This document shows, piece by piece, positions 1 to 64,000 of a stretch of 64,000 bases of DNA (the stretch's first letter is position 1; each line of letters opens with the position of its first letter). The stretch spans positions 12,782,698 through 12,846,697 of the forward strand of contig OZ037765.1 of NCBI GenBank assembly GCA_964035545.1, given 5' to 3'. The notes beneath the pieces are model-generated. The model worked only from the letters and a program-made list of their open reading frames with translations, ran no database searches and had not been told where the DNA came from. The translations under genes and the position numbers were made by a program. Source of the stretch: Bugula neritina (taxonomy: Eukaryota; Animalia; Bryozoa).

Positions 1-807
1 TCATCAAAGTTGAACCCAGTAATTACACCATCAAGCCTAATGGTTAAACATTACTAGCCTTTAAGGGTGAGTGTAACTAATCAAGTTTAACATATGCTGT
101 AACTGTAAGTGTAAGTTAAATTCACCAATTTCATATCTTATTTATACAGCAGCTATGGTCATCAGCATGGATACTTATTTTGTATACATTTTCCATATTT
201 TAACAGTTTTATTGAATTTAATATTAAATTGACTTTCATTCTAGGTTCACTGCCAACCACAATGTGAAAGTAAATGTAACTGCAACTGAAAATCTATTAA
301 AAAGACATGTGCTAGATGAGTATAGCTTTTCATCTTGACTACCACTATTACTATTAGTATTATTTAGTCACTATATTTCACCTAGAAAGTTGGCAAACAG
401 CATTTCACAATATCAATAAAATTAAATATAATTATTATAATAGACCAGTATTATTAATAGTCATAGTGGTATTGATAAGCCTATATCTTCTGTTGCTTTG
501 AGTTTATCATACTGCTATCTAATACAGTAGTAATACTAATAGTAATATTGATATATTGATGGTCATTTATAAGTGGTACCAAATTGAGCACCTGCAAATT
601 GAAATTGAACTACATTGACATTGTCATTGTGATTGCCAAAATAATAATAATCTACTTATAACTTACTCTTACTCTTAGATCACTTTATTTAATCTTTTTA
701 AATGCGTATTAAATATAAATTGAGTTCAAATTTGACCTTTACTTTCTGTTGGTGAGTTGATATAAGTCATATAACACATTTAAAGACTGAAAGTTACACT
801 TACTCAC

Positions 808-861
808 ACTGTTGCTGTCACTGTCTGAGAACGCCCGTATTTTATCCCTGCTTGCAGGCAT
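808..861 (-). CDS. Possible first coding exon of an unidentified gene continuing beyond the left edge
   Basis: ATG at 861 reads MPASRDKIRAFSDSDSNS to a strong donor (AGT|GTGAGT, phase 0). An ETS-like CCAGGAAGT (~910-918) and CCAAT boxes lie upstream. No homology recognised. Confidence 0.3.
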
Positions 862-1894
862 ACAAACTGAAACTAGCACCACACATGAGACTGAGTAAAG
901 AGTTCGTAACTTCCTGGTATAAAGATGATAGCTATGACTAATTTATTTTTGTGCTACTGTACGGTGCATAATGATAATGACAAGAATAAGAGTGCAAGTG
1001 ATATGGTACCACTGATGTTACTTTATCTATTGAATGCTTGAAGTCGATGAATGGTCATAGAACTAAACAGCTGAGTACTTTGTGTGAACATTTTATCCAA
1101 TCAATACGCGTCTCACAGGCTAATACTGCAATCCTACTCGATGCTGAAGCAGAGCTTGAGATTTGTCCAATCAAAATGCAAGACTAAGGTCACTTCAGCA
1201 GAAACGGTGCACTATAATAATATTTTACCATTACTGTAGTCGAACATTGCTCTAGGTTACTGGTGTCCAATATAAGGCAAAATCTGCAACTTATGCCACA
1301 CGAAGCTAACAATAAAATGTAGTACAAGATTAGTAATTACATGCACTATTAAATAATTCCAATGCAATCTGAAGCCAGGTCAGATCAAATTTATATAAAG
1401 AAGCATTCTAATAAAAGCTAGTTGTAAGCTAATACTATAAGTTGAGCAAGTGTTACATAGCTCACACATGTGAGATGATCATTTCAACAGACACAAGATT
1501 TCGTTATCCACTAAAATAGAATATCAAGTTGGCTTCAAATTCTAAGTCACATTAGTAATTTTTAAATTAAAATTCAATCAATTTTGAAAAATAATTATTA
1601 AAAAACTTGGACTCAAGTATTGCTTCCTTGTTTCTTATGAAGGGAGAATTTTATTGCATTGAAAATAGCAAACACATGTTATGGTATTGTCATGTAATAA
1701 AAAGTTATGCTAAGTCATGTTACATGCAATTTGAAAAACTAAAAACCGCTTAAAAGGAAGTTAATGCTCAAAATATTCGCAGACAGATATGCAGTGTGAA
1801 AATACCATATTGATAATAAAATATAGTAGATTGTAGATATCTAAGTGAGTTAAAACAAGAAAGAAACCTGGAAAAGCAGTTGTTCTACACTAAC

Positions 1895-2025
1895 CTATCC
1901 TTAGCTACACGATGTGCACTCATAGAAGTTGTCCTCCTAACCCTTGCAGACTGCGAGGCAGTGTAAACAGACTCAACATCTGCGGAGGCAGAAATAGAAC
2001 GGTGCAACTTTCTCACCTTCTTCAT
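1895..2025 (-). CDS. Possible alternative first coding exon of the same left-edge gene
   Basis: ATG at 2025 reads MKKVRKLHRSISASADVESVYTASQSARVRRTTSMSAHRVAKD to AG|GTTAGT (phase 2); there is also an internal donor after MKK. An X-box lies ~140 nt upstream. No homology recognised. Confidence 0.25.
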
Positions 2026-2162
2026 GCTCCTACACTGCTTTAAATTTGATATACTGAACACCAACCACTACGTTAATGTTACACAAAGCAATGGCTCAAT
2101 GACTCATTGAAGTAATGGCTCCGACAGTGAAAATTTAGCTTGATTAATGTCATGCCAATGCC

Positions 2163-2176
2163 ATCACCATGGTAAC
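2163..2176 (-). promoter_or_regulatory. RFX X-box-like motif
   Basis: GTTACCATGGTGAT on the minus strand, close to the X-box consensus GTNRCC(N0-3)RGYAAC. Confidence 0.45.
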
Positions 2177-5100
2177 GACAGACTAATAAATATTGCCGTT
2201 GAAACTGTGCTGCATGCTTCTTACTAGAATTATACAGTTGGCGAGAGTTGTATAATATGCCTTCGCATTGCGGCAACTCATTAATATACCGCATGACCAA
2301 CGTATTGTAGTCAAACAGACAACATGCTTTACGATACTATTGTATTTTTACTAGAATCTCCGTTTTTAGAAATGATAATAGTATGCAGTAAATTGGAAAA
2401 AAAATAATGCAAAAAATAGTGATAGCATAACTGATAGTCATCACAGTAGAACATAGAGGTATTCTATCAAAAGCTAGATCAATTTTTTTATCTTTTCTAA
2501 ATATGCAAGTATTGAACCGCATTAATTTTATTCTCTCAGGTAAGTTGCATCTCATTTTATGTAGAAAATAGCTGGTAATTTTGATATTTTTAGCAGCATG
2601 TAATTTTATAAATACAGAACACAGACTGGAAAGTAAAGTTTCAAGTCTGAAATGTGAAAGTTAGTTGGAAAGTAAACCTCAATCCGAGTCTTCATAGTAT
2701 AGCGTTTTGTAAGATACACAACTCCTTACTAACTGGTTTAACAGTTATATTTCAACTAATGCTAATTATTCCTGTTTTTAAACATACATGCAACCTGTAT
2801 GTGTGCAGTAGCTTGTATATTATATTATTTTAAGTCCCTTTCCTAATTGATCCATTCAACAATGAAGTTTAATCATGTTTTTGGCGGGATAACTCGATGT
2901 TTTCACTTTATGGAATGTAACTATGAATACTCTTGATATGTTTAATTAGACAGATTTACTATTATATCCAAAACTTGATTTCTCATTTCAATTACATCTA
3001 TTGGCCAAAAATTGTAACCAGATCAAAGTCATGTAATACTATATTACCGTGCGACTCTAGCTGAAACTGAATTGGAAAGTAACAAATATTAAAAGTAAAC
3101 ATTTTTATCTACAAAAATTTTTTTTAATACTAATATGTTTCAAAACTGTTTCAACTTCTATTCATTTGGTAACCAATAACTTTCAATATCTAGTCTCGTA
3201 ACTGTAAGATAAATCAAGTTCATGTTTTTCAAATGGCCATCAGAAGTTGCCTTGCAGCCTTGCTTATAAGTTGTCAAAGAAGTTTAACTTTTTGCCTGCA
3301 TCAGTTGAAGACAGTAGCTAGACACCATAAATGATGGTTTCAACTTTTAATGATGGAATTTAAAGTTGGCACTAGAATATATGCATTAGGAGTTCAATAT
3401 AAAGTGAAAGTATGCTAACAACTCATTTTTTGCCCGAATTGCATTTGCGCAGTTACAATAGGCAAAAAAATTATGTTAGCTAGAATGAGTATGAATATGT
3501 TAAATATATATTTAAAGACATGATATAAATAATTTTTTATGAAATAATTACTTAAAATTTGCAATGTAAATGCATGTATTTTTATCATTAATTAGCATCA
3601 ATAATTAGTACCAATTGTTATATACTAATGTTTTTAAAATTCAAAAAAGGAATCTGAAATAATGGCAAGAATAACTTACAGAGAAATATCTACCATAGAA
3701 CCCCATTGGTCATCCATAATTGTGTCAAACACTCCTAATAATTCCGAGCAAAAACAAACTGCATCAAGTGAACATAAATAGCTTGTAGTATGATGAAGAC
3801 TACACTTTGTAATGGTATGATTTGAAAAAACAAATTAAGTTCAATTTCTTCAGGTTATGCACTAGGTCGATATAATGACTGATTACAGAATAATAGTAGA
3901 AAACAATAAACCTTATATGGTGCCATTGTTATTTCATTGATCTACCTAATATTCCACCATTAAATCAATCTGGCTTATACTACTCAATTACTTGTATGCC
4001 AAGTGTTATATAAACTTGAAACAATAACATCATTGTAATAGTTTCTTGCAATGTAAGCAAGTAATTACACATTAGGTAGAGGTTCCAAATAGAAATGTTT
4101 GAGTCTATTAGACAGTACTCAGATTCTCAGATACTAATTATCACACTATAATTCTTCATCTATATTCTATTACATCAGTTGTACATGTCAGTAATCTTAG
4201 ATTGAGAACTCTAATATGCTCTATTACAATAGTATTATTATCTAAGAGCTTCGACATCCATTGTATTAAGTATTAATATTATATTTTTCAATAAATCATT
4301 GATAGAATGTAATAGTAATTTTGATAAAATAAACTGACTATACTAAATTAAAAAGGAATTCTGCCAAAAAAAAAGTTTTATTGAAGATATGCTATAAAAC
4401 CATTAGAAAATTTAATTAAACTCCAATCTTACTGTTCATGTTTGGATAAATTCTAAAATTACAATGCAAACTGAATTTAAAATGGAAGAGCTTCATTGCA
4501 ATGTTCTCAGACCAAATTTCAAAATCTGTTAATATTTCTTTGAACAATCAGTTGGCTGGAAGACTTTCAGGTTTTTTTTTAGAGTTTATAAGCCAATAAC
4601 ATTTTCTTCAAGTTAGGCAGCTAAACTAGTTATTTTCTTACTATAATAACTATAAATCTATAACAGTATCTATTGGTTTTTGCAGTTGTATGTTAACTTG
4701 TATACCAGAAGAGTTGAATGGAATGAAGCACTTTAAACAATCCAAATCACTCACACAAAACTTAGACTAGATGTTGCAATATAGTATTCTATAGAAAGAA
4801 TGCACCTTATACCCTAAAATGGCTAATACAATAATATTGAACAGTAGGCTTAGGCTTGGTTTATGTAGACTGCAGCATAACATAGTAGAATAGGCAACTA
4901 AATACACAAAAAACTTATTATATTCAAAATACTATAAAATCTTGCAATGTTCATGCCCTGACTTACTGAATCAATAAAATATATACTTCGCTTAAATTCA
5001 TTTTCATTTAATACACTTTTGAGTTTAAATTTCTAAAGTTTGGAAAAAAACTAAAAGTACACTCAATTTTTTAATAAATTATCAGCGGAAGCAATAAAGA

Positions 5101-5759
5101 ACCCAAAAGTATAAGAGTCGCCTCAAAGCAGACAAAATGGGAGATAAATCCAATGCAATAACTTGTACCATTTGCTGAACATGGTAAGAAAACTCCAAAG
5201 TACACTAAGTAGAAATAGCAGTTGCAAAGTGTAGCTGTAGAACCAGACACTGAACAATTTGAATATATATGCTGTAGAGTGAATGGCAGAAAATAATGAA
5301 GTGGGTTTGCATCATAGCTAGAAGCTACTGAGATATTATAAAGATGGAACAAAGGATATTATTAAAAGGCTACAACCATGGCATGCCCAACCAGCTACGT
5401 CTATATCGTTTCAAGCATAATTAGAGATTAAAACTCAATATCAGACTGTAAAGATAGACTGGAAAAAGACAAATGATGGTACAGATTAAACTCTCATGAC
5501 AGAAAGTTGATTTCAGGGTAGTGGGTTATAACTAAGCAATCCAACATTATCATATACTGGGAAGAGAGTGAGTGCTGAGCCAGGAGGCCGACACCCCATG
5601 GACTACTCTTGCTGTATAAATGAGAAAAGCTCATAGCACTACGTAACTTTCTCACCAGAAGCCAATAATAGCCAAAAAAGTTCAACCTCTCAAGTTGGGC
5701 AGCACCTGATACTTAGTCTGGACTAATTGGTGGAGTTTCTGATGAGCTCAACAAGTTCG

Positions 5760-5855
5760 AATTGGGGGTTTCAATAAACCCCAACTCCAAGTGCAAAAAC
5801 TCCAAACTACTGCACTCAATCACCCCCAACTCGGAGCTGTTTATAGAACAATTCG
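5760..5855. mobile_element. Partial copy of MITE family A
   Basis: CCAAACTACTGCACTCAATCACCCCCAACTCGGAGCTGTTTATAGAACAATTCG matches the right arm of the element at 14572-14694. Confidence 0.7.
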
Positions 5856-8343
5856 ATTTCACGGCTGATTTATTAGAACATGTTCTTTACAAACATAAAA
5901 CATCTATAACATGCATCATACAAAATCAATACATTTAATGATTACAGGCTTAAGATAGTTATTCATACTTCGAAAATATATTTGGTGGTTTATAGAGTTG
6001 CCTTACCATAGTAATTAGTGTGCAATTAGAAACATTGTTTGTGCTGAAGAATGGACAAGCCTTACAACAACTATTTACATAAATGGAGTTAATGTTAGCA
6101 GGTTATACTAAGCAATGAATATTAAATATTGAATATTTATTTGTTAGGATATATCATATATGGTCATGATGAGGAGTCTCATCACAAATTTTGTAATAGA
6201 ATATTTTCAGTATGACTGCTGTTTGTATTATGTAAGGCTCATATAACTTTTGAAGTGGCATTGAGCACCTTGACTTAAATTTGCACATCTTTTAAGCATG
6301 CGTATGACGTCAGAATAGTCATTTATGCTTTTGTGAATATATATACACCCCTGATTGAGAAATACTAAAACATAAAAACTGGGAAAAGTCAAAAACTTTT
6401 ATCAGAGTAACTTAACTTGAGTCTCCGAGTTTTCAGCTGTATGTTATGTTTAGAACTCAACTATTAAATAAATCTTTTTAATTTATTTTTTATCTGTTCC
6501 ATTATAATTTTTTGTTTAATCAAATAATATAATATCAATGCACTTATTTATAATAACTATAGTTTGAACATAGTCTAGCTAAGCTATTTGCTATCATTAC
6601 AGTAGCAGTTTAGTAATTGAGCTGTTACAGTATGAATTTTCCCATAGCCACTGTACCAACATGTAATAACCATGCAGGAAAACAGGACACAAGACCAACA
6701 GGTTTTATAAGAATGGCTTCAGTGCATAAATGTGTATGTATAGATGTGGAATTTTGTAAATTCATGATATTAAAAAGGTTTGCAAATCACAAACAATACA
6801 CCTTAGAAATGTAAAAGAAGGCTGTATTTAAACCTGCTTTGTAAAGTATGCTGCTAAGTCAAATAGTTTTATTTTTTGTTTTAAACTGGTGAACTATAGA
6901 CTATAGAGTATAGAGTATTACTCTACATACCTAACAACAACCAATACAAAGGAAGATGTGTGAATATGAACTCAATGTGCTGCTATAACTTTGCTAAAAT
7001 TATGAATGTAAATTAAAGGACTATTTCTCTGTAGATTTCATTTTACTGGCATATGCATTAATAATTGTAGGTTCACATAATTATTTTCAACTCTGCATGG
7101 CTACACACTTTGCTATGTTATGTAAAGTACTGTGCCAATGTAATGCTCTGCAGTCTCAAAACATCTCTAGAGTAAGATAGAACTTGAACTTCTCCAATTA
7201 TACTTTTGATAATAAAAACAATAAAAAAATTGCTTTCTAATTTTGCATCTTAAGACATTTGGCTTCAGCAACAATAATAATTACAAATGACGTGCATCAG
7301 TATATTGAATTTTGCTTTTAGCTACTCAAAAAAGCTCAAGTAACTGGCTGCATGTGCTACTTTAAAATATTTATGTGATCATGGAAATTGCTATGTAGGT
7401 GTTGCAATAACACTGGCGTTTAGCAACAGGATAATGTTGCTTCTTTAATGCATCTCTTGAGATATGTTGCCTTAGTTTCAGTTTCCTATAATATTAATCA
7501 AAAGGAATGTTTCTTGCATACAATTAGCTAGCAATAATCAATACAGGCCATGCTAAACCAACATTTGGTTTCGTGCAGCCTACAATCATGAAATGCTGAT
7601 TAAATCCATTGATTTTCTTATTAGCTTTCAGTTTTACTACTTACAGCTGTTATTACAATTATTGTATATTCAAGTTGTATTTTTAATCAATATTTCATTA
7701 GAGTTTAATAAATACACGCTTTGTATTTCAATATAATGCTAAAGTGTAGCTTTTAAATATTCAACTTTTAATATTATACTTGTAGTGCGCAATCAACTGA
7801 CCTGAATGCATTATATTTAGAAATTATAAAATATTATATTATTTAGCCAGATGTACATAAGAAACTTGTATGTTTGGCACTACTGCTTATTATTTTCATC
7901 AATCAAATACATATTTTGTTAAAACGTGAATTAGTGTATAAGGATAAAAAAAAATATATATGCAATCACTAATGAATGTAATGCATACACAATTTGTACA
8001 ACGATCAATAGTTATATAGCCAGTATGTGAATAGATTGTAAGACATGATAATATCTAAGAATAGTATTGTTAACATAACCATAGCATGCAATCTCCATTG
8101 GGTTTGGCTTGGACGGAATAATAAAAATATCTATGACATTATTCATTACTGTCTAAATACTACAGTATACATGCTTATTAGATTTATCATTTGGTCCATA
8201 ATATTAGCTATGGAAGCAATGTATCAAGACAAAAAACTATTGTCACAAATGAGGAAAAATAAAATCATTAAAAACATAGTAAAAATGTATTTACCTCATG
8301 AGCAATAGATACTTGACCTATAAAATAATAACTCAGACTATGT

Positions 8344-9969
8344 CTACATTGTGGAGCCTATTTGTGGTAGCTTTGTGTGGGTGTTGAATGCTAGATCATC
8401 GCTTAATGGAGGAATTTTACCTCTATTATTGGCACTTGATGACCCGGATATCTTACTGACAACAGCTCGAGTGGCTGATCCCCGTCTAGCAACTGGCTGG
8501 CTGCTATCTTCTCCCTGATTTTTTGGTAAACGACGACGTAACCATGCGTGACGAAGCGCTTGCGAAGGCGTCATTCTAGTAGCCGGATCCCATTCCATAC
8601 AGCGTCTCATGAAATCAAGAAACAGGGGATCATCACATCCCTTCAATGCCGTCACAAGCTGTTTTGATCCAGGAGCTCCTCTAATCTTGCCTCTTCTCGA
8701 CCGTCCTCCTTGCAAAATTGTTGAGCCATCGGGCAACGATGACATGGTACAATAACGAGGATAACCTTTCGATGTTATGAAATTGCGAGTTCTTTTAGAA
8801 GAGTCAAGTAATTTTTGTGGAGGCATACCTAGGAGCTCAATGATGGTCGCTAGTTGATCACCTTCATCTTCTCCAGGGAACAACGGGTAGCCTGTAAGCA
8901 GCTCAGCTAGAATGCAGCCTAAACTCCACATATCAATGGGCATGCCGTACTTGGCACCTAGTATAACTTCTGGAGCTCTATAAAATCTTGATTGTATATA
9001 TGTGTATATCCGTTGATGCTCATAGCAACTAGAACCGAAATCTATGACTTTAATCCCACTGCGGCCCTGCTGTTTTAGCAAAATATTTTCTGGTTTTAGA
9101 TCACAGTGAATAATCTTATTCTTGAACAATGCATCGAGACATTGCAGAATAGAATGAGCAAATTTTCTAACTAAGGGCAAACTAAACCCTTGAAACTTGT
9201 TCTTTTTGATTAGTTCATAGAGATTCATTGATAAGAGCTCAAATGTGATGCAAATATGGTTGCGGAAGTTTAGGTTTTCATACACATGTATCACATTCAT
9301 GGTGTTGTCTTTATCTTGCTTTCGCAGATGTTCAAGAATTCGAATTTCTTCTTGAGCCTGTCGATGAAATCTTTTCTCGTTTCGAACCATTTTTAGAGCA
9401 ACATGTTGATGTAGTTTGTGGTCATACGCTTTTACAACCTGGCCAAAGCTTCCTTTTCCTATCACCTTCAACACTTCATATCGATACGCTATATGATCAT
9501 GAGGTGTATGGTGGTAGGAGCCATTTTCATCATCATAGCCACTATTACTTGGACCTCCAACGACCCCTTGCCTTTTCTTAGCATTTTGTCCAACAAAATA
9601 TATATTAGGATAGCTGAATATTTCATGGTGCTCGAAAGAAGACAGTTTATGCATGTACTGCTTCATGGCTGCCTCGGGGGTCATAGAAGCTCTTTTACCT
9701 ACTGCAGAGCTTTTCTGACTGGCGCTGCCTCTATCACTGTCTTGACGAGTGATGGCAGCTCTCTCAATGCTATGCAAGCTGGTATTCTTAGCATTGCTAG
9801 CTGCTCCTGCAACAGATCCAATGGTGTGATGATGAGCAATGTGACTCTTGTCTTCGTACAGCTGCTGCACTTTAATACTTTGATTGCTTTCCTGAGACCC
9901 AACACCAAGCATTTTTGTGGTTGGTTGGTGTTTCAATGGAGGTAAATGATGTGACTGGTGTGTGTCCAT
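8344..9969 (-). CDS. DYRK2: Dual-specificity tyrosine-phosphorylation-regulated kinase, class 2 (DYRK2/3-type), 541 aa, uninterrupted CDS
   Basis: DH box (GYDDENGSY), [26 protein letters not shown], activation loop [13 protein letters not shown], and NAPA-type N-terminal region ([25 protein letters not shown]). Confidence 0.95.
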
Positions 9970-10516
9970 AATCTATTCTATAACAAAGAAATCTATATAA
10001 AATATTAGGCAATATTATCATTTTACACCTAACATAATAATTATACTAAGATATGCATGTATTTTTTCAATTGGACTCATGATAATTTGACAACAAAAAA
10101 TTCAGACTTGCCTGCAAAATTTTAAATGATAAAAATACTGGCAGTTGAAACAATGAATAATCTGATGCCTAGGTCCAAAAATTCAAACATATTTTACCAG
10201 ATAGGCTTTTAATAAAAAGTGATGTAAAGGTGTAATGATAACCATAAAATACATGTAACTAATGTGGATAAAGATATTTCAGATTTTAGATTATAAACTT
10301 GACTTACTAGTTAAACTCATCAGGACTGTATTGCGTTGCAATCTGTATTCACTTGAGAGAGGCAAATCAAATACAGAAAGTCTACAAGCAAACAATTTGA
10401 GCTTTGAGTGCAACAAGGACAAATTATTATTTCTAAAAAACAATACATTTAGAATATAAAAACATAAAGTAACATTATACATAATGTTAGTGAGACTAAA
10501 ATATCATAAAACTCAC

Positions 10517-10560
10517 CAGGTTTTTTATGTTGCCCTTGACGCTTTAAAGTAACTGTCTTA
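10517..10560 (-). other. Predicted 5'UTR exon of DYRK2
   Basis: Flanked by TTTTAG| acceptor and CTG|GTGAGT donor. A further donor (CAG|GTAAAT) at 12167/12166 would end exon 1. Confidence 0.5.
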
Positions 10561-12169
10561 CTAAAATATAAACGATACAATTGAGATATGCAATATATTT
10601 ACTAATTAGATTAGAAAATGCTAGCCCCTGTTATTTATAACAAATACAAAAAAGTTGCTAATTAAATTTGGTTTACGCCAACATCAGGATTAAGATGATC
10701 AATAACTCAACAAAGTTTATGTAGAAAAGCTTCAAAAATATACGAAAACAAAATTACAAAAAATTTAATTTAAAAAAAGCCAAACATGTACCTAGTCATT
10801 ATTCATGTACCTATTTCATTATCATTAACTTAGGAAACAACTTTTTTGTTACAGATGTTTCAGAACTGCAAGCAGACGACATTAACTTTTGAGTTTTATT
10901 AAAAAAATATTCAGTATTTGTTTCATTGCTCTTTAAAGACATGAGTTGCTATTTTTTATTTGAAGTAATATCAATTCAAAGTTGATAAAAAAATTTATAA
11001 AATGCAGGTATTTTTCTTTTAATAGTTTCCTGTGATAAATAACAATTGACTTTTTAAAACTCACAACTTGTCTATAAGGATGCAATCACACATATAGTTA
11101 TCATTGATTTCTAGCTTGAGATAACACCGGGCCACAAGTAACCAATGGTAAACTTAATTTTTAGCTATTTAGGTGAAAGTTACAGTCATTTCGTCGATGA
11201 AAACCTGGCTAAAAATTATTTGGTTTGGAGGTCAACCTTAAACCACAAACATCAAACAAAATGACTGTTTACTGTTCCTTTGAAACTTATGAATAGCTAT
11301 AGATTACCATCAAAATCATATATCATATAGAGTTATAGCAGCAACACCAAATAATAATCAAACGTCAGATAAGTATTTAACATTGTTGGTAATTTAGTTC
11401 ATTCAATTGAGCCTTAAAATCCCTATAACATACACCATAAAATATATAGCAAAGCAATTACAAATATGATCTTCATTTATTACTGATTCCAGGAATCATT
11501 CATTTAGATTCTAAGCTATTACTAGACTGACCACGTTCAGTTATTGACTTATTGTTATTCACTCAATAATCATAATGTAAATGTAAATGTTATTGATCTG
11601 TTGCTTACATTCCCACTTATAGTTATATTGTTTTTAACTGTATCCAGATTGAAATTGCAATCTACAATTAGAATTATAAATACTAAAATAGTACTATTTG
11701 ACTCTGCATCTGAAAAAAGATTAGTAATGTGATAATTATATAAGCTTAAATTAAAAAGTCCTCCACTCTCAGTCTCACTATCATTATCAGTGACCATTAT
11801 ACTCAGTATCACAATCACTATGAATATGACTATCACTATGACTATACATGTGCCAAAGATTAAACTTATCAAGTTTTAGTTTTAACAATCAATACTCTAA
11901 TTACAACTAAACATATGATCAGTAGTTTTTACACAGATTAAAATTTTCAGAGTTACGCTTAACTACCAGTCTTTTTATCGATATGAGTATAACTATCAGT
12001 ATCACAATCACAATGACTATGAAATTGAGTATTCATTTTCAACATCAACATGAAGTCATGAACATTTTCAAGTTGAGTTAAACGTTAGAAATAAATTAAA
12101 AGAGAAATAATTCATATTTTGAGTAAACTATTGCCATTACCACTGTAGCTAAAACTTCGTATTTACCTG

Positions 12170-12350
12170 CATAAAATCATTGATAGACATTCATTTAGTT
12201 TTACAAAATCATTAAATAACAATTATTTTCTATCATGGTTACCAATGTAATCATTCAGTTGATGTATTATAACATTGTTAAGTTTGCCCAATCATAGTGC
12301 GTTTTAGTCCGTTGCTTGGCAATGGGCTGTACACAACCTTAAACCCTAAA
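12170..12350. promoter_or_regulatory. Probable bidirectional promoter for DYRK2 (-) and CCDC24 (+) with X-box-like motif
   Basis: Head-to-head gene arrangement; GTTGCTTGGCAAT at 12311-12323; CCAAT motifs nearby. Confidence 0.45.
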
Positions 12351-13166
12351 TTTTGAAATGAAATTATAATTTTTTTTTAAAATTGTAAATTATTTTAAAT
12401 TTATAAATATAATTTTTTATTAAATACTATAATTGCAACTTGTTGCTTCTTGCTCTTTAGTATGGAAGTCGTTAAACGACTACTATCCCCATAGCAAATG
12501 TTAAATAAAACTCAGGGCTACTTGGTGTGATCAATTCAGAGCCTGTGAATTTAACTTTAAAAGATGTGTGCTACTTTTCACCACAGTTATCAATGTTAAA
12601 TTATATTCTATAAACCATTGATAATTTTTAAAAATCTTTACCATAAAATTTTAGATGTAGATTTGACATTTTAATTTTTAAACAACACAGGTAGCTACTA
12701 TTACTATTAGTATTAGTATTTCACTTTCAGTATTTGAGTTTGAGTTTGAAGACGTAGTTCAAGTTGGTGAATAATTATAATAATAATGACAATAATAGTG
12801 ATAATTGACCTCTAACATAAATAATTTATCTTTGACTATTACTGCTAATAATAATAATTGCAAAGTTTTTATTAAACACTTCTATGACTATTTTTTAATT
12901 AAAGCTGAAAAAACAGTCTAACTGTAAGCCTATTTTTAGATTTCAGTTTGAGATTGATGATTGTCATTGTGATTGTGAAATATTGTGTCATATAGAAAAA
13001 TGGTTTTATTTAAAAATTTTTAAGCATGTAATTGTAGATACAATATATATGTATAAAAAGGCTTTTTTAATTCAAAAAAAATATTGTTTTTGTTGGTCAG
13101 TGCTCAGTGTTGTTATGTGACTTCTAGCATTTAGTTTTTATGTTTACTTAATATTTCTAAAGGGCT

Positions 13167-16100
13167 ATGAGTGTGGAAGCTGACTTGCAAGGCTATACCC
13201 CTCCTATTTCCTTGTGGAAATTAGTTGAGCAACATGTAGATGATCATGAAACTGACGAAATTAAAAGTGTTTTGGGTGCAGACCTTGTTGATGAAACCTT
13301 AGAACTTCATACTGAGCTAGATGCATTTTTAGAAATATGGCGAGATTGTCGAAAAAATACTGATGAGGTAACTTTTTTTGCACCCACTGTATATAAAAAA
13401 AATTTATTCACAATCTAATTTTGAAAAAAGTAAGGAATAATGACTAAATTGTCATTAGCTGCTATAAACTAATTGCTTCCGTGTACTTATGTTAATATTA
13501 TTTAAAACTAAATTTGTTTTGAAACCAGTAAAATTAAGATCTTTTGTTAAAATCTCAGTAGATGTAAAAATATTGTCATAGTGTCATTTATTTTCTGAAA
13601 TTTACAGCACTGGTTATAGTGAAATATATATGTGCAATTGCACATATTACATTTATTTATCTTAAATTTATATTGCAATATTTTAATTCTAATTTTTCAT
13701 AAAGCTTCAAGAGATAATGATAGATTTCTCAACAACCGCCATTGCATTTAAAATATCATTTTGCATTAAAATTTTATAAAAATATTATATTAGAATTTAA
13801 TTTACAAAGTAATAATTGGTTAAATGATCAAAAAAATGTTTTATAAGTATTGGTAATTTTTATTTTAAATTCAGCATAGTTCGAAGTTTATCTTTTGTTG
13901 AGGTAGCTGTATGACTGATGTGAACTTTTTAGTGTATTCAAGTAAAAAAATCTTTACGACTTCCAGAACCACCAGGAGTAAGAGATCGTTTAATACAAGA
14001 AATTAAGTTTTTCGTAGAAAATTTAAAAGAAAAAGCTCAAGGAGAAGGCAGGTAAAAACAAGATAAATAAATATTGTAATTTTTTTACAATAGCATCGCA
14101 TATGGTTAATAACTTATGACTCGTGAGAAATCTTTTCTGACTGAATCTTTTATACAAGGATACAATTTTCAATATCATTTTCAGAGAGTTTGTATTAGAC
14201 ACATGCAAGAATAACATTATTGATTATGCTACCAATGAATCAAGGCCTCCATCACATGATTTGAGTTTCAGACCAACTTCAGCTATTGGCCAAGATGGAA
14301 GAGAAACACCTTTTCTTAGTCGTGGCTCACCGTTTAGCGACAGGTAAATATTTTCAGTTATAGTATATGCATCATATTGTTGATAAGATGCAAATTATGA
14401 GCAGTTATTGAATTTATTATCAGACAGATGAAGAAGCTTGATGTTATAAACATCAGTTAAACTATAGTCAATATTTTTTCTCATTTATTTTTCAACTCTT
14501 TTCATAACAAGTGTTAAGGTTAAAGGATTGCCACAGTTCTTATAATAAGCCTTTTTACACAGCGTCATATACGAGTTGTTCTATAAGCAGCTTTGAGTGA
14601 ATGGGTGCAGTAGTTTGGGTTTTTGTTAAACTCAAGAACCCCAAACTACTGCACTCAGTCACCCTCAACTCGAAGCTGCTTATAGAACAATTCGAGTTTT
14701 ATGTAAAGTTTTTATCACATTTTTCTGACCATAATAATAATGCACAAAAGTAGCAGATAACAAACAATGATAGTACACCATTAACTGGCAGTCTCTGCTT
14801 CATTGTGTTTGTCAACAGCACATAATTTTGGTCTTTAAACTTTGTAAGCTACACACCTGATTTTCTGGCTTTGAGTTAAATTCCCAAATCTAGATAAGAA
14901 ATTGATTTCAGTTCTTTATTTCATTTTAGCTAAATTTGATAAATTTGCTTACTGTTTCTGTAAAGATAATTTGCATTCGGCAACAATATGCTATGATGCA
15001 GGTGTTCAAAATATATTATTCATTAGGAATTGTTTTTTCAAATTTCCAAAAAGATTAACAAACACATTTAAAGGCACCTTTTTAAATTTGAATGTGTCAT
15101 TTTGCCATGTTTAGTCTAATGTGTTGATGAAATAGCTAGCCTAGTGTCATGCAATGGGAGTTTGCAACAGTTTTTGGCAGTTGCCTCCTTTCCAAAATAA
15201 GCACATAAGTTAAAGCAAAATTGATAAAAACAACTTATATATTATGTTTAGTGGTGCTAAAATTCTGTTTTAATTAATTATATATTGTAATAAACATTAT
15301 TTAATCTTTAAAAATTGAAACTTTCCACACTTTAAGCACAGTATTTTACAAAGCTTTTTGTTCAAGTATTATTTAGTATTGCGTCCCTATGTAATGTAAA
15401 ATTTACATGTACCTTGCCCTTAATTTTTTATAAGTAAAAATTATACTGGAATACCCTCAAACATTGTTTTTGACTGAAAACAGCAAATATTATAATGATG
15501 TATATAGAATGACACTCTTTGCTATGACTCTTGCTTTAGAGTGACACTCTAGCTTATACAGCCTGACTAGGAATAGGGAGGGTTTTAGACGTGATCAGAG
15601 TTTATTTGAGTCACCAAATACTGACCAAACACTGACCGTAAAAACTAAAATAATAATGATACAACATAAGGCATAAGGCAAACAAAATGTACGTAATATA
15701 ATAAGTATGTATGTAAAAGCACTAGCAATGTATATTATAAATTGTAGATAGCAGCATGAAATAATGATTCAACATAGCATGCAACTACAGCCCATATTAT
15801 TAAAAACTTTATAACATAAAAATGTAATAACGATATATAATTGTAAATAGATGTTCATTACCTCTTTTCTCTCTCTCCTAGTCTACTGTTATGTTAATGC
15901 TGTGGCTTTGCACAGTCTTTCAAATAATGCTACTCTTTAGTAGTCTTACATAAATTTGATGCTGTCCAAACTGACAGCATGACTCTAACAATATTGCAAC
16001 TACTAAAAATGGTTTTGTCTTATATACTAATCCATTTGATAAACATTATTGTGTTGTAAGAGGTATGATTTTACAATTTACTATTTTGGGGTAGGATCTT

Positions 16101-19100
16101 ACTGTTTCAAGAAGTGGGCTGAAGTAAACAAGCATCGTGTGACATCACAGCTGATGCAAGCATAGCTGCTGACTATGAATCATTCTACATGCGTAGCTAC
16201 TGTTTTGGGGTAGTGATTAAAGAAGCATTAGGTAGACTACTAGCAGCTAGTGGTTAGGCTAATTTGAGGTTAATGACATTGTGATTGTGTGTGATTGTAC
16301 TACAAGTTATAATATCTGTAAACATCCTATTTCGTAACATTACACTCCCCCCTTTAATTTCTCTCTATTCACTTAGAGGGAATTAACAATTATATTATTA
16401 TGCATTTAAAATACTAAGCTAAAATACTAATATAGGTATACATGCAAAGGTTATGGGGTAAATAGGTAAATTAATTTGTGGATAGGCCTATCTAAGTATG
16501 TGGGTGGAGCTAGTCTCACACCTTTACTGTTCAACTCTGTAGTTGCTAGTTGCACCTTTACCTTACGAATTAGGTCATCTCTAGTTTCATGTGTTTCTAT
16601 CACTCTAGCTATGGGCCATTCGTTCCTATGTGTATTTTCATTTTTGACAAGTACTATGTCACCTTTGCGAATATTTGATTGCGGCTTATGCCACTTTTGC
16701 CTTCCCTGAAGATTGTGTAAATACTGTGTTTTCCATTTTGTCCAGAACGAGTTAGCTAGGCTTTGAACTTGTCTCCATCTTTTATTGGAGTACATATCAT
16801 TTTGGTCAAATTGTCCTGGTGGCGGTGGTACATGCTTTGATTTCATTGTCAAGAGTTGATTTGGTGTTAGTGGTGTATTACCATCATCTAGTGTGTTAAG
16901 AGGTCTACCATTTACTATGGCCATTGCTTCATAAAAAAATGTTCTCAATGTTGTTGAGTCTAGCCTGGTTTTATGCATATCTAACATGGAGTTTAGCACA
17001 TTTCTAACACTTCGTATTTGTCTCTCCCATACACCACCCATATGACTGGCACTCGGTACATTTGTAACAAAGTCTAAATCGTTTTCCCTTGCAAAAGACT
17101 GAATTCTTGTTTGGTTTGACTTGAGTTCTTTAAATGCGCCAACAAAATTTGTGCCACAGTCTGATCTAAGTTGTCTGATAGGTCCCCTAATAGCAATGAG
17201 GCACCGCAGTGCATTTATGAAAGCATCTGTAGTCATGTCATCTAATATTTCTAAGTGAATTGCCCGTGAGGCCATGCATGTAAATATTAGACCGTATTTC
17301 TTTAATTCTGCTCTCCTATCCTTTACAATAAATGGTCCAAACACGTCACATCCTACATAGGTAAATGGTGGAGCTGGTTCAACTCTTTCTACTGGCAAGT
17401 CTGCCATCTTTTGGGTCATTGGAGCATGTCTTTGTTTTCTACATGTTATGCATTGGTGAATGTAGGAGCTTACTACTCTTGAGATTCCTATAATGTAATA
17501 GCCTGTAGACTTAATTTCACTAATTGTCAAATTCTTTCCTTGATGTGCAACCTTCTCATGGCACTGTTTAATCACAAGTTTGGTTACATGTGAGTTGCTT
17601 GGTAACATTACTGGGTGCTTTTCATTATAGTTCAACTGTGAATCTCGGAGTCGTCCTCCTACACGTATCAAGCCATGTTTGTCTAGAAATGGATCTAACT
17701 TTGCTAGTTTACTATCTTTACTTACACATTTGTCTTTACTTAGCCTGCAATATTCATCTGAAAATGACTCTCTTTGTACCCACTGCATTATTAGATGTTT
17801 AGCATCTGTCAAGTCATCAATAGTGAGTCTGGGAGTTATGCTACCTTTATGCTTTACCAATCTTTTGACTGCACTTACTGCTTTGATAGCATTTTTTAGG
17901 TCTGAGAATCTGCTTAGGTGTTGCTCTAATGAGCACTTAGATTGAGGCTCTGTGTTGGTTTGTAAACATAATTTGACCTCTGGGTCGGAGGAATCTATCT
18001 CATAGTTACTGTCTGTATTCAACATATGTGATAAATCTGGCTGCCATAAAAATTTTGGTCCTTGGAACCAGTCTGTACTGAGTAGCTTTTTGATACTAGC
18101 ACCTCTGGATGCTATATCTGCTGGATTTATGCTTGTGTTGATGTAATTCCATTGTGCTGCTTTGCTTTTGGATAAAATTTGTTGTACCCTGTTTGCTACA
18201 AATGGTTGAAATTTCTTAGTTGTGTTGTGTATGTAGCCCAAGACTACTTTAGAATCAGTCCAGAAATATTCATTTGTTATAGGCATTGCTAATTCTGTGG
18301 TTACTACAGTGGACATTTTTGAGGATAGTACAGCTGCCATTAACTCTGCTCTTGGCATTGTTATAGGCTTTATTGATGCAACCCTAGATTTTGCAGAAAG
18401 CAATGTGCAGTGTATGTTGTCATTTACATCAACTAGTCTCAGATAAGTGCATTGACCCAAACCATTGTTACTGGCATCACAAAAGTGATGTAGCTCTGTT
18501 AGTCTGATAGTACTTAGGCTTTTAGGTTTCAAGCATCTTGAAATTTTTATTTGAGGCAGTTCTGCTAATTCTCTTTGCCATGTTACCCAACTGTTTTCTA
18601 GTTCTGGTTTTAGTGCATCATCCCAATCAGCTTTGTCTTTGCACATTTCTTGCAAAATGTTCTTTCCAATTAGAATAACTGGTGAGAGAAACCCTAAGGG
18701 ATCAAAAACCGAGGCTATTGTAGACAAAACGCCTCTTCTAGTATGTGGTTTCTCTTTCATGCTAGCTTTGAACTGAAATTCATCATTTTTTATGCACCAA
18801 TGAACACCTAGCACACGTTCTACTGGCATATCTGTGTTTAAGTTTAAATCTTTCATTGTTTCAGCATGTTCAGATTCAGGTATTGTGGCTAGAACTGCTT
18901 GGTCATTGGATACAAACTTATGGAGTCTTACATTTCCCTTGGCACATATATCAATTGCACTCTTGATTACACTGACTATTTGTTCTTGTGAGTCTAGGCT
19001 CATTAGTCCGTCATCTACATAAAAGTCATTTTCAATAAAGTTCACTGCCTGTTTGTCACTGTCAGTACCAGAGTCCCCGTGATCTCTAGCCAATGTTCTT

Positions 19101-22100
19101 AAGCCGTAAGTCGCACAAGCAGGAGATGATTTAGCCCCAAATAAGTGAACTGTCATGCGGTACTCAACAATGTCAGTCATAGTCTCGTCTTTAAACCAGA
19201 GAAATCTAAGGTAGTCTCTATCTGACTCATGTACTTTGAACATGTGAAACATTTTTTGTATATCACACATTACAGCTATTTGCCCTTTTCTGAATCTATG
19301 CAATACTCCTACTAGGTTGTTCATAAAGTCTGGTCCTTGTATCAAGTGATCATTGAGACTTGTGTTCTTAAATTTTGCTGCGCAGTCAAAAACTACTCTA
19401 ATCTTGTTCTTTTTGGGATGGTACACGCCAAAGTGGGGAATGTACCACTGATGATTGCTTGCCTCACAAGTTGTAGGTACCAATTCTGCATCGCCATTGT
19501 TTATTATGTCTGTCATGAATGCCACGTAATCTGTTCGATATTTCTGGTCTTTAAGCATTTTAGTTTTGAGGGTATCAAGTCTGTGCACAGCTAATTGTCT
19601 ATTGTTTGGTAATTGTGGCTTAGCATTTTTAAACGGCAGTGGCATGCTGTAATAATTGTCTTCTCTTTGTTTAATATTGTTGCGCATGTTATCTAAAAAC
19701 TTGGCATCTTCCTGTGACATTTTATGAGTACCAATGTACTTTGTGTCAGTATAATCTTGCTGTAGGACATTCAAGATATCTGAGCTCAAGTTCTGCTCAT
19801 GAGCCATAGCCCTATTGCATGTGGGAAATGAGTTTGTTTCATGCTTACCACTATTGCCTACAATACACCATCCTAGAGGTGTTCTCAGAGCAAAGGGATC
19901 ATTGATTGCAGGGCCTATTTTAGTTTCAAGTGGCACTAAAGCTCTGGAGTTGTCATACCCTATAAGCATTCCTATCTCTATATCTAAACCTTGTGGTATT
20001 TCACCTGCAATGCATTTAAGGTGTGGCCATCTATTGGCAATTTCTGGTGTGGGTATGTGCTGCTTGTTAATTGGAATGCTGTCCCTACTGTAAGTCTTTC
20101 CTACTTGTATCTGCTCATGCATGTTCAGTCCTCTAATGGTCAAGTTATTGTACACCTTACACTTCATTTCCAAGTTGTCAGCTGTCATTGTTGTTAGTTT
20201 AAGAGAAACTGGTTTGCTTGTAGCTGTTTGTAGCTTACTAACAACTCGGCTGGTTACAAATGTGGTATCTGACATGCTATCTAAGAGTGCATAAGTTAGC
20301 ACTTCCTCATTAGGGTTATCTACAGTTGCTAGGTATATAGGCACAACCATTGAGCACAAGCCATTTGTTTTAGCCACTGTATTGTTGCTGTTAGCTGTTA
20401 CTTGCTCTGGGTTGTTGCTACTTGCTACTTCATTTACCTGCACTGTTTCTACTTTGGTATTGCTGTTGTTAGCTTGTGTAGCTGGCTGATTGCTTCTATG
20501 TGTTACAGTAGGATGCCTTTTTTGGCATATTTTACAAGTGGCTCTATTTCTGCATTCTTTTGTCATGTGACCTATTCTCAAGCAACCAAAGCATAATCTT
20601 TTACTAGTAATGAACTTTTGTTTTTGATCAACTGGTATGCTAGCCAGTTTTCTACACTCATGTGTGCTATGATTACTGTAATTGCAGTAGAGGCATAGTT
20701 TAGCTTTGTGGTTTTCTGTACTTTCAACATCAGGAGAATGCTTTTCTATGCTAGTAGCAAAGCTAATGCCCTTATTGTTGTGCTTTTGAGGCTTATTTGA
20801 GTCTATGACCCTTGAACCTAGCAAAGATGAAGTGATTGGATCATTTAGGATTTCTGCTTCTGTTTGTACAAACTTTACAAACTGACTAAAACTGGGGTAA
20901 CTCCTGTGATTTTTCCTATGCGTGGTTACCTCACGCTTCCATCTATTTATCATGTTATCTGGCAGCTTGGACATGAGCTCAAGATTCTTTTCGCAATCAT
21001 TTAAAATTTCCAACTCTTTAATATCTTTTGCTGCTATTTCACAATGTGTGAGGAAGTCAGAAAATGATTGTATCTGCTTATGTTCATGTGGTTTCATTTT
21101 GGGCCAAGCATTAATTTTCTTTCGAAATTCATTAGCAACTGTGAATTCTGACCCAAATCTTTCTTTCAAAATTATTCTGGCCTTTTGGTATGCTGCTAGT
21201 GTATGTAAACTGCATAGGCCACTAATTGCTTCTCTAGCAGGTCCATCAACATGCTGTTTCAAGACATACATTTTACCATCATCACCTATCATTTTATCCT
21301 TGATGTAACTCTCTATGGCATATTCCCAATCTATAAAGTCTAAGGGATTTCCCCTAAATATTGGTGGCTTCGGCACATTGTTGGCTTGTATTGCTTTTGT
21401 TAAGCATGTGGCCAGGTATTCATTACTGCATGTAGAATGCTGTGATTCATTGTTTTGCATGCTGCCTATTTGCTGTGGTTGGTTGCTTTGCAAAACTTCT
21501 ACTGGCCTACTAAAAATAACTTCACTATTGCTTTCCTGATTCACTATTGGTTGGCAATTATCTAAATACTCTGCTAGCTCATCTCTAACATCTACATCAT
21601 GTTCCTCTATTATTTCCTGCCTTATTCTCAGTTGTTTCTGTTTTTCTAACAGCTTACTTTTACTTAATTCCAACTGGACATTGGCTAACTGCCTTTCTAG
21701 CTCAGCCTGTCTTTGCATGGCTTCCATTTCACTTTCTAATTGTGCAACTTGCAATTTTGTCTTGGCTGAGATGAATGAGCTTGCTTTTGATGTGTGTTTA
21801 CTGCTAGCATGTACTGAATGGCTTTCGCCCTTACATTGTTCATGTATACTGTTAATTTGCTGTGTTAAGTCCTCAAGGTGAGGATGACTTGGAGCTAATG
21901 ACTTTAGAATTGCTAAGTCAGCATCTGCATCTAACATAATTCGTTGTATGTCATCCCAAAATTCATTATCATGATTGTCTGTTGCTGCATGCCTACTTCT
22001 AAACCTTTTAATTGCACTTGTGACAGATTTAAGCCTTTTTTCTACCTCTAATTGTTTTCCCTTTGTGGATAGGGTTTTGACTCTGCTGCTAATCCTAATG

Positions 22101-25039
22101 CTATTACTACATGTGGATGTGTCATCATTCATTGTTGCTGTGTTAGTAATAGTGACAGTTAGTGATAAGCATGCATTTACTTACTACAGCTATTTATAAC
22201 ATAAATTTCGTAGGAAAACTAGTTTGGACTAGTTTGTCAAGATTTATCACTAGCCAACAGCTAATGCAAACAAACAGCTGATGCCAGCACAGGGATTGTA
22301 CCCAACTGCCCAATCAGAAACAGGGAGATCCTAATTAATTTTATGGGGCTTTGACACAATGTTTATCAAATGGAGTTTCTATAATTACAATACTTCTAAA
22401 AAATAAATCTGCATGCAAGCCTAATTATTCTAATAACTTTCCATTCAACTATTTCCTTTATAATTATGTCACTTATATGTGAAGGTGAGGGTTATATGGT
22501 AATCTCTCACCAATCTGCTGATTCCAGGTCACCTTTGTATGTAGTTGAGAGTAGTTGAGAATAATCCTGATAAATGTTAGTAATGTTTATATAGTTGAGG
22601 TGGGTAGAAGTGAGGTTCTCTTTGTGGTCGTCTTATGTTTGTCGGCTTCTTTTGTTGGACTTGAGATGGAGCTGTTACTCCCGGACTTGAGAAAGAGTTT
22701 TTACTATAGAATGACACTCTTTGCTATGACTCTTGCTTTAGAGTGACACTCTAGCTTATACAGCCTGACTAGGAATAGGGAGGGTTTTAGACGTGATCAG
22801 AGTTTATTTGAGTCACCAAATACTGACCAAACACTGACCGTAAAAACTAAAATAATAATGATACAACATAAGGCATAAGGCAAACAAAATGTACGTAATA
22901 TAATAAGTATGTATGTAAAAGCACTAGCAATGTATATTATAAATTGTAGATAGCAGCATGAAATAATGATTCAACATAGCATGCAACTACAGCCCATATT
23001 ATTAAAAACTTTATAACATAAAAATGTAATAACGATATATAATTGTAAATAGATGTTCATTACCTCTTTTCTCTCTCTCCTAGTCTACTGTTATGTTAAT
23101 GCTGTGGCTTTGCACAGTCTTTCAAATAATGCTACTCTTTAGTAGTCTTACATAAATTTGATGCTGTCCAAACTGACAGCATGACTCTAACAATATTGCA
23201 ACTACTAAAAATGGTTTTGTCTTATATACTAATCCATTTGATAAACATTATTGTGTTGTAAGAGGTATGATTTTACAATTTACTATTTTGGGGTAGGATC
23301 TTACTGTTTCAAGAAGTGGGCTGAAGTAAACAAGCATCGTGTGACATCACAGCTGATGCAAGCATAGCTGCTGACTATGAATCATTCTACATGCGTAGCT
23401 ACTGTTTTGGGGTAGTGATTAAAGAAGCATTAGGTAGACTACTAGCAGCTAGTGGTTAGGCTAATTTGAGGTTAATGACATTGTGATTGTGTGTGATTGT
23501 ACTACAAGTTATAATATCTGTAAACATCCTATTTCGTAACATTACAATGTACATATAGGCATGATTTAAACCTGAAATCATTCTTAAATAAAGACTTATG
23601 TACGTTTTATACTTTTGCATTATTTTGCTCTATGGAGTGATATTTGTAGTGAAATTTATTGCAATTTTTATGAATGTTGATTTTCTTTATATTTAGAGTA
23701 TCTTCCTCAACATATTCAACTCTCAGTGAAGACGTAGAGGCGATGGCTGACAAACTAAATATACTAAAAGTTGACGAGGTTGTTCAACATCTCAGGTAGA
23801 TTATGTCATATGATTAAATTTTGCAATCCATAGACTTAGTACCAAGTTACTATTAATATATGATGATTTTGATCATATAGTTAGGGAGCAGCAGTGATCT
23901 AGGAGTTAGGGCACTGTCTTAATAAACACAAGGTTGGCTGTATAATCCCCAGTAAAGGTGATGTTAGGAAGAGCGTTCAGTCATAATTGCTCCTTTGCCA
24001 TAATCGGAAACAAGTCTATAGCCTACTTAAAAATACCCTTTCCATTAGGGATGGTGACTATAAACCCACAATATCACTGAATAGTTTGATTATGGCCCTG
24101 ATCAGCTTTCGGTCATCTGGTCCAATTAAAACAAATTTTACATTACAGGTCTCACCTTTTGGAAGAAAAAGAGTTACTTATACAAGACGTGAAATTTCTC
24201 CAGGAATGTATTGAGGAGGAAAATGAAATATCGGTCTCATCTAATGCAGTAGATCCTACCATTAGTGGTGAGTCATTAAACAAAAAGGAAATAATATTAT
24301 TATGATTCATAATCCCAATACTAAACATAACAACATAATAATCAAATATATTGTTGATTACATCAACTAAGAATTACATTCATTATATTTGATTTTTAGA
24401 GCTACGTGAAGAAAGGTTGAAACTAGAAAAAGAAATGCTTTCCGATATATTTGTGTAAGTATTTTAATATTTACAGTTTACACTAACTAAATTGTCATTT
24501 TAACTAGTGAATGAAAATCAGAACATCCTTGACAACTGTATAGCTGCTCTTTGATTTGAGCATTACTTACCTATTAACTATGTCCACATAAATTGCTGAA
24601 TTTCATAATTTGTTTTTCAGTGTTGTAATACTAGCTTCATTGCTCAAATAAACGCCAGAATTTATAATATAATTATGCTAAACACACAAGCCTGTAATTG
24701 GTCAGCATGTCAAATATTATTAATTGATTTTTCAGAAATCAAAGATCTCTGCAAAAAGGTGTTGCGTGTTTAAAGCCCGCCAGTGCCAAAAAGCGAATAT
24801 CCGTGATTCCAATGAACAAGCCTTTAAAAGCTGTGCATCTATCAGCCCCTGATGGCATAGTCTTGTCTGGCAATGTGCCAGAGAGTGTAGTCGCCAAGAC
24901 ACAACAAACATTGCATGAACAACTCTCCGATGACTCATCACATTACTCTCAGACTTTGCCTTCAAGTCACATGACTCGGCCATCATCGGCAAGGAGATTT
25001 CGGTCTATGATAATGGATGCAAGATCAGTAAACAGCTGA
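13167..25039 (+). CDS. CCDC24: Coiled-coil domain-containing protein 24-like, ~351 aa; exons 13167-13367, 13933-14051, 14185-14343, 23697-23795, 24149-24267, 24400-24454, 24736-25039
   Basis: All introns are GT-AG and phases join into 1056 nt of open frame. CCDC24-like motifs: SLWKLVEQHV..EIKSVLGADLVDETLELHTELDAFLEIW, LPEPPGVRDRLIQEI, LNILKVDEVVQHLRSHLLEEKELLIQDVKFLQECIEEE, PTISELREERLKLE. Confidence 0.8.
14572..14694. mobile_element. Palindromic MITE-like element (family A), 123 bp
   Basis: CGAGTTGTTCTATAAGCAGCT...TGCAGTAGTTTGGG pairs with CCCAAACTACTGCA...AGCTGCTTATAGAACAATTCG. Partial copies at 5760 and 32189. Confidence 0.75.
15503..16344 (-). repeat. 3' LTR of the Bel/Pao element
   Basis: Direct repeat of 22705-23546 with no differences found by eye. 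Minus-strand termini are TGTAATG...CATTCTATA. Confidence 0.97.
16345..16355 (-). other. Polypurine tract
   Basis: AAAGGGGGGAG directly abuts the TG of the 3' LTR on the minus strand. Confidence 0.9.
16451..22132 (-). CDS. Bel/Pao gag-pol polyprotein, 1893 aa
   Basis: Three Gag zinc knuckles (CLYCNYSNHSTHEC, CFGCLRIGHMTKEC, CKICQKRHPTVTH); protease ALLDSMS; RT with WYIPHFGVYHPKK, IRVVFD and FYVDDGL; Pao RNase H (HFCDAS, WTDS); integrase HHCC plus D-D-E (GCDVFGP, SDCGTNFVG, GGVWER). Confidence 0.97.
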   Translation of the reverse strand: MNDDTSTCSNSIRISSRVKTLSTKGKQLEVEKRLKSVTSAIKRFRSRHAATDNHDNEFWDDIQRIMLDADADLAILKSLAPSHPHLEDLTQQINSIHEQCKGESHSVHASSKHTSKASSFISAKTKLQVAQLESEMEAMQRQAELERQLANVQLELSKSKLLEKQKQLRIRQEIIEEHDVDVRDELAEYLDNCQPIVNQESNSEVIFSRPVEVLQSNQPQQIGSMQNNESQHSTCSNEYLATCLTKAIQANNVPKPPIFRGNPLDFIDWEYAIESYIKDKMIGDDGKMYVLKQHVDGPAREAISGLCSLHTLAAYQKARIILKERFGSEFTVANEFRKKINAWPKMKPHEHKQIQSFSDFLTHCEIAAKDIKELEILNDCEKNLELMSKLPDNMINRWKREVTTHRKNHRSYPSFSQFVKFVQTEAEILNDPITSSLLGSRVIDSNKPQKHNNKGISFATSIEKHSPDVESTENHKAKLCLYCNYSNHSTHECRKLASIPVDQKQKFITSKRLCFGCLRIGHMTKECRNRATCKICQKRHPTVTHRSNQPATQANNSNTKVETVQVNEVASSNNPEQVTANSNNTVAKTNGLCSMVVPIYLATVDNPNEEVLTYALLDSMSDTTFVTSRVVSKLQTATSKPVSLKLTTMTADNLEMKCKVYNNLTIRGLNMHEQIQVGKTYSRDSIPINKQHIPTPEIANRWPHLKCIAGEIPQGLDIEIGMLIGYDNSRALVPLETKIGPAINDPFALRTPLGWCIVGNSGKHETNSFPTCNRAMAHEQNLSSDILNVLQQDYTDTKYIGTHKMSQEDAKFLDNMRNNIKQREDNYYSMPLPFKNAKPQLPNNRQLAVHRLDTLKTKMLKDQKYRTDYVAFMTDIINNGDAELVPTTCEASNHQWYIPHFGVYHPKKNKIRVVFDCAAKFKNTSLNDHLIQGPDFMNNLVGVLHRFRKGQIAVMCDIQKMFHMFKVHESDRDYLRFLWFKDETMTDIVEYRMTVHLFGAKSSPACATYGLRTLARDHGDSGTDSDKQAVNFIENDFYVDDGLMSLDSQEQIVSVIKSAIDICAKGNVRLHKFVSNDQAVLATIPESEHAETMKDLNLNTDMPVERVLGVHWCIKNDEFQFKASMKEKPHTRRGVLSTIASVFDPLGFLSPVILIGKNILQEMCKDKADWDDALKPELENSWVTWQRELAELPQIKISRCLKPKSLSTIRLTELHHFCDASNNGLGQCTYLRLVDVNDNIHCTLLSAKSRVASIKPITMPRAELMAAVLSSKMSTVVTTELAMPITNEYFWTDSKVVLGYIHNTTKKFQPFVANRVQQILSKSKAAQWNYINTSINPADIASRGASIKKLLSTDWFQGPKFLWQPDLSHMLNTDSNYEIDSSDPEVKLCLQTNTEPQSKCSLEQHLSRFSDLKNAIKAVSAVKRLVKHKGSITPRLTIDDLTDAKHLIMQWVQRESFSDEYCRLSKDKCVSKDSKLAKLDPFLDKHGLIRVGGRLRDSQLNYNEKHPVMLPSNSHVTKLVIKQCHEKVAHQGKNLTISEIKSTGYYIIGISRVVSSYIHQCITCRKQRHAPMTQKMADLPVERVEPAPPFTYVGCDVFGPFIVKDRRAELKKYGLIFTCMASRAIHLEILDDMTTDAFINALRCLIAIRGPIRQLRSDCGTNFVGAFKELKSNQTRIQSFARENDLDFVTNVPSASHMGGVWERQIRSVRNVLNSMLDMHKTRLDSTTLRTFFYEAMAIVNGRPLNTLDDGNTPLTPNQLLTMKSKHVPPPPGQFDQNDMYSNKRWRQVQSLANSFWTKWKTQYLHNLQGRQKWHKPQSNIRKGDIVLVKNENTHRNEWPIARVIETHETRDDLIRKVKVQLATTELNSKGVRLAPPTYLDRPIHKLIYLFTP
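22689..22704 (-). other. Non-tRNA primer-binding site position (GTAAAAACTCTTTCTC)
   Basis: Immediately follows the 5' LTR on the minus strand, lacks TGG, and is complementary to LTR-internal sequence (see findings). Confidence 0.7.
22705..23546 (-). repeat. 5' LTR of the Bel/Pao element
   Basis: Direct repeat of 15503-16344. Minus strand has AATAAA at 22808-22803 and TATATAA at 23228-23222. Confidence 0.97.
23883..24068 (+). mobile_element. Degenerate tRNA-derived SINE-like repeat
   Basis: Decayed A/B-box-like head, then a body (GGTGATGTTAGGAAGAGC...CATAATTGCTCCT...CCCTTTCCAT...GACTATAAAC) shared with 40817-40937. Confidence 0.6.
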
Positions 25040-25639
25040 ACTACATTTGAACAAATAAATTATCGGTGCTATTGCATACAGAAAATGTAACTTCTACTGT
25101 GTATACCAAACATGTAAGACATGCATTGGGAACAAACTGATTATTATATCCTAAACTGGACAAATCAAGCTGTGTTTGAAATTCTGTGCAAGCTGTGGAA
25201 GTGCGGTGATGTTTGCTGAGAGCATGTTTTTTAGTATCTTTTATTTGAGAACATGGTCAGATTTTTAAAAGAGATATTTATCAAAATGTTATCATAAATT
25301 TATATCAACATCAACTGTAGGTAAACAACTACAGTTATGAATAAAAGTTTGTGATATAAAAATACATACATGTACATAAAAACAATACTATACATTATTT
25401 TACAGAAAAATCAAATGAAAAAGAGCTATATTTAAAATATTCAAGTTTAATAATGTTAAAATGAAATTTTCCATATAATTCTGAGGTTGGCCAACAAGCA
25501 GATATTAAGTTGTGAGATGGGGCTAAATACCAGCAAAATGACTGAAGTATTTGGAGGAAACAGCAATCTAATGAATGTAATTAATTTTTACAAGAAACTA
25601 AATAAAGTCATCATCGAGCATGAATGACAGTTACATAAG

Positions 25640-28188
25640 TTACATATTAGTATTATCAAACCAGCACATGCTCTTTTTGAGCACAGGAAACTGGTACTGT
25701 CTATTCAACCCACAAGTCTTGATACCACATTTATAAGGCTTGTTGTCGACTACATCCTTACAATATTTCAGACTGCAAGGGTACCAGTCTATAGCAAAGC
25801 GGTAGCCACATGCACACGGAACTGACGAGTGAGATGTATGAGCGCACACAGGCAATCTGATTGTATTTAAAGGCTTGGTACTGCTCACCATAGTCTCGTA
25901 ATCTTTACCCGAGTCTGAAAAGAATAATTTATCACACAATCTTTATTAAATTAATATTTCACAGTAATTCAGTTTTCTCATACACAAATAATGGTAATTC
26001 AGGAGATGCCACTGGTTAAAATTATAGAAAGCTGACAAGAATACTACAGTGAGAGCTATTCAGATATATTTCATAGTGGAGACAAGTTTTCAAAAAACAA
26101 ACCTTGCAGCTAAAACTTTCTTAACTTAAATGGCTGAATATACCGAACTTAGAATGCAGTTGAAACATTTTGAACTTCACTGAACATAAAACCTCAATCT
26201 TTAGCTAAAGTTGTGACTAGAAAATATTATAAATGTCAAACATCTTGTAATTTTGCTCATTAACTGATTCTGTTTTATTTTTAGCAACTTCATAATGTGA
26301 TTTAAATTAGTAATGCTTTGTTTAATTTAATGTTACAGTTGATAGGTTGGTAACGGTTATAAAAATTCAATGTTTACACATGAAATAGTAAAAATTTTGT
26401 AGGTTAGTCATCCTGTTTACATGTATGAAGCGTTGTTAGTTTAAAAATCTATCGGCTCAGACTTATGGACCCAGCAGTGCAAACAATTAACTACATCTCA
26501 ATTTATCCCAAGGATCATCTCAGATAAATTCAACTGGAGCAAGTTTACTTAGCGTAGAGCCACACGACGCGGGATTCCCCATGCGGGTTCAAATTGCTGG
26601 AAAAACCCGTTGTGGAAACGACCTGCCACACACAATGCGTGTGTTGTAGATGCGGGATTGTATTAGCTAATGATCTTGGAGTCTAACTTTACTGCTCGCA
26701 TACAGACGTTTGTTTTTAAATCTACATCATCGGCAAAGTGACTAGATATTATAAAAGCGGAAATGCAAATTACATGAAACTGTTTTAATTCAGTTCGCTA
26801 AACTAAAACACAAATTGAAATTAAAAAAGTGTGCTCCCTAAATGATAATAAGCCAATTAGATTAAACCAGCACGAGCTTGCCGCTCTTCTCGCTCAGCAT
26901 GTTACCCGCATGAAAACCTGCACAAAACAGCCCATTTTTGGGCTAGGCAGGTTTTCCCACACGTCGTGTGGCAAACGTTTGGTAAATGCACAACAGAAAA
27001 AAGTTAAACTACACCATTGTGTTGTGAACCTGGTAAATATAATCACATTAAACTACTTCCATAAAATTCTAGATCCACAATTCTTTCTTGAACATACACT
27101 TAAAATAGCAGAAATACACCAACGCTAATATAATTGTATGCATGAAGATATGAACGACACAATACCTGAGCAAAATTACTACATTAAACACATGTAATGC
27201 ATATTTATTATACCTTTAGCAGCCTTCAACAAATCTTCATTAGTTGTGAAGATAAAGTCCCCAGCTCTACTGCACAGACGTTGTATATGATTGCTAAGCA
27301 AATGTGCAGTTGAAAACCGCACAGATAAATTAGCTGTCTTCACAATGTCAGCCAAACGATCCTCGCTTGTTCTAATAGTTTCTTGCTTCTTCTATAAAAA
27401 TTATGCACATACATTAAATTTGTAAAGGACTGCAAAGTTTACCCTAATTTTATGCTGTTTTAACAAAGAAAGCATTTATAACAGGAAAACCACAATCCTT
27501 ATTCATCTTTTGGCTAAAGGTACTATAGACTTTTCAGGATTTTTCTTGATGACATGCTAATGGTCTTACTTGAGCAACACTGTTATATTTACAATTTATA
27601 ATATTAGTTATTTTTTCACAAACTTTCTTGCCCAGCAAAGACAGATTTGGCTGTTAGTTTCACTTGCATGAAGAAATTTCAACATAATATAATTACATGA
27701 AATTTGTAGGCGTGCTTCAATACAGCTAAATATTTTTATTATCATTGTTTACATTGTTTGTGAACAGATTGAATAAATATGGCAAGTACTTTAAATTGCT
27801 TGAAAAAAACCTGTCAATTTCAATTATAGTGTATTAAAAGGATTAGATATACCTGTCGGAGTTTGGACACAGCTCCAGGTTCAATGAACTCAGCGGTTTT
27901 GAAATAGCTGAGGAAACATAACACTTGAAATGGAGGCTGATTGAGATCCATTTCTCCATAGACTATTATTTGAAATAAATTCAGATTTGATTTAAAATCT
28001 ACCACTTGAGTCACTTTTGTCAGATCCCAATCTTTATATTCTAACATAATAGAAGAATCAGCGACATCTTCTTTAATTGACTGTTTGATAACATTACCAG
28101 CCTGGGTCTTGACGTTAACTATGAACTCGGACAGTATTTCGGTCGAGGTAAATACCAGAGCCAGTAGCACCAAACGGGAGAAACTCAT
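25640..28188 (-). CDS. OAF: Out-at-first protein homolog, ~262 aa; exons 28188-27853, 27391-27214, 25914-25640
   Basis: Signal peptide; GEMDLNQPPFQVLCF, AVSKLRQKKQETIRTSED, and the Cys-rich C-terminus WYPCSLKYC...YKCGIKTC...CWFD are typical of OAF. GT-AG introns are in phase (789 nt). Confidence 0.9.
26551..26979. mobile_element. MITE with imperfect terminal inverted repeats (possibly PIF/Harbinger-type) in OAF intron 2
   Basis: AGCGTAGAGCCACACGACGCGGGA ... TCCCACACGTCGTGTGGCAAACGTT, with CpG-rich subterminal regions. Superfamily assignment is tentative. Confidence 0.55.
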
Positions 28189-29461
28189 GCTTACGATCTG
28201 CTTGCTCTATGACATTTGTTCAAAGTCTCTCAAGCATGAACAAAACCTAGAAACCTACAATTTATATGCATAGAGTGGAACTCAATAATGAAAGTATACA
28301 AAATGCTGTAGCAATTTGTTCAGATAAATAATCAACCCAAGTATAGTGAAATATTTCTCAACTGCATGGATATGCAGAAAAATGTGATTACTTGGCTTGC
28401 ATTTCCAATCACTAGTCTAGAGGTTAGATTCTACAGAAAAGTAAATAACTAAATTCAAATTTTGAAGTCACATTATTACCATCTATAAAATTTTTAGCTT
28501 CCAATCAGCTGTACGTGATTTGGCTTTATATTAGTAACAATTAGAACTGAAGTCAGCAAAAAAATTATTAAAATACTTCTTGGAAAAATAAGAACCATTG
28601 TGCTAATTATGATCATATTTGATATATTATTTATTTCTAATATATGAAAAGCACAGCTACAAAAAGTTTCACTGTAAAAAAATTAAAGTTAAAGCTTTCT
28701 CTAGAACAGAAGTTCCAAGCCCCTTTGTGCTATTGCCACTTTTGTTGACCTTCATTATCAATTTTCCCCTTTCAAAGATTTCCATTTACTTTAAAGTCAG
28801 TCAGAATAAGTTAGGCCCTGTTCTATCTGTGCTATTAGATTTGATTATGCAATATAACAATATTATAGATGTGTAAATAATAGATCAGTTCCATTTAATG
28901 TATTGGGTTTAGCTGATGATTTTGTCAGTTTAATTAACTCTGACTCGTTATTTGATAGTTTATAATGGGTGCATGCCAGGCCACCTTCCAGATTTATTAT
29001 AAAATATTACTCTTGTAGCATTAATAACACTTACACTTTATCATTATAATTATAAGCATAATCTACCAAACATGCTAAATATAACTACAAGTACAACTAT
29101 AAACATTACTTTGGGAAGTTATTAAAATGAGTATTAGTATTAGTGAGCTTTACATAATTACAATAATTAATATTAATTCAATAACTTAATTGCAATACTA
29201 ATCAATACAATATAAACCTATAAGAAAATCTACAAGTAAAGAGAAAAAACAGCTGGATACTAAAAGTAAATAAATAAAAAAATAAAATATTAATGCAAAT
29301 AGCAGTGGTTATATTTACAGTAACAAAAATAATAAATATAATTGCAAATAATAAATGATTCATGAATCAGTATCACTATCTAAAAAGAAACCGAATCAAA
29401 TCTAAAAGCAATGTGAATGTGCTACAGGTATAACTATCATCTGTCTATTGCTTAAACTTAA

Positions 29462-30066
29462 AGAATCCCTGACATACTTCACTTGTGCAGTATTCAAATA
29501 ATTATATATATATATATATATATATTAGTTTTCATCTAAAGACTGCTTTAAGGTTGTATGCTTAAACAATTTTGTTTTATAATGAATTTTGTGCAGGTAT
29601 GTGCTGTAATGATTTGGTATTTCCAATGGCTTTCGGACTACATTTCAGGCCGGCTTTGACTTTACTGCTACTATAAAACTTCTACTGATTATAGCCAACT
29701 TTCATTGCATGCTATTGTTAGCTGCTGCACTGCACAGCCTAATCACTGATATGGCTTGAAAGTTCAAAGTTTAAACATTCAAGCCATATCAGTAATTAGG
29801 TTGTGCGGTGCAGCAGCTAACAATAGCATGCAATGAAAGTTAGCCATAATTAGTAGAAGTTTTATAGTAGCTGTAAAGTTAAAGCCGGCCTGAAACGTAG
29901 TCCGAAAGCCGTTGAAAATCCCAAATCATTTCAGCACATACTAGCACAAAATTCATTATAAAACAAAATTGTTTAGGCATACAACCTTAAAGCAGTCTGT
30001 AGATGAAAACCAATATATATATAAAAGTACTTCAATACTGAACAAGTGAAGTGTGTCTGGGATTCT
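29462..30066. mobile_element. 605-bp fold-back non-autonomous DNA transposon, Kolobok-like
   Basis: The element is a near-complete palindrome with ~300-bp arms. Termini AGAATCCC...GGGATTCT are flanked by TTAA on both sides (29458-29461, 30067-30070). Confidence 0.8.
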
Positions 30067-30229
30067 TTAAATTAAAACTCTACAACTTATAAATATAAAT
30101 ATAAGTATAACTATTTAAACTAATAGTAATAATAATACTAACACTAAATCTAATATTTTTAGTATTAGTATTAATATTACTATAACTATTAGTTTCAATA
30201 GTTATACTTGTATTTATAAATTGTAGAGA

Positions 30230-31345
30230 AGTTATGAAAAGCTAGACAGTGTACTTCATCATCAAAAACATGGCTTCAAAAGAGGGCTGTCCTGTCAGAC
30301 TGAATTGTGTGCTACCTACTATGACCTAGTGAAAGCAACCAATGAGGTACACATTACCTATGCAGTAGTTATGAACTTCAAAAAAGCTTTTGACAAGGTA
30401 TCTCACCTTATGTTACTTCAAAGAGAGCAGGAAATACCAGGTATAAACGAATGCCGCTTTAACTGGGTATTTCATTTCCTATCTGACAGGCAGTAGGTAA
30501 GTGTACTGAGGGGAGGGGGCAAGCTCTCAAAAGTGTAAGGTAACCCCGAGAGTGCCACAGGGCCTTGTGCTAAGACCAACCCTATTTATAAATGATCTTC
30601 CGGATATGTTGTCGGGCAAAGTTAGCCTCTATGCTGATGATAACTTACTTTACCAAACTTTAAACATCACCAAGGATGTAGAAGTGTTCCAAAATGACAT
30701 CAACGCTGTCAATGAGTGGTCCATAAAATAGAAAATGCCCTTCAATGAAAAGAAATGCTAGGCTATTACCTTTAGTAAAGTAACCCACATATCGCATTAC
30801 AAACTCGGTGCCGAATGCTTTGCATGGGCAGAAAATACCAAATACTTTGGGGTAACAATGCAGTCAGCCCTAAGATTTGATCAGCACATAAATGAGAAGT
30901 GTACCAAGTCCTGGAAAGTCTTTGGAGGGATCAAACACATGATGCCCAAAGGAGGCTAAGCTATTAGCTTATGCAAGTCTCTATACTTGATTACGCGGAT
31001 GTAGTTTGGGATCCCGCGACTAGAAGCAAGGTGCATGATATGGAGCAGGTCCAGAACAGATCCTTACGATTCATAAGCAATCTGAAGGGAAGCACTGACC
31101 GTGTATCTGAGGCGAAGAATGAGTTAGGACTCCGGTCACTGGAAGACAGAAGAAAAAACTATTGACTGTGTTTACTGATCAGAATGCTTCAGAATGAGGA
31201 TCACCACCGAACGCTATCCAGAGCCTATGACGAGATCATTGAAGACAGGGGCTGCCAAAGGAAAGCTTATAATCTAGATATCAGCTAGGAGGAGCATGTC
31301 CCACGCTAGTTTTCTGCCCCGAACAATTCGTGAGATGCGCGGAGA
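30230..31345 (+). pseudogene. Degraded 5'-truncated LINE reverse transcriptase (CR1/L2-group-like)
   Basis: HGFKRGLSCQT, FKKAFDKVSH, VPQG, LYADD, LDYADVVWDP, SLEDRR and SFLPRTIREM motifs, broken by stops and frameshifts. Confidence 0.85.
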
Positions 31346-32188
31346 ATGTTATAAATAATTACACAGGAGCAAATGCTGTAGGAAATGCTAACCCTGGCCA
31401 AATACGAGTTGCCACTAGAGGCTTTCCTATAGACATTCCAGTTGCTGCGGAAGTCCTACCTCAACTAAGGTAATAATAAACAGGTAGTGGTACAGCGTAA
31501 AAGTAGAACATCAAGATTAAGTATAAGTATAACTGTAAGATTAACTTCAGGTTTTACCCAAGTAAATACTAATAGCATATTGGTGTCACTGTTAATATCG
31601 ATATTGAATTTGATCTTTAGTTTGCAATTAAAATTACTAACAGAGGATAGTTATACATTAAGTTATAGACTTATACTCATATGGATATTTATAGGTAATG
31701 TCAATGCCATAGTGATATTTTAATTTATACTCAATATCAATATGAATATGAATATGATACTCATTTACTTTTACTTTTAGTTTTACATTTACATTATCAC
31801 TATGATTATCATTGAAGACATATCTTTATCATTGGTGTTCATATTGATATTGAGTCAATGATACATTTTAAGTATAACTATAACTATAAGTGATATACTT
31901 ATACTTAACTTATAACTTATAATTTATAGTTATACCGTTAAACTAAAACTTAATGATAGTTAATGTTATACTTCTAGAACTTTATAGAATCAGATATTAT
32001 TAATATTAATATTATTACTTACTCTTGGTCTTATGAATTCTAAATGGAAACAATATAATTATAATTCAAAATTATTATTGCACAATTTAAATTAAATGAT
32101 TACTTGCTTTAAAATACTCATTGGAGAGAATTGAAGTCATAGTCAAAGTGTAAGTGGTGTCACTCTTCAACACTAGCAGTGCCCAAAA

Positions 32189-32267
32189 TTCCCCAACTCC
32201 AAACTCAAGAATCACAAACGACTGCACTCAGTCACCCCCAACTCGGACCTGCTTATAGAACCATTCG
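32189..32267. mobile_element. Partial copy of MITE family A
   Basis: AAACTCAAGAATCACAAACGACTGCACTCAGTCACCCCCAACTCGGACCTGCTTATAGAACCATTCG matches the right half of 14572-14694. Confidence 0.7.
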
Positions 32268-32762
32268 TTTATCAATATTGATCATATATTTTGCTCGAGC
32301 TAGTTCATTTAAAAAATAAAACTAGGGTTAAGGTCACTCTGCAATCGGCATTAGCACCGCAGAGTTATCTTTTCTTTTACAAGCCCGATGGACTGCAATC
32401 CAGCCAACAGTATTGGAGCACTTGTACAGTATACATTTTAACAGGTATATCTGCAGCTGATTGCCGCCAAAATATCCAGTTTGTTTGCTATAACCTAACT
32501 TAACTTCTGGTTGCATGCTAAGCTAGCTGTGTTTTAATGCCAATTTAAACCAAAGAGATGCATTACCAACTTGGTAATTTTTTCTCACAGCCACTCTCTA
32601 TGTATAAACTTTCAATTTAAAAAACTCCTACCATAGCTTACATATTAGTATAGGCTCAAGCAAATTCAGGTGTAGCTGTTGCAGTTTATGCAGTATACAG
32701 CAGGCCATGTACTACCATACAAAGTGTTTGGTTATACTTGTAGTGTTGTGAATTCCCCAGTA

Positions 32763-32833
32763 GCCCCTGTGCTGTAATGGCTAGCAAGCTAGCTTGCAAG
32801 CTGGAGGTCTGTCATTCGATTCCCAATGGGGGG
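32763..32833 (+). pseudogene. Degenerate tRNA-like sequence (pseudo-tRNA or SINE head)
   Basis: D-arm TGCT-GTAATGGCT-AGCA, anticodon-arm-like CTAGC-TTGCAA-GCTGG and B-box-like TTCGATTCCC. The T-stem does not pair. Confidence 0.5.
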
Positions 32834-33822
32834 AGGGGGAATATTTTATAATATTGCATAACTTATACAGTAGCCTATATGTATTGCTATCTTCTTTATC
32901 AAAATGTTAAGTTCAGTCTAATTTAGTATAGAAGCTAAATTTAATATAAAATTATGTCTAGAATAAAGATAATAATTATTGTTGTGTTTTATTTCATCAA
33001 CGATTAGGCTAATTTTTTTAATAAGTTATGTTGGAAAACTGTGTTATTAACTTGATGAAGTTATTTTTCTTATTTTGTTATTAATACTACCTATGAAGGC
33101 TACTAGTAAGGAAACATTATTGCCTGCAATAGATTTTTTTTCGTGAAAATCAAGGTTTTGTTTTAGTGTTGAATTCTTATGTGTTATCTATCAAATATTC
33201 GGCATTTTGTACAACTACAAATAATTTAGGAGGCTTTAAGCATCAATTGTTAGCAATGTTTGCTTTTAGAAGACTGCAATTTTTTCATAGTCTTTTCAGC
33301 TTTGTTTGTATGTCGTATTCTTTTACTTCATTTCATATTTTTGTTTAGATGTCTAAGGAGCAAGGCATAGAATATATTAAGTTTCACCTATCAAACTATT
33401 CACTTTGCGTTATATCAGATGATATGTATCTCTTATACATCCTTCTATTAATTGCTGTACAACTAACATCAAGAACATTTAGTTATACATAATAACTGAT
33501 GTAGTGTTTTGTACAAACTATTAAATTGCTAATCAAAAATATATGTATATATGTATGTATGTAGTTTAATAATTTAGATTATAATTAAAAGAACAAATAA
33601 TATTATCTCTAAATAAAGTTATTTAGACATTTAGTAATAAAATTATGTATAACTTAGAAAATTCTAAAAGCTAGTAGGCCCAATTCTATGTGGTTTGAAA
33701 CAAGAAAAAAATTACATTTCAGCACAACTTAAAGTTATTGTAATTACAAAGCAAAAGGCATCATCGCTGAATAAACAAAAACATGAGCAGAGTCATGTAT
33801 TTTAGAATATTATAACTTGCAT

Positions 33823-35040
33823 CTATTGAAATGACTTGCCTCTATTGAGAGGTGAAGCTATTACATATATATACAAGGTGGTTGTGGAGGCAGCAATTAT
33901 TAATATAATTAGCAGCACTCGATCAATTAAAGCTCCCAACATCCGCCATTCGGCTTTGCGCTGCTCCTTTAAGACGTTGTCTTCCAGAAGCTCTAAGATC
34001 TTCCCAACATTTGCTTCTATTGTGGTGAGATGTTGAACATCGTTGACACAAGAGCATGACCTGCTTGTTTTCCTTTTGCTAAATAGCAAAGGTTTGTTAG
34101 GATTATCCTCACCTTCTTCTTTATCTGTCAAAATCAAGCTAGCTGCTTGAGTACTGTGTTCTTTCAGACCAAATCTCACCCCTAATGTGTCTGGGTTTAG
34201 CCCATTGTCATTGGTAGTGGAAAGGTAATTTTTCCTGAGGTCAATTTGATGCTTTTCTAGAATGGCTAATTTTCCATGAGCTGTATGATCATCTTTTAAA
34301 TAATCTGGAATGCCCATGCAAAGCATCTTAGCCAGTTTCACTGCTCTCTGGAAAAAAAAGCAAAATTGTTAATATAACGTGTGCATTAAAATTTTTAGTT
34401 CCCATGTGTATATCACTAATACTAGTTGCCAGCATAATTCAAGCTTGAAGCCTATTTGCTTCCTAATAAGCAGTATATAACAGTAACCTACAGCAGAGAT
34501 GAGTCTTTATATACGAAAACATTAAATTATCTCAAGCCTGCAGTAACATATTAGATTTACAACAGGTGATGAATAAGAGATCTGTGTGTCTGTGGCTAAT
34601 AAAATAATCATATTAATAGAGAAGAAATTTTATTATTTAATTTCAATGTAAGAATTTGGACATCTTACACTTGATAATATCTGCCAAATAAAACTAGTCT
34701 ATCAACAATAGCTTGCAGCTTTGCACACACCCTAGCTCAATAATGTAGACAGGGTTTTAAGATCTAAAACATGCTTAAAAGATGTTTTCTTTGAGCTAGA
34801 GAAACAGAGATTTTGTTAGAGCGAGATTCTATTTCTTAATTTTTTTACAATCTTTTGCATTTTGCAAAATTTTAATTATAGCTAATTTATTATTATAAGT
34901 TCTGCTAAAAAGCATAAAAAGACAGGAGGTTTCAGATCGTGGTACTAATAGCCTAAAGCCTAGATGAATGTATTGTATACTCCGTGTGTTGCTAGTAATC
35001 ATCACAACAATGCATTCAATCTTATGACGTACCCGTAAAA

Positions 35041-35138
<98 letters not shown>

Positions 35139-35156
35139 ATATATACTGTATATATA

Positions 35157-35230
<74 letters not shown>

Positions 35231-38200
35231 TCTATATATACTCTATATATAATCTTGTGAGTTTTAAAATTGCTTGTGGAAAAAATTAGATGAGTCTTGG
35301 ATGAAAACTTTTTTCACTTCAAAGAACAGTTTTTGATTTACAAATGTAACCAAAAATGGTTTGTTAATTGACTTTCATGTCTTGGTAATGAATATTTTTT
35401 TCTAAGCGGAAAAGTTCAAATTGAGATTATGTCAAAATGCTGCTTTCAACATTTGTTAATAGTTCACATTTTAAGTGACATTTTTATGCAATCTTATTAC
35501 ATGCAGTTATTGCAAGTTGTAAGGTGATCTAAAATGTTACTCAACACCTAAATGTTATGCTGAAGCTTGGTTTCCAGCTATTGCACAAAATTTCCCAGAT
35601 AACTTGTTTATAACAAGGCATTAGGTGCTTGATGTGCAGTCAAAATTTAGTTATTGGCTCAGCTCTAGTGAAACTCTTAGTGCAAAGCTTAACCCTGGAG
35701 ACATATTAAAATGCTTCAATTGCTGGATAAATCTAGTTGGAGACTCCTGGGGTTCACTACAGCCTGGAGCTCTACAGGGCGCTCCAGAGGTAGTAAAAAC
35801 ATATGCTATATGTTCCTACTACCTCTGGAGCTTCAAGGGTAGCAGAAACACTAAATATAACACAAGCAAATATCTATTTCTAGAAAGGCTGCAAAAGACC
35901 ATGCTGAAATATTCCCGCTTTCAACTTGTGTTAATATCGATGTTGTGGAATTTAAATTTCAAGCATAGGTTACAAATGTTGGCGTGTGTTTGCTAATATC
36001 ACAGCGATGAAAATTTAAGGTAACTCCTGCAGGCAAATAAAAAGAAGCGGGAAAAGCTCTATTATAAGAGTAGTAAATGGAATAAATCTAACTTCCATAT
36101 TGATAATTTCATACTTACATTTCCATTCAAGAAAAGCTAATAAAATGGATATGCAAATTAGCAACTATGAAATTGATATATAATGTGTTGGTTATTATAA
36201 AATACTTGTCAATTCTACATGACAATTGAGGCATCAATATATGTTATATACTAATGTATCTAATGATCTGCAGATGACAATATACCAAAGGCAAAATGTT
36301 AATAACCAGTCAAGAGCCTTCATTGTTTATTTAGGCATAATTTTTTTTATTATTCTTTAAATTCTGAACTCTTCTATTCAATCTCCTGTTATAGTTGTAG
36401 GTACTAAAATTCTAACACTATCATTCACGTACTCTAATAAAGTTCTCTAGGGATACAGCCCATGCAGGTATATACTCATTATCATAATTCTCTGAATAAT
36501 GGTATGAATAATAATTAAATGGTTGATCAAATAGCATTAGCTAGCCATAGCAAAGCAAAGAGAAAGCTTATTGCATTTTAATACAGGTTGTTACTTTTAT
36601 TTACTAATTAAGGTTATATGTCCGTATTACCACTGTGTCTATGCAATAATTAGCAATGCAATGCTTTAGGTAAGACTATTGTTTCATTTCCCCATATTAT
36701 ATATAAAATAATTTAACTTATAGCTTATAATTTGTAAGAAATCAACTCAAATTTTGAATTCTCAAAAAGATTGTTTGTCTGTAAGCCTAGCAAATCATGT
36801 TTAAGTTGAGAAGTATGCAGAATCAAAACTTAAATTTGTCTACTACGTTACTGAGAAAATTCCACAATTACCGTCTACTAGCTAAAGGATATTTAATAAG
36901 ACATTCTTATAAGCTTTTAATGTTCTCAATAAACTAAAAGTGCTAACTCTAACTCAATCTCAAACATAGACTCAGAGTCATGCATTTCATATATCACGAT
37001 GGAATACTTGATTGTTGGCAATTAAAAAGTAAAATATTAGCAAAATAAATCGATTAACCTCAGCCTTATAGGAACGTTGAGCAATAGGAAACAACACCAT
37101 ACCTTTCTAAGACCCTCAGGAACATCTTTATAATCGGTATGTACGAGCCTCATAACTAAAACACTGCACACAAGTGAGAGGGCTGTTAGCCCCATCTGTA
37201 TAACGATATGTACGCCTACAAAATCAACCCCACAATATAGTTAAGACCAGAAAGTTATCTAAAAGTTGGGCATCTTGAAAAAGTTTGACATTTAAAATGT
37301 CATACAGTTGGTAGCTGTAAAAGGATATTGGTCTTGTTACTGGGCAATCTTATTTATGTATAACAATGATGACTAGTCAGTGAGCGTGTGGGTGTCCAAA
37401 AACTGTAGTCTCACAACAACAGGCCACTGCTGTTTGCTGATGTCACTGACGTTGTACAACATGTGCCCAACTTCCACATCAAAATAAAGTCAATGCCCAT
37501 TTGCGCTTAGATTAAATGACCTTTTTGTTAAATAGCAAGTGTAGAGTAATGCACGCTGTGCGAGAAAACACATAGTAGAGGTTGAAAGCTAACTAAGAAG
37601 ATAAAGTAATGACGCCAGATTTTCACAGGAAATTGTAGGTTCCAAACTGTTGAACGTTTGAACTTGTGTTTACATCATATTGCCATACTCCATGCAAAGC
37701 AAGAATAAACAAAGGAAGTTATGAAGTGTTCGATTACACTGGATATGGGAAATATAATATGCAATATTACAGAAATTGCAACAATTGTAGTGTGTCCTAC
37801 TGTTAAAGAATTATGATCCACTTCAGCAAGTTTAAAAGGAGTGTGCAAATACAGTTCATATAACTCGTCATTAATTTGAATCTAAGGAAAACGGAAAATT
37901 GAGTCAGCAGTTACCATGGAGTCAGCTACAATCCTTAAAGTGTAGAATTCATATGGACAAGGGAGGGGGAGGGGTTTAAATATAACAAGCACAAAAAAAA
38001 ACTTTGCTCTGAATTCTTGTGTTTTAAATTAACTTGAAAAACCCATTTTATAGGAAAGTTTGAGAACTGTTTACAAATAAACATTTGCTCAACTGACTTT
38101 ATGTGGATAGTGGTAGTGATAGTTGGCAACACTTTGGTTCGAGAACATATACACACATGCTCTTATGCTTCACACAGTTCATAGCATAAACCATTTTTGA

Positions 38201-41200
38201 CAGATATGTAGTGGTGTATCTAACCAATCAGAGGTACTGTATCAATAGTGGGTGGGAGACTCTCTCCAATCATTAGCATGACGACAGCAAGGGAAAGCAT
38301 TACAGATAGTTGAACCTCTATCTTGGCTTCGTTTTGTGGTGGCAGTATGAACGCGATGATGGTCATCAATGACAGCATGATGCAAGGGATAGCCACAGTG
38401 AATATAGAAAACATTGGTCGTCTCCTGAAGTGAATGTTCACATTCAGTGTGATTATGGGATTGGGGCAGCAGTCATACACATTCTGCACTTTTTCCACCT
38501 TTAAAAAACACAGTCTTGTATAAGTTGCATAAATTCATTACCACATAATAGTTAAAATAAGAAAATGGTGCTATTAGAATACAAAAAAGCACCATATATT
38601 TTTAACTGATATTTAGCATACTGTGTAGACAATAATATATAGACCAAATAAGCAATTATTCTAATGAAGCAATGATGTTTTCATTGTTGGAAATGTGTTG
38701 CAGTTATGTTGGCTGTACTGTATATATTCAATATATATCACCTCGAATCCTAGAAGTTCAAACTCTCCATTGTCAATAAAGTCTGGCTTTTCTATGCCAG
38801 TATCACCATTGTCTTGAATGTCCACTTCTTTTTCAGAGTATGACCAAGTGCCCAATTTTAAGAAACAAGCTTGTTCATCAAACGGGTAGAATCGAATATC
38901 TAATTTACATGAGGACTGAAGCTTTGCAAGAGGAAACCAATAAACAGTTCCGGTATGTTCCACACTTATAGGAGACTGCATATAGTAGTTTTCATGTATT
39001 CCTTCAACGCTGTATAAAGTGAATAATGCAGTATTTGCATAAGATTTCATAATTTTTAGGCTGTATGCAAATAAATATTATTACTACATTTATAATTAGA
39101 AGTTAGAATTGTTTTAGTAAGTTATAGAGAGATGCAAATGCTTAACTATAGGTTTTCAAAGAGGACCGTACACTGGAATTATTGTGAAACAAGCGCAATG
39201 TTGATTCTGTTGTTTGGTATCACAACCCAAGCAATGAACTTGAAATGCTAAACAAACTGATAATGTTATTATAAGAAGTTCAATCAACTTTCTCCATGTT
39301 CACTTTGTGTGTTTTTCGTGAAGTTATGCATAAAAATCTGTTTCTTTTAGAATTACTACAAGCCAATGAAATTGCTCCTCATGTAACAACTTTAATAGTA
39401 ACATTATAATATAATTGATGGCACGAATTTCATTTTCTAGTTGTTATTTTCAATGTTTGAATAAGATTAGAAAGTTCCTTAGTGTGAAGTCAAACACAAT
39501 TGCTTTCAGATGCAGCACCTCTACAATGGAGAGTGAGGAAACATAATGTTTTGTGCAAAATTATGGTTTTATCTGTAATGGGATAAGCTACGATTGCATT
39601 CAGTATTATACTACTGCGTTTCCATTGGTAGGCTATGTATAGTAATGTTTTTAAAAACACGTGCAAATTATTTTATATCTATCTTAAGATTTTGATAGAA
39701 AAGATTAATTCAGAAAAGTTGAGCACACCTGTTATAGAGGACAATGTTTGGTAGCCACACTTTAGCACATGGAAGGTACATTCTTTTTATACCTCCGTAC
39801 TCATCAGGGTCCCACGTCAGATATTCATCCTGCCAAGTCTACGTATTATACAGTATACATGTTGTACTATACAGTATACATGTTGTATTCTACAGTATAC
39901 ATGTTGCATTATACAGTATACATGTTGCATCATACTGCAGTAAGTCACATTATATTTTATAGCATTATAAATGACTCTGACTATTTCAAATATCACAATA
40001 TGCAACAAGCATCGCTATAAGCATTAACAACCTTCATTAGACATATTCACATTGGTAAGGTTTTGTAATAAACACATAGCCGTCTTACATCGACATGTTT
40101 TACAAAGTCTAAAACATATTATGTTTCCCATTTTCAAAAATATTTAAATAATCAGATACTCTTGAAACCGATTAGCCGAGCAGAATTTCTTTGCCAGACT
40201 CACAATCAATATAATTTAATAAGTCATAGCATTAAAACTTCACTTTCTCCATTGGGTTTTCCATCACATTTCTATTTTTTGACATCTAGCTTGAAAGACC
40301 TGCTTTTCACAAAAACATCCTAACTTCTGATAGTGACCTCTGACCCAACATATATGCATTTATCCCAAACACCATACATCAAGTCATCATGCTACACTGA
40401 GTACATGCTGCTTATTTACCTGATCTATGGCTACTATACTAGTCAGCACTTGAATTCTTTCATTCTGCAAAATCAATAGAAACATGAAATGTACTGAATA
40501 ATCACGTAAAGATGTGAACCAGTTGAAATCAGATGCAGTGAGTGAGTCATACAATAGTTTGATATGTCATTTAAATAAACTATAATACTATTTCTTTGGG
40601 GTTAAAACCTTACGCCTCAAAGATTTTAAGCCTTTCCCATTGTTGAAAATCAAATAGTAGCGAGTTATATAAGTAGTCCACAACCAATTGTGAAGTAATT
40701 GAGATATTCACAAGTGGCGCGAATTTTTTAACAGCTCTTTGGTGGAATCGCTGTTATCATCCATAATTTACGCAGAAGTACCATTCACAAAAATTCTAGC
40801 CCGGACAATGGCCATTGGTGATGTTAGGAAGAGCATCCAGCCATAATTGCTCCTATGCCTCATTTAAATAAGTCCTTAGCCTGTTTTACTAAAACCCTTT
40901 CCATCAGGGGTTTCTCACAGGGATAGCGACTATAAACTTGTGTGAGTTTTTTTCACCATTCACAAAAATTGTTATGTCAAGTTTGTACAAGGACACAATG
41001 CATATTAAATCTGAAATCGAAGGTTAGATTTGCAGATATATTACTATCATTGCAGCATAGCTCTATAACCATCATATTCTTCACATTTGATGTTGGCTAG
41101 CTAGTTGATATAACAGACATAGATCTAGATGCTAGCAGCATGAAATACTGAGTACTGATACTATTTTTATCAGTCAACATAGAGTACTACTTACTAAACT

Positions 41201-43566
41201 ATGTTACTCAAAACGTTAAATGATGATGAAGGAAGGGGGGGGGGGGGCTACAGTAGTTACAAAAGCCTATTGTACAGACAGTGAACTTTTTAAACTACCT
41301 ATTGTCTAAAACAAGCTGTCCCGTAAGTTAAATGTGAGCGTTATTTTTAGTAAAATAGAAAGCTTATTTTTAAAAAATCGTTATTTTAATGAGAAAAATG
41401 CTGATTGGAGAAGACCTTTAACAAGACTGCTTATATTAATTATAATTGTATATTATTATAGTAGCCATTGTGTAGTATTATATTACATAATATATTTAAA
41501 GAAGAGATATCCAAACCCCTAGTATTCTCCAAATAACAAGGTTTTATAGGTGGGCACTGAGAAGGATGTTTCGCCATTTGCCTTTGGCTGGTTTGGCACT
41601 TGCCATTTCTGATGCCATTTATCCCATAAATTAATGCATTGCTATTTAGAGCTTTCTTGTGCATCCAGTTTAAAGCAGTTTCATGTTATCATGTTTAGGT
41701 GGTCTCCAAAGGCAAGTGATATTACCATACCTCTAGCAAATTGGCTATGATTATTGGGAATTGATTCTTAGTAGTGCAGCCATTAGATGTTAGACACATT
41801 TAGCATAATAAATAAACATGTGCATATAGAAGTATATAGATGCATATAAATGTATATAAATGCATATAAATGTATATATGAATGTATAATATATAGATGT
41901 ATATATAAATGCATATAGATGCATATATAGATAAGTGGTTTTATGATACCAGGTCTAAAAGTTGATTTAGCTTTACTCCAATCTTAACCATGACAGTGCT
42001 GTTAGGGTTATAAACAGGTCTTGACCCTGTTTCATAGTCAAGCATAAGCGCTCTGTAAAGTCTCTTTTCTGGTCCTGCTGGCCGTCCTAAGCCTACAAGA
42101 CCTACAAGTGAAATGTTGATATAGGAATAATGTGATATAAAAGAAGAAAAAGACATTGTGCTTGGCAATTATAATTGTGTTAATCAATTATATAGTTGTT
42201 TATGTTCCATCACTTTACTGGCATAGTTAGTTGAAGGTAGAACATTCTAAGAGCAGTTAAAAGCTGGTACTAATTATTTGCGTCACACTTTGATAAAAAA
42301 AATATGTGAATGGGTACTTTGTATTAAAATAATATTTAAATATGTTACTTCCAACAATATAATTAATATTGGCTTTATTTCTTGAATATTGATTTAGTGA
42401 GGCTAAAGTAAACGCAGAGCTGTTTGCATCATTAATCGAATATCACTTAGTAGGATAGGGATAATTATGATTAATTGCGTAGTCTAATGATTTAGGATAA
42501 TCTTAAGTGGTAATGCAGCACCCAATTCAATCAGCATGTTTATCTACAACACACACTATTCAACTATAGACTCATATCTTTGCACAACTGTTGAGATTAA
42601 TTTTCCTCTATCAACAATATTTCTACATAATGGGACTTCCTGCCCGAATGGGTTGGTTTAAAACATTTGGGAAATAATTAATGTGGCGTAGAACAGAAAA
42701 CAGCTTTTTGTATAATATTTTAAATTGAATTTCCATTTTATTAGGTAGATGAAGTTTTTTTTCTGATAGGGCAAGGACAGGGTTTTCTTTTCACATCTCA
42801 AATAATTGAATACCAAATACTTAAGCTCATTAGAAAAGATCTCTAAAAATCCGAAAGAACTTTAATTACTTTTGGTCTAGTAGTTGGATCATTCGAATAA
42901 TACAGATGAAACTTTGCAGCTTTGAACAATCATTCACAAAACTATATTTTGATTTAATTGCGTTAGCTTGTAGCTATACTGACAATTACCATAGTGATCA
43001 TAAGTTAGAATGGTAATTAGTTATTACTCACAGTTCTTGCTTATAGCATGCTGAAAATTATAATCTTGCTACATGCTGTAGAGGCATAGTTTTATATAAA
43101 TTGGAGCAGCTAAATTACGGTTACTTGCACTCAATTATATATTATTCAGGCACAGCTAACTACATTAATACACTGCATTATACTATATTCTCAAAAGGCA
43201 CACTTTACAGTTTAGTCATATAAATATTTCTTCACCTTTTTCAAAAGTGCATAACGCAGCATACTGTTACATACATTATTTTGGTCTGATCACCCACTTT
43301 ATTCATAAAGATTGCATTTTAGAACATTTTTAAAAGCATAGTTATGCATATCTACCCAATAAGAGAACATGCCTACCTGTGCAGTACCCATGTACAGCTC
43401 GAGATCAAAAATACTTACCCTCAAAGCATACTAATAATGTATATATAAAAATAGGAGCCGCGTATGTGGCAAGCAGCATAAAAAATTAAAACATACCTGA
43501 TTCATTCTTAGCACCAGATGTTGGATTTATAATAGTTAGAAGTACGAGTATAAAAACTTGCAGCAT
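33823..43566 (-). CDS. Nicotinic acetylcholine receptor alpha-type subunit (divergent), ~518 aa; exons 43566-43497 (or 43479-43419), 42101-41950, 40464-40420, 39838-39729, 39009-38742, 38498-38225, 37215-37103, 34347-33823
   Basis: RPV motif, [23 protein letters not shown], Cys-loop [15 protein letters not shown], loop B GTWSY, loop C YDCC, M1-M3, and M4 preceded by [11 protein letters not shown]. Family-typical 45-nt and 110-nt exons; phases are consistent. Confidence 0.92.
35044..35250. repeat. Interrupted (TA)n microsatellite, ~200 bp
   Basis: Directly visible. Confidence 0.95.
39847..39930. repeat. Tandem repeat, 4 x 21 bp
   Basis: Unit T(A/C)TACAGTATACATGTTG(T/C)A(C/T), directly upstream of the nAChR exon 4 acceptor. 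Confidence 0.95.
40817..40937 (+). mobile_element. Second (5'-truncated) copy of the SINE-like repeat
   Basis: Aligns with 23957-24066. Confidence 0.6.
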
Positions 43567-45030
43567 GATATCACATGGTGTAATCCAATGATTGCAGTTG
43601 GTGCTGTTAAAAGTAACCCACAGAAGTTACAAAAATAGCATTCACGCAGTCACCTACACAGAGAGCATGTGAGCTGGAATATAAATACTTCAATACAACC
43701 CACAGCATGCCCTATTGACTACTGCAATGCCAATGCCTATACAGTTAGCATTTGCACAGTTTTATAGTAAAAATACTTGCAGTACGGCGCACAGCAAGGA
43801 CTCTGCCGAGTGAGCCACACATTATGCTCAGACATCTATGAAAACAGTTAACGTGTCTTGCATTATAGTGTTCTCAAGAAAAAGCTGTGCATTTTGTAAT
43901 TTTATTTTCAACATACTTCTGAATAATTGGTAGAAATTCAAATTAAATGCGTGTTGACATACACAGTTATCTGATAATGCAGAGCTGCAAACTTAAATAT
44001 TAATAAAATACAGAATTTAGAAGAAGCTGGGATAATATGGAGTCATGTGCTGTGTCACATTTTACTTTTTAAAAAAAATCAAATCTTAAAAAATCACTCC
44101 AACAAAATAAATGCAGCGTAGGGAATTGCAAGATATTTCACAATGAAAACAAGCTTGACAAAGCAGTTGTAACAATAGAGATTAATCTGCAGTGATAGAG
44201 TAAGACTTTTTTTCAACACACATTGGAAAGAAATATATTTTAAATATTCAGATGAACATTTTTCAGACAAAATTAACAGTAACAATTTTACAAAAACAAA
44301 TATAAGACAAACTCAAGAGATTCAACATTTAAAATTTTAAATTCAAACTTCAGACAAAAATAAATACCAATACAAATGCTATTATGAAATTCTCTAGAGT
44401 TTAGACTCTAGAGTTTCAAGAGATAACTAAACTGAGTTTTTATACATAAAGTGAACAAATTAAATAATTTAAAAAATGTCAACATTTGAAAGAGTAATAA
44501 TATTATATTATCACATATCCTATTATGCAATTATAATATCATGGAAAATTGACAAAACAGAGCATGCTTAAATATTCCCTCACAAAATTATATTATTTTG
44601 AAATCTTTCATCTTTTCATTTCCAATATCAACTGAACTTACAATAAGTAACATTGCACTTATACATTAGTGTACAAATGACAATTGGACATGACACATTA
44701 ACAGCTGGAAAAAGTTAATAAAACATTATGCTGTATAATAAAACTTTCCCTGCTACTATGGATACAAGGCTAAACAGAACAGTGTTTTCTTCATTTAAGA
44801 TTTAAAATGTTATGCTATACGTTTGGACTCGTAAACAACCTATGAATGATCGTATCTATGCAAGGGGAATTGAATTTACTGTTTAGTGTATATGAAAGCC
44901 ATTTAGAAAATGTCAACATGAGTGTTCAAAATCATCAAAATATTAGTAGCTTTATTTTATTACAGACTGAATAAAATAGAAAACAAGATTATAAACTAGA
45001 CGAAAATTTAACCTGGTGATGATGACACGT

Positions 45031-48000
45031 CTAGTCAGTGGTTGTGATGTGTCTGAACAAGTAAGACATAGACTCACGATTATGAATACGGCGTATAGCT
45101 TCAGCAAACAGAACACTTACATCCACAGTTCGTATCTTACTACACTGCAACTTTTGGACATCGTGTGGCACGGTATTTGTTACTATTACCTAAAATATAA
45201 AAATTAAAACAGTAGAAATAATTAACATGCAAATTTTAATATAAAAATAAATATTTTAGTTTACAGTGAAAAAACACAACATAATTCATTAAATGCATAA
45301 TACATTTATTCTAGAATAGGATTTATCTTTCCATGTAATTATAGTAGCCAATTGCGGGTTTTCAACAGAAGTAGGTGTATGCAATAATGCTCATCACTTC
45401 GTAGAGAAGGCCATCAATCCTGTGGAGCTTCAGATTGTTACAACTAATTATAGCTATAACGTCTTTCAGTATGGCAATTAACTAGTATAAATAAGTATAG
45501 CCAATGAAGGACCCCATTTTTCACTTGAAATTAGAGAGTGGATGAGCTGCCTGGTTAACACCCACGTAATAAATATCTCAAGTAAATAACAGCCTAACAG
45601 TCTTAAAAATATGAATTTTAACGCGTGGTGATACACCAGAAGTATTACAGCACACAGGATAATAAAATAATGGCACATTAACACTTTTACAATACAAATA
45701 CTACTGTGAACAACTGTGGTAAATAAATCAGGAAAACTTCATCTTACTTCAATGTCAAAATTTAGAACATAAACCTAATATGAAAAGGATACGAAAAGAA
45801 AGAATTTACATAACATGTATGAACAGCAGTTACAAAAACATCCTCTATAAATAACTTGCTAAGAGAAAAGCTAAGTAAAATGGCCAACTTTTGTATCACA
45901 ACAATAAGCAGTGAAAATTGGAAGTTTTAAACTCAAAGTATGAAACAGACCAGATTAAGTTATTTAAGGTATAAAATATGTGAGCTGTGCTTATGTTGGC
46001 TATAAATTTGATTTGTTATGATAACATTAAATAAACAAAATATAAAAAACACTTCAAGTTTACTATTTATCATATAAAAGTACAACTCGAATGTATATAT
46101 ACTACACCATATGTATACTAAATGATTTATACTATCAATTCATAAATTATACTTTACTTAAGAACTACGAACAATCACCCAACCTTTTTAGTTTGTCTAC
46201 TCTAATGAAGTCTAAAACTGATGACTAATGAATAAGTGTGTGTCAAAGCTAAATTTAGTCTAATAATTAGGCACACTGCAACGATAAGTGAGAACCAGGA
46301 AATTAATTTATAAAGCACAACCACAGTTAAGTTTAGCCTGTTGACCTGCAGTCCGTAACAGTATCACCTTTAAAGATGTTTTAGATTTTAGTCTATACTG
46401 CAATAACTAGTGATTCTAATAAAACCAATAAATTGATAATGTAAATGTTTGCAACTCTACCTAATGATTTGATTCAACCGCATTTTAAAATTATTATCCA
46501 GTTCCACTTATTATCCAGTTTCACTTATTATCCAGTTCCAGTTCTCTAGAGAAAAGAAAGCTCAAATTTGTTAATAAAATATACGTAAAAATACAATAAA
46601 CTAACCTCATCAATATAAGAGTCTTGTATAAGCTGAGGCGCATCCTTAGAAAGTAGTCCATGAGTAGCAACGACAAACACTTTGTATGCGCCACAGTCAT
46701 GCAACAACTCAGCCACACTAACATACGATTCCACTTCATCTATGAGGTCATCCTACAGTAAGGTAACAGAAGTCATGTGTTGAAAATTACTGAAACGAAA
46801 CAAATCCTTCACAAGCTTTCAAATTAGATTCTTGTGGAATAAAGAGACAAATTCATTTTTATTTGATACACAAAATGCTGCTATAACTCATTGAAAAGAC
46901 AAGCATAAAAAAATCTCATGAAATTTATAATTCATGTGCACATGTATAGGAAGAATAAACCATTCTATGACTATAAATATATGAGCAAAATACTTACCTA
47001 ACACATCAGTATAGTTTCCAGATAAAAGTTTAACCAAACCGGTTTATAATAGCACAATTATTGCGAACTAAAAAACTGCTAGTGAAACAAGAAATAACTT
47101 ACTACGACAATGGCTATTTTTCCCCCAACATCCCCTACCACGTGTAATGGTGGTTTCTCTTTAGGTATCAGGACTATAAAACAAGGTAAATCATATTACT
47201 TTAATTACTGTTTCATTGCAAAAAATCATTACTACTATATTATACTGAAAATCATTGAAAACAATCAAGTTTTACAAAAAAATATGAAATACAATTAACT
47301 TTATTCTGATTGTAATAGCACATCTGCAGGACCTGAAATTATATAATATTACAATTCTGTTCACCTAATAAGAAAATATAACAAGAAAATGTTAGCCACA
47401 TATAGATTTTATACCATTGTCTATTGCTTAGCTACCGGCACACCACAGCATTAAACACAGAACAAAGAGTTATCTACACTTGAACACTGTTTGAATTTTC
47501 ATTTTTCAAGGACGAAAATATACTCAGGAAAATAAACTTGAGTGAATTGACATTTTCATTCTTAAGTTTCATAATTTTAATTTCTCATCAAGTTAGCTAT
47601 ACTTTTGTCAAAATTTGGCTGTTAAAATGATGCAGCTTATTTGACAACGTATATAATAAATTAGTTGATGTCCAATGTACAACATATATAAGCATATAAA
47701 GACTTTCAACTAGACTTTAGAGCCTAAGAGCACACCACCCTCTGTTGTCCAATGAATATAATGTTTATACAAATTTCAAGTGAGCTGAGCATCTGCAGCC
47801 AATGAGCAGATACCTGACTAAATAGCATGTTACCTGGTAAGTTATGTACGTCAATGTGAGTAATTCGGGAGCCAACATGGAGAGATGTAATAGACTCTGT
47901 ACCACTATCCACCAGCGGAGGGCTAGTTCTTCCATCATCAGTATCATGCTCGGCTAGCTTTTCCTCTCCGTGTATCACAGCCAGGGGTAGTTGTAATCGC

Positions 48001-49649
48001 TCTGCATATGAAGAGGCTCGCTTCACAGAGTTTGCATTTTTTGAGACTATGACAGAGTTTCTATAGTCCGGTATCTAAATATGCATAGCAGTTGATTTGT
48101 AGCCAGAGATCTAACATATGAGATGTTGCAGGCACCAGAAAGTTTAAAACCAAAGAATGATGAACATACTGTAATAAAACAGGCATCAAATTCAAGCCAC
48201 ATAAAATTAAAATACAAAGAATGTAAAAGCAAAATAATCACCGATTCTCGAATGTATTGAATGAGGTAGGAAGAAGCTCGTAGATTGTCTACTGGGAAAC
48301 TATAAAAGCCTTGTATCTCCTTATATCTCAAATCCATTGTAATGAGCTGGGTAAAACCTGTGAGAACATAAGCAAAAGCTTCAAGTTTAGTCTCTATAAA
48401 ACTATAGAACGTTATATGGTTTATAAGTAGAACTCAAGCACAAAGATGTCTAGCATCAATGTGGCATGGATTACCACTTACCTGAATTTTGTATCATATC
48501 TGCCAAGAGTCTAGAAACTACACACCCACGTTTCCTCATTTTACTTTGCTTGCAGTATGGCAGATAAGGAATAACCCCAACGATAGATCGTGCACAAGAT
48601 GTTTTACACGCATAGGCCAAAATGAGAAGCTCCATAATATCATCATTCACATTTCTAAACACACAGGAAAGTAGTATTGAAATAAGACAAATACGGCAGC
48701 TGCTAAAACATTTCTCCCCAATATCTATCCACCTAAATGATGAACTATCACTTCTGTAACAAAACAAATCAGACATTCAAAGAAGGAAGGGTAGCTAATT
48801 TAATGCATAGCAGCTGTAATTAGTTCAGGTGAGTTTTACTAACAGGTAAATTATAGTGGCAGTGAATATGTGGAGTAACTATAAAATTACCACTAACAAG
48901 TAAACAAAGAGAGTAAAATCAGTATTTAGTTATATATAATTACTAGTTCAGTTTATATAATTAACTACAAGTTATCACTTTTTCAAATTATATAATTAAA
49001 GTATATATAACAAAGCAGGGAGTATTTTCTTAGACCAAATGTCTTATTGTGGAAATTTCATAATTAGTATATAGTATACAATTAGTATTAGTGTACCACG
49101 ATTTAACAGCTAAATTATTATTACACAGTAACTAGGAAAAATAGAACAGTTTGTGTATTTACTTTGTTCCTGTTTGTACAATGTACACATCTCTAGCCCT
49201 CACAGTCTGCTTTATTTCTACTTGTGTTTCTAAAAATCATCAAAATATCAATAAATGTCACTTACAAAACATGGAGGCTAATATGACAATAGGTCTGAAT
49301 CCTAAAGTCGAATCAGGTGAAGTTGACATAATAGAAAAAAATTGTCATTGAATAAAATTGAAATGTTGCAAATTTATTGACTTTAGCAAGTTACTTCCAT
49401 TCTAACATAAATAATCTTACCTCTACTGGTGTTATGCAACACAGAGCAATTGGCAATAGGCACATCCAATCGTCTAGAGAATGCAAAAAAAATTGTTAAC
49501 AAGCTTAAACTATGTAGTCAAGGTATGTAAATATACAATGAGAAACCAAAATTCCAATAGAGATCAACTTACTGACAAATTAGTTTAGTCAGTTCTGGAT
49601 GAGAGTTTCCAGATAGAACTAAAATAGGTGTTCTGCATGTAATGTCCAT
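45031..49649 (-). CDS. PRPSAP: Phosphoribosyl pyrophosphate synthase-associated protein, ~367 aa; exons 49649-49573, 49473-49421, 49229-49163, 48654-48482, 48357-48242, 48074-47834, 47173-47103, 46752-46606, 45189-45031
   Basis: PRPS fold with PAP-type features: [32 protein letters not shown], the DDGRTSPP insert, [19 protein letters not shown], and DDLIDEV in place of the catalytic DDMADT. Phases are consistent (1104 nt). Confidence 0.93.
46491..46539. repeat. Tandem repeat, ~3 x 17 bp
   Basis: TTATTATCCAGTT(C/T)CAC repeated in the last PRPSAP intron. Confidence 0.85.
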
Positions 49650-49869
49650 CCTGTCCTACAAGTACACCACATTATGATTATATAGCTTCCTAAACAAGTA
49701 TAGTTATGGCAAATGCATACAACAGGTTAGATTAACTGCAGTTGATCTTTAATGTAAGAGCTATACACAACTACTTTACCCAAAATGACAATACTGGATA
49801 TAATAAAATGCACCAAAACAGTATACAACAGTACACTCTTATATTGACAACAATTTGTTGAAACTAAAA

Positions 49870-49922
49870 ATTTTCTAGCAACTATTCAGTTAGCAACAAG
49901 TAAATGGCTGTTGCTAGGCGAG
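49870..49922. promoter_or_regulatory. X-box-like motif and half-sites upstream of PRPSAP
   Basis: GTTGCTAGGCGAG at 49910-49922 plus two TAGCAAC half-sites, just upstream of a candidate 5'UTR exon with a donor near 49779. Confidence 0.4.
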
Positions 49923-51589
49923 AGAGAAGTTTTAACTTTGCTTCTTAAAAACTAAATTTTCAAGGATAAAAACTTCAGCAAAGTCAAAAATAAAAAATCT
50001 ACTACAAATGGATAAATTGGAGATTAATGGAAAACCAAGGAGTGATTTGTAAGCATAAATTACCAGTGTCCAAATATTCAGTAAGCACAGAAATATAAAA
50101 TAGAGCTGGTCATACGATACACCTTTAAAAATGTACTAGTATTTAGCAATGCTAGAAATTAATAAAATAATAATAAAAGAGATAAAATTTTGAAACAAAA
50201 ATTATGCAGATCAGAAGATTATTGAAATCATAACTGAATGACAGAAATACAACTATGGCAATAAGTACATGGGCTGCTGTTGCCTTTACACATTATACTG
50301 CCTGACAATGAATTGGAGTGTAGATGAGCAATGGAATATGCATAGAAATGATGAAGCATGCCCCCACAAACTAATATGGTTAATCTACATGTTGCTAGAA
50401 GAAAAGATGTATGAGAGAAATTGTCGGCAAGGTGCTGCTCATTAGAAAATCAAATGTGAATGAGGACTCAACCATGTATGGCTTGTGAAAACGAGAGTAA
50501 GAATAAAATGAAGACTAAGCAACAATGAAAGAAGTAATTTATACAATACATCACTGAATTTGATTTATTTCTTGACAATAGCTAATAAATTCTGAAAAAC
50601 ACATAATTTTTCGTTCACGAGAACTTATTACTAAACAAGGAGCTTTTGTTGAATGCAGTGAAATAAGATCAATACGCAGTATAACTTCTGTACTGCTCTA
50701 AGGTGCTAATGAACACTAGTTAGTATTGATGAATAGTATATATGCATGAAGTCAGTGGTAGTATTAGCAAATCATTAATATTTTTTAATTAAAACACTTT
50801 CAACAACAGATGTATATTAAATTGTTGTGTTATTTTTATATTGCTGAGACATTTTTCTACTGTTCATGCTCTTTTGAGACTAATTATTTCATTTCTTAAT
50901 AATTAAACACTATTTTATTTTTACTTCTTACAGTACTTTCAAGATTTTCAACATTTTAAAAAAATATTTCAGATAATTTTGAAAACGCAGCAGGGCACTA
51001 TAGCAATAAAAATCTGTTGGGACAAACTTGCATATTTGTTTTCCTCGTTCCTTTTCTAAGAACTACCTAAGTGAAAGAATCCGATAAAGAAAGTACTAAC
51101 CTCTGGTGAGATTGATACTGAGATTCATATTGATTACCACTGACTCCAGGTGATTATTAAATTTATTTATAATATTATTTATCGTAACTATAACTTTAAC
51201 TGTTGCGTTTAACTTTTACATTAAATATATATTACTAGAACTATAAATATAAGACCGAGTAGAAGTCAAGTATCAACTTATAGTACAACAAAAACAAATA
51301 ATAATTATTAAAAATCATAATATAAATATCAATAAGTACGACATTCCTTTTCATTTATCCAAGATGAAGATGTACATCAACTATATCAATATAAATATGA
51401 TTTATGAGTAATAGTAATACTAATAGTAATAGAATTACTATTACTATTAACTATTGGCATAACTATAACTTCTAGTAATACTTATAGCATAAGTATAGCT
51501 ATAAGTATAAGGACAACTATGTCTATTATAATCATAATGATATTGTAAACAAACATCAATTTTTCATCATTATTAATATAATATTAATA

Positions 51590-52140
51590 TTATGCTACTG
51601 TTTGGGATACACCTCTGGAGCATCTCTCTAAAGATCGTTTAATGGTTCAGCATAAAGCAAGTTTCGCTTCATTTTAAACATCAAAGGGAGAGTTAGTATC
51701 ACGGAAGAACAAATTTGAAACTAGAAGCCCTTGCTGAAAAACGCAAAAACTCTAGACATTCTTTGTTAATCCAACTTTTCTTGCAAGGGGAAAATCATAA
51801 AGGACTTATATATTCATAATAATATCATATGATGAGCTGATCAGGCATGGAAATGTTAATACTCCAGTGACTAGAACCGCATCTCGCAACGATCCACCAT
51901 CAATATATGCTAAAACCTCTGCATGCGACAACAACTTCTTTCCCAGGACTGTTGGAGAACTAAAAAGTATTCTTGACTATGCTATGAACTCTATTCAGTA
52001 TTTGTATACCTTGATTTAGTTGCATAATAATAATGGGCAGCACTTATTGCTGATATGCTGGCTAAGATATTTATATTTATGAGGAGTACCGCTTTCTTCA
52101 GGATTTAGTATTTTCGGCAGACGAAAATGTAAAATGTAAT
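51590..52140 (+). pseudogene. 3' end fragment of a CR1/L2-group-like LINE
   Basis: YATVWD, LEALAEKRK and NNFFPRTVGELK, then a 3'UTR ending in AAAATGT repeats. Resembles the 3' part of 30230-31345. Confidence 0.7.
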
Positions 52141-52359
52141 AATTATCATATTCATTGTGATACTTGATAATCATCAAGATAGTCATAGTGATTATAATGC
52201 AAATATTTATATATAAGATTCAACAAATTAAATTAATGTTAAATTTAATTAATAATTATAATAGTACTAATTATAAAATAAAATTGTACTATTATATATT
52301 GTTAATTATTTAATTTTATTATTAATACTAAATTCAATAATTATAATATTTATATTGGT

Positions 52360-53180
52360 TGTATCGCAGCTTCTAGCTGGTGTAATCTTCTACCATCAGT
52401 GTAGTTCCACTGGGCTAGGATGGATAGAATTTTCCTCAAAATGCGAGCGGATCCTAGTAAGGCTGTCTGCTGAATCAGTGAGTATTTGTTTTCAGCTACT
52501 CCAAGTAGTGCCATCTAGTCTACAATCTTGTATGAAGCTCCAAGGGCCCCAATTACAATGGGGATGACTTTTGACTTTGTCGATGTCTAGGTTTTCCAAA
52601 GGCAGGTTAATTCTAGTGCTAAATCCTGATATTTTTCTATCTTTTCCGATTCTATATCTTTTACTCTGTAGTCACCAAGGACTACGATATCGATGACCGT
52701 TGTTTCAGCATTACGCATGTCAACTAACACTATATCAGCCCTCCTAGTTTCTATGACTCTGTCGGTGTGTATGTTGAAATCCCACAAGATTTTCACATTT
52801 TCATTTTCCACTACTGATTCTACTCGGTGGTCGTACCAATTCTTGCTTTTCTGAAACCCATGAAGTTTACACAACTACCAGTGAATTATTGATGCCACAT
52901 TGTCGTGTCTTTTCTTATATTCTCCTTGTGCTAACTTCTCACATTCATTCAGTATATGCATCACAGTTTCGTCCATTGCATTACACATCTGACACTTCTT
53001 GCTACCTTGTTCGTTCACTATAGCCACTTTATAATTTCTAGTAGAGAAAGCTTGATCTTGCGCAGCCAACAGCAGTCCTTCTGTTTCCTTTTAGTTTTTC
53101 AGCCAACCAGATTTCAACCAGTTCCATGAGTATGTTTTCCTGTCTTCCACCCTTTTGATGTACTGTCCATGCAGAACCGT
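52360..53180 (-). pseudogene. 3' fragment of a restriction-like-endonuclease non-LTR retrotransposon (R4/Dong-like)
   Basis: HGQY, ETEGLLLAAQDQA, CCHC knuckle CQMC..ETVMHILNEC, YKKRHD, ILWDFNIHTD, RADIVLVD..VIDI, EKIEKYQDL, with in-frame stops. Confidence 0.85.
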
Positions 53181-53524
53181 TTTATATTATTATTATTATT
53201 ATATTTATAATTATTCATTATATTTATTGAGTTATTCAATTTCATTAAAGATTAAACATTATGATTATCATATTCATTATCGTTGACATTATGATGATTG
53301 ATTATGATAATGATAATCATAATGATTCATGATTATCATTATGCTGATCATGATGCCAGGGACAGCAATTAACAATACTTGATCAATAAGTCAATATTAA
53401 TAGTAGTTACTATTGCTACGGTAAAATGATTGTGATCATACTAGCTGCTAAAGATCAATATCAACATAATAATGAATGTGGTTATTGAGATGGTAAAATT
53501 ATAGCCTGCTCCTAGCAGGAAAAT

Positions 53525-53853
53525 TCGATTGACCTTGACCCGCCAGAATTAATCTTAAGGCGGAGTTATTGGTTGAAGTTGACCAATAAGACCTAGAGAT
53601 ACAAAGTTAAATATAGCACTGACTGATCATGTGACGAAAATATTATGACGTAGAGGGATATTCCCAATACTATGTGTTGGAGTGAATGAGTCACCGTTTA
53701 CACACATTGCACCGCTTGCACGTTACTCATTGATCAATAGTAACCTGTTAGTGTTGAAGTTTGTTTATTACAGCATCGATGAGTCATCAAATAAAGGTGT
53801 TAAACGTTGAAGGAGTACAATTTTAAGAGAAAAGAGCAAAATCCAAGATGGCG
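53525..53853 (+). promoter_or_regulatory. MAP2K4 proximal promoter / 5'UTR motif cluster
   Basis: CRE-like TGACGTAG (53646), kB-like GGGATATTCCC (53655-53665), AP-1 TGAGTCA twice (53687, 53780), and YY1-type CAAGATGGCG across the ATG. Confidence 0.55.
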
Positions 53854-56800
53854 ACAGGCCAGCAGGGTGAGGGTGTGTCCTAAATTTTGTATGTTTTACC
53901 ATCACCATGTCACAATTGCCATGTCCATACTCAATGTTAATACTAACTTAGACTTATACTCATAATTTAAATTTATAGGCATAGCTAAAACAAAGCTTAG
54001 TTTGTTACTCTTACCACTAGACCTAGTCCTACTCTTAGTCTTAGTCTTACTCTTAGCACAGTCAGTGTCAGTATGAGTGTTAGTGTCACTCAGTGTGACT
54101 GACGGTGACAGGTCACTAAATTCAACTTTTACGTTAGGTGATAATCATTGTTATTACTGTTTATTAATCATTTATGATATTTTTTAAAGTGAAGTTGAAT
54201 GGTGTTGATTTCTAGTAAAGTTTAAATTAATCTATTATCTAAATCTTTAAAGTAATATTAATTGAATATTTTTAACTCGAGACCTAAAAGTTGAATCAGG
54301 ATTTCAACTTGAATTTTTTTTAATTCATTTTCGCCTTTAAATTTAAGGCAATTTACTTTATTCTGAATGTTCAATTGTTAGTGGTCTTGGATTATTTTGA
54401 TCATCTGGCAAGTTCAGTTTCAAGAATTGAGTAGTTAATTTGTTTTGTTCAAATACTGTGCATTAGGCGGCTAAATTTGATATTTATTGTACTAGAACAT
54501 CTGAAGTTTACTATAAACACTTTTGTGTTTATTATAATTACTATTAATATTCGTAATACTGTCATTTTAACCATATCTAACTTTGCAATTACTAGTAGGC
54601 TATCAGTGACTATTGCTTTTGAATATATTAAGCATTTTTTATATTAGTAATGATCATAATAAAAGGTCACCAAGTTCCTCTTTCAAATTAGAGTACAATA
54701 TCGTGGTGAACTTGGAGTTGAAGTTTAAGAAATAAGTGCTGTGTATTGCGTTTCGAAATAAAAGAGTAGTTTAAATTTATTTGATTTTTTTAGATCTAAA
54801 AGTAAGAATAAAACAATTTTATTTGTGCAGTAAATTGATATATGAAATTGGTCTACTTAAACTAAACTAGTCATAGTCTGGTGCTAAGGTATGTGATAAA
54901 ATAATGTTATAAGAATTAAAAAATAATTGTACTTTATGTACACCAATAATAAAATTGAAGGGGCTTTATGAGTAACCAAGTAAATGTACAAGAGTTTTAT
55001 TACTAAAAGTTAGCTTTATTCGTTTATTAACAAAATTAATTAAAGATATTGCATATGTTTTTCAACTTTATAGGTTAAAATCTTGCTTTCAATTGATATA
55101 ACTTTCACTGCTAAACTTGGTGTAATTAGCTACAGTAGAAATTATGGAATATTGAAGTTTGAAGTTAGCCAATGTTTGATTTAAGTTAGTAACTACAGTA
55201 CAACATGAATTTAAATGTTATATCAAGTTATAGATATAATTGCCATTAAATTTAATGTTTTATGAGTTGTTTTTGTGCCTAGGCAAGCGAACCAAGTTAA
55301 AATTGAACATTGGCCAACAATCCGGAGGTGGAGGTTCAGGGGATAACAAGACATTTCAGTTTGCAAGTCCACTAAGTATAGGAAGCAGACCTACTAGCAC
55401 CGAGAGTACAGGAAGTAGTGCCAGCAGCCTAGGGGGCGCCACTAAACACAACTCATTCATGACAGAAACAGGCTATCCTACTCAAATGTATGTACTAAAT
55501 GTATTTTTGTGTAATATATCTGTTTTTTGATCTGCAAATGTTTTTTTAAAGCGCAACTCCTTGTGGATTTTTGCTGACATTAAAATGCTAATTTATTGGA
55601 TTTTATTCCAATTAACGACAACATAACATTTTCTGCTTTTATCCTTCTATACTTATGTATTTGTAATGCTTATGATTTTACCAAATATCTATATAAAAAT
55701 GCTCTACCTGGTTCAAAAAATGCTTTTATAATTTATATAAAGTGTGGTAATGTGTAGTGTGTTGTTTTATTGATCTTGATCTGTAAACATATGTACTAGT
55801 TAGGGCAGGCCATTTCTAAGATAGGGTGGACTCTCGATACAAAAATACAATACCAATATAATGATTTATATTCCTCATTCTTAATGCCATTATCTTGTTT
55901 TTCAGTGAAAAGTTATATATAATGAGAACTAAAAGCATCGAAGCAACTGGTAAATTAAAAATAAGTCCAGATCAGGTGAGTGTAGTATTATTATTCGACT
56001 CTTTCAGTGCACAGCTTGAATGCACTCTTTTAATGCTTTGAATATATTTTTCTCTCATCATTTGCTATCCGTTGATACAAGCAGACTGGCTGAAAATTTA
56101 ATTTGGTTTTTAGTAAACATCCTTTGCCTTTGAAAATCATTGTAGTCAATACTATGATTATTTTTATGGTAACACTTGAATCTGAAATTGTATGATGGTA
56201 AATAAATGAATGCAAAAATATGATTTAAAGCTTTGTAGTAAAAGCTGTTAGGAGTAAGAAACAACTTTCTTTACTAGACAAAATATATCCTTCCAGTCTG
56301 TTTATATTGTATCAGTGTAGTTAGCATTATTGTTTCACTGTTAGGGGCGTCACAATTTGCCAATGATGAATTTAAATACTAGCTTTTTTCTGATACCTTC
56401 ACAAGTTCAATAGGTGCTTTTATAAGCCAGTTGACTTTTAGGGTTTTGCAATTTCTCTTATACTGCTTTCTAACAAACTAATCATATGGAGCCTGCGTTG
56501 GGGTGATATTTAGTTGATAGTTTCATGTTTCTGTTGCTGCAGGTATATGATTTCTCAGCTGAGGACTTGCAAGACATAGGAGAAATAGGTCGTGGCAACT
56601 TCGGAACAGTAAACAAGATGGTGCACGAAAAGAGCGGTAAAGTTATGGCTGTGAAGGTGAGATAACTTCTATACTAGAGTATATTTGGACACACAATCAC
56701 ATTGAGTTAAATAATTATTTACTTGTTGATTAGTTCAAAACTGCCTATTGTCTTGCTTGTCATACATTCATGTTTGGTTTTGGTGCAGAGAATCCGTTCA

Positions 56801-59800
56801 ACAGTTGATGAGAAAGAGCAGAATCAGCTGCTCATGGATTTAGACGTTGTGATGAGATCTAACGAATGCCCTTATATAGTAAAATTCTATGGTGCTTTGT
56901 TCAAAGAGGTATGAATAAAATTGATATTTTTATGTAGTAGGCATTTCAATTGTCACCAGGTGTAATTTTTATTGCGTCTTATCTTTAAAATAATGCTAGT
57001 AAAGATATTACACAACTAACATTCTGCTTTGTAGTTCATATATGTTGTGTTATGTTATGTTATCACAATTTAAAACCTCACAAACAATATTTTGTATTTG
57101 TTAGTTTTAGAAGAAAATTTTTATATAATTAATTAAGTTTTACTTGGCACACACATTTAACATATCAGCATTAAGATAACAACATACAGCTGCAAAGATT
57201 TGCTATGGTTTTGTTGGAGTTATCAAACCTAATTTTAGTTTTTAAGGTTGGTAACCCATAAACTAAAGCTACCTATTCTGCACTTTGCTATTAGCTGTAT
57301 AAAGTACATACTGTGCTCTATAGTCTTTATTATTGGCTTATTATATTCCGTCTTATCAGAACCACATTTAACATGTTATGTTAGTTATTTTTTTATGTCT
57401 ATGCTAGCTATGTTATATTAAACGCCGACACACTTTATTTATGCTGTATTGAAATATTCATCTATATCTTAGCTATCATCTACATACTGTTTGAGGGCTG
57501 TGTGCCCAAACAATTTTGTTTTATGATGATTTTTGTGCTCATGCTGATGACGTTTTTGTTTGGCTCTGGAGTCAGCGGTATTATAAAACTAATACTAATT
57601 ATTGCTGACTTTCATTATAAGTTACTCTTAGCTGCTGCAACACACAGTTTAATCACTGAGCTTGCTTAAAAGTTTTAAGTTTTAAGCCAGCTTATCTTTT
57701 TCTGTCTCATTTTTATTAATAAGTCGATTGCCTTTAGAAATACAAATTTATAATATTATGTCTTTATTTGTTATTTCCCTATAAACTTTAACATGCACAT
57801 TCTACAGATATGTTTTGATTTTGTTTAAGGGTGATTGTTGGATATGCATGGAGCTCATGAACATCTCTTTAGACCAATTCTATAAATTTGTTTACAAGAA
57901 ATTGGAAAGTCGGCTTCCAGAACAAATGCTTGGAAAGATTTCCATTACTGTAAGTAAACTAAAGTTGAACATTCACTCTCGTCTGAGCAACAGTTAAAGT
58001 ACTTGCACCGCTTTTAACTGAAAGGGTTAGGGGTTGTGAAAATTATGTGTTATCATCATGAACCATCTTGTTACAAAAACTAAAGTGTAAACTGGTTCTG
58101 GGTCTAGTTAAAGCATTGCATTGCTAAAAGTCGCTCATCAGCCTAAAAACATACAAAATATGTTGCATACTTCCAGTCATAAAATGAAATGGCCATCTTC
58201 AAGGTAAAACCAAGTTTACCCTAAAGATCAACATTTTATGACCAAAAGTCCGGTCTTTTTCAATAGAGATCTAAATGCTCTTTATTGTAAAACTTTGAAC
58301 CACTAGTATTGTAGAAAGTTGAATTTTTGTGCTATTGTGTAAAGTCAATGTTATAATGTATTTTTGCAGACTGTAAATGCTCTAGATTATCTAAAGGATA
58401 AACTGAAAATTATACACAGAGGTGAGTGGCTTTCAACAAAAGTGTAAGTTTTTATTTATCAAAGTTATGAAAAAGTGCAGTTGAATAATTTGCATTTTTA
58501 TATGAAAATGGGGCTCTTTTAATTGTAGATGTAAAGCCTTCAAATATATTGCTGGACAGAGCAGGGAATATTAAGCTCTGCGACTTTGGAATCAGTGGGC
58601 ATTTAGTAGATTCAATTGCAAAGACGCAGGATGCTGGATGTCGGCCTTATATGGCGGTATGATACAATTAAAAATGACCAATTGTTACTAAACTTAAATT
58701 AGGTACACTGTAAGCCTTTACTGGCTGGTTCCCAAAATGAAGCAAGTGCTAATCAATCTGGAGAAATTAGGAACAACATGTGTTCTGCTTTTTTTGCTAA
58801 AAATTTAAAACTTCTGTAACTGCCGTTTACCGTTGATAATACAACTTATTCTCTACCTGTGAAGCAGTAATGTTATTTTCCCTTATCTATTTGAGAGCTG
58901 TATACTAAAATATTTTTCAAATTTTAAGGCTTACTACTCAACTGCTACATTTTTCTGAAAACTATCTTCTGTTTTGGTTTGGGCTTGCAGAATCGGGAAT
59001 TCTTGTATTTCACTTGTAATCAAGTACAAGTATCTGTGATAAATTCACCCAGTTCACATTATAGATATGATAGTAAATAGTTGTAAACTATCAGTAAATA
59101 ACAATTGAAATGGTTGATCTATTTACTTCTGTAGCCTGAGAGAATTGACCCAACATACTCATCCAAAGGTTATGATGTCAGATCTGATGTATGGAGTCTT
59201 GGGATCACTCTGGTAAATGATGACTCTCATAACAGCTGAACCTTGTTTTAATGTATTTTGTAAACTATTCCTATTAATATTTCTAAATATATTATGGTTG
59301 TGGTGGTGTAATGATTACTCTATAGTATGCATAAATGATTTCTCTTACAATTCTATGAGCTTTTATTTGAAGCTTGAAATAATAAGCTTTACAAAGGTCT
59401 ACAGTTAGGCTAGTGTAGTATATTATTTGTTATAAACAATGACAATTGGTTTGAACAGTCCATTATATGTGCAACTGTGCCTATTTATTTAGTATGAGTT
59501 GGCTACTGGGAGATTTCCATATCCCAAGTGGAATAGTGTCTTTGACCAGCTCACTCAGGTTGTACAAGGTGACGCCCCTCAGCTGAATATGGCAGACACA
59601 TGCTTCTCTCCTGATTTTGTCACTTTTGTCAACAAATGGTAAATATTTTCTAATTTCTGTTAAATAGTGACTCATTGTATAATGTTATAACTATTGCAAT
59701 AATAATGTTGTGTTATTTCTCCAAAATTTAAAATTTTGAGTTGTCTCATCTTGGTGGCTTGAAATGCACTAGATGGTTAAATTTTTTGATGGGCTTATTT

Positions 59801-60200
59801 GCACTAATTATTTGTTTGTAGTTTAACTAAAAACCAAGCAACAAGGCCTAAATACAAGGAACTACTGGTAAGCTCATTTATACAATTATTATAAAGTGTT
59901 GGGGAATCATTAATGTGGTTATGGTGATGAGATGTGCTGACGAGAGCAATGTCTTGTGATAATGAGTCATTACTTGATTATGGGCTTTCAATTTTATGAA
60001 CTTACAAATTAGAGCCATTTTATCCTTAGGGTCTGCTTTGCCAGCCTTTAAATACGGTGTATAACTTCCTCACTTGGCATGTTATCTTTTAGGAAATGCC
60101 GTTTATCAGCAAACAAACAGATTGGGATGTAGCAGAGTATGTCAACAGTGTTCTTAACCAAATGCCACAAGACTTTCTCAGTGAACCTACATTATCATAG
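53848..60200 (+). CDS. MAP2K4: Dual-specificity MAP kinase kinase 4, ~401 aa; exons 53848-53866, 55283-55487, 55906-55975, 56543-56656, 56789-56908, 57830-57949, 58370-58421, 58529-58656, 59135-59212, 59493-59638, 59822-59867, 60093-60200
   Basis: D-site GKRTKLKLN, GKLKISPDQ, GRGNFG, MAVKRIRSTVDEKEQ, HRDVKPSN, activation loop DSIAKTQDAGCRPYMAPER, PYPKWNSVFDQLTQVV. Phases are consistent (1206 nt). Confidence 0.95.
57418..57690. mobile_element. Diverged single-arm copy of the Kolobok-like fold-back element
   Basis: AAACAATTTTGTTTTATGATGATTTTTGTGC and TTAGCTGCTGCAACACACAGTTTAATCACTGA align with the left arm of 29462-29770. Confidence 0.7.
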
Positions 60201-60959
60201 TTGCAAATTCAGTGTTATCAATGAGACCATAACCAACACCATCTCACCACCTGCATGTCCCTCACCATTCTATAGTTGACAATGTGTGTTAGACATTTCA
60301 TTGTGCAAAATGAATGCTTCAGCCATAGATTTGTGTGATTTTATGAGTTGGCTAGCAGTAGTTTCCTCGGTGAGGTTGGTAGAAAAATGTGGATATTATT
60401 TAGTCTCTATTATGACCAAGAATATAAATTTTAGTAAGATGGATGCAAATATGTTAAGAACAAGATATATTAGAATAACACTTAGACTTACACAATGAGG
60501 TTTCTTTAAATGATCTATGACACAAACTAATCTTGATGCGTTGAAAATATTCTATTTGATTATGATGGAAATGTGTAATGACTCAACTTAAAATTTATGT
60601 GAAGAATTAAATTGAGAGTATTTGAAGAGATTTTGAAAGAAGCCAACATCAATGCACTTTTGTCATATTTAGATTATTTTGTATAGTTTTTTCATGAAAC
60701 CGAGTTGATCATGCTAGTTATTTTAGAACAAATATGTATTTTCAAGTTTTCTTAACTTTTATTATTTATCAACTGTGTGAAGATTATTATGGTATATTAA
60801 AATAAATTAATATACTACCAAACGTAGAGCAGTGTATAATCCATAAGTGGCATAGTGGAAAGTATTTACTTTATAGTAATATTGGAATTTTACAGCATAT
60901 TAAACAGGAAATTGTATAGAGTTTTATAGAACATAAATGAGATGAGGCAGCTCTTCAAT

Positions 60960-63804
60960 TCAGGAATTCATGCTAAAAAATGTCACATTGAAGCCACGCC
61001 CAGCACCTGTGCCATCTGTGATGAACCTGAGAGTCATCCGATGACCTGCAAGCATTGAAGGAAATTTGAATATTTGATCTTAATACACAACTCAATCTGT
61101 GTACAGCAGCTGTTTCAGGGGTTGTTCCCTTCACAGACCACAGAGTACCACTTCTCACACCTTGGTAATTGCAGAAACTTATACATTTTTCTACTAAAGA
61201 TTATAAAAAAGGGCGAATTCATATCCCAAAACGTCATTCTTGAGCAGAAAGTGAGAGCAATATAACTGAATCTGTGTATGTATGTTGATATAGAGCCGGT
61301 TTATACAGGAAAAACCATACGGATCATAGACTATTAAAGAATACATAGTTGCATTATCTAAGTAATGAAGGGCTCAGCTGTGACACATAATGAAAAACAA
61401 TTCCTCTAGAATCCCCAATGAGCAAGCATGCTTAAATTAAATATAAATGTAGTGCAGGAAATTTCAAAACCATATTAGCATCTTTATGTAACTCAAAGCA
61501 TTATTAGAAATTGATTAGCTTTTGTCCCAAAGCTTCAATTGGTATATATTTACTCTGCAGTAAAAACAAAAAAAAAACCCAGTCTTGGGGGCTAAATGTA
61601 ATAAATTGTATTAGGGTTATACACAAATATTTAGTTGCAGTGTAATGCAATGACGTCATATAGCATATTTCTAACATGTTGTGCATATACATTAGTTTAC
61701 ATACAGCATGTTATTGTCAAATACACTTCATTGTATTAAATATGAACTTGTATGCCAGTTTCAAACAAGGTTCCATTTGTTTATCTTACCAGAACTAACG
61801 ACTGTTCCATGATTAGATTGATCACCACAGAGTGTTCGCAGCAGCCGAGCTCGTTTGTTTCTACCATCATAAATCTCTAGTCTATCAAACTTGCAGCCAC
61901 CAGTGAACTCAATATCCACATCCACAAAGTCAAGGACTATGACTTTCCCTTTGCTGGTGCTTAGTTTCCAAATGCAATGGCTGTGAGGCTTATAAAGTGT
62001 TGGGTAGCCCGGAGTGCTTATTTCACCACTACCAAGCAAATTATACTGACATGCTTCTACAATTGTAATGTCAATATAAGTGATATGTAGACGTGTTATT
62101 TATATACTAATTATGTCCACAAGCAACTAGAAGTAAATAATCAATATAATTTTAGCATATAATAGTTTATTTTATTATATAGGTTCACAGATTATAACTC
62201 GCCATATCATCTGTTACTATTGGTGGTAATGAAATATAGAAATACAATTGTAGCAAATTCTATGTATTAAGAGGTTGATGCCTACAACTATATAAATACC
62301 TGTCTGTTTTAAAGTTGAATAATACTCGGCAATGAAGAATGGGAGACGAGACAAAAGTGTTGTGTTTGTATACTGGAAGATGGTAATAGAACTACCAGCT
62401 GCCACCTCATAGTCATTGACATTGTCACATAAACGGTGGAGGAGATTCTGTCAACAGTTTAAACCATACTGTCACCAACAGCAGTAAACTTATGCAACAC
62501 TATAAGTACCAATTAATACACCACTATCAAATACCTCATGCAACTAGGTAAATTCAAACATAGATATCTGTCTTATACTAAGATTCGAAAAAATCAATAG
62601 ACTAAAATGGTCAAAACACAATATTCTACATACAAAATGAAAGATATTTTTTAAAAATTGAGAAATTAGATTTAATATACACCATTTACACCTAGAATAT
62701 GCATTCTACTTCTCACATGAAACTAAAACACCTATAATATACACCTGTAAACGTAAACCAGAATTCATGCTTTCTAACCTTGTTGGATTTAATTTCTAAG
62801 TAATTCAAAGAGCAATTTCCGGGGAATGGCATTATGAGTTTCGTAATGGTCAGAGTTATCTTTTGGTCAGCTTGAACTACACGATATGAACAGAGATTAA
62901 AGGGTTCAGAACTAGAAATTATTTTTCCTGCACTAGTTGTAAGCTCTTGGTGACAATAATCTACAAAAAATAGTGATATAAATTACAACTGCTGGACACA
63001 AGCTAAAATTTCATTGTTAAAATTATAATGCTTACATTTTCATTAAGATACTATCACGGTGTTTTCATGACTGTGTATTATGCGAATGGATGTTCCTATG
63101 AATCATTTTGTGGTTGCGGTTTGCATGAAATTATGGTTGTGGTGTCTTTCGATGCAACTATTTCCAGAAGGCGAGTGAAAAAATCCATTCGAATGATGGA
63201 AAAGCAGTGAACATAACAAAAGCAACAATACTGTTAGTTGGGTTGATCAGCATAGTGAATGTTTTTAACACTGAAATTCTAAGTAACAATGAGGCCAGGC
63301 TATGTTTGTCAAGTGTTACAATTGCCTGATAACCAAATCCAAGTTTAACAATTGGTGAAAATAGTTTCATTACCATTATATATATTAAATTTATATTGCT
63401 ATAAAGCACATCATGAAATATTACAGAAAATTACTGCAGTCTATCAAAGGTAATGATTTATGTTAAACACAACAATCAACTGGTTAATTAGATAGTTGGA
63501 ATGCACAGCTTACCTTTGACCTAACAGCAAATACAAATATTTGATCAAAGATAACTTCTTTAAAAAGTTACAACTACTTTCTAATAGTCAGTTGAAACCA
63601 TAAGACGTAACCATTTAGCAAGTAACAGGTGGCCACTGAATGGTTGGAGTAAACAACAGATAACAGACATGCCTGCTACTTCCACTTTCTTTTCCACACA
63701 CAGTTCTTCTATTAGCTGGTATCCATTGTGACACAGACATTGATAACCTTCAACAGTGTTGATGCAGGTATGGTGGCAAGGTGCATCAGCACATTCATCA
63801 TAGT
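60960..63804 (-). CDS. 3' part of an extracellular EGF-CUB-CUB protein (tolloid/cubilin-like architecture); exons 63804-~63680, 62960-62779, 62447-62300, 62056-61790, 61045-60960; 5' end outside the window
   Basis: Calcium-binding EGF (DYDECADAPCHHTCINTVEGYQCLCHNGYQL), a divergent CUB, and a canonical CUB (GEISTPGYP..CIW..CKFDRLEIYDG..LCG..MTLRFITDGTGAGRGF). The EGF exon donor is uncertain. Confidence 0.8.
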
Positions 63805-64000
63805 CTAGACAGACACACTTGCATTACATGATGACAGAAGCAAGTGTAATGGTATGCTAGTAGTGACTACACTAGAGTATTAGTAAAACAGTCCATGTCA
63901 AGAAAACCTGAGAAGCTGTAAAAGCAATACATACACACCTGCTTCATATACTACTTACAAACACATGAAGTAAAGACAATGTATAAAGAAAAACTATACA

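What the first reader, a model, noticed from the sequence alone, without database searches (positions are those of the whole stretch)
22689..23073. Splicing of an intron inside the LTR would build the primer complement: candidate splice-dependent self-priming in a Bel/Pao element
Seen (minus strand): the LTR contains a 217-nt GT-AG segment with donor ...GAGAGAAAAGAG|GTAATG (23063), two CCTTAT branch-like motifs at -30 and -23, and acceptor ATTATTTTAG|TTTTTAC (22847). Joining gives GAG-A-AAAGAG|UUUUUAC. The sequence directly after the LTR (PBS position, 22704-22689) is GUAAAAACUCUUUCUC. These pair over 13 contiguous bp plus 3 more across one bulged A, against only 9 bp unspliced. The duplex 3' end falls exactly at the LTR/PBS boundary, as a minus-strand primer must. 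Known: Tf1/sushi-group Ty3/Gypsy elements self-prime using the first 9-11 nt of their RNA. Inference: here the primer may be an exon-exon junction, supplied in cis or by short spliced LTR transcripts ending at the AATAAA at 22808. That would couple host splicing to reverse transcription. I know of no such mechanism described for Bel/Pao but cannot check the literature. Open problem: the 3' LTR copy in genomic RNA must stay unspliced for the intron to persist.
Basis: partly seen in the sequence, partly recalled or inferred. Interest (0 to 1): 0.92.

Follow-up and report, generated by a model that had tools for sequence, protein, structure and literature searches.

The report
Splice-junction self-priming in Bel/Pao retrotransposons
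A young Bel/Pao retrotransposon carries a real intron inside its LTR. The sequence where reverse transcription must start pairs with the spliced exon-exon junction, and 11 other families from six animal groups show the same design, so these elements probably prime their own copying with a host-spliced piece of their own RNA.

Summary
The element has 842-bp identical LTRs, a TACAT target duplication and a 1893-aa Pao polyprotein.

The 217-nt GT-AG segment is a genuine intron:
- RNA contigs of four runs cover both exons and not the intron, and many stop at the donor.
- Four genomic LTR copies lack exactly this segment.

The 16 nt after the LTR pair with the junction over 13 contiguous bp plus 3 across one bulged A. 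Unspliced RNA gives 9.

I found the same layout in 12 of 12 Bel/Pao families examined: two in this genome, two in the bryozoan Watersipora, two in metagenomes, one unnamed assembly, a sea star, an acorn worm, a snail and two fish. The paired bases differ between families and change together on both sides. The base three before the junction always fits exon 1 and never the intron.

No host RNA carries the sequence, and I found no paper describing this. Best reading (0.6): Tf1-like self-priming in which the primer end is made by splicing. Priming itself is inferred, not shown.

Other first-stage notes in this scan flagged the same idea on other DNA of this genome; I did not locate or check those places.

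The parts
22705..23546 (-). 5' LTR, 842 bp, starts TGT and ends ATA
   Evidence: 100% identical to 15503-16344; boundaries and TACAT duplication
15503..16344 (-). 3' LTR
23221..23228 (-). TATA box (TATATAAG) of the LTR promoter
   Evidence: RNA contigs begin downstream of it
23064..23200 (-). Exon 1, the 5' part of R. The start is only bracketed between 23156 and about 23210; the last 6 nt (23069-23064) pair with the post-LTR sequence
   Evidence: deep RNA contig cover, with many contigs ending exactly at 23064
22847..23063 (-). Spliceosomal intron inside the LTR, 217 nt, GT-AG, with a pyrimidine-rich 3' end
   Evidence: no RNA cover at 22888-23015 in 4 runs; lost exactly in L031, L032, L033 and L040
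22840..22846 (-). First 7 nt of exon 2 (TTTTTAC), the proposed 3' end of the primer
   Evidence: complement of 22704-22698; this motif and its partner co-vary across 12 families
22803..22808 (-). Polyadenylation signal AATAAA, 38 nt into exon 2, so R includes the intron
   Evidence: same position in the other families
22689..22704 (-). Primer-binding position, complementary to the exon-exon junction
22678..22704 (-). 27-nt unit holding the primer-binding sequence; tandemly repeated 1 to 4 or more times in other copies
16345..16355 (-). Polypurine tract (AAAGGGGGGAG) abutting the 3' LTR
16451..22132 (-). Gag-Pol open reading frame, 1893 aa
   Evidence: Pfam Peptidase_A17 (3.9e-47), DUF1759, Integrase_H2C2, DUF5641
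23547..23551 (-). Target-site duplication TACAT; the other copy is at 15498-15502

Best explanation
This is an intact, recently inserted Bel/Pao LTR retrotransposon that most likely primes its own minus-strand DNA.

Shown:
- Transcription starts below the LTR TATA box.
- The host spliceosome removes a 217-nt intron that lies wholly inside R.
- The resulting junction (the last 6 nt of exon 1 plus the first 7 nt of exon 2) is complementary to the sequence that directly follows U5.

Inferred, by analogy with Tf1:
- The junction folds back, or pairs in trans from the co-packaged RNA, onto this site.
- The RNA is cut after exon-2 nt 7, and that 3'-OH is extended.
- In cis, strong-stop DNA would then run from the U5 end back to exon-2 nt 8, jump to the roughly 55 nt of exon 2 in the 3' R, and copy the intron, exon 1 and U3 from the 3' LTR copy. 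This would explain how the intron is inherited although the primer needs it removed.

The design is ancient: the intron, the TTTTTAC-like exon-2 start and the matching primer site co-vary in 12 families across six animal groups.
For: The intron is real.
- RNA contigs end at the donor, the intron has no cover, and one contig joins exon 1 to a sister subfamily's exon 2. That contig matches none of the four intronless DNA copies.
- Four LTR copies lost the intron precisely, each with its own target duplication.

The pairing is real.
- 13+3 bp anchored at the LTR end.
- No control position equals it.
- In a natural intronless copy, both the minimum-energy fold and the centroid contain this stem, z = -4.7.

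It is conserved and co-varies.
- 12 of 12 families have 9-13 contiguous pairs with the junction, against 7-10 with unspliced RNA.
- Exon-2 starts come in seven variants, each mirrored in the primer site.
- Exon-1 ends GAG, AAG, GAA and GTG are mirrored by CTC, CTT, TTC and CAC.
- The position three before the junction fits exon 1 in 12 of 12 families and the intron in none.
- Each family's junction fits its own site best, or ties with near relatives.
- Duplex energy is 5-11 kcal/mol better when spliced, in every family.

No host primer fits. The site has no TGG start, and the exact 16-mer occurs only in copies of this element plus one unrelated site with no RNA-family match.
Against: - Nothing here shows priming, RNA cleavage, or which RNA is packaged.
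- In 5 of 12 families exon 1 adds only 3 pairs, and 2 of those the intron's AG would also give. There the case for the spliced form rests on one position.
- The one-base bulge is kept in every copy, although a primer copied into plus-strand DNA should sometimes erase it.
- A primer carrying 100 nt or more of exon 1 has no precedent.
- LTRs that lost the intron should still self-prime, so the intron's persistence needs a further, unknown benefit.
- In the two elements whose 5' LTR alone lacks the intron, exon-2 nt 7, 14 and 15 differ between the LTRs. The simple cis model does not predict this.
- The exact 23064-to-22846 joint was not in the listed joints.
Confidence: 0.6

Rival explanations
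1. Self-priming without splicing. The primer site pairs with the unspliced 3' splice-site region (AG plus the first 6-8 nt of exon 2), and the same pairing may mask the acceptor in genomic RNA. The intron then serves another purpose.
For: The invariant core of the duplex lies in exon 2. Unspliced pairing gives 7-10 bp in all families, close to Tf1's 11. An X3 contig spans the acceptor unspliced. The intron would be inherited with no special rule.
Against: Complementarity never runs into the intron beyond AG, in 0 of 12 families. It always runs into exon 1, by 3-6 nt. In the loach and in L074 the unspliced match is only 7, against 12 and 11 spliced. Unspliced duplexes are 5-11 kcal/mol weaker. 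It also leaves unexplained why the complement starts exactly at a conserved splice acceptor.
Confidence: 0.2
2. The junction-to-site stem is a regulatory or packaging structure, for example one that marks or silences spliced RNA or links the RNA dimer. An unidentified molecule primes.
For: Long-range stems around primer sites are common in retroviral leaders. The predicted stem dominates the fold.
Against: The duplex ends exactly at the U5 boundary in 11 of 12 families and one base off in medaka. That is what defines a primer. Any other primer would have to co-vary with each family's own LTR.
Confidence: 0.12
3. A host tRNA or other small RNA is the primer, and the likeness to the junction is incidental.
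For: Some insect Bel/Pao elements have a tRNA site, for example Achilles with tRNA-Tyr (PMC4580426).
Against: The site has no TGG start. The sites differ between two families within one genome and follow their own LTRs. The 16-mer is absent from the rest of the genome apart from one chance-like site with no RNA-family match.
Confidence: 0.03
4. Chance, or a relic of an old inverted duplication with no present function.
For: The region is A/T- and GA-rich, which raises the rate of random matches.
Against: Control scans give 0 hits with the real intron in every family and at most 1.2% with any GT-AG pair. Compensatory changes occur across six animal groups.
Confidence: 0.02

Closest known systems
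Tf1/sushi-group self-priming (Ty3/Gypsy; Tf1 of fission yeast)
   Same: No tRNA site. About 11 nt of the element's own 5' RNA pair with the sequence directly after U5, and the duplex ends at the LTR boundary. The duplex lengths here (9-13 bp) bracket Tf1's 11. Tf1 details are from established knowledge; reviews that mention it are PMC5443660 and PMC3601003.
   Different: A different superfamily (Bel/Pao). The pairing segment is not the first bases of the transcript: it lies about 100-150 nt in and is assembled by splicing. The primer would carry all of exon 1. Strong-stop DNA would end inside R.
Retroviruses with the major splice donor in R of the LTR (HTLV-1, BLV, foamy viruses; from my own knowledge, not checked here)
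   Same: A host-spliced donor lies inside the LTR.
   Different: In those viruses the acceptor lies outside the LTR, the intron is not contained in the repeat, priming is by tRNA, and the junction has no known role in reverse transcription.
tRNA-primed Bel/Pao elements such as Achilles (PMC4580426)
   Same: Same superfamily and gene order, with 5-bp target duplications.
   Different: Those carry an 18-nt complement of a tRNA 3' end. The clade studied here has none.

Membership tests
Bel/Pao (Semotivirus) LTR retrotransposons | Pao-type aspartic peptidase (Peptidase_A17) within a Gag-Pol polyprotein | tested here: met
   PF05380 E = 3.9e-47, plus DUF1759, Integrase_H2C2 and DUF5641
Bel/Pao (Semotivirus) LTR retrotransposons | Direct LTRs, a polypurine tract and a short target duplication | tested here: met
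   842-bp identical LTRs, a G-rich tract and TACAT. The LTR ends TA rather than CA.
Spliceosomal intron | GT-AG borders, a pyrimidine tract, and removal from RNA | tested here: met
   The exact joint was seen as a 28-nt contig end, not in the joints table.
Spliceosomal intron | Precise loss in retro-copied DNA | tested here: met
   L031, L032, L033 and L040
Tf1/sushi-type self-priming elements | No tRNA-complementary primer site | tested here: met
Tf1/sushi-type self-priming elements | The site after U5 is complementary to the first 9-11 nt of the transcript | tested here: not met
   The complement lies at least 93 nt from the RNA start and is split by the intron
Tf1/sushi-type self-priming elements | RNase H cut at the end of the duplex frees the primer | not testable with these tools
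   Needs biochemistry
Tf1/sushi-type self-priming elements | Ty3/Gypsy chromovirus lineage | tested here: not met
   Pao peptidase and Bel/Pao relatives

The most novel reading that the evidence does not exclude
In a clade of Bel/Pao elements spread across bilaterian animals, the host spliceosome is an obligatory cofactor of reverse transcription. Only RNA spliced in its 5' LTR copy can provide the primer, while the unspliced 3' copy hands the intron on. That splits the work between spliced and unspliced forms and would explain why an intron has stayed inside an LTR since before these phyla diverged.
Probability: 0.45. Interest if true: 0.92.

Novelty: new variant of a known kind. Interest (0 to 1): 0.88.

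Why it matters
How most Bel/Pao elements start reverse transcription has not been worked out; the two open surveys of the group that I read do not mention a primer site at all.

A primer made by splicing would be a new link between host RNA processing and retroelement replication. It would extend self-priming beyond the Tf1/sushi group. It would also explain why annotation tools that look for tRNA sites fail on these abundant animal elements.

The idea is directly testable in species with rich RNA data, such as medaka, loach and the sea star.

Tried and rejected
- L035, an LTR with 88% identity and a quite different downstream sequence, first looked like a counter-example. It is a solo LTR inside a duplicated segment that carries a KDZ transposase fragment, so it has no primer site.
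- The 5.2-5.4-kb copies are not spliced-RNA products. Their two internal deletions have microhomology at the break points, not GT-AG.
- The one non-element site with the 16-mer has no RNA-family match. Rfam finds nothing in the LTR or leader. The window has no tRNA genes.
- I found no intronless copy of the sister family F3, so its intron rests on homology and splice signals.
- Two protein look-ups returned nothing.
- The joined exon-exon model was never sent to a search tool. I used natural intronless copies by reference and compared short strings locally.
Full report
THE ELEMENT
On the minus strand the window holds a complete LTR retrotransposon at 23546-15503.
- The two 842-bp LTRs are identical, and TACAT is duplicated at both ends.
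- A G-rich polypurine tract abuts the 3' LTR.
- One 1893-aa frame carries DUF1759 (Gag), the Pao peptidase (E = 3.9e-47), an integrase zinc domain and DUF5641.
- The nearest named relatives are from the bryozoan Watersipora subatra. Runs that hold the sequence include a 'symbiont metagenome'. The host is therefore probably a bryozoan, though this is not established.

THE OBSERVATION
- The junction pairs with the 16 nt after the LTR over 13 contiguous pairs, a bulged A, and 3 more pairs. Unspliced RNA gives 9.
- I scanned 12,472 control positions of the element's own interior. None matched as well with the true intron. Two did when any of 1,453 GT-AG pairs was allowed.

THE INTRON IS REAL
I laid contigs of four probable RNA runs from four studies on the window.
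- They cover exon 1 deeply, and many end exactly at 23064.
- They leave 22888-23015 uncovered in all four runs, then resume in exon 2, U5, the leader and gag.
- One X3 contig continues from 23064 into 28 nt that equal the exon-2 start of a sister subfamily (compare L036). It has five T, and its later bases differ from the other three copies, so it does not come from any of the four intronless DNA copies.
- Cover reaches at least 23156, so transcripts start 93 nt or more upstream of the donor, below the TATA box at 23228.
- Caveats: these are contigs, not reads, and the exact 23064-to-22846 joint was not among the listed joints.

Independently, four genomic LTRs lack precisely the 217 nt. They are the 5' LTRs of L031 and L032 and the solo LTRs L033 and L040. 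Each has its own 5-bp target duplication. L040 belongs to a diverged subfamily, so the loss happened more than once.

RELATED FAMILIES
Family F3 of the same genome is 54% identical in Pol.
- Its LTR end is fixed at L054:923 by 14 or more 3' and solo copies.
- It has a donor after ...GAGAATAAAG, an acceptor before TTTTTAC, then AATAAA.
- Its post-LTR sequence has the complement GAGATAAAGTTTTTAC.
- Against the window family, two exon-1 substitutions are matched by two compensatory substitutions in the primer site, and the bulged A is kept.

Ten more elements came from other assemblies: Watersipora (two families), two metagenome scaffolds, one unnamed assembly, Patiria, Glandiceps, Littorina, Paramisgurnus and Oryzias. 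All show the same order: TATA, an exon 1 of 100-170 nt, a strong donor, a 115-650-nt intron with a pyrimidine tract, an exon 2 that begins with a TTTTTAC-like heptamer, AATAAA 25-45 nt later, the LTR end 66-142 nt after the acceptor, and then the complement of the junction.
- Contiguous pairs, spliced versus unspliced, run from 13/9 to 10/9. The loach gives 12/7 and L074 gives 11/7. Medaka has 9 plus a terminal G-U.
- Seven exon-2 variants and four exon-1 end triplets are each mirrored in the site.
- The position three before the junction fits exon 1 in 12 of 12 families and the intron in 0 of 12.
- In the own-versus-other matrix the diagonal is the maximum, or ties among close relatives.
- Duplexes are 5-11 kcal/mol more stable with the junction than with the unspliced acceptor, in every family.
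- The donors were picked by best match, which inflates 3-nt matches. But they share a conserved ...AC(G/A)AG|GTA context at a constant distance from the TATA box, and the any-pair null already allows for that choice.

A HOST PRIMER IS UNLIKELY
- The site has no TGG start.
- The exact 16-mer occurs 24 times in the genome. Of these, 23 are in leaders of this family, and one is in an unrelated site with no RNA-family match.
- Sites differ between families in one genome and follow their own LTRs.

MECHANISM (INFERRED)
In the natural intronless 5' region of L031, both the minimum-energy fold and the centroid close the junction onto the primer site (z = -4.7). By analogy with Tf1:
- A cut after exon-2 nt 7 would give the primer.
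- In cis, strong-stop DNA would span the U5 end to exon-2 nt 8.
- It would then transfer to exon 2 of the 3' R and copy the intron from the 3' LTR copy.
The occasional intronless LTRs would be the leak.

What the model leaves open:
- The bulge survives in all 24 units.
- The primer would be very long.
- It is unclear why the intron is kept, given that intronless LTRs should still prime.
- L031 and L032 have a 5' LTR without the intron and a 3' LTR with it, and intact target duplications. Their two LTRs differ only around the end of exon 1 and the first 27 nt of exon 2. Ten normal elements differ at 0-3 sites.
- One possible route for these two elements is tentative: the minus strand reads through to the cap of a second, spliced RNA, which gives a heteroduplex 5' LTR.

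LITERATURE
Searches of the held library found self-priming described only for the Tf1/sushi group. A tRNA-Tyr site is reported in one insect Bel/Pao element. The two open Bel/Pao surveys do not mention primer sites. I found no LTR-internal intron tied to priming. Subscription papers were not searchable.

VERDICT
Priming itself remains to be shown.

Noticed in passing
L054:88-184: Just upstream of an F3 5' LTR lies a reverse-complement copy of exon-2 nt 8 through the LTR end. That is exactly the span predicted for strong-stop DNA under junction priming. It is followed by about 57 nt of 3' UTR plus the polypurine tract. It is unique to this locus. The last 18 nt overlap sequence that other F3 3' ends also align to, so the end point may reflect microhomology.
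   Followed up: partly
L031:501-1125 vs 4857-5698; L032 (reverse strand) 501-1138 vs 4922-5783: Two independent insertions (target duplications ACTAT and CCTTT) have an intronless 5' LTR and an intron-containing 3' LTR. No standard reverse-transcription scheme gives unequal LTRs.
   Followed up: partly
window 22678-22704; L005-L007, L012, L013, L019, L032, L034; L067:3433-3510: The unit that holds the primer site is tandemly repeated: 27 nt, 1 to 4 or more copies in this family, and 37 nt in a Watersipora family. Copy number differs between young copies.
   Followed up: partly
L035 (G000:C4:11717516-11726169): A solo LTR sits in a tandemly duplicated segment of about 6.8 kb with a KDZ (Kyakuja-Dileera-Zisupton) transposase fragment. 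RNA contigs read from this LTR into the flank and use another acceptor, equivalent to window 22768.
   Followed up: partly
L031, L032 and other 5.2-5.4-kb copies: A non-autonomous derivative lacks element positions 4150-5680 and 5841-6945. Short direct repeats at both break points suggest template switching.
   Followed up: yes
window 23059-23064: In run X5, exon 1 continues into sequences unrelated to the element. These are probably chimeric transcripts driven by LTRs and spliced from the LTR donor. Exon 1 is also several-fold deeper than the body.
   Followed up: no
window 22705-22710: This family's LTR ends in ATA, whereas ten of the other eleven families end in ACA and the medaka LTR ends in AAA.
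   Followed up: no
L054:978-992: The F3 leader holds a sense copy of the exon-1 end (GAGAGAATAAAG). It could compete for the primer site.
   Followed up: no
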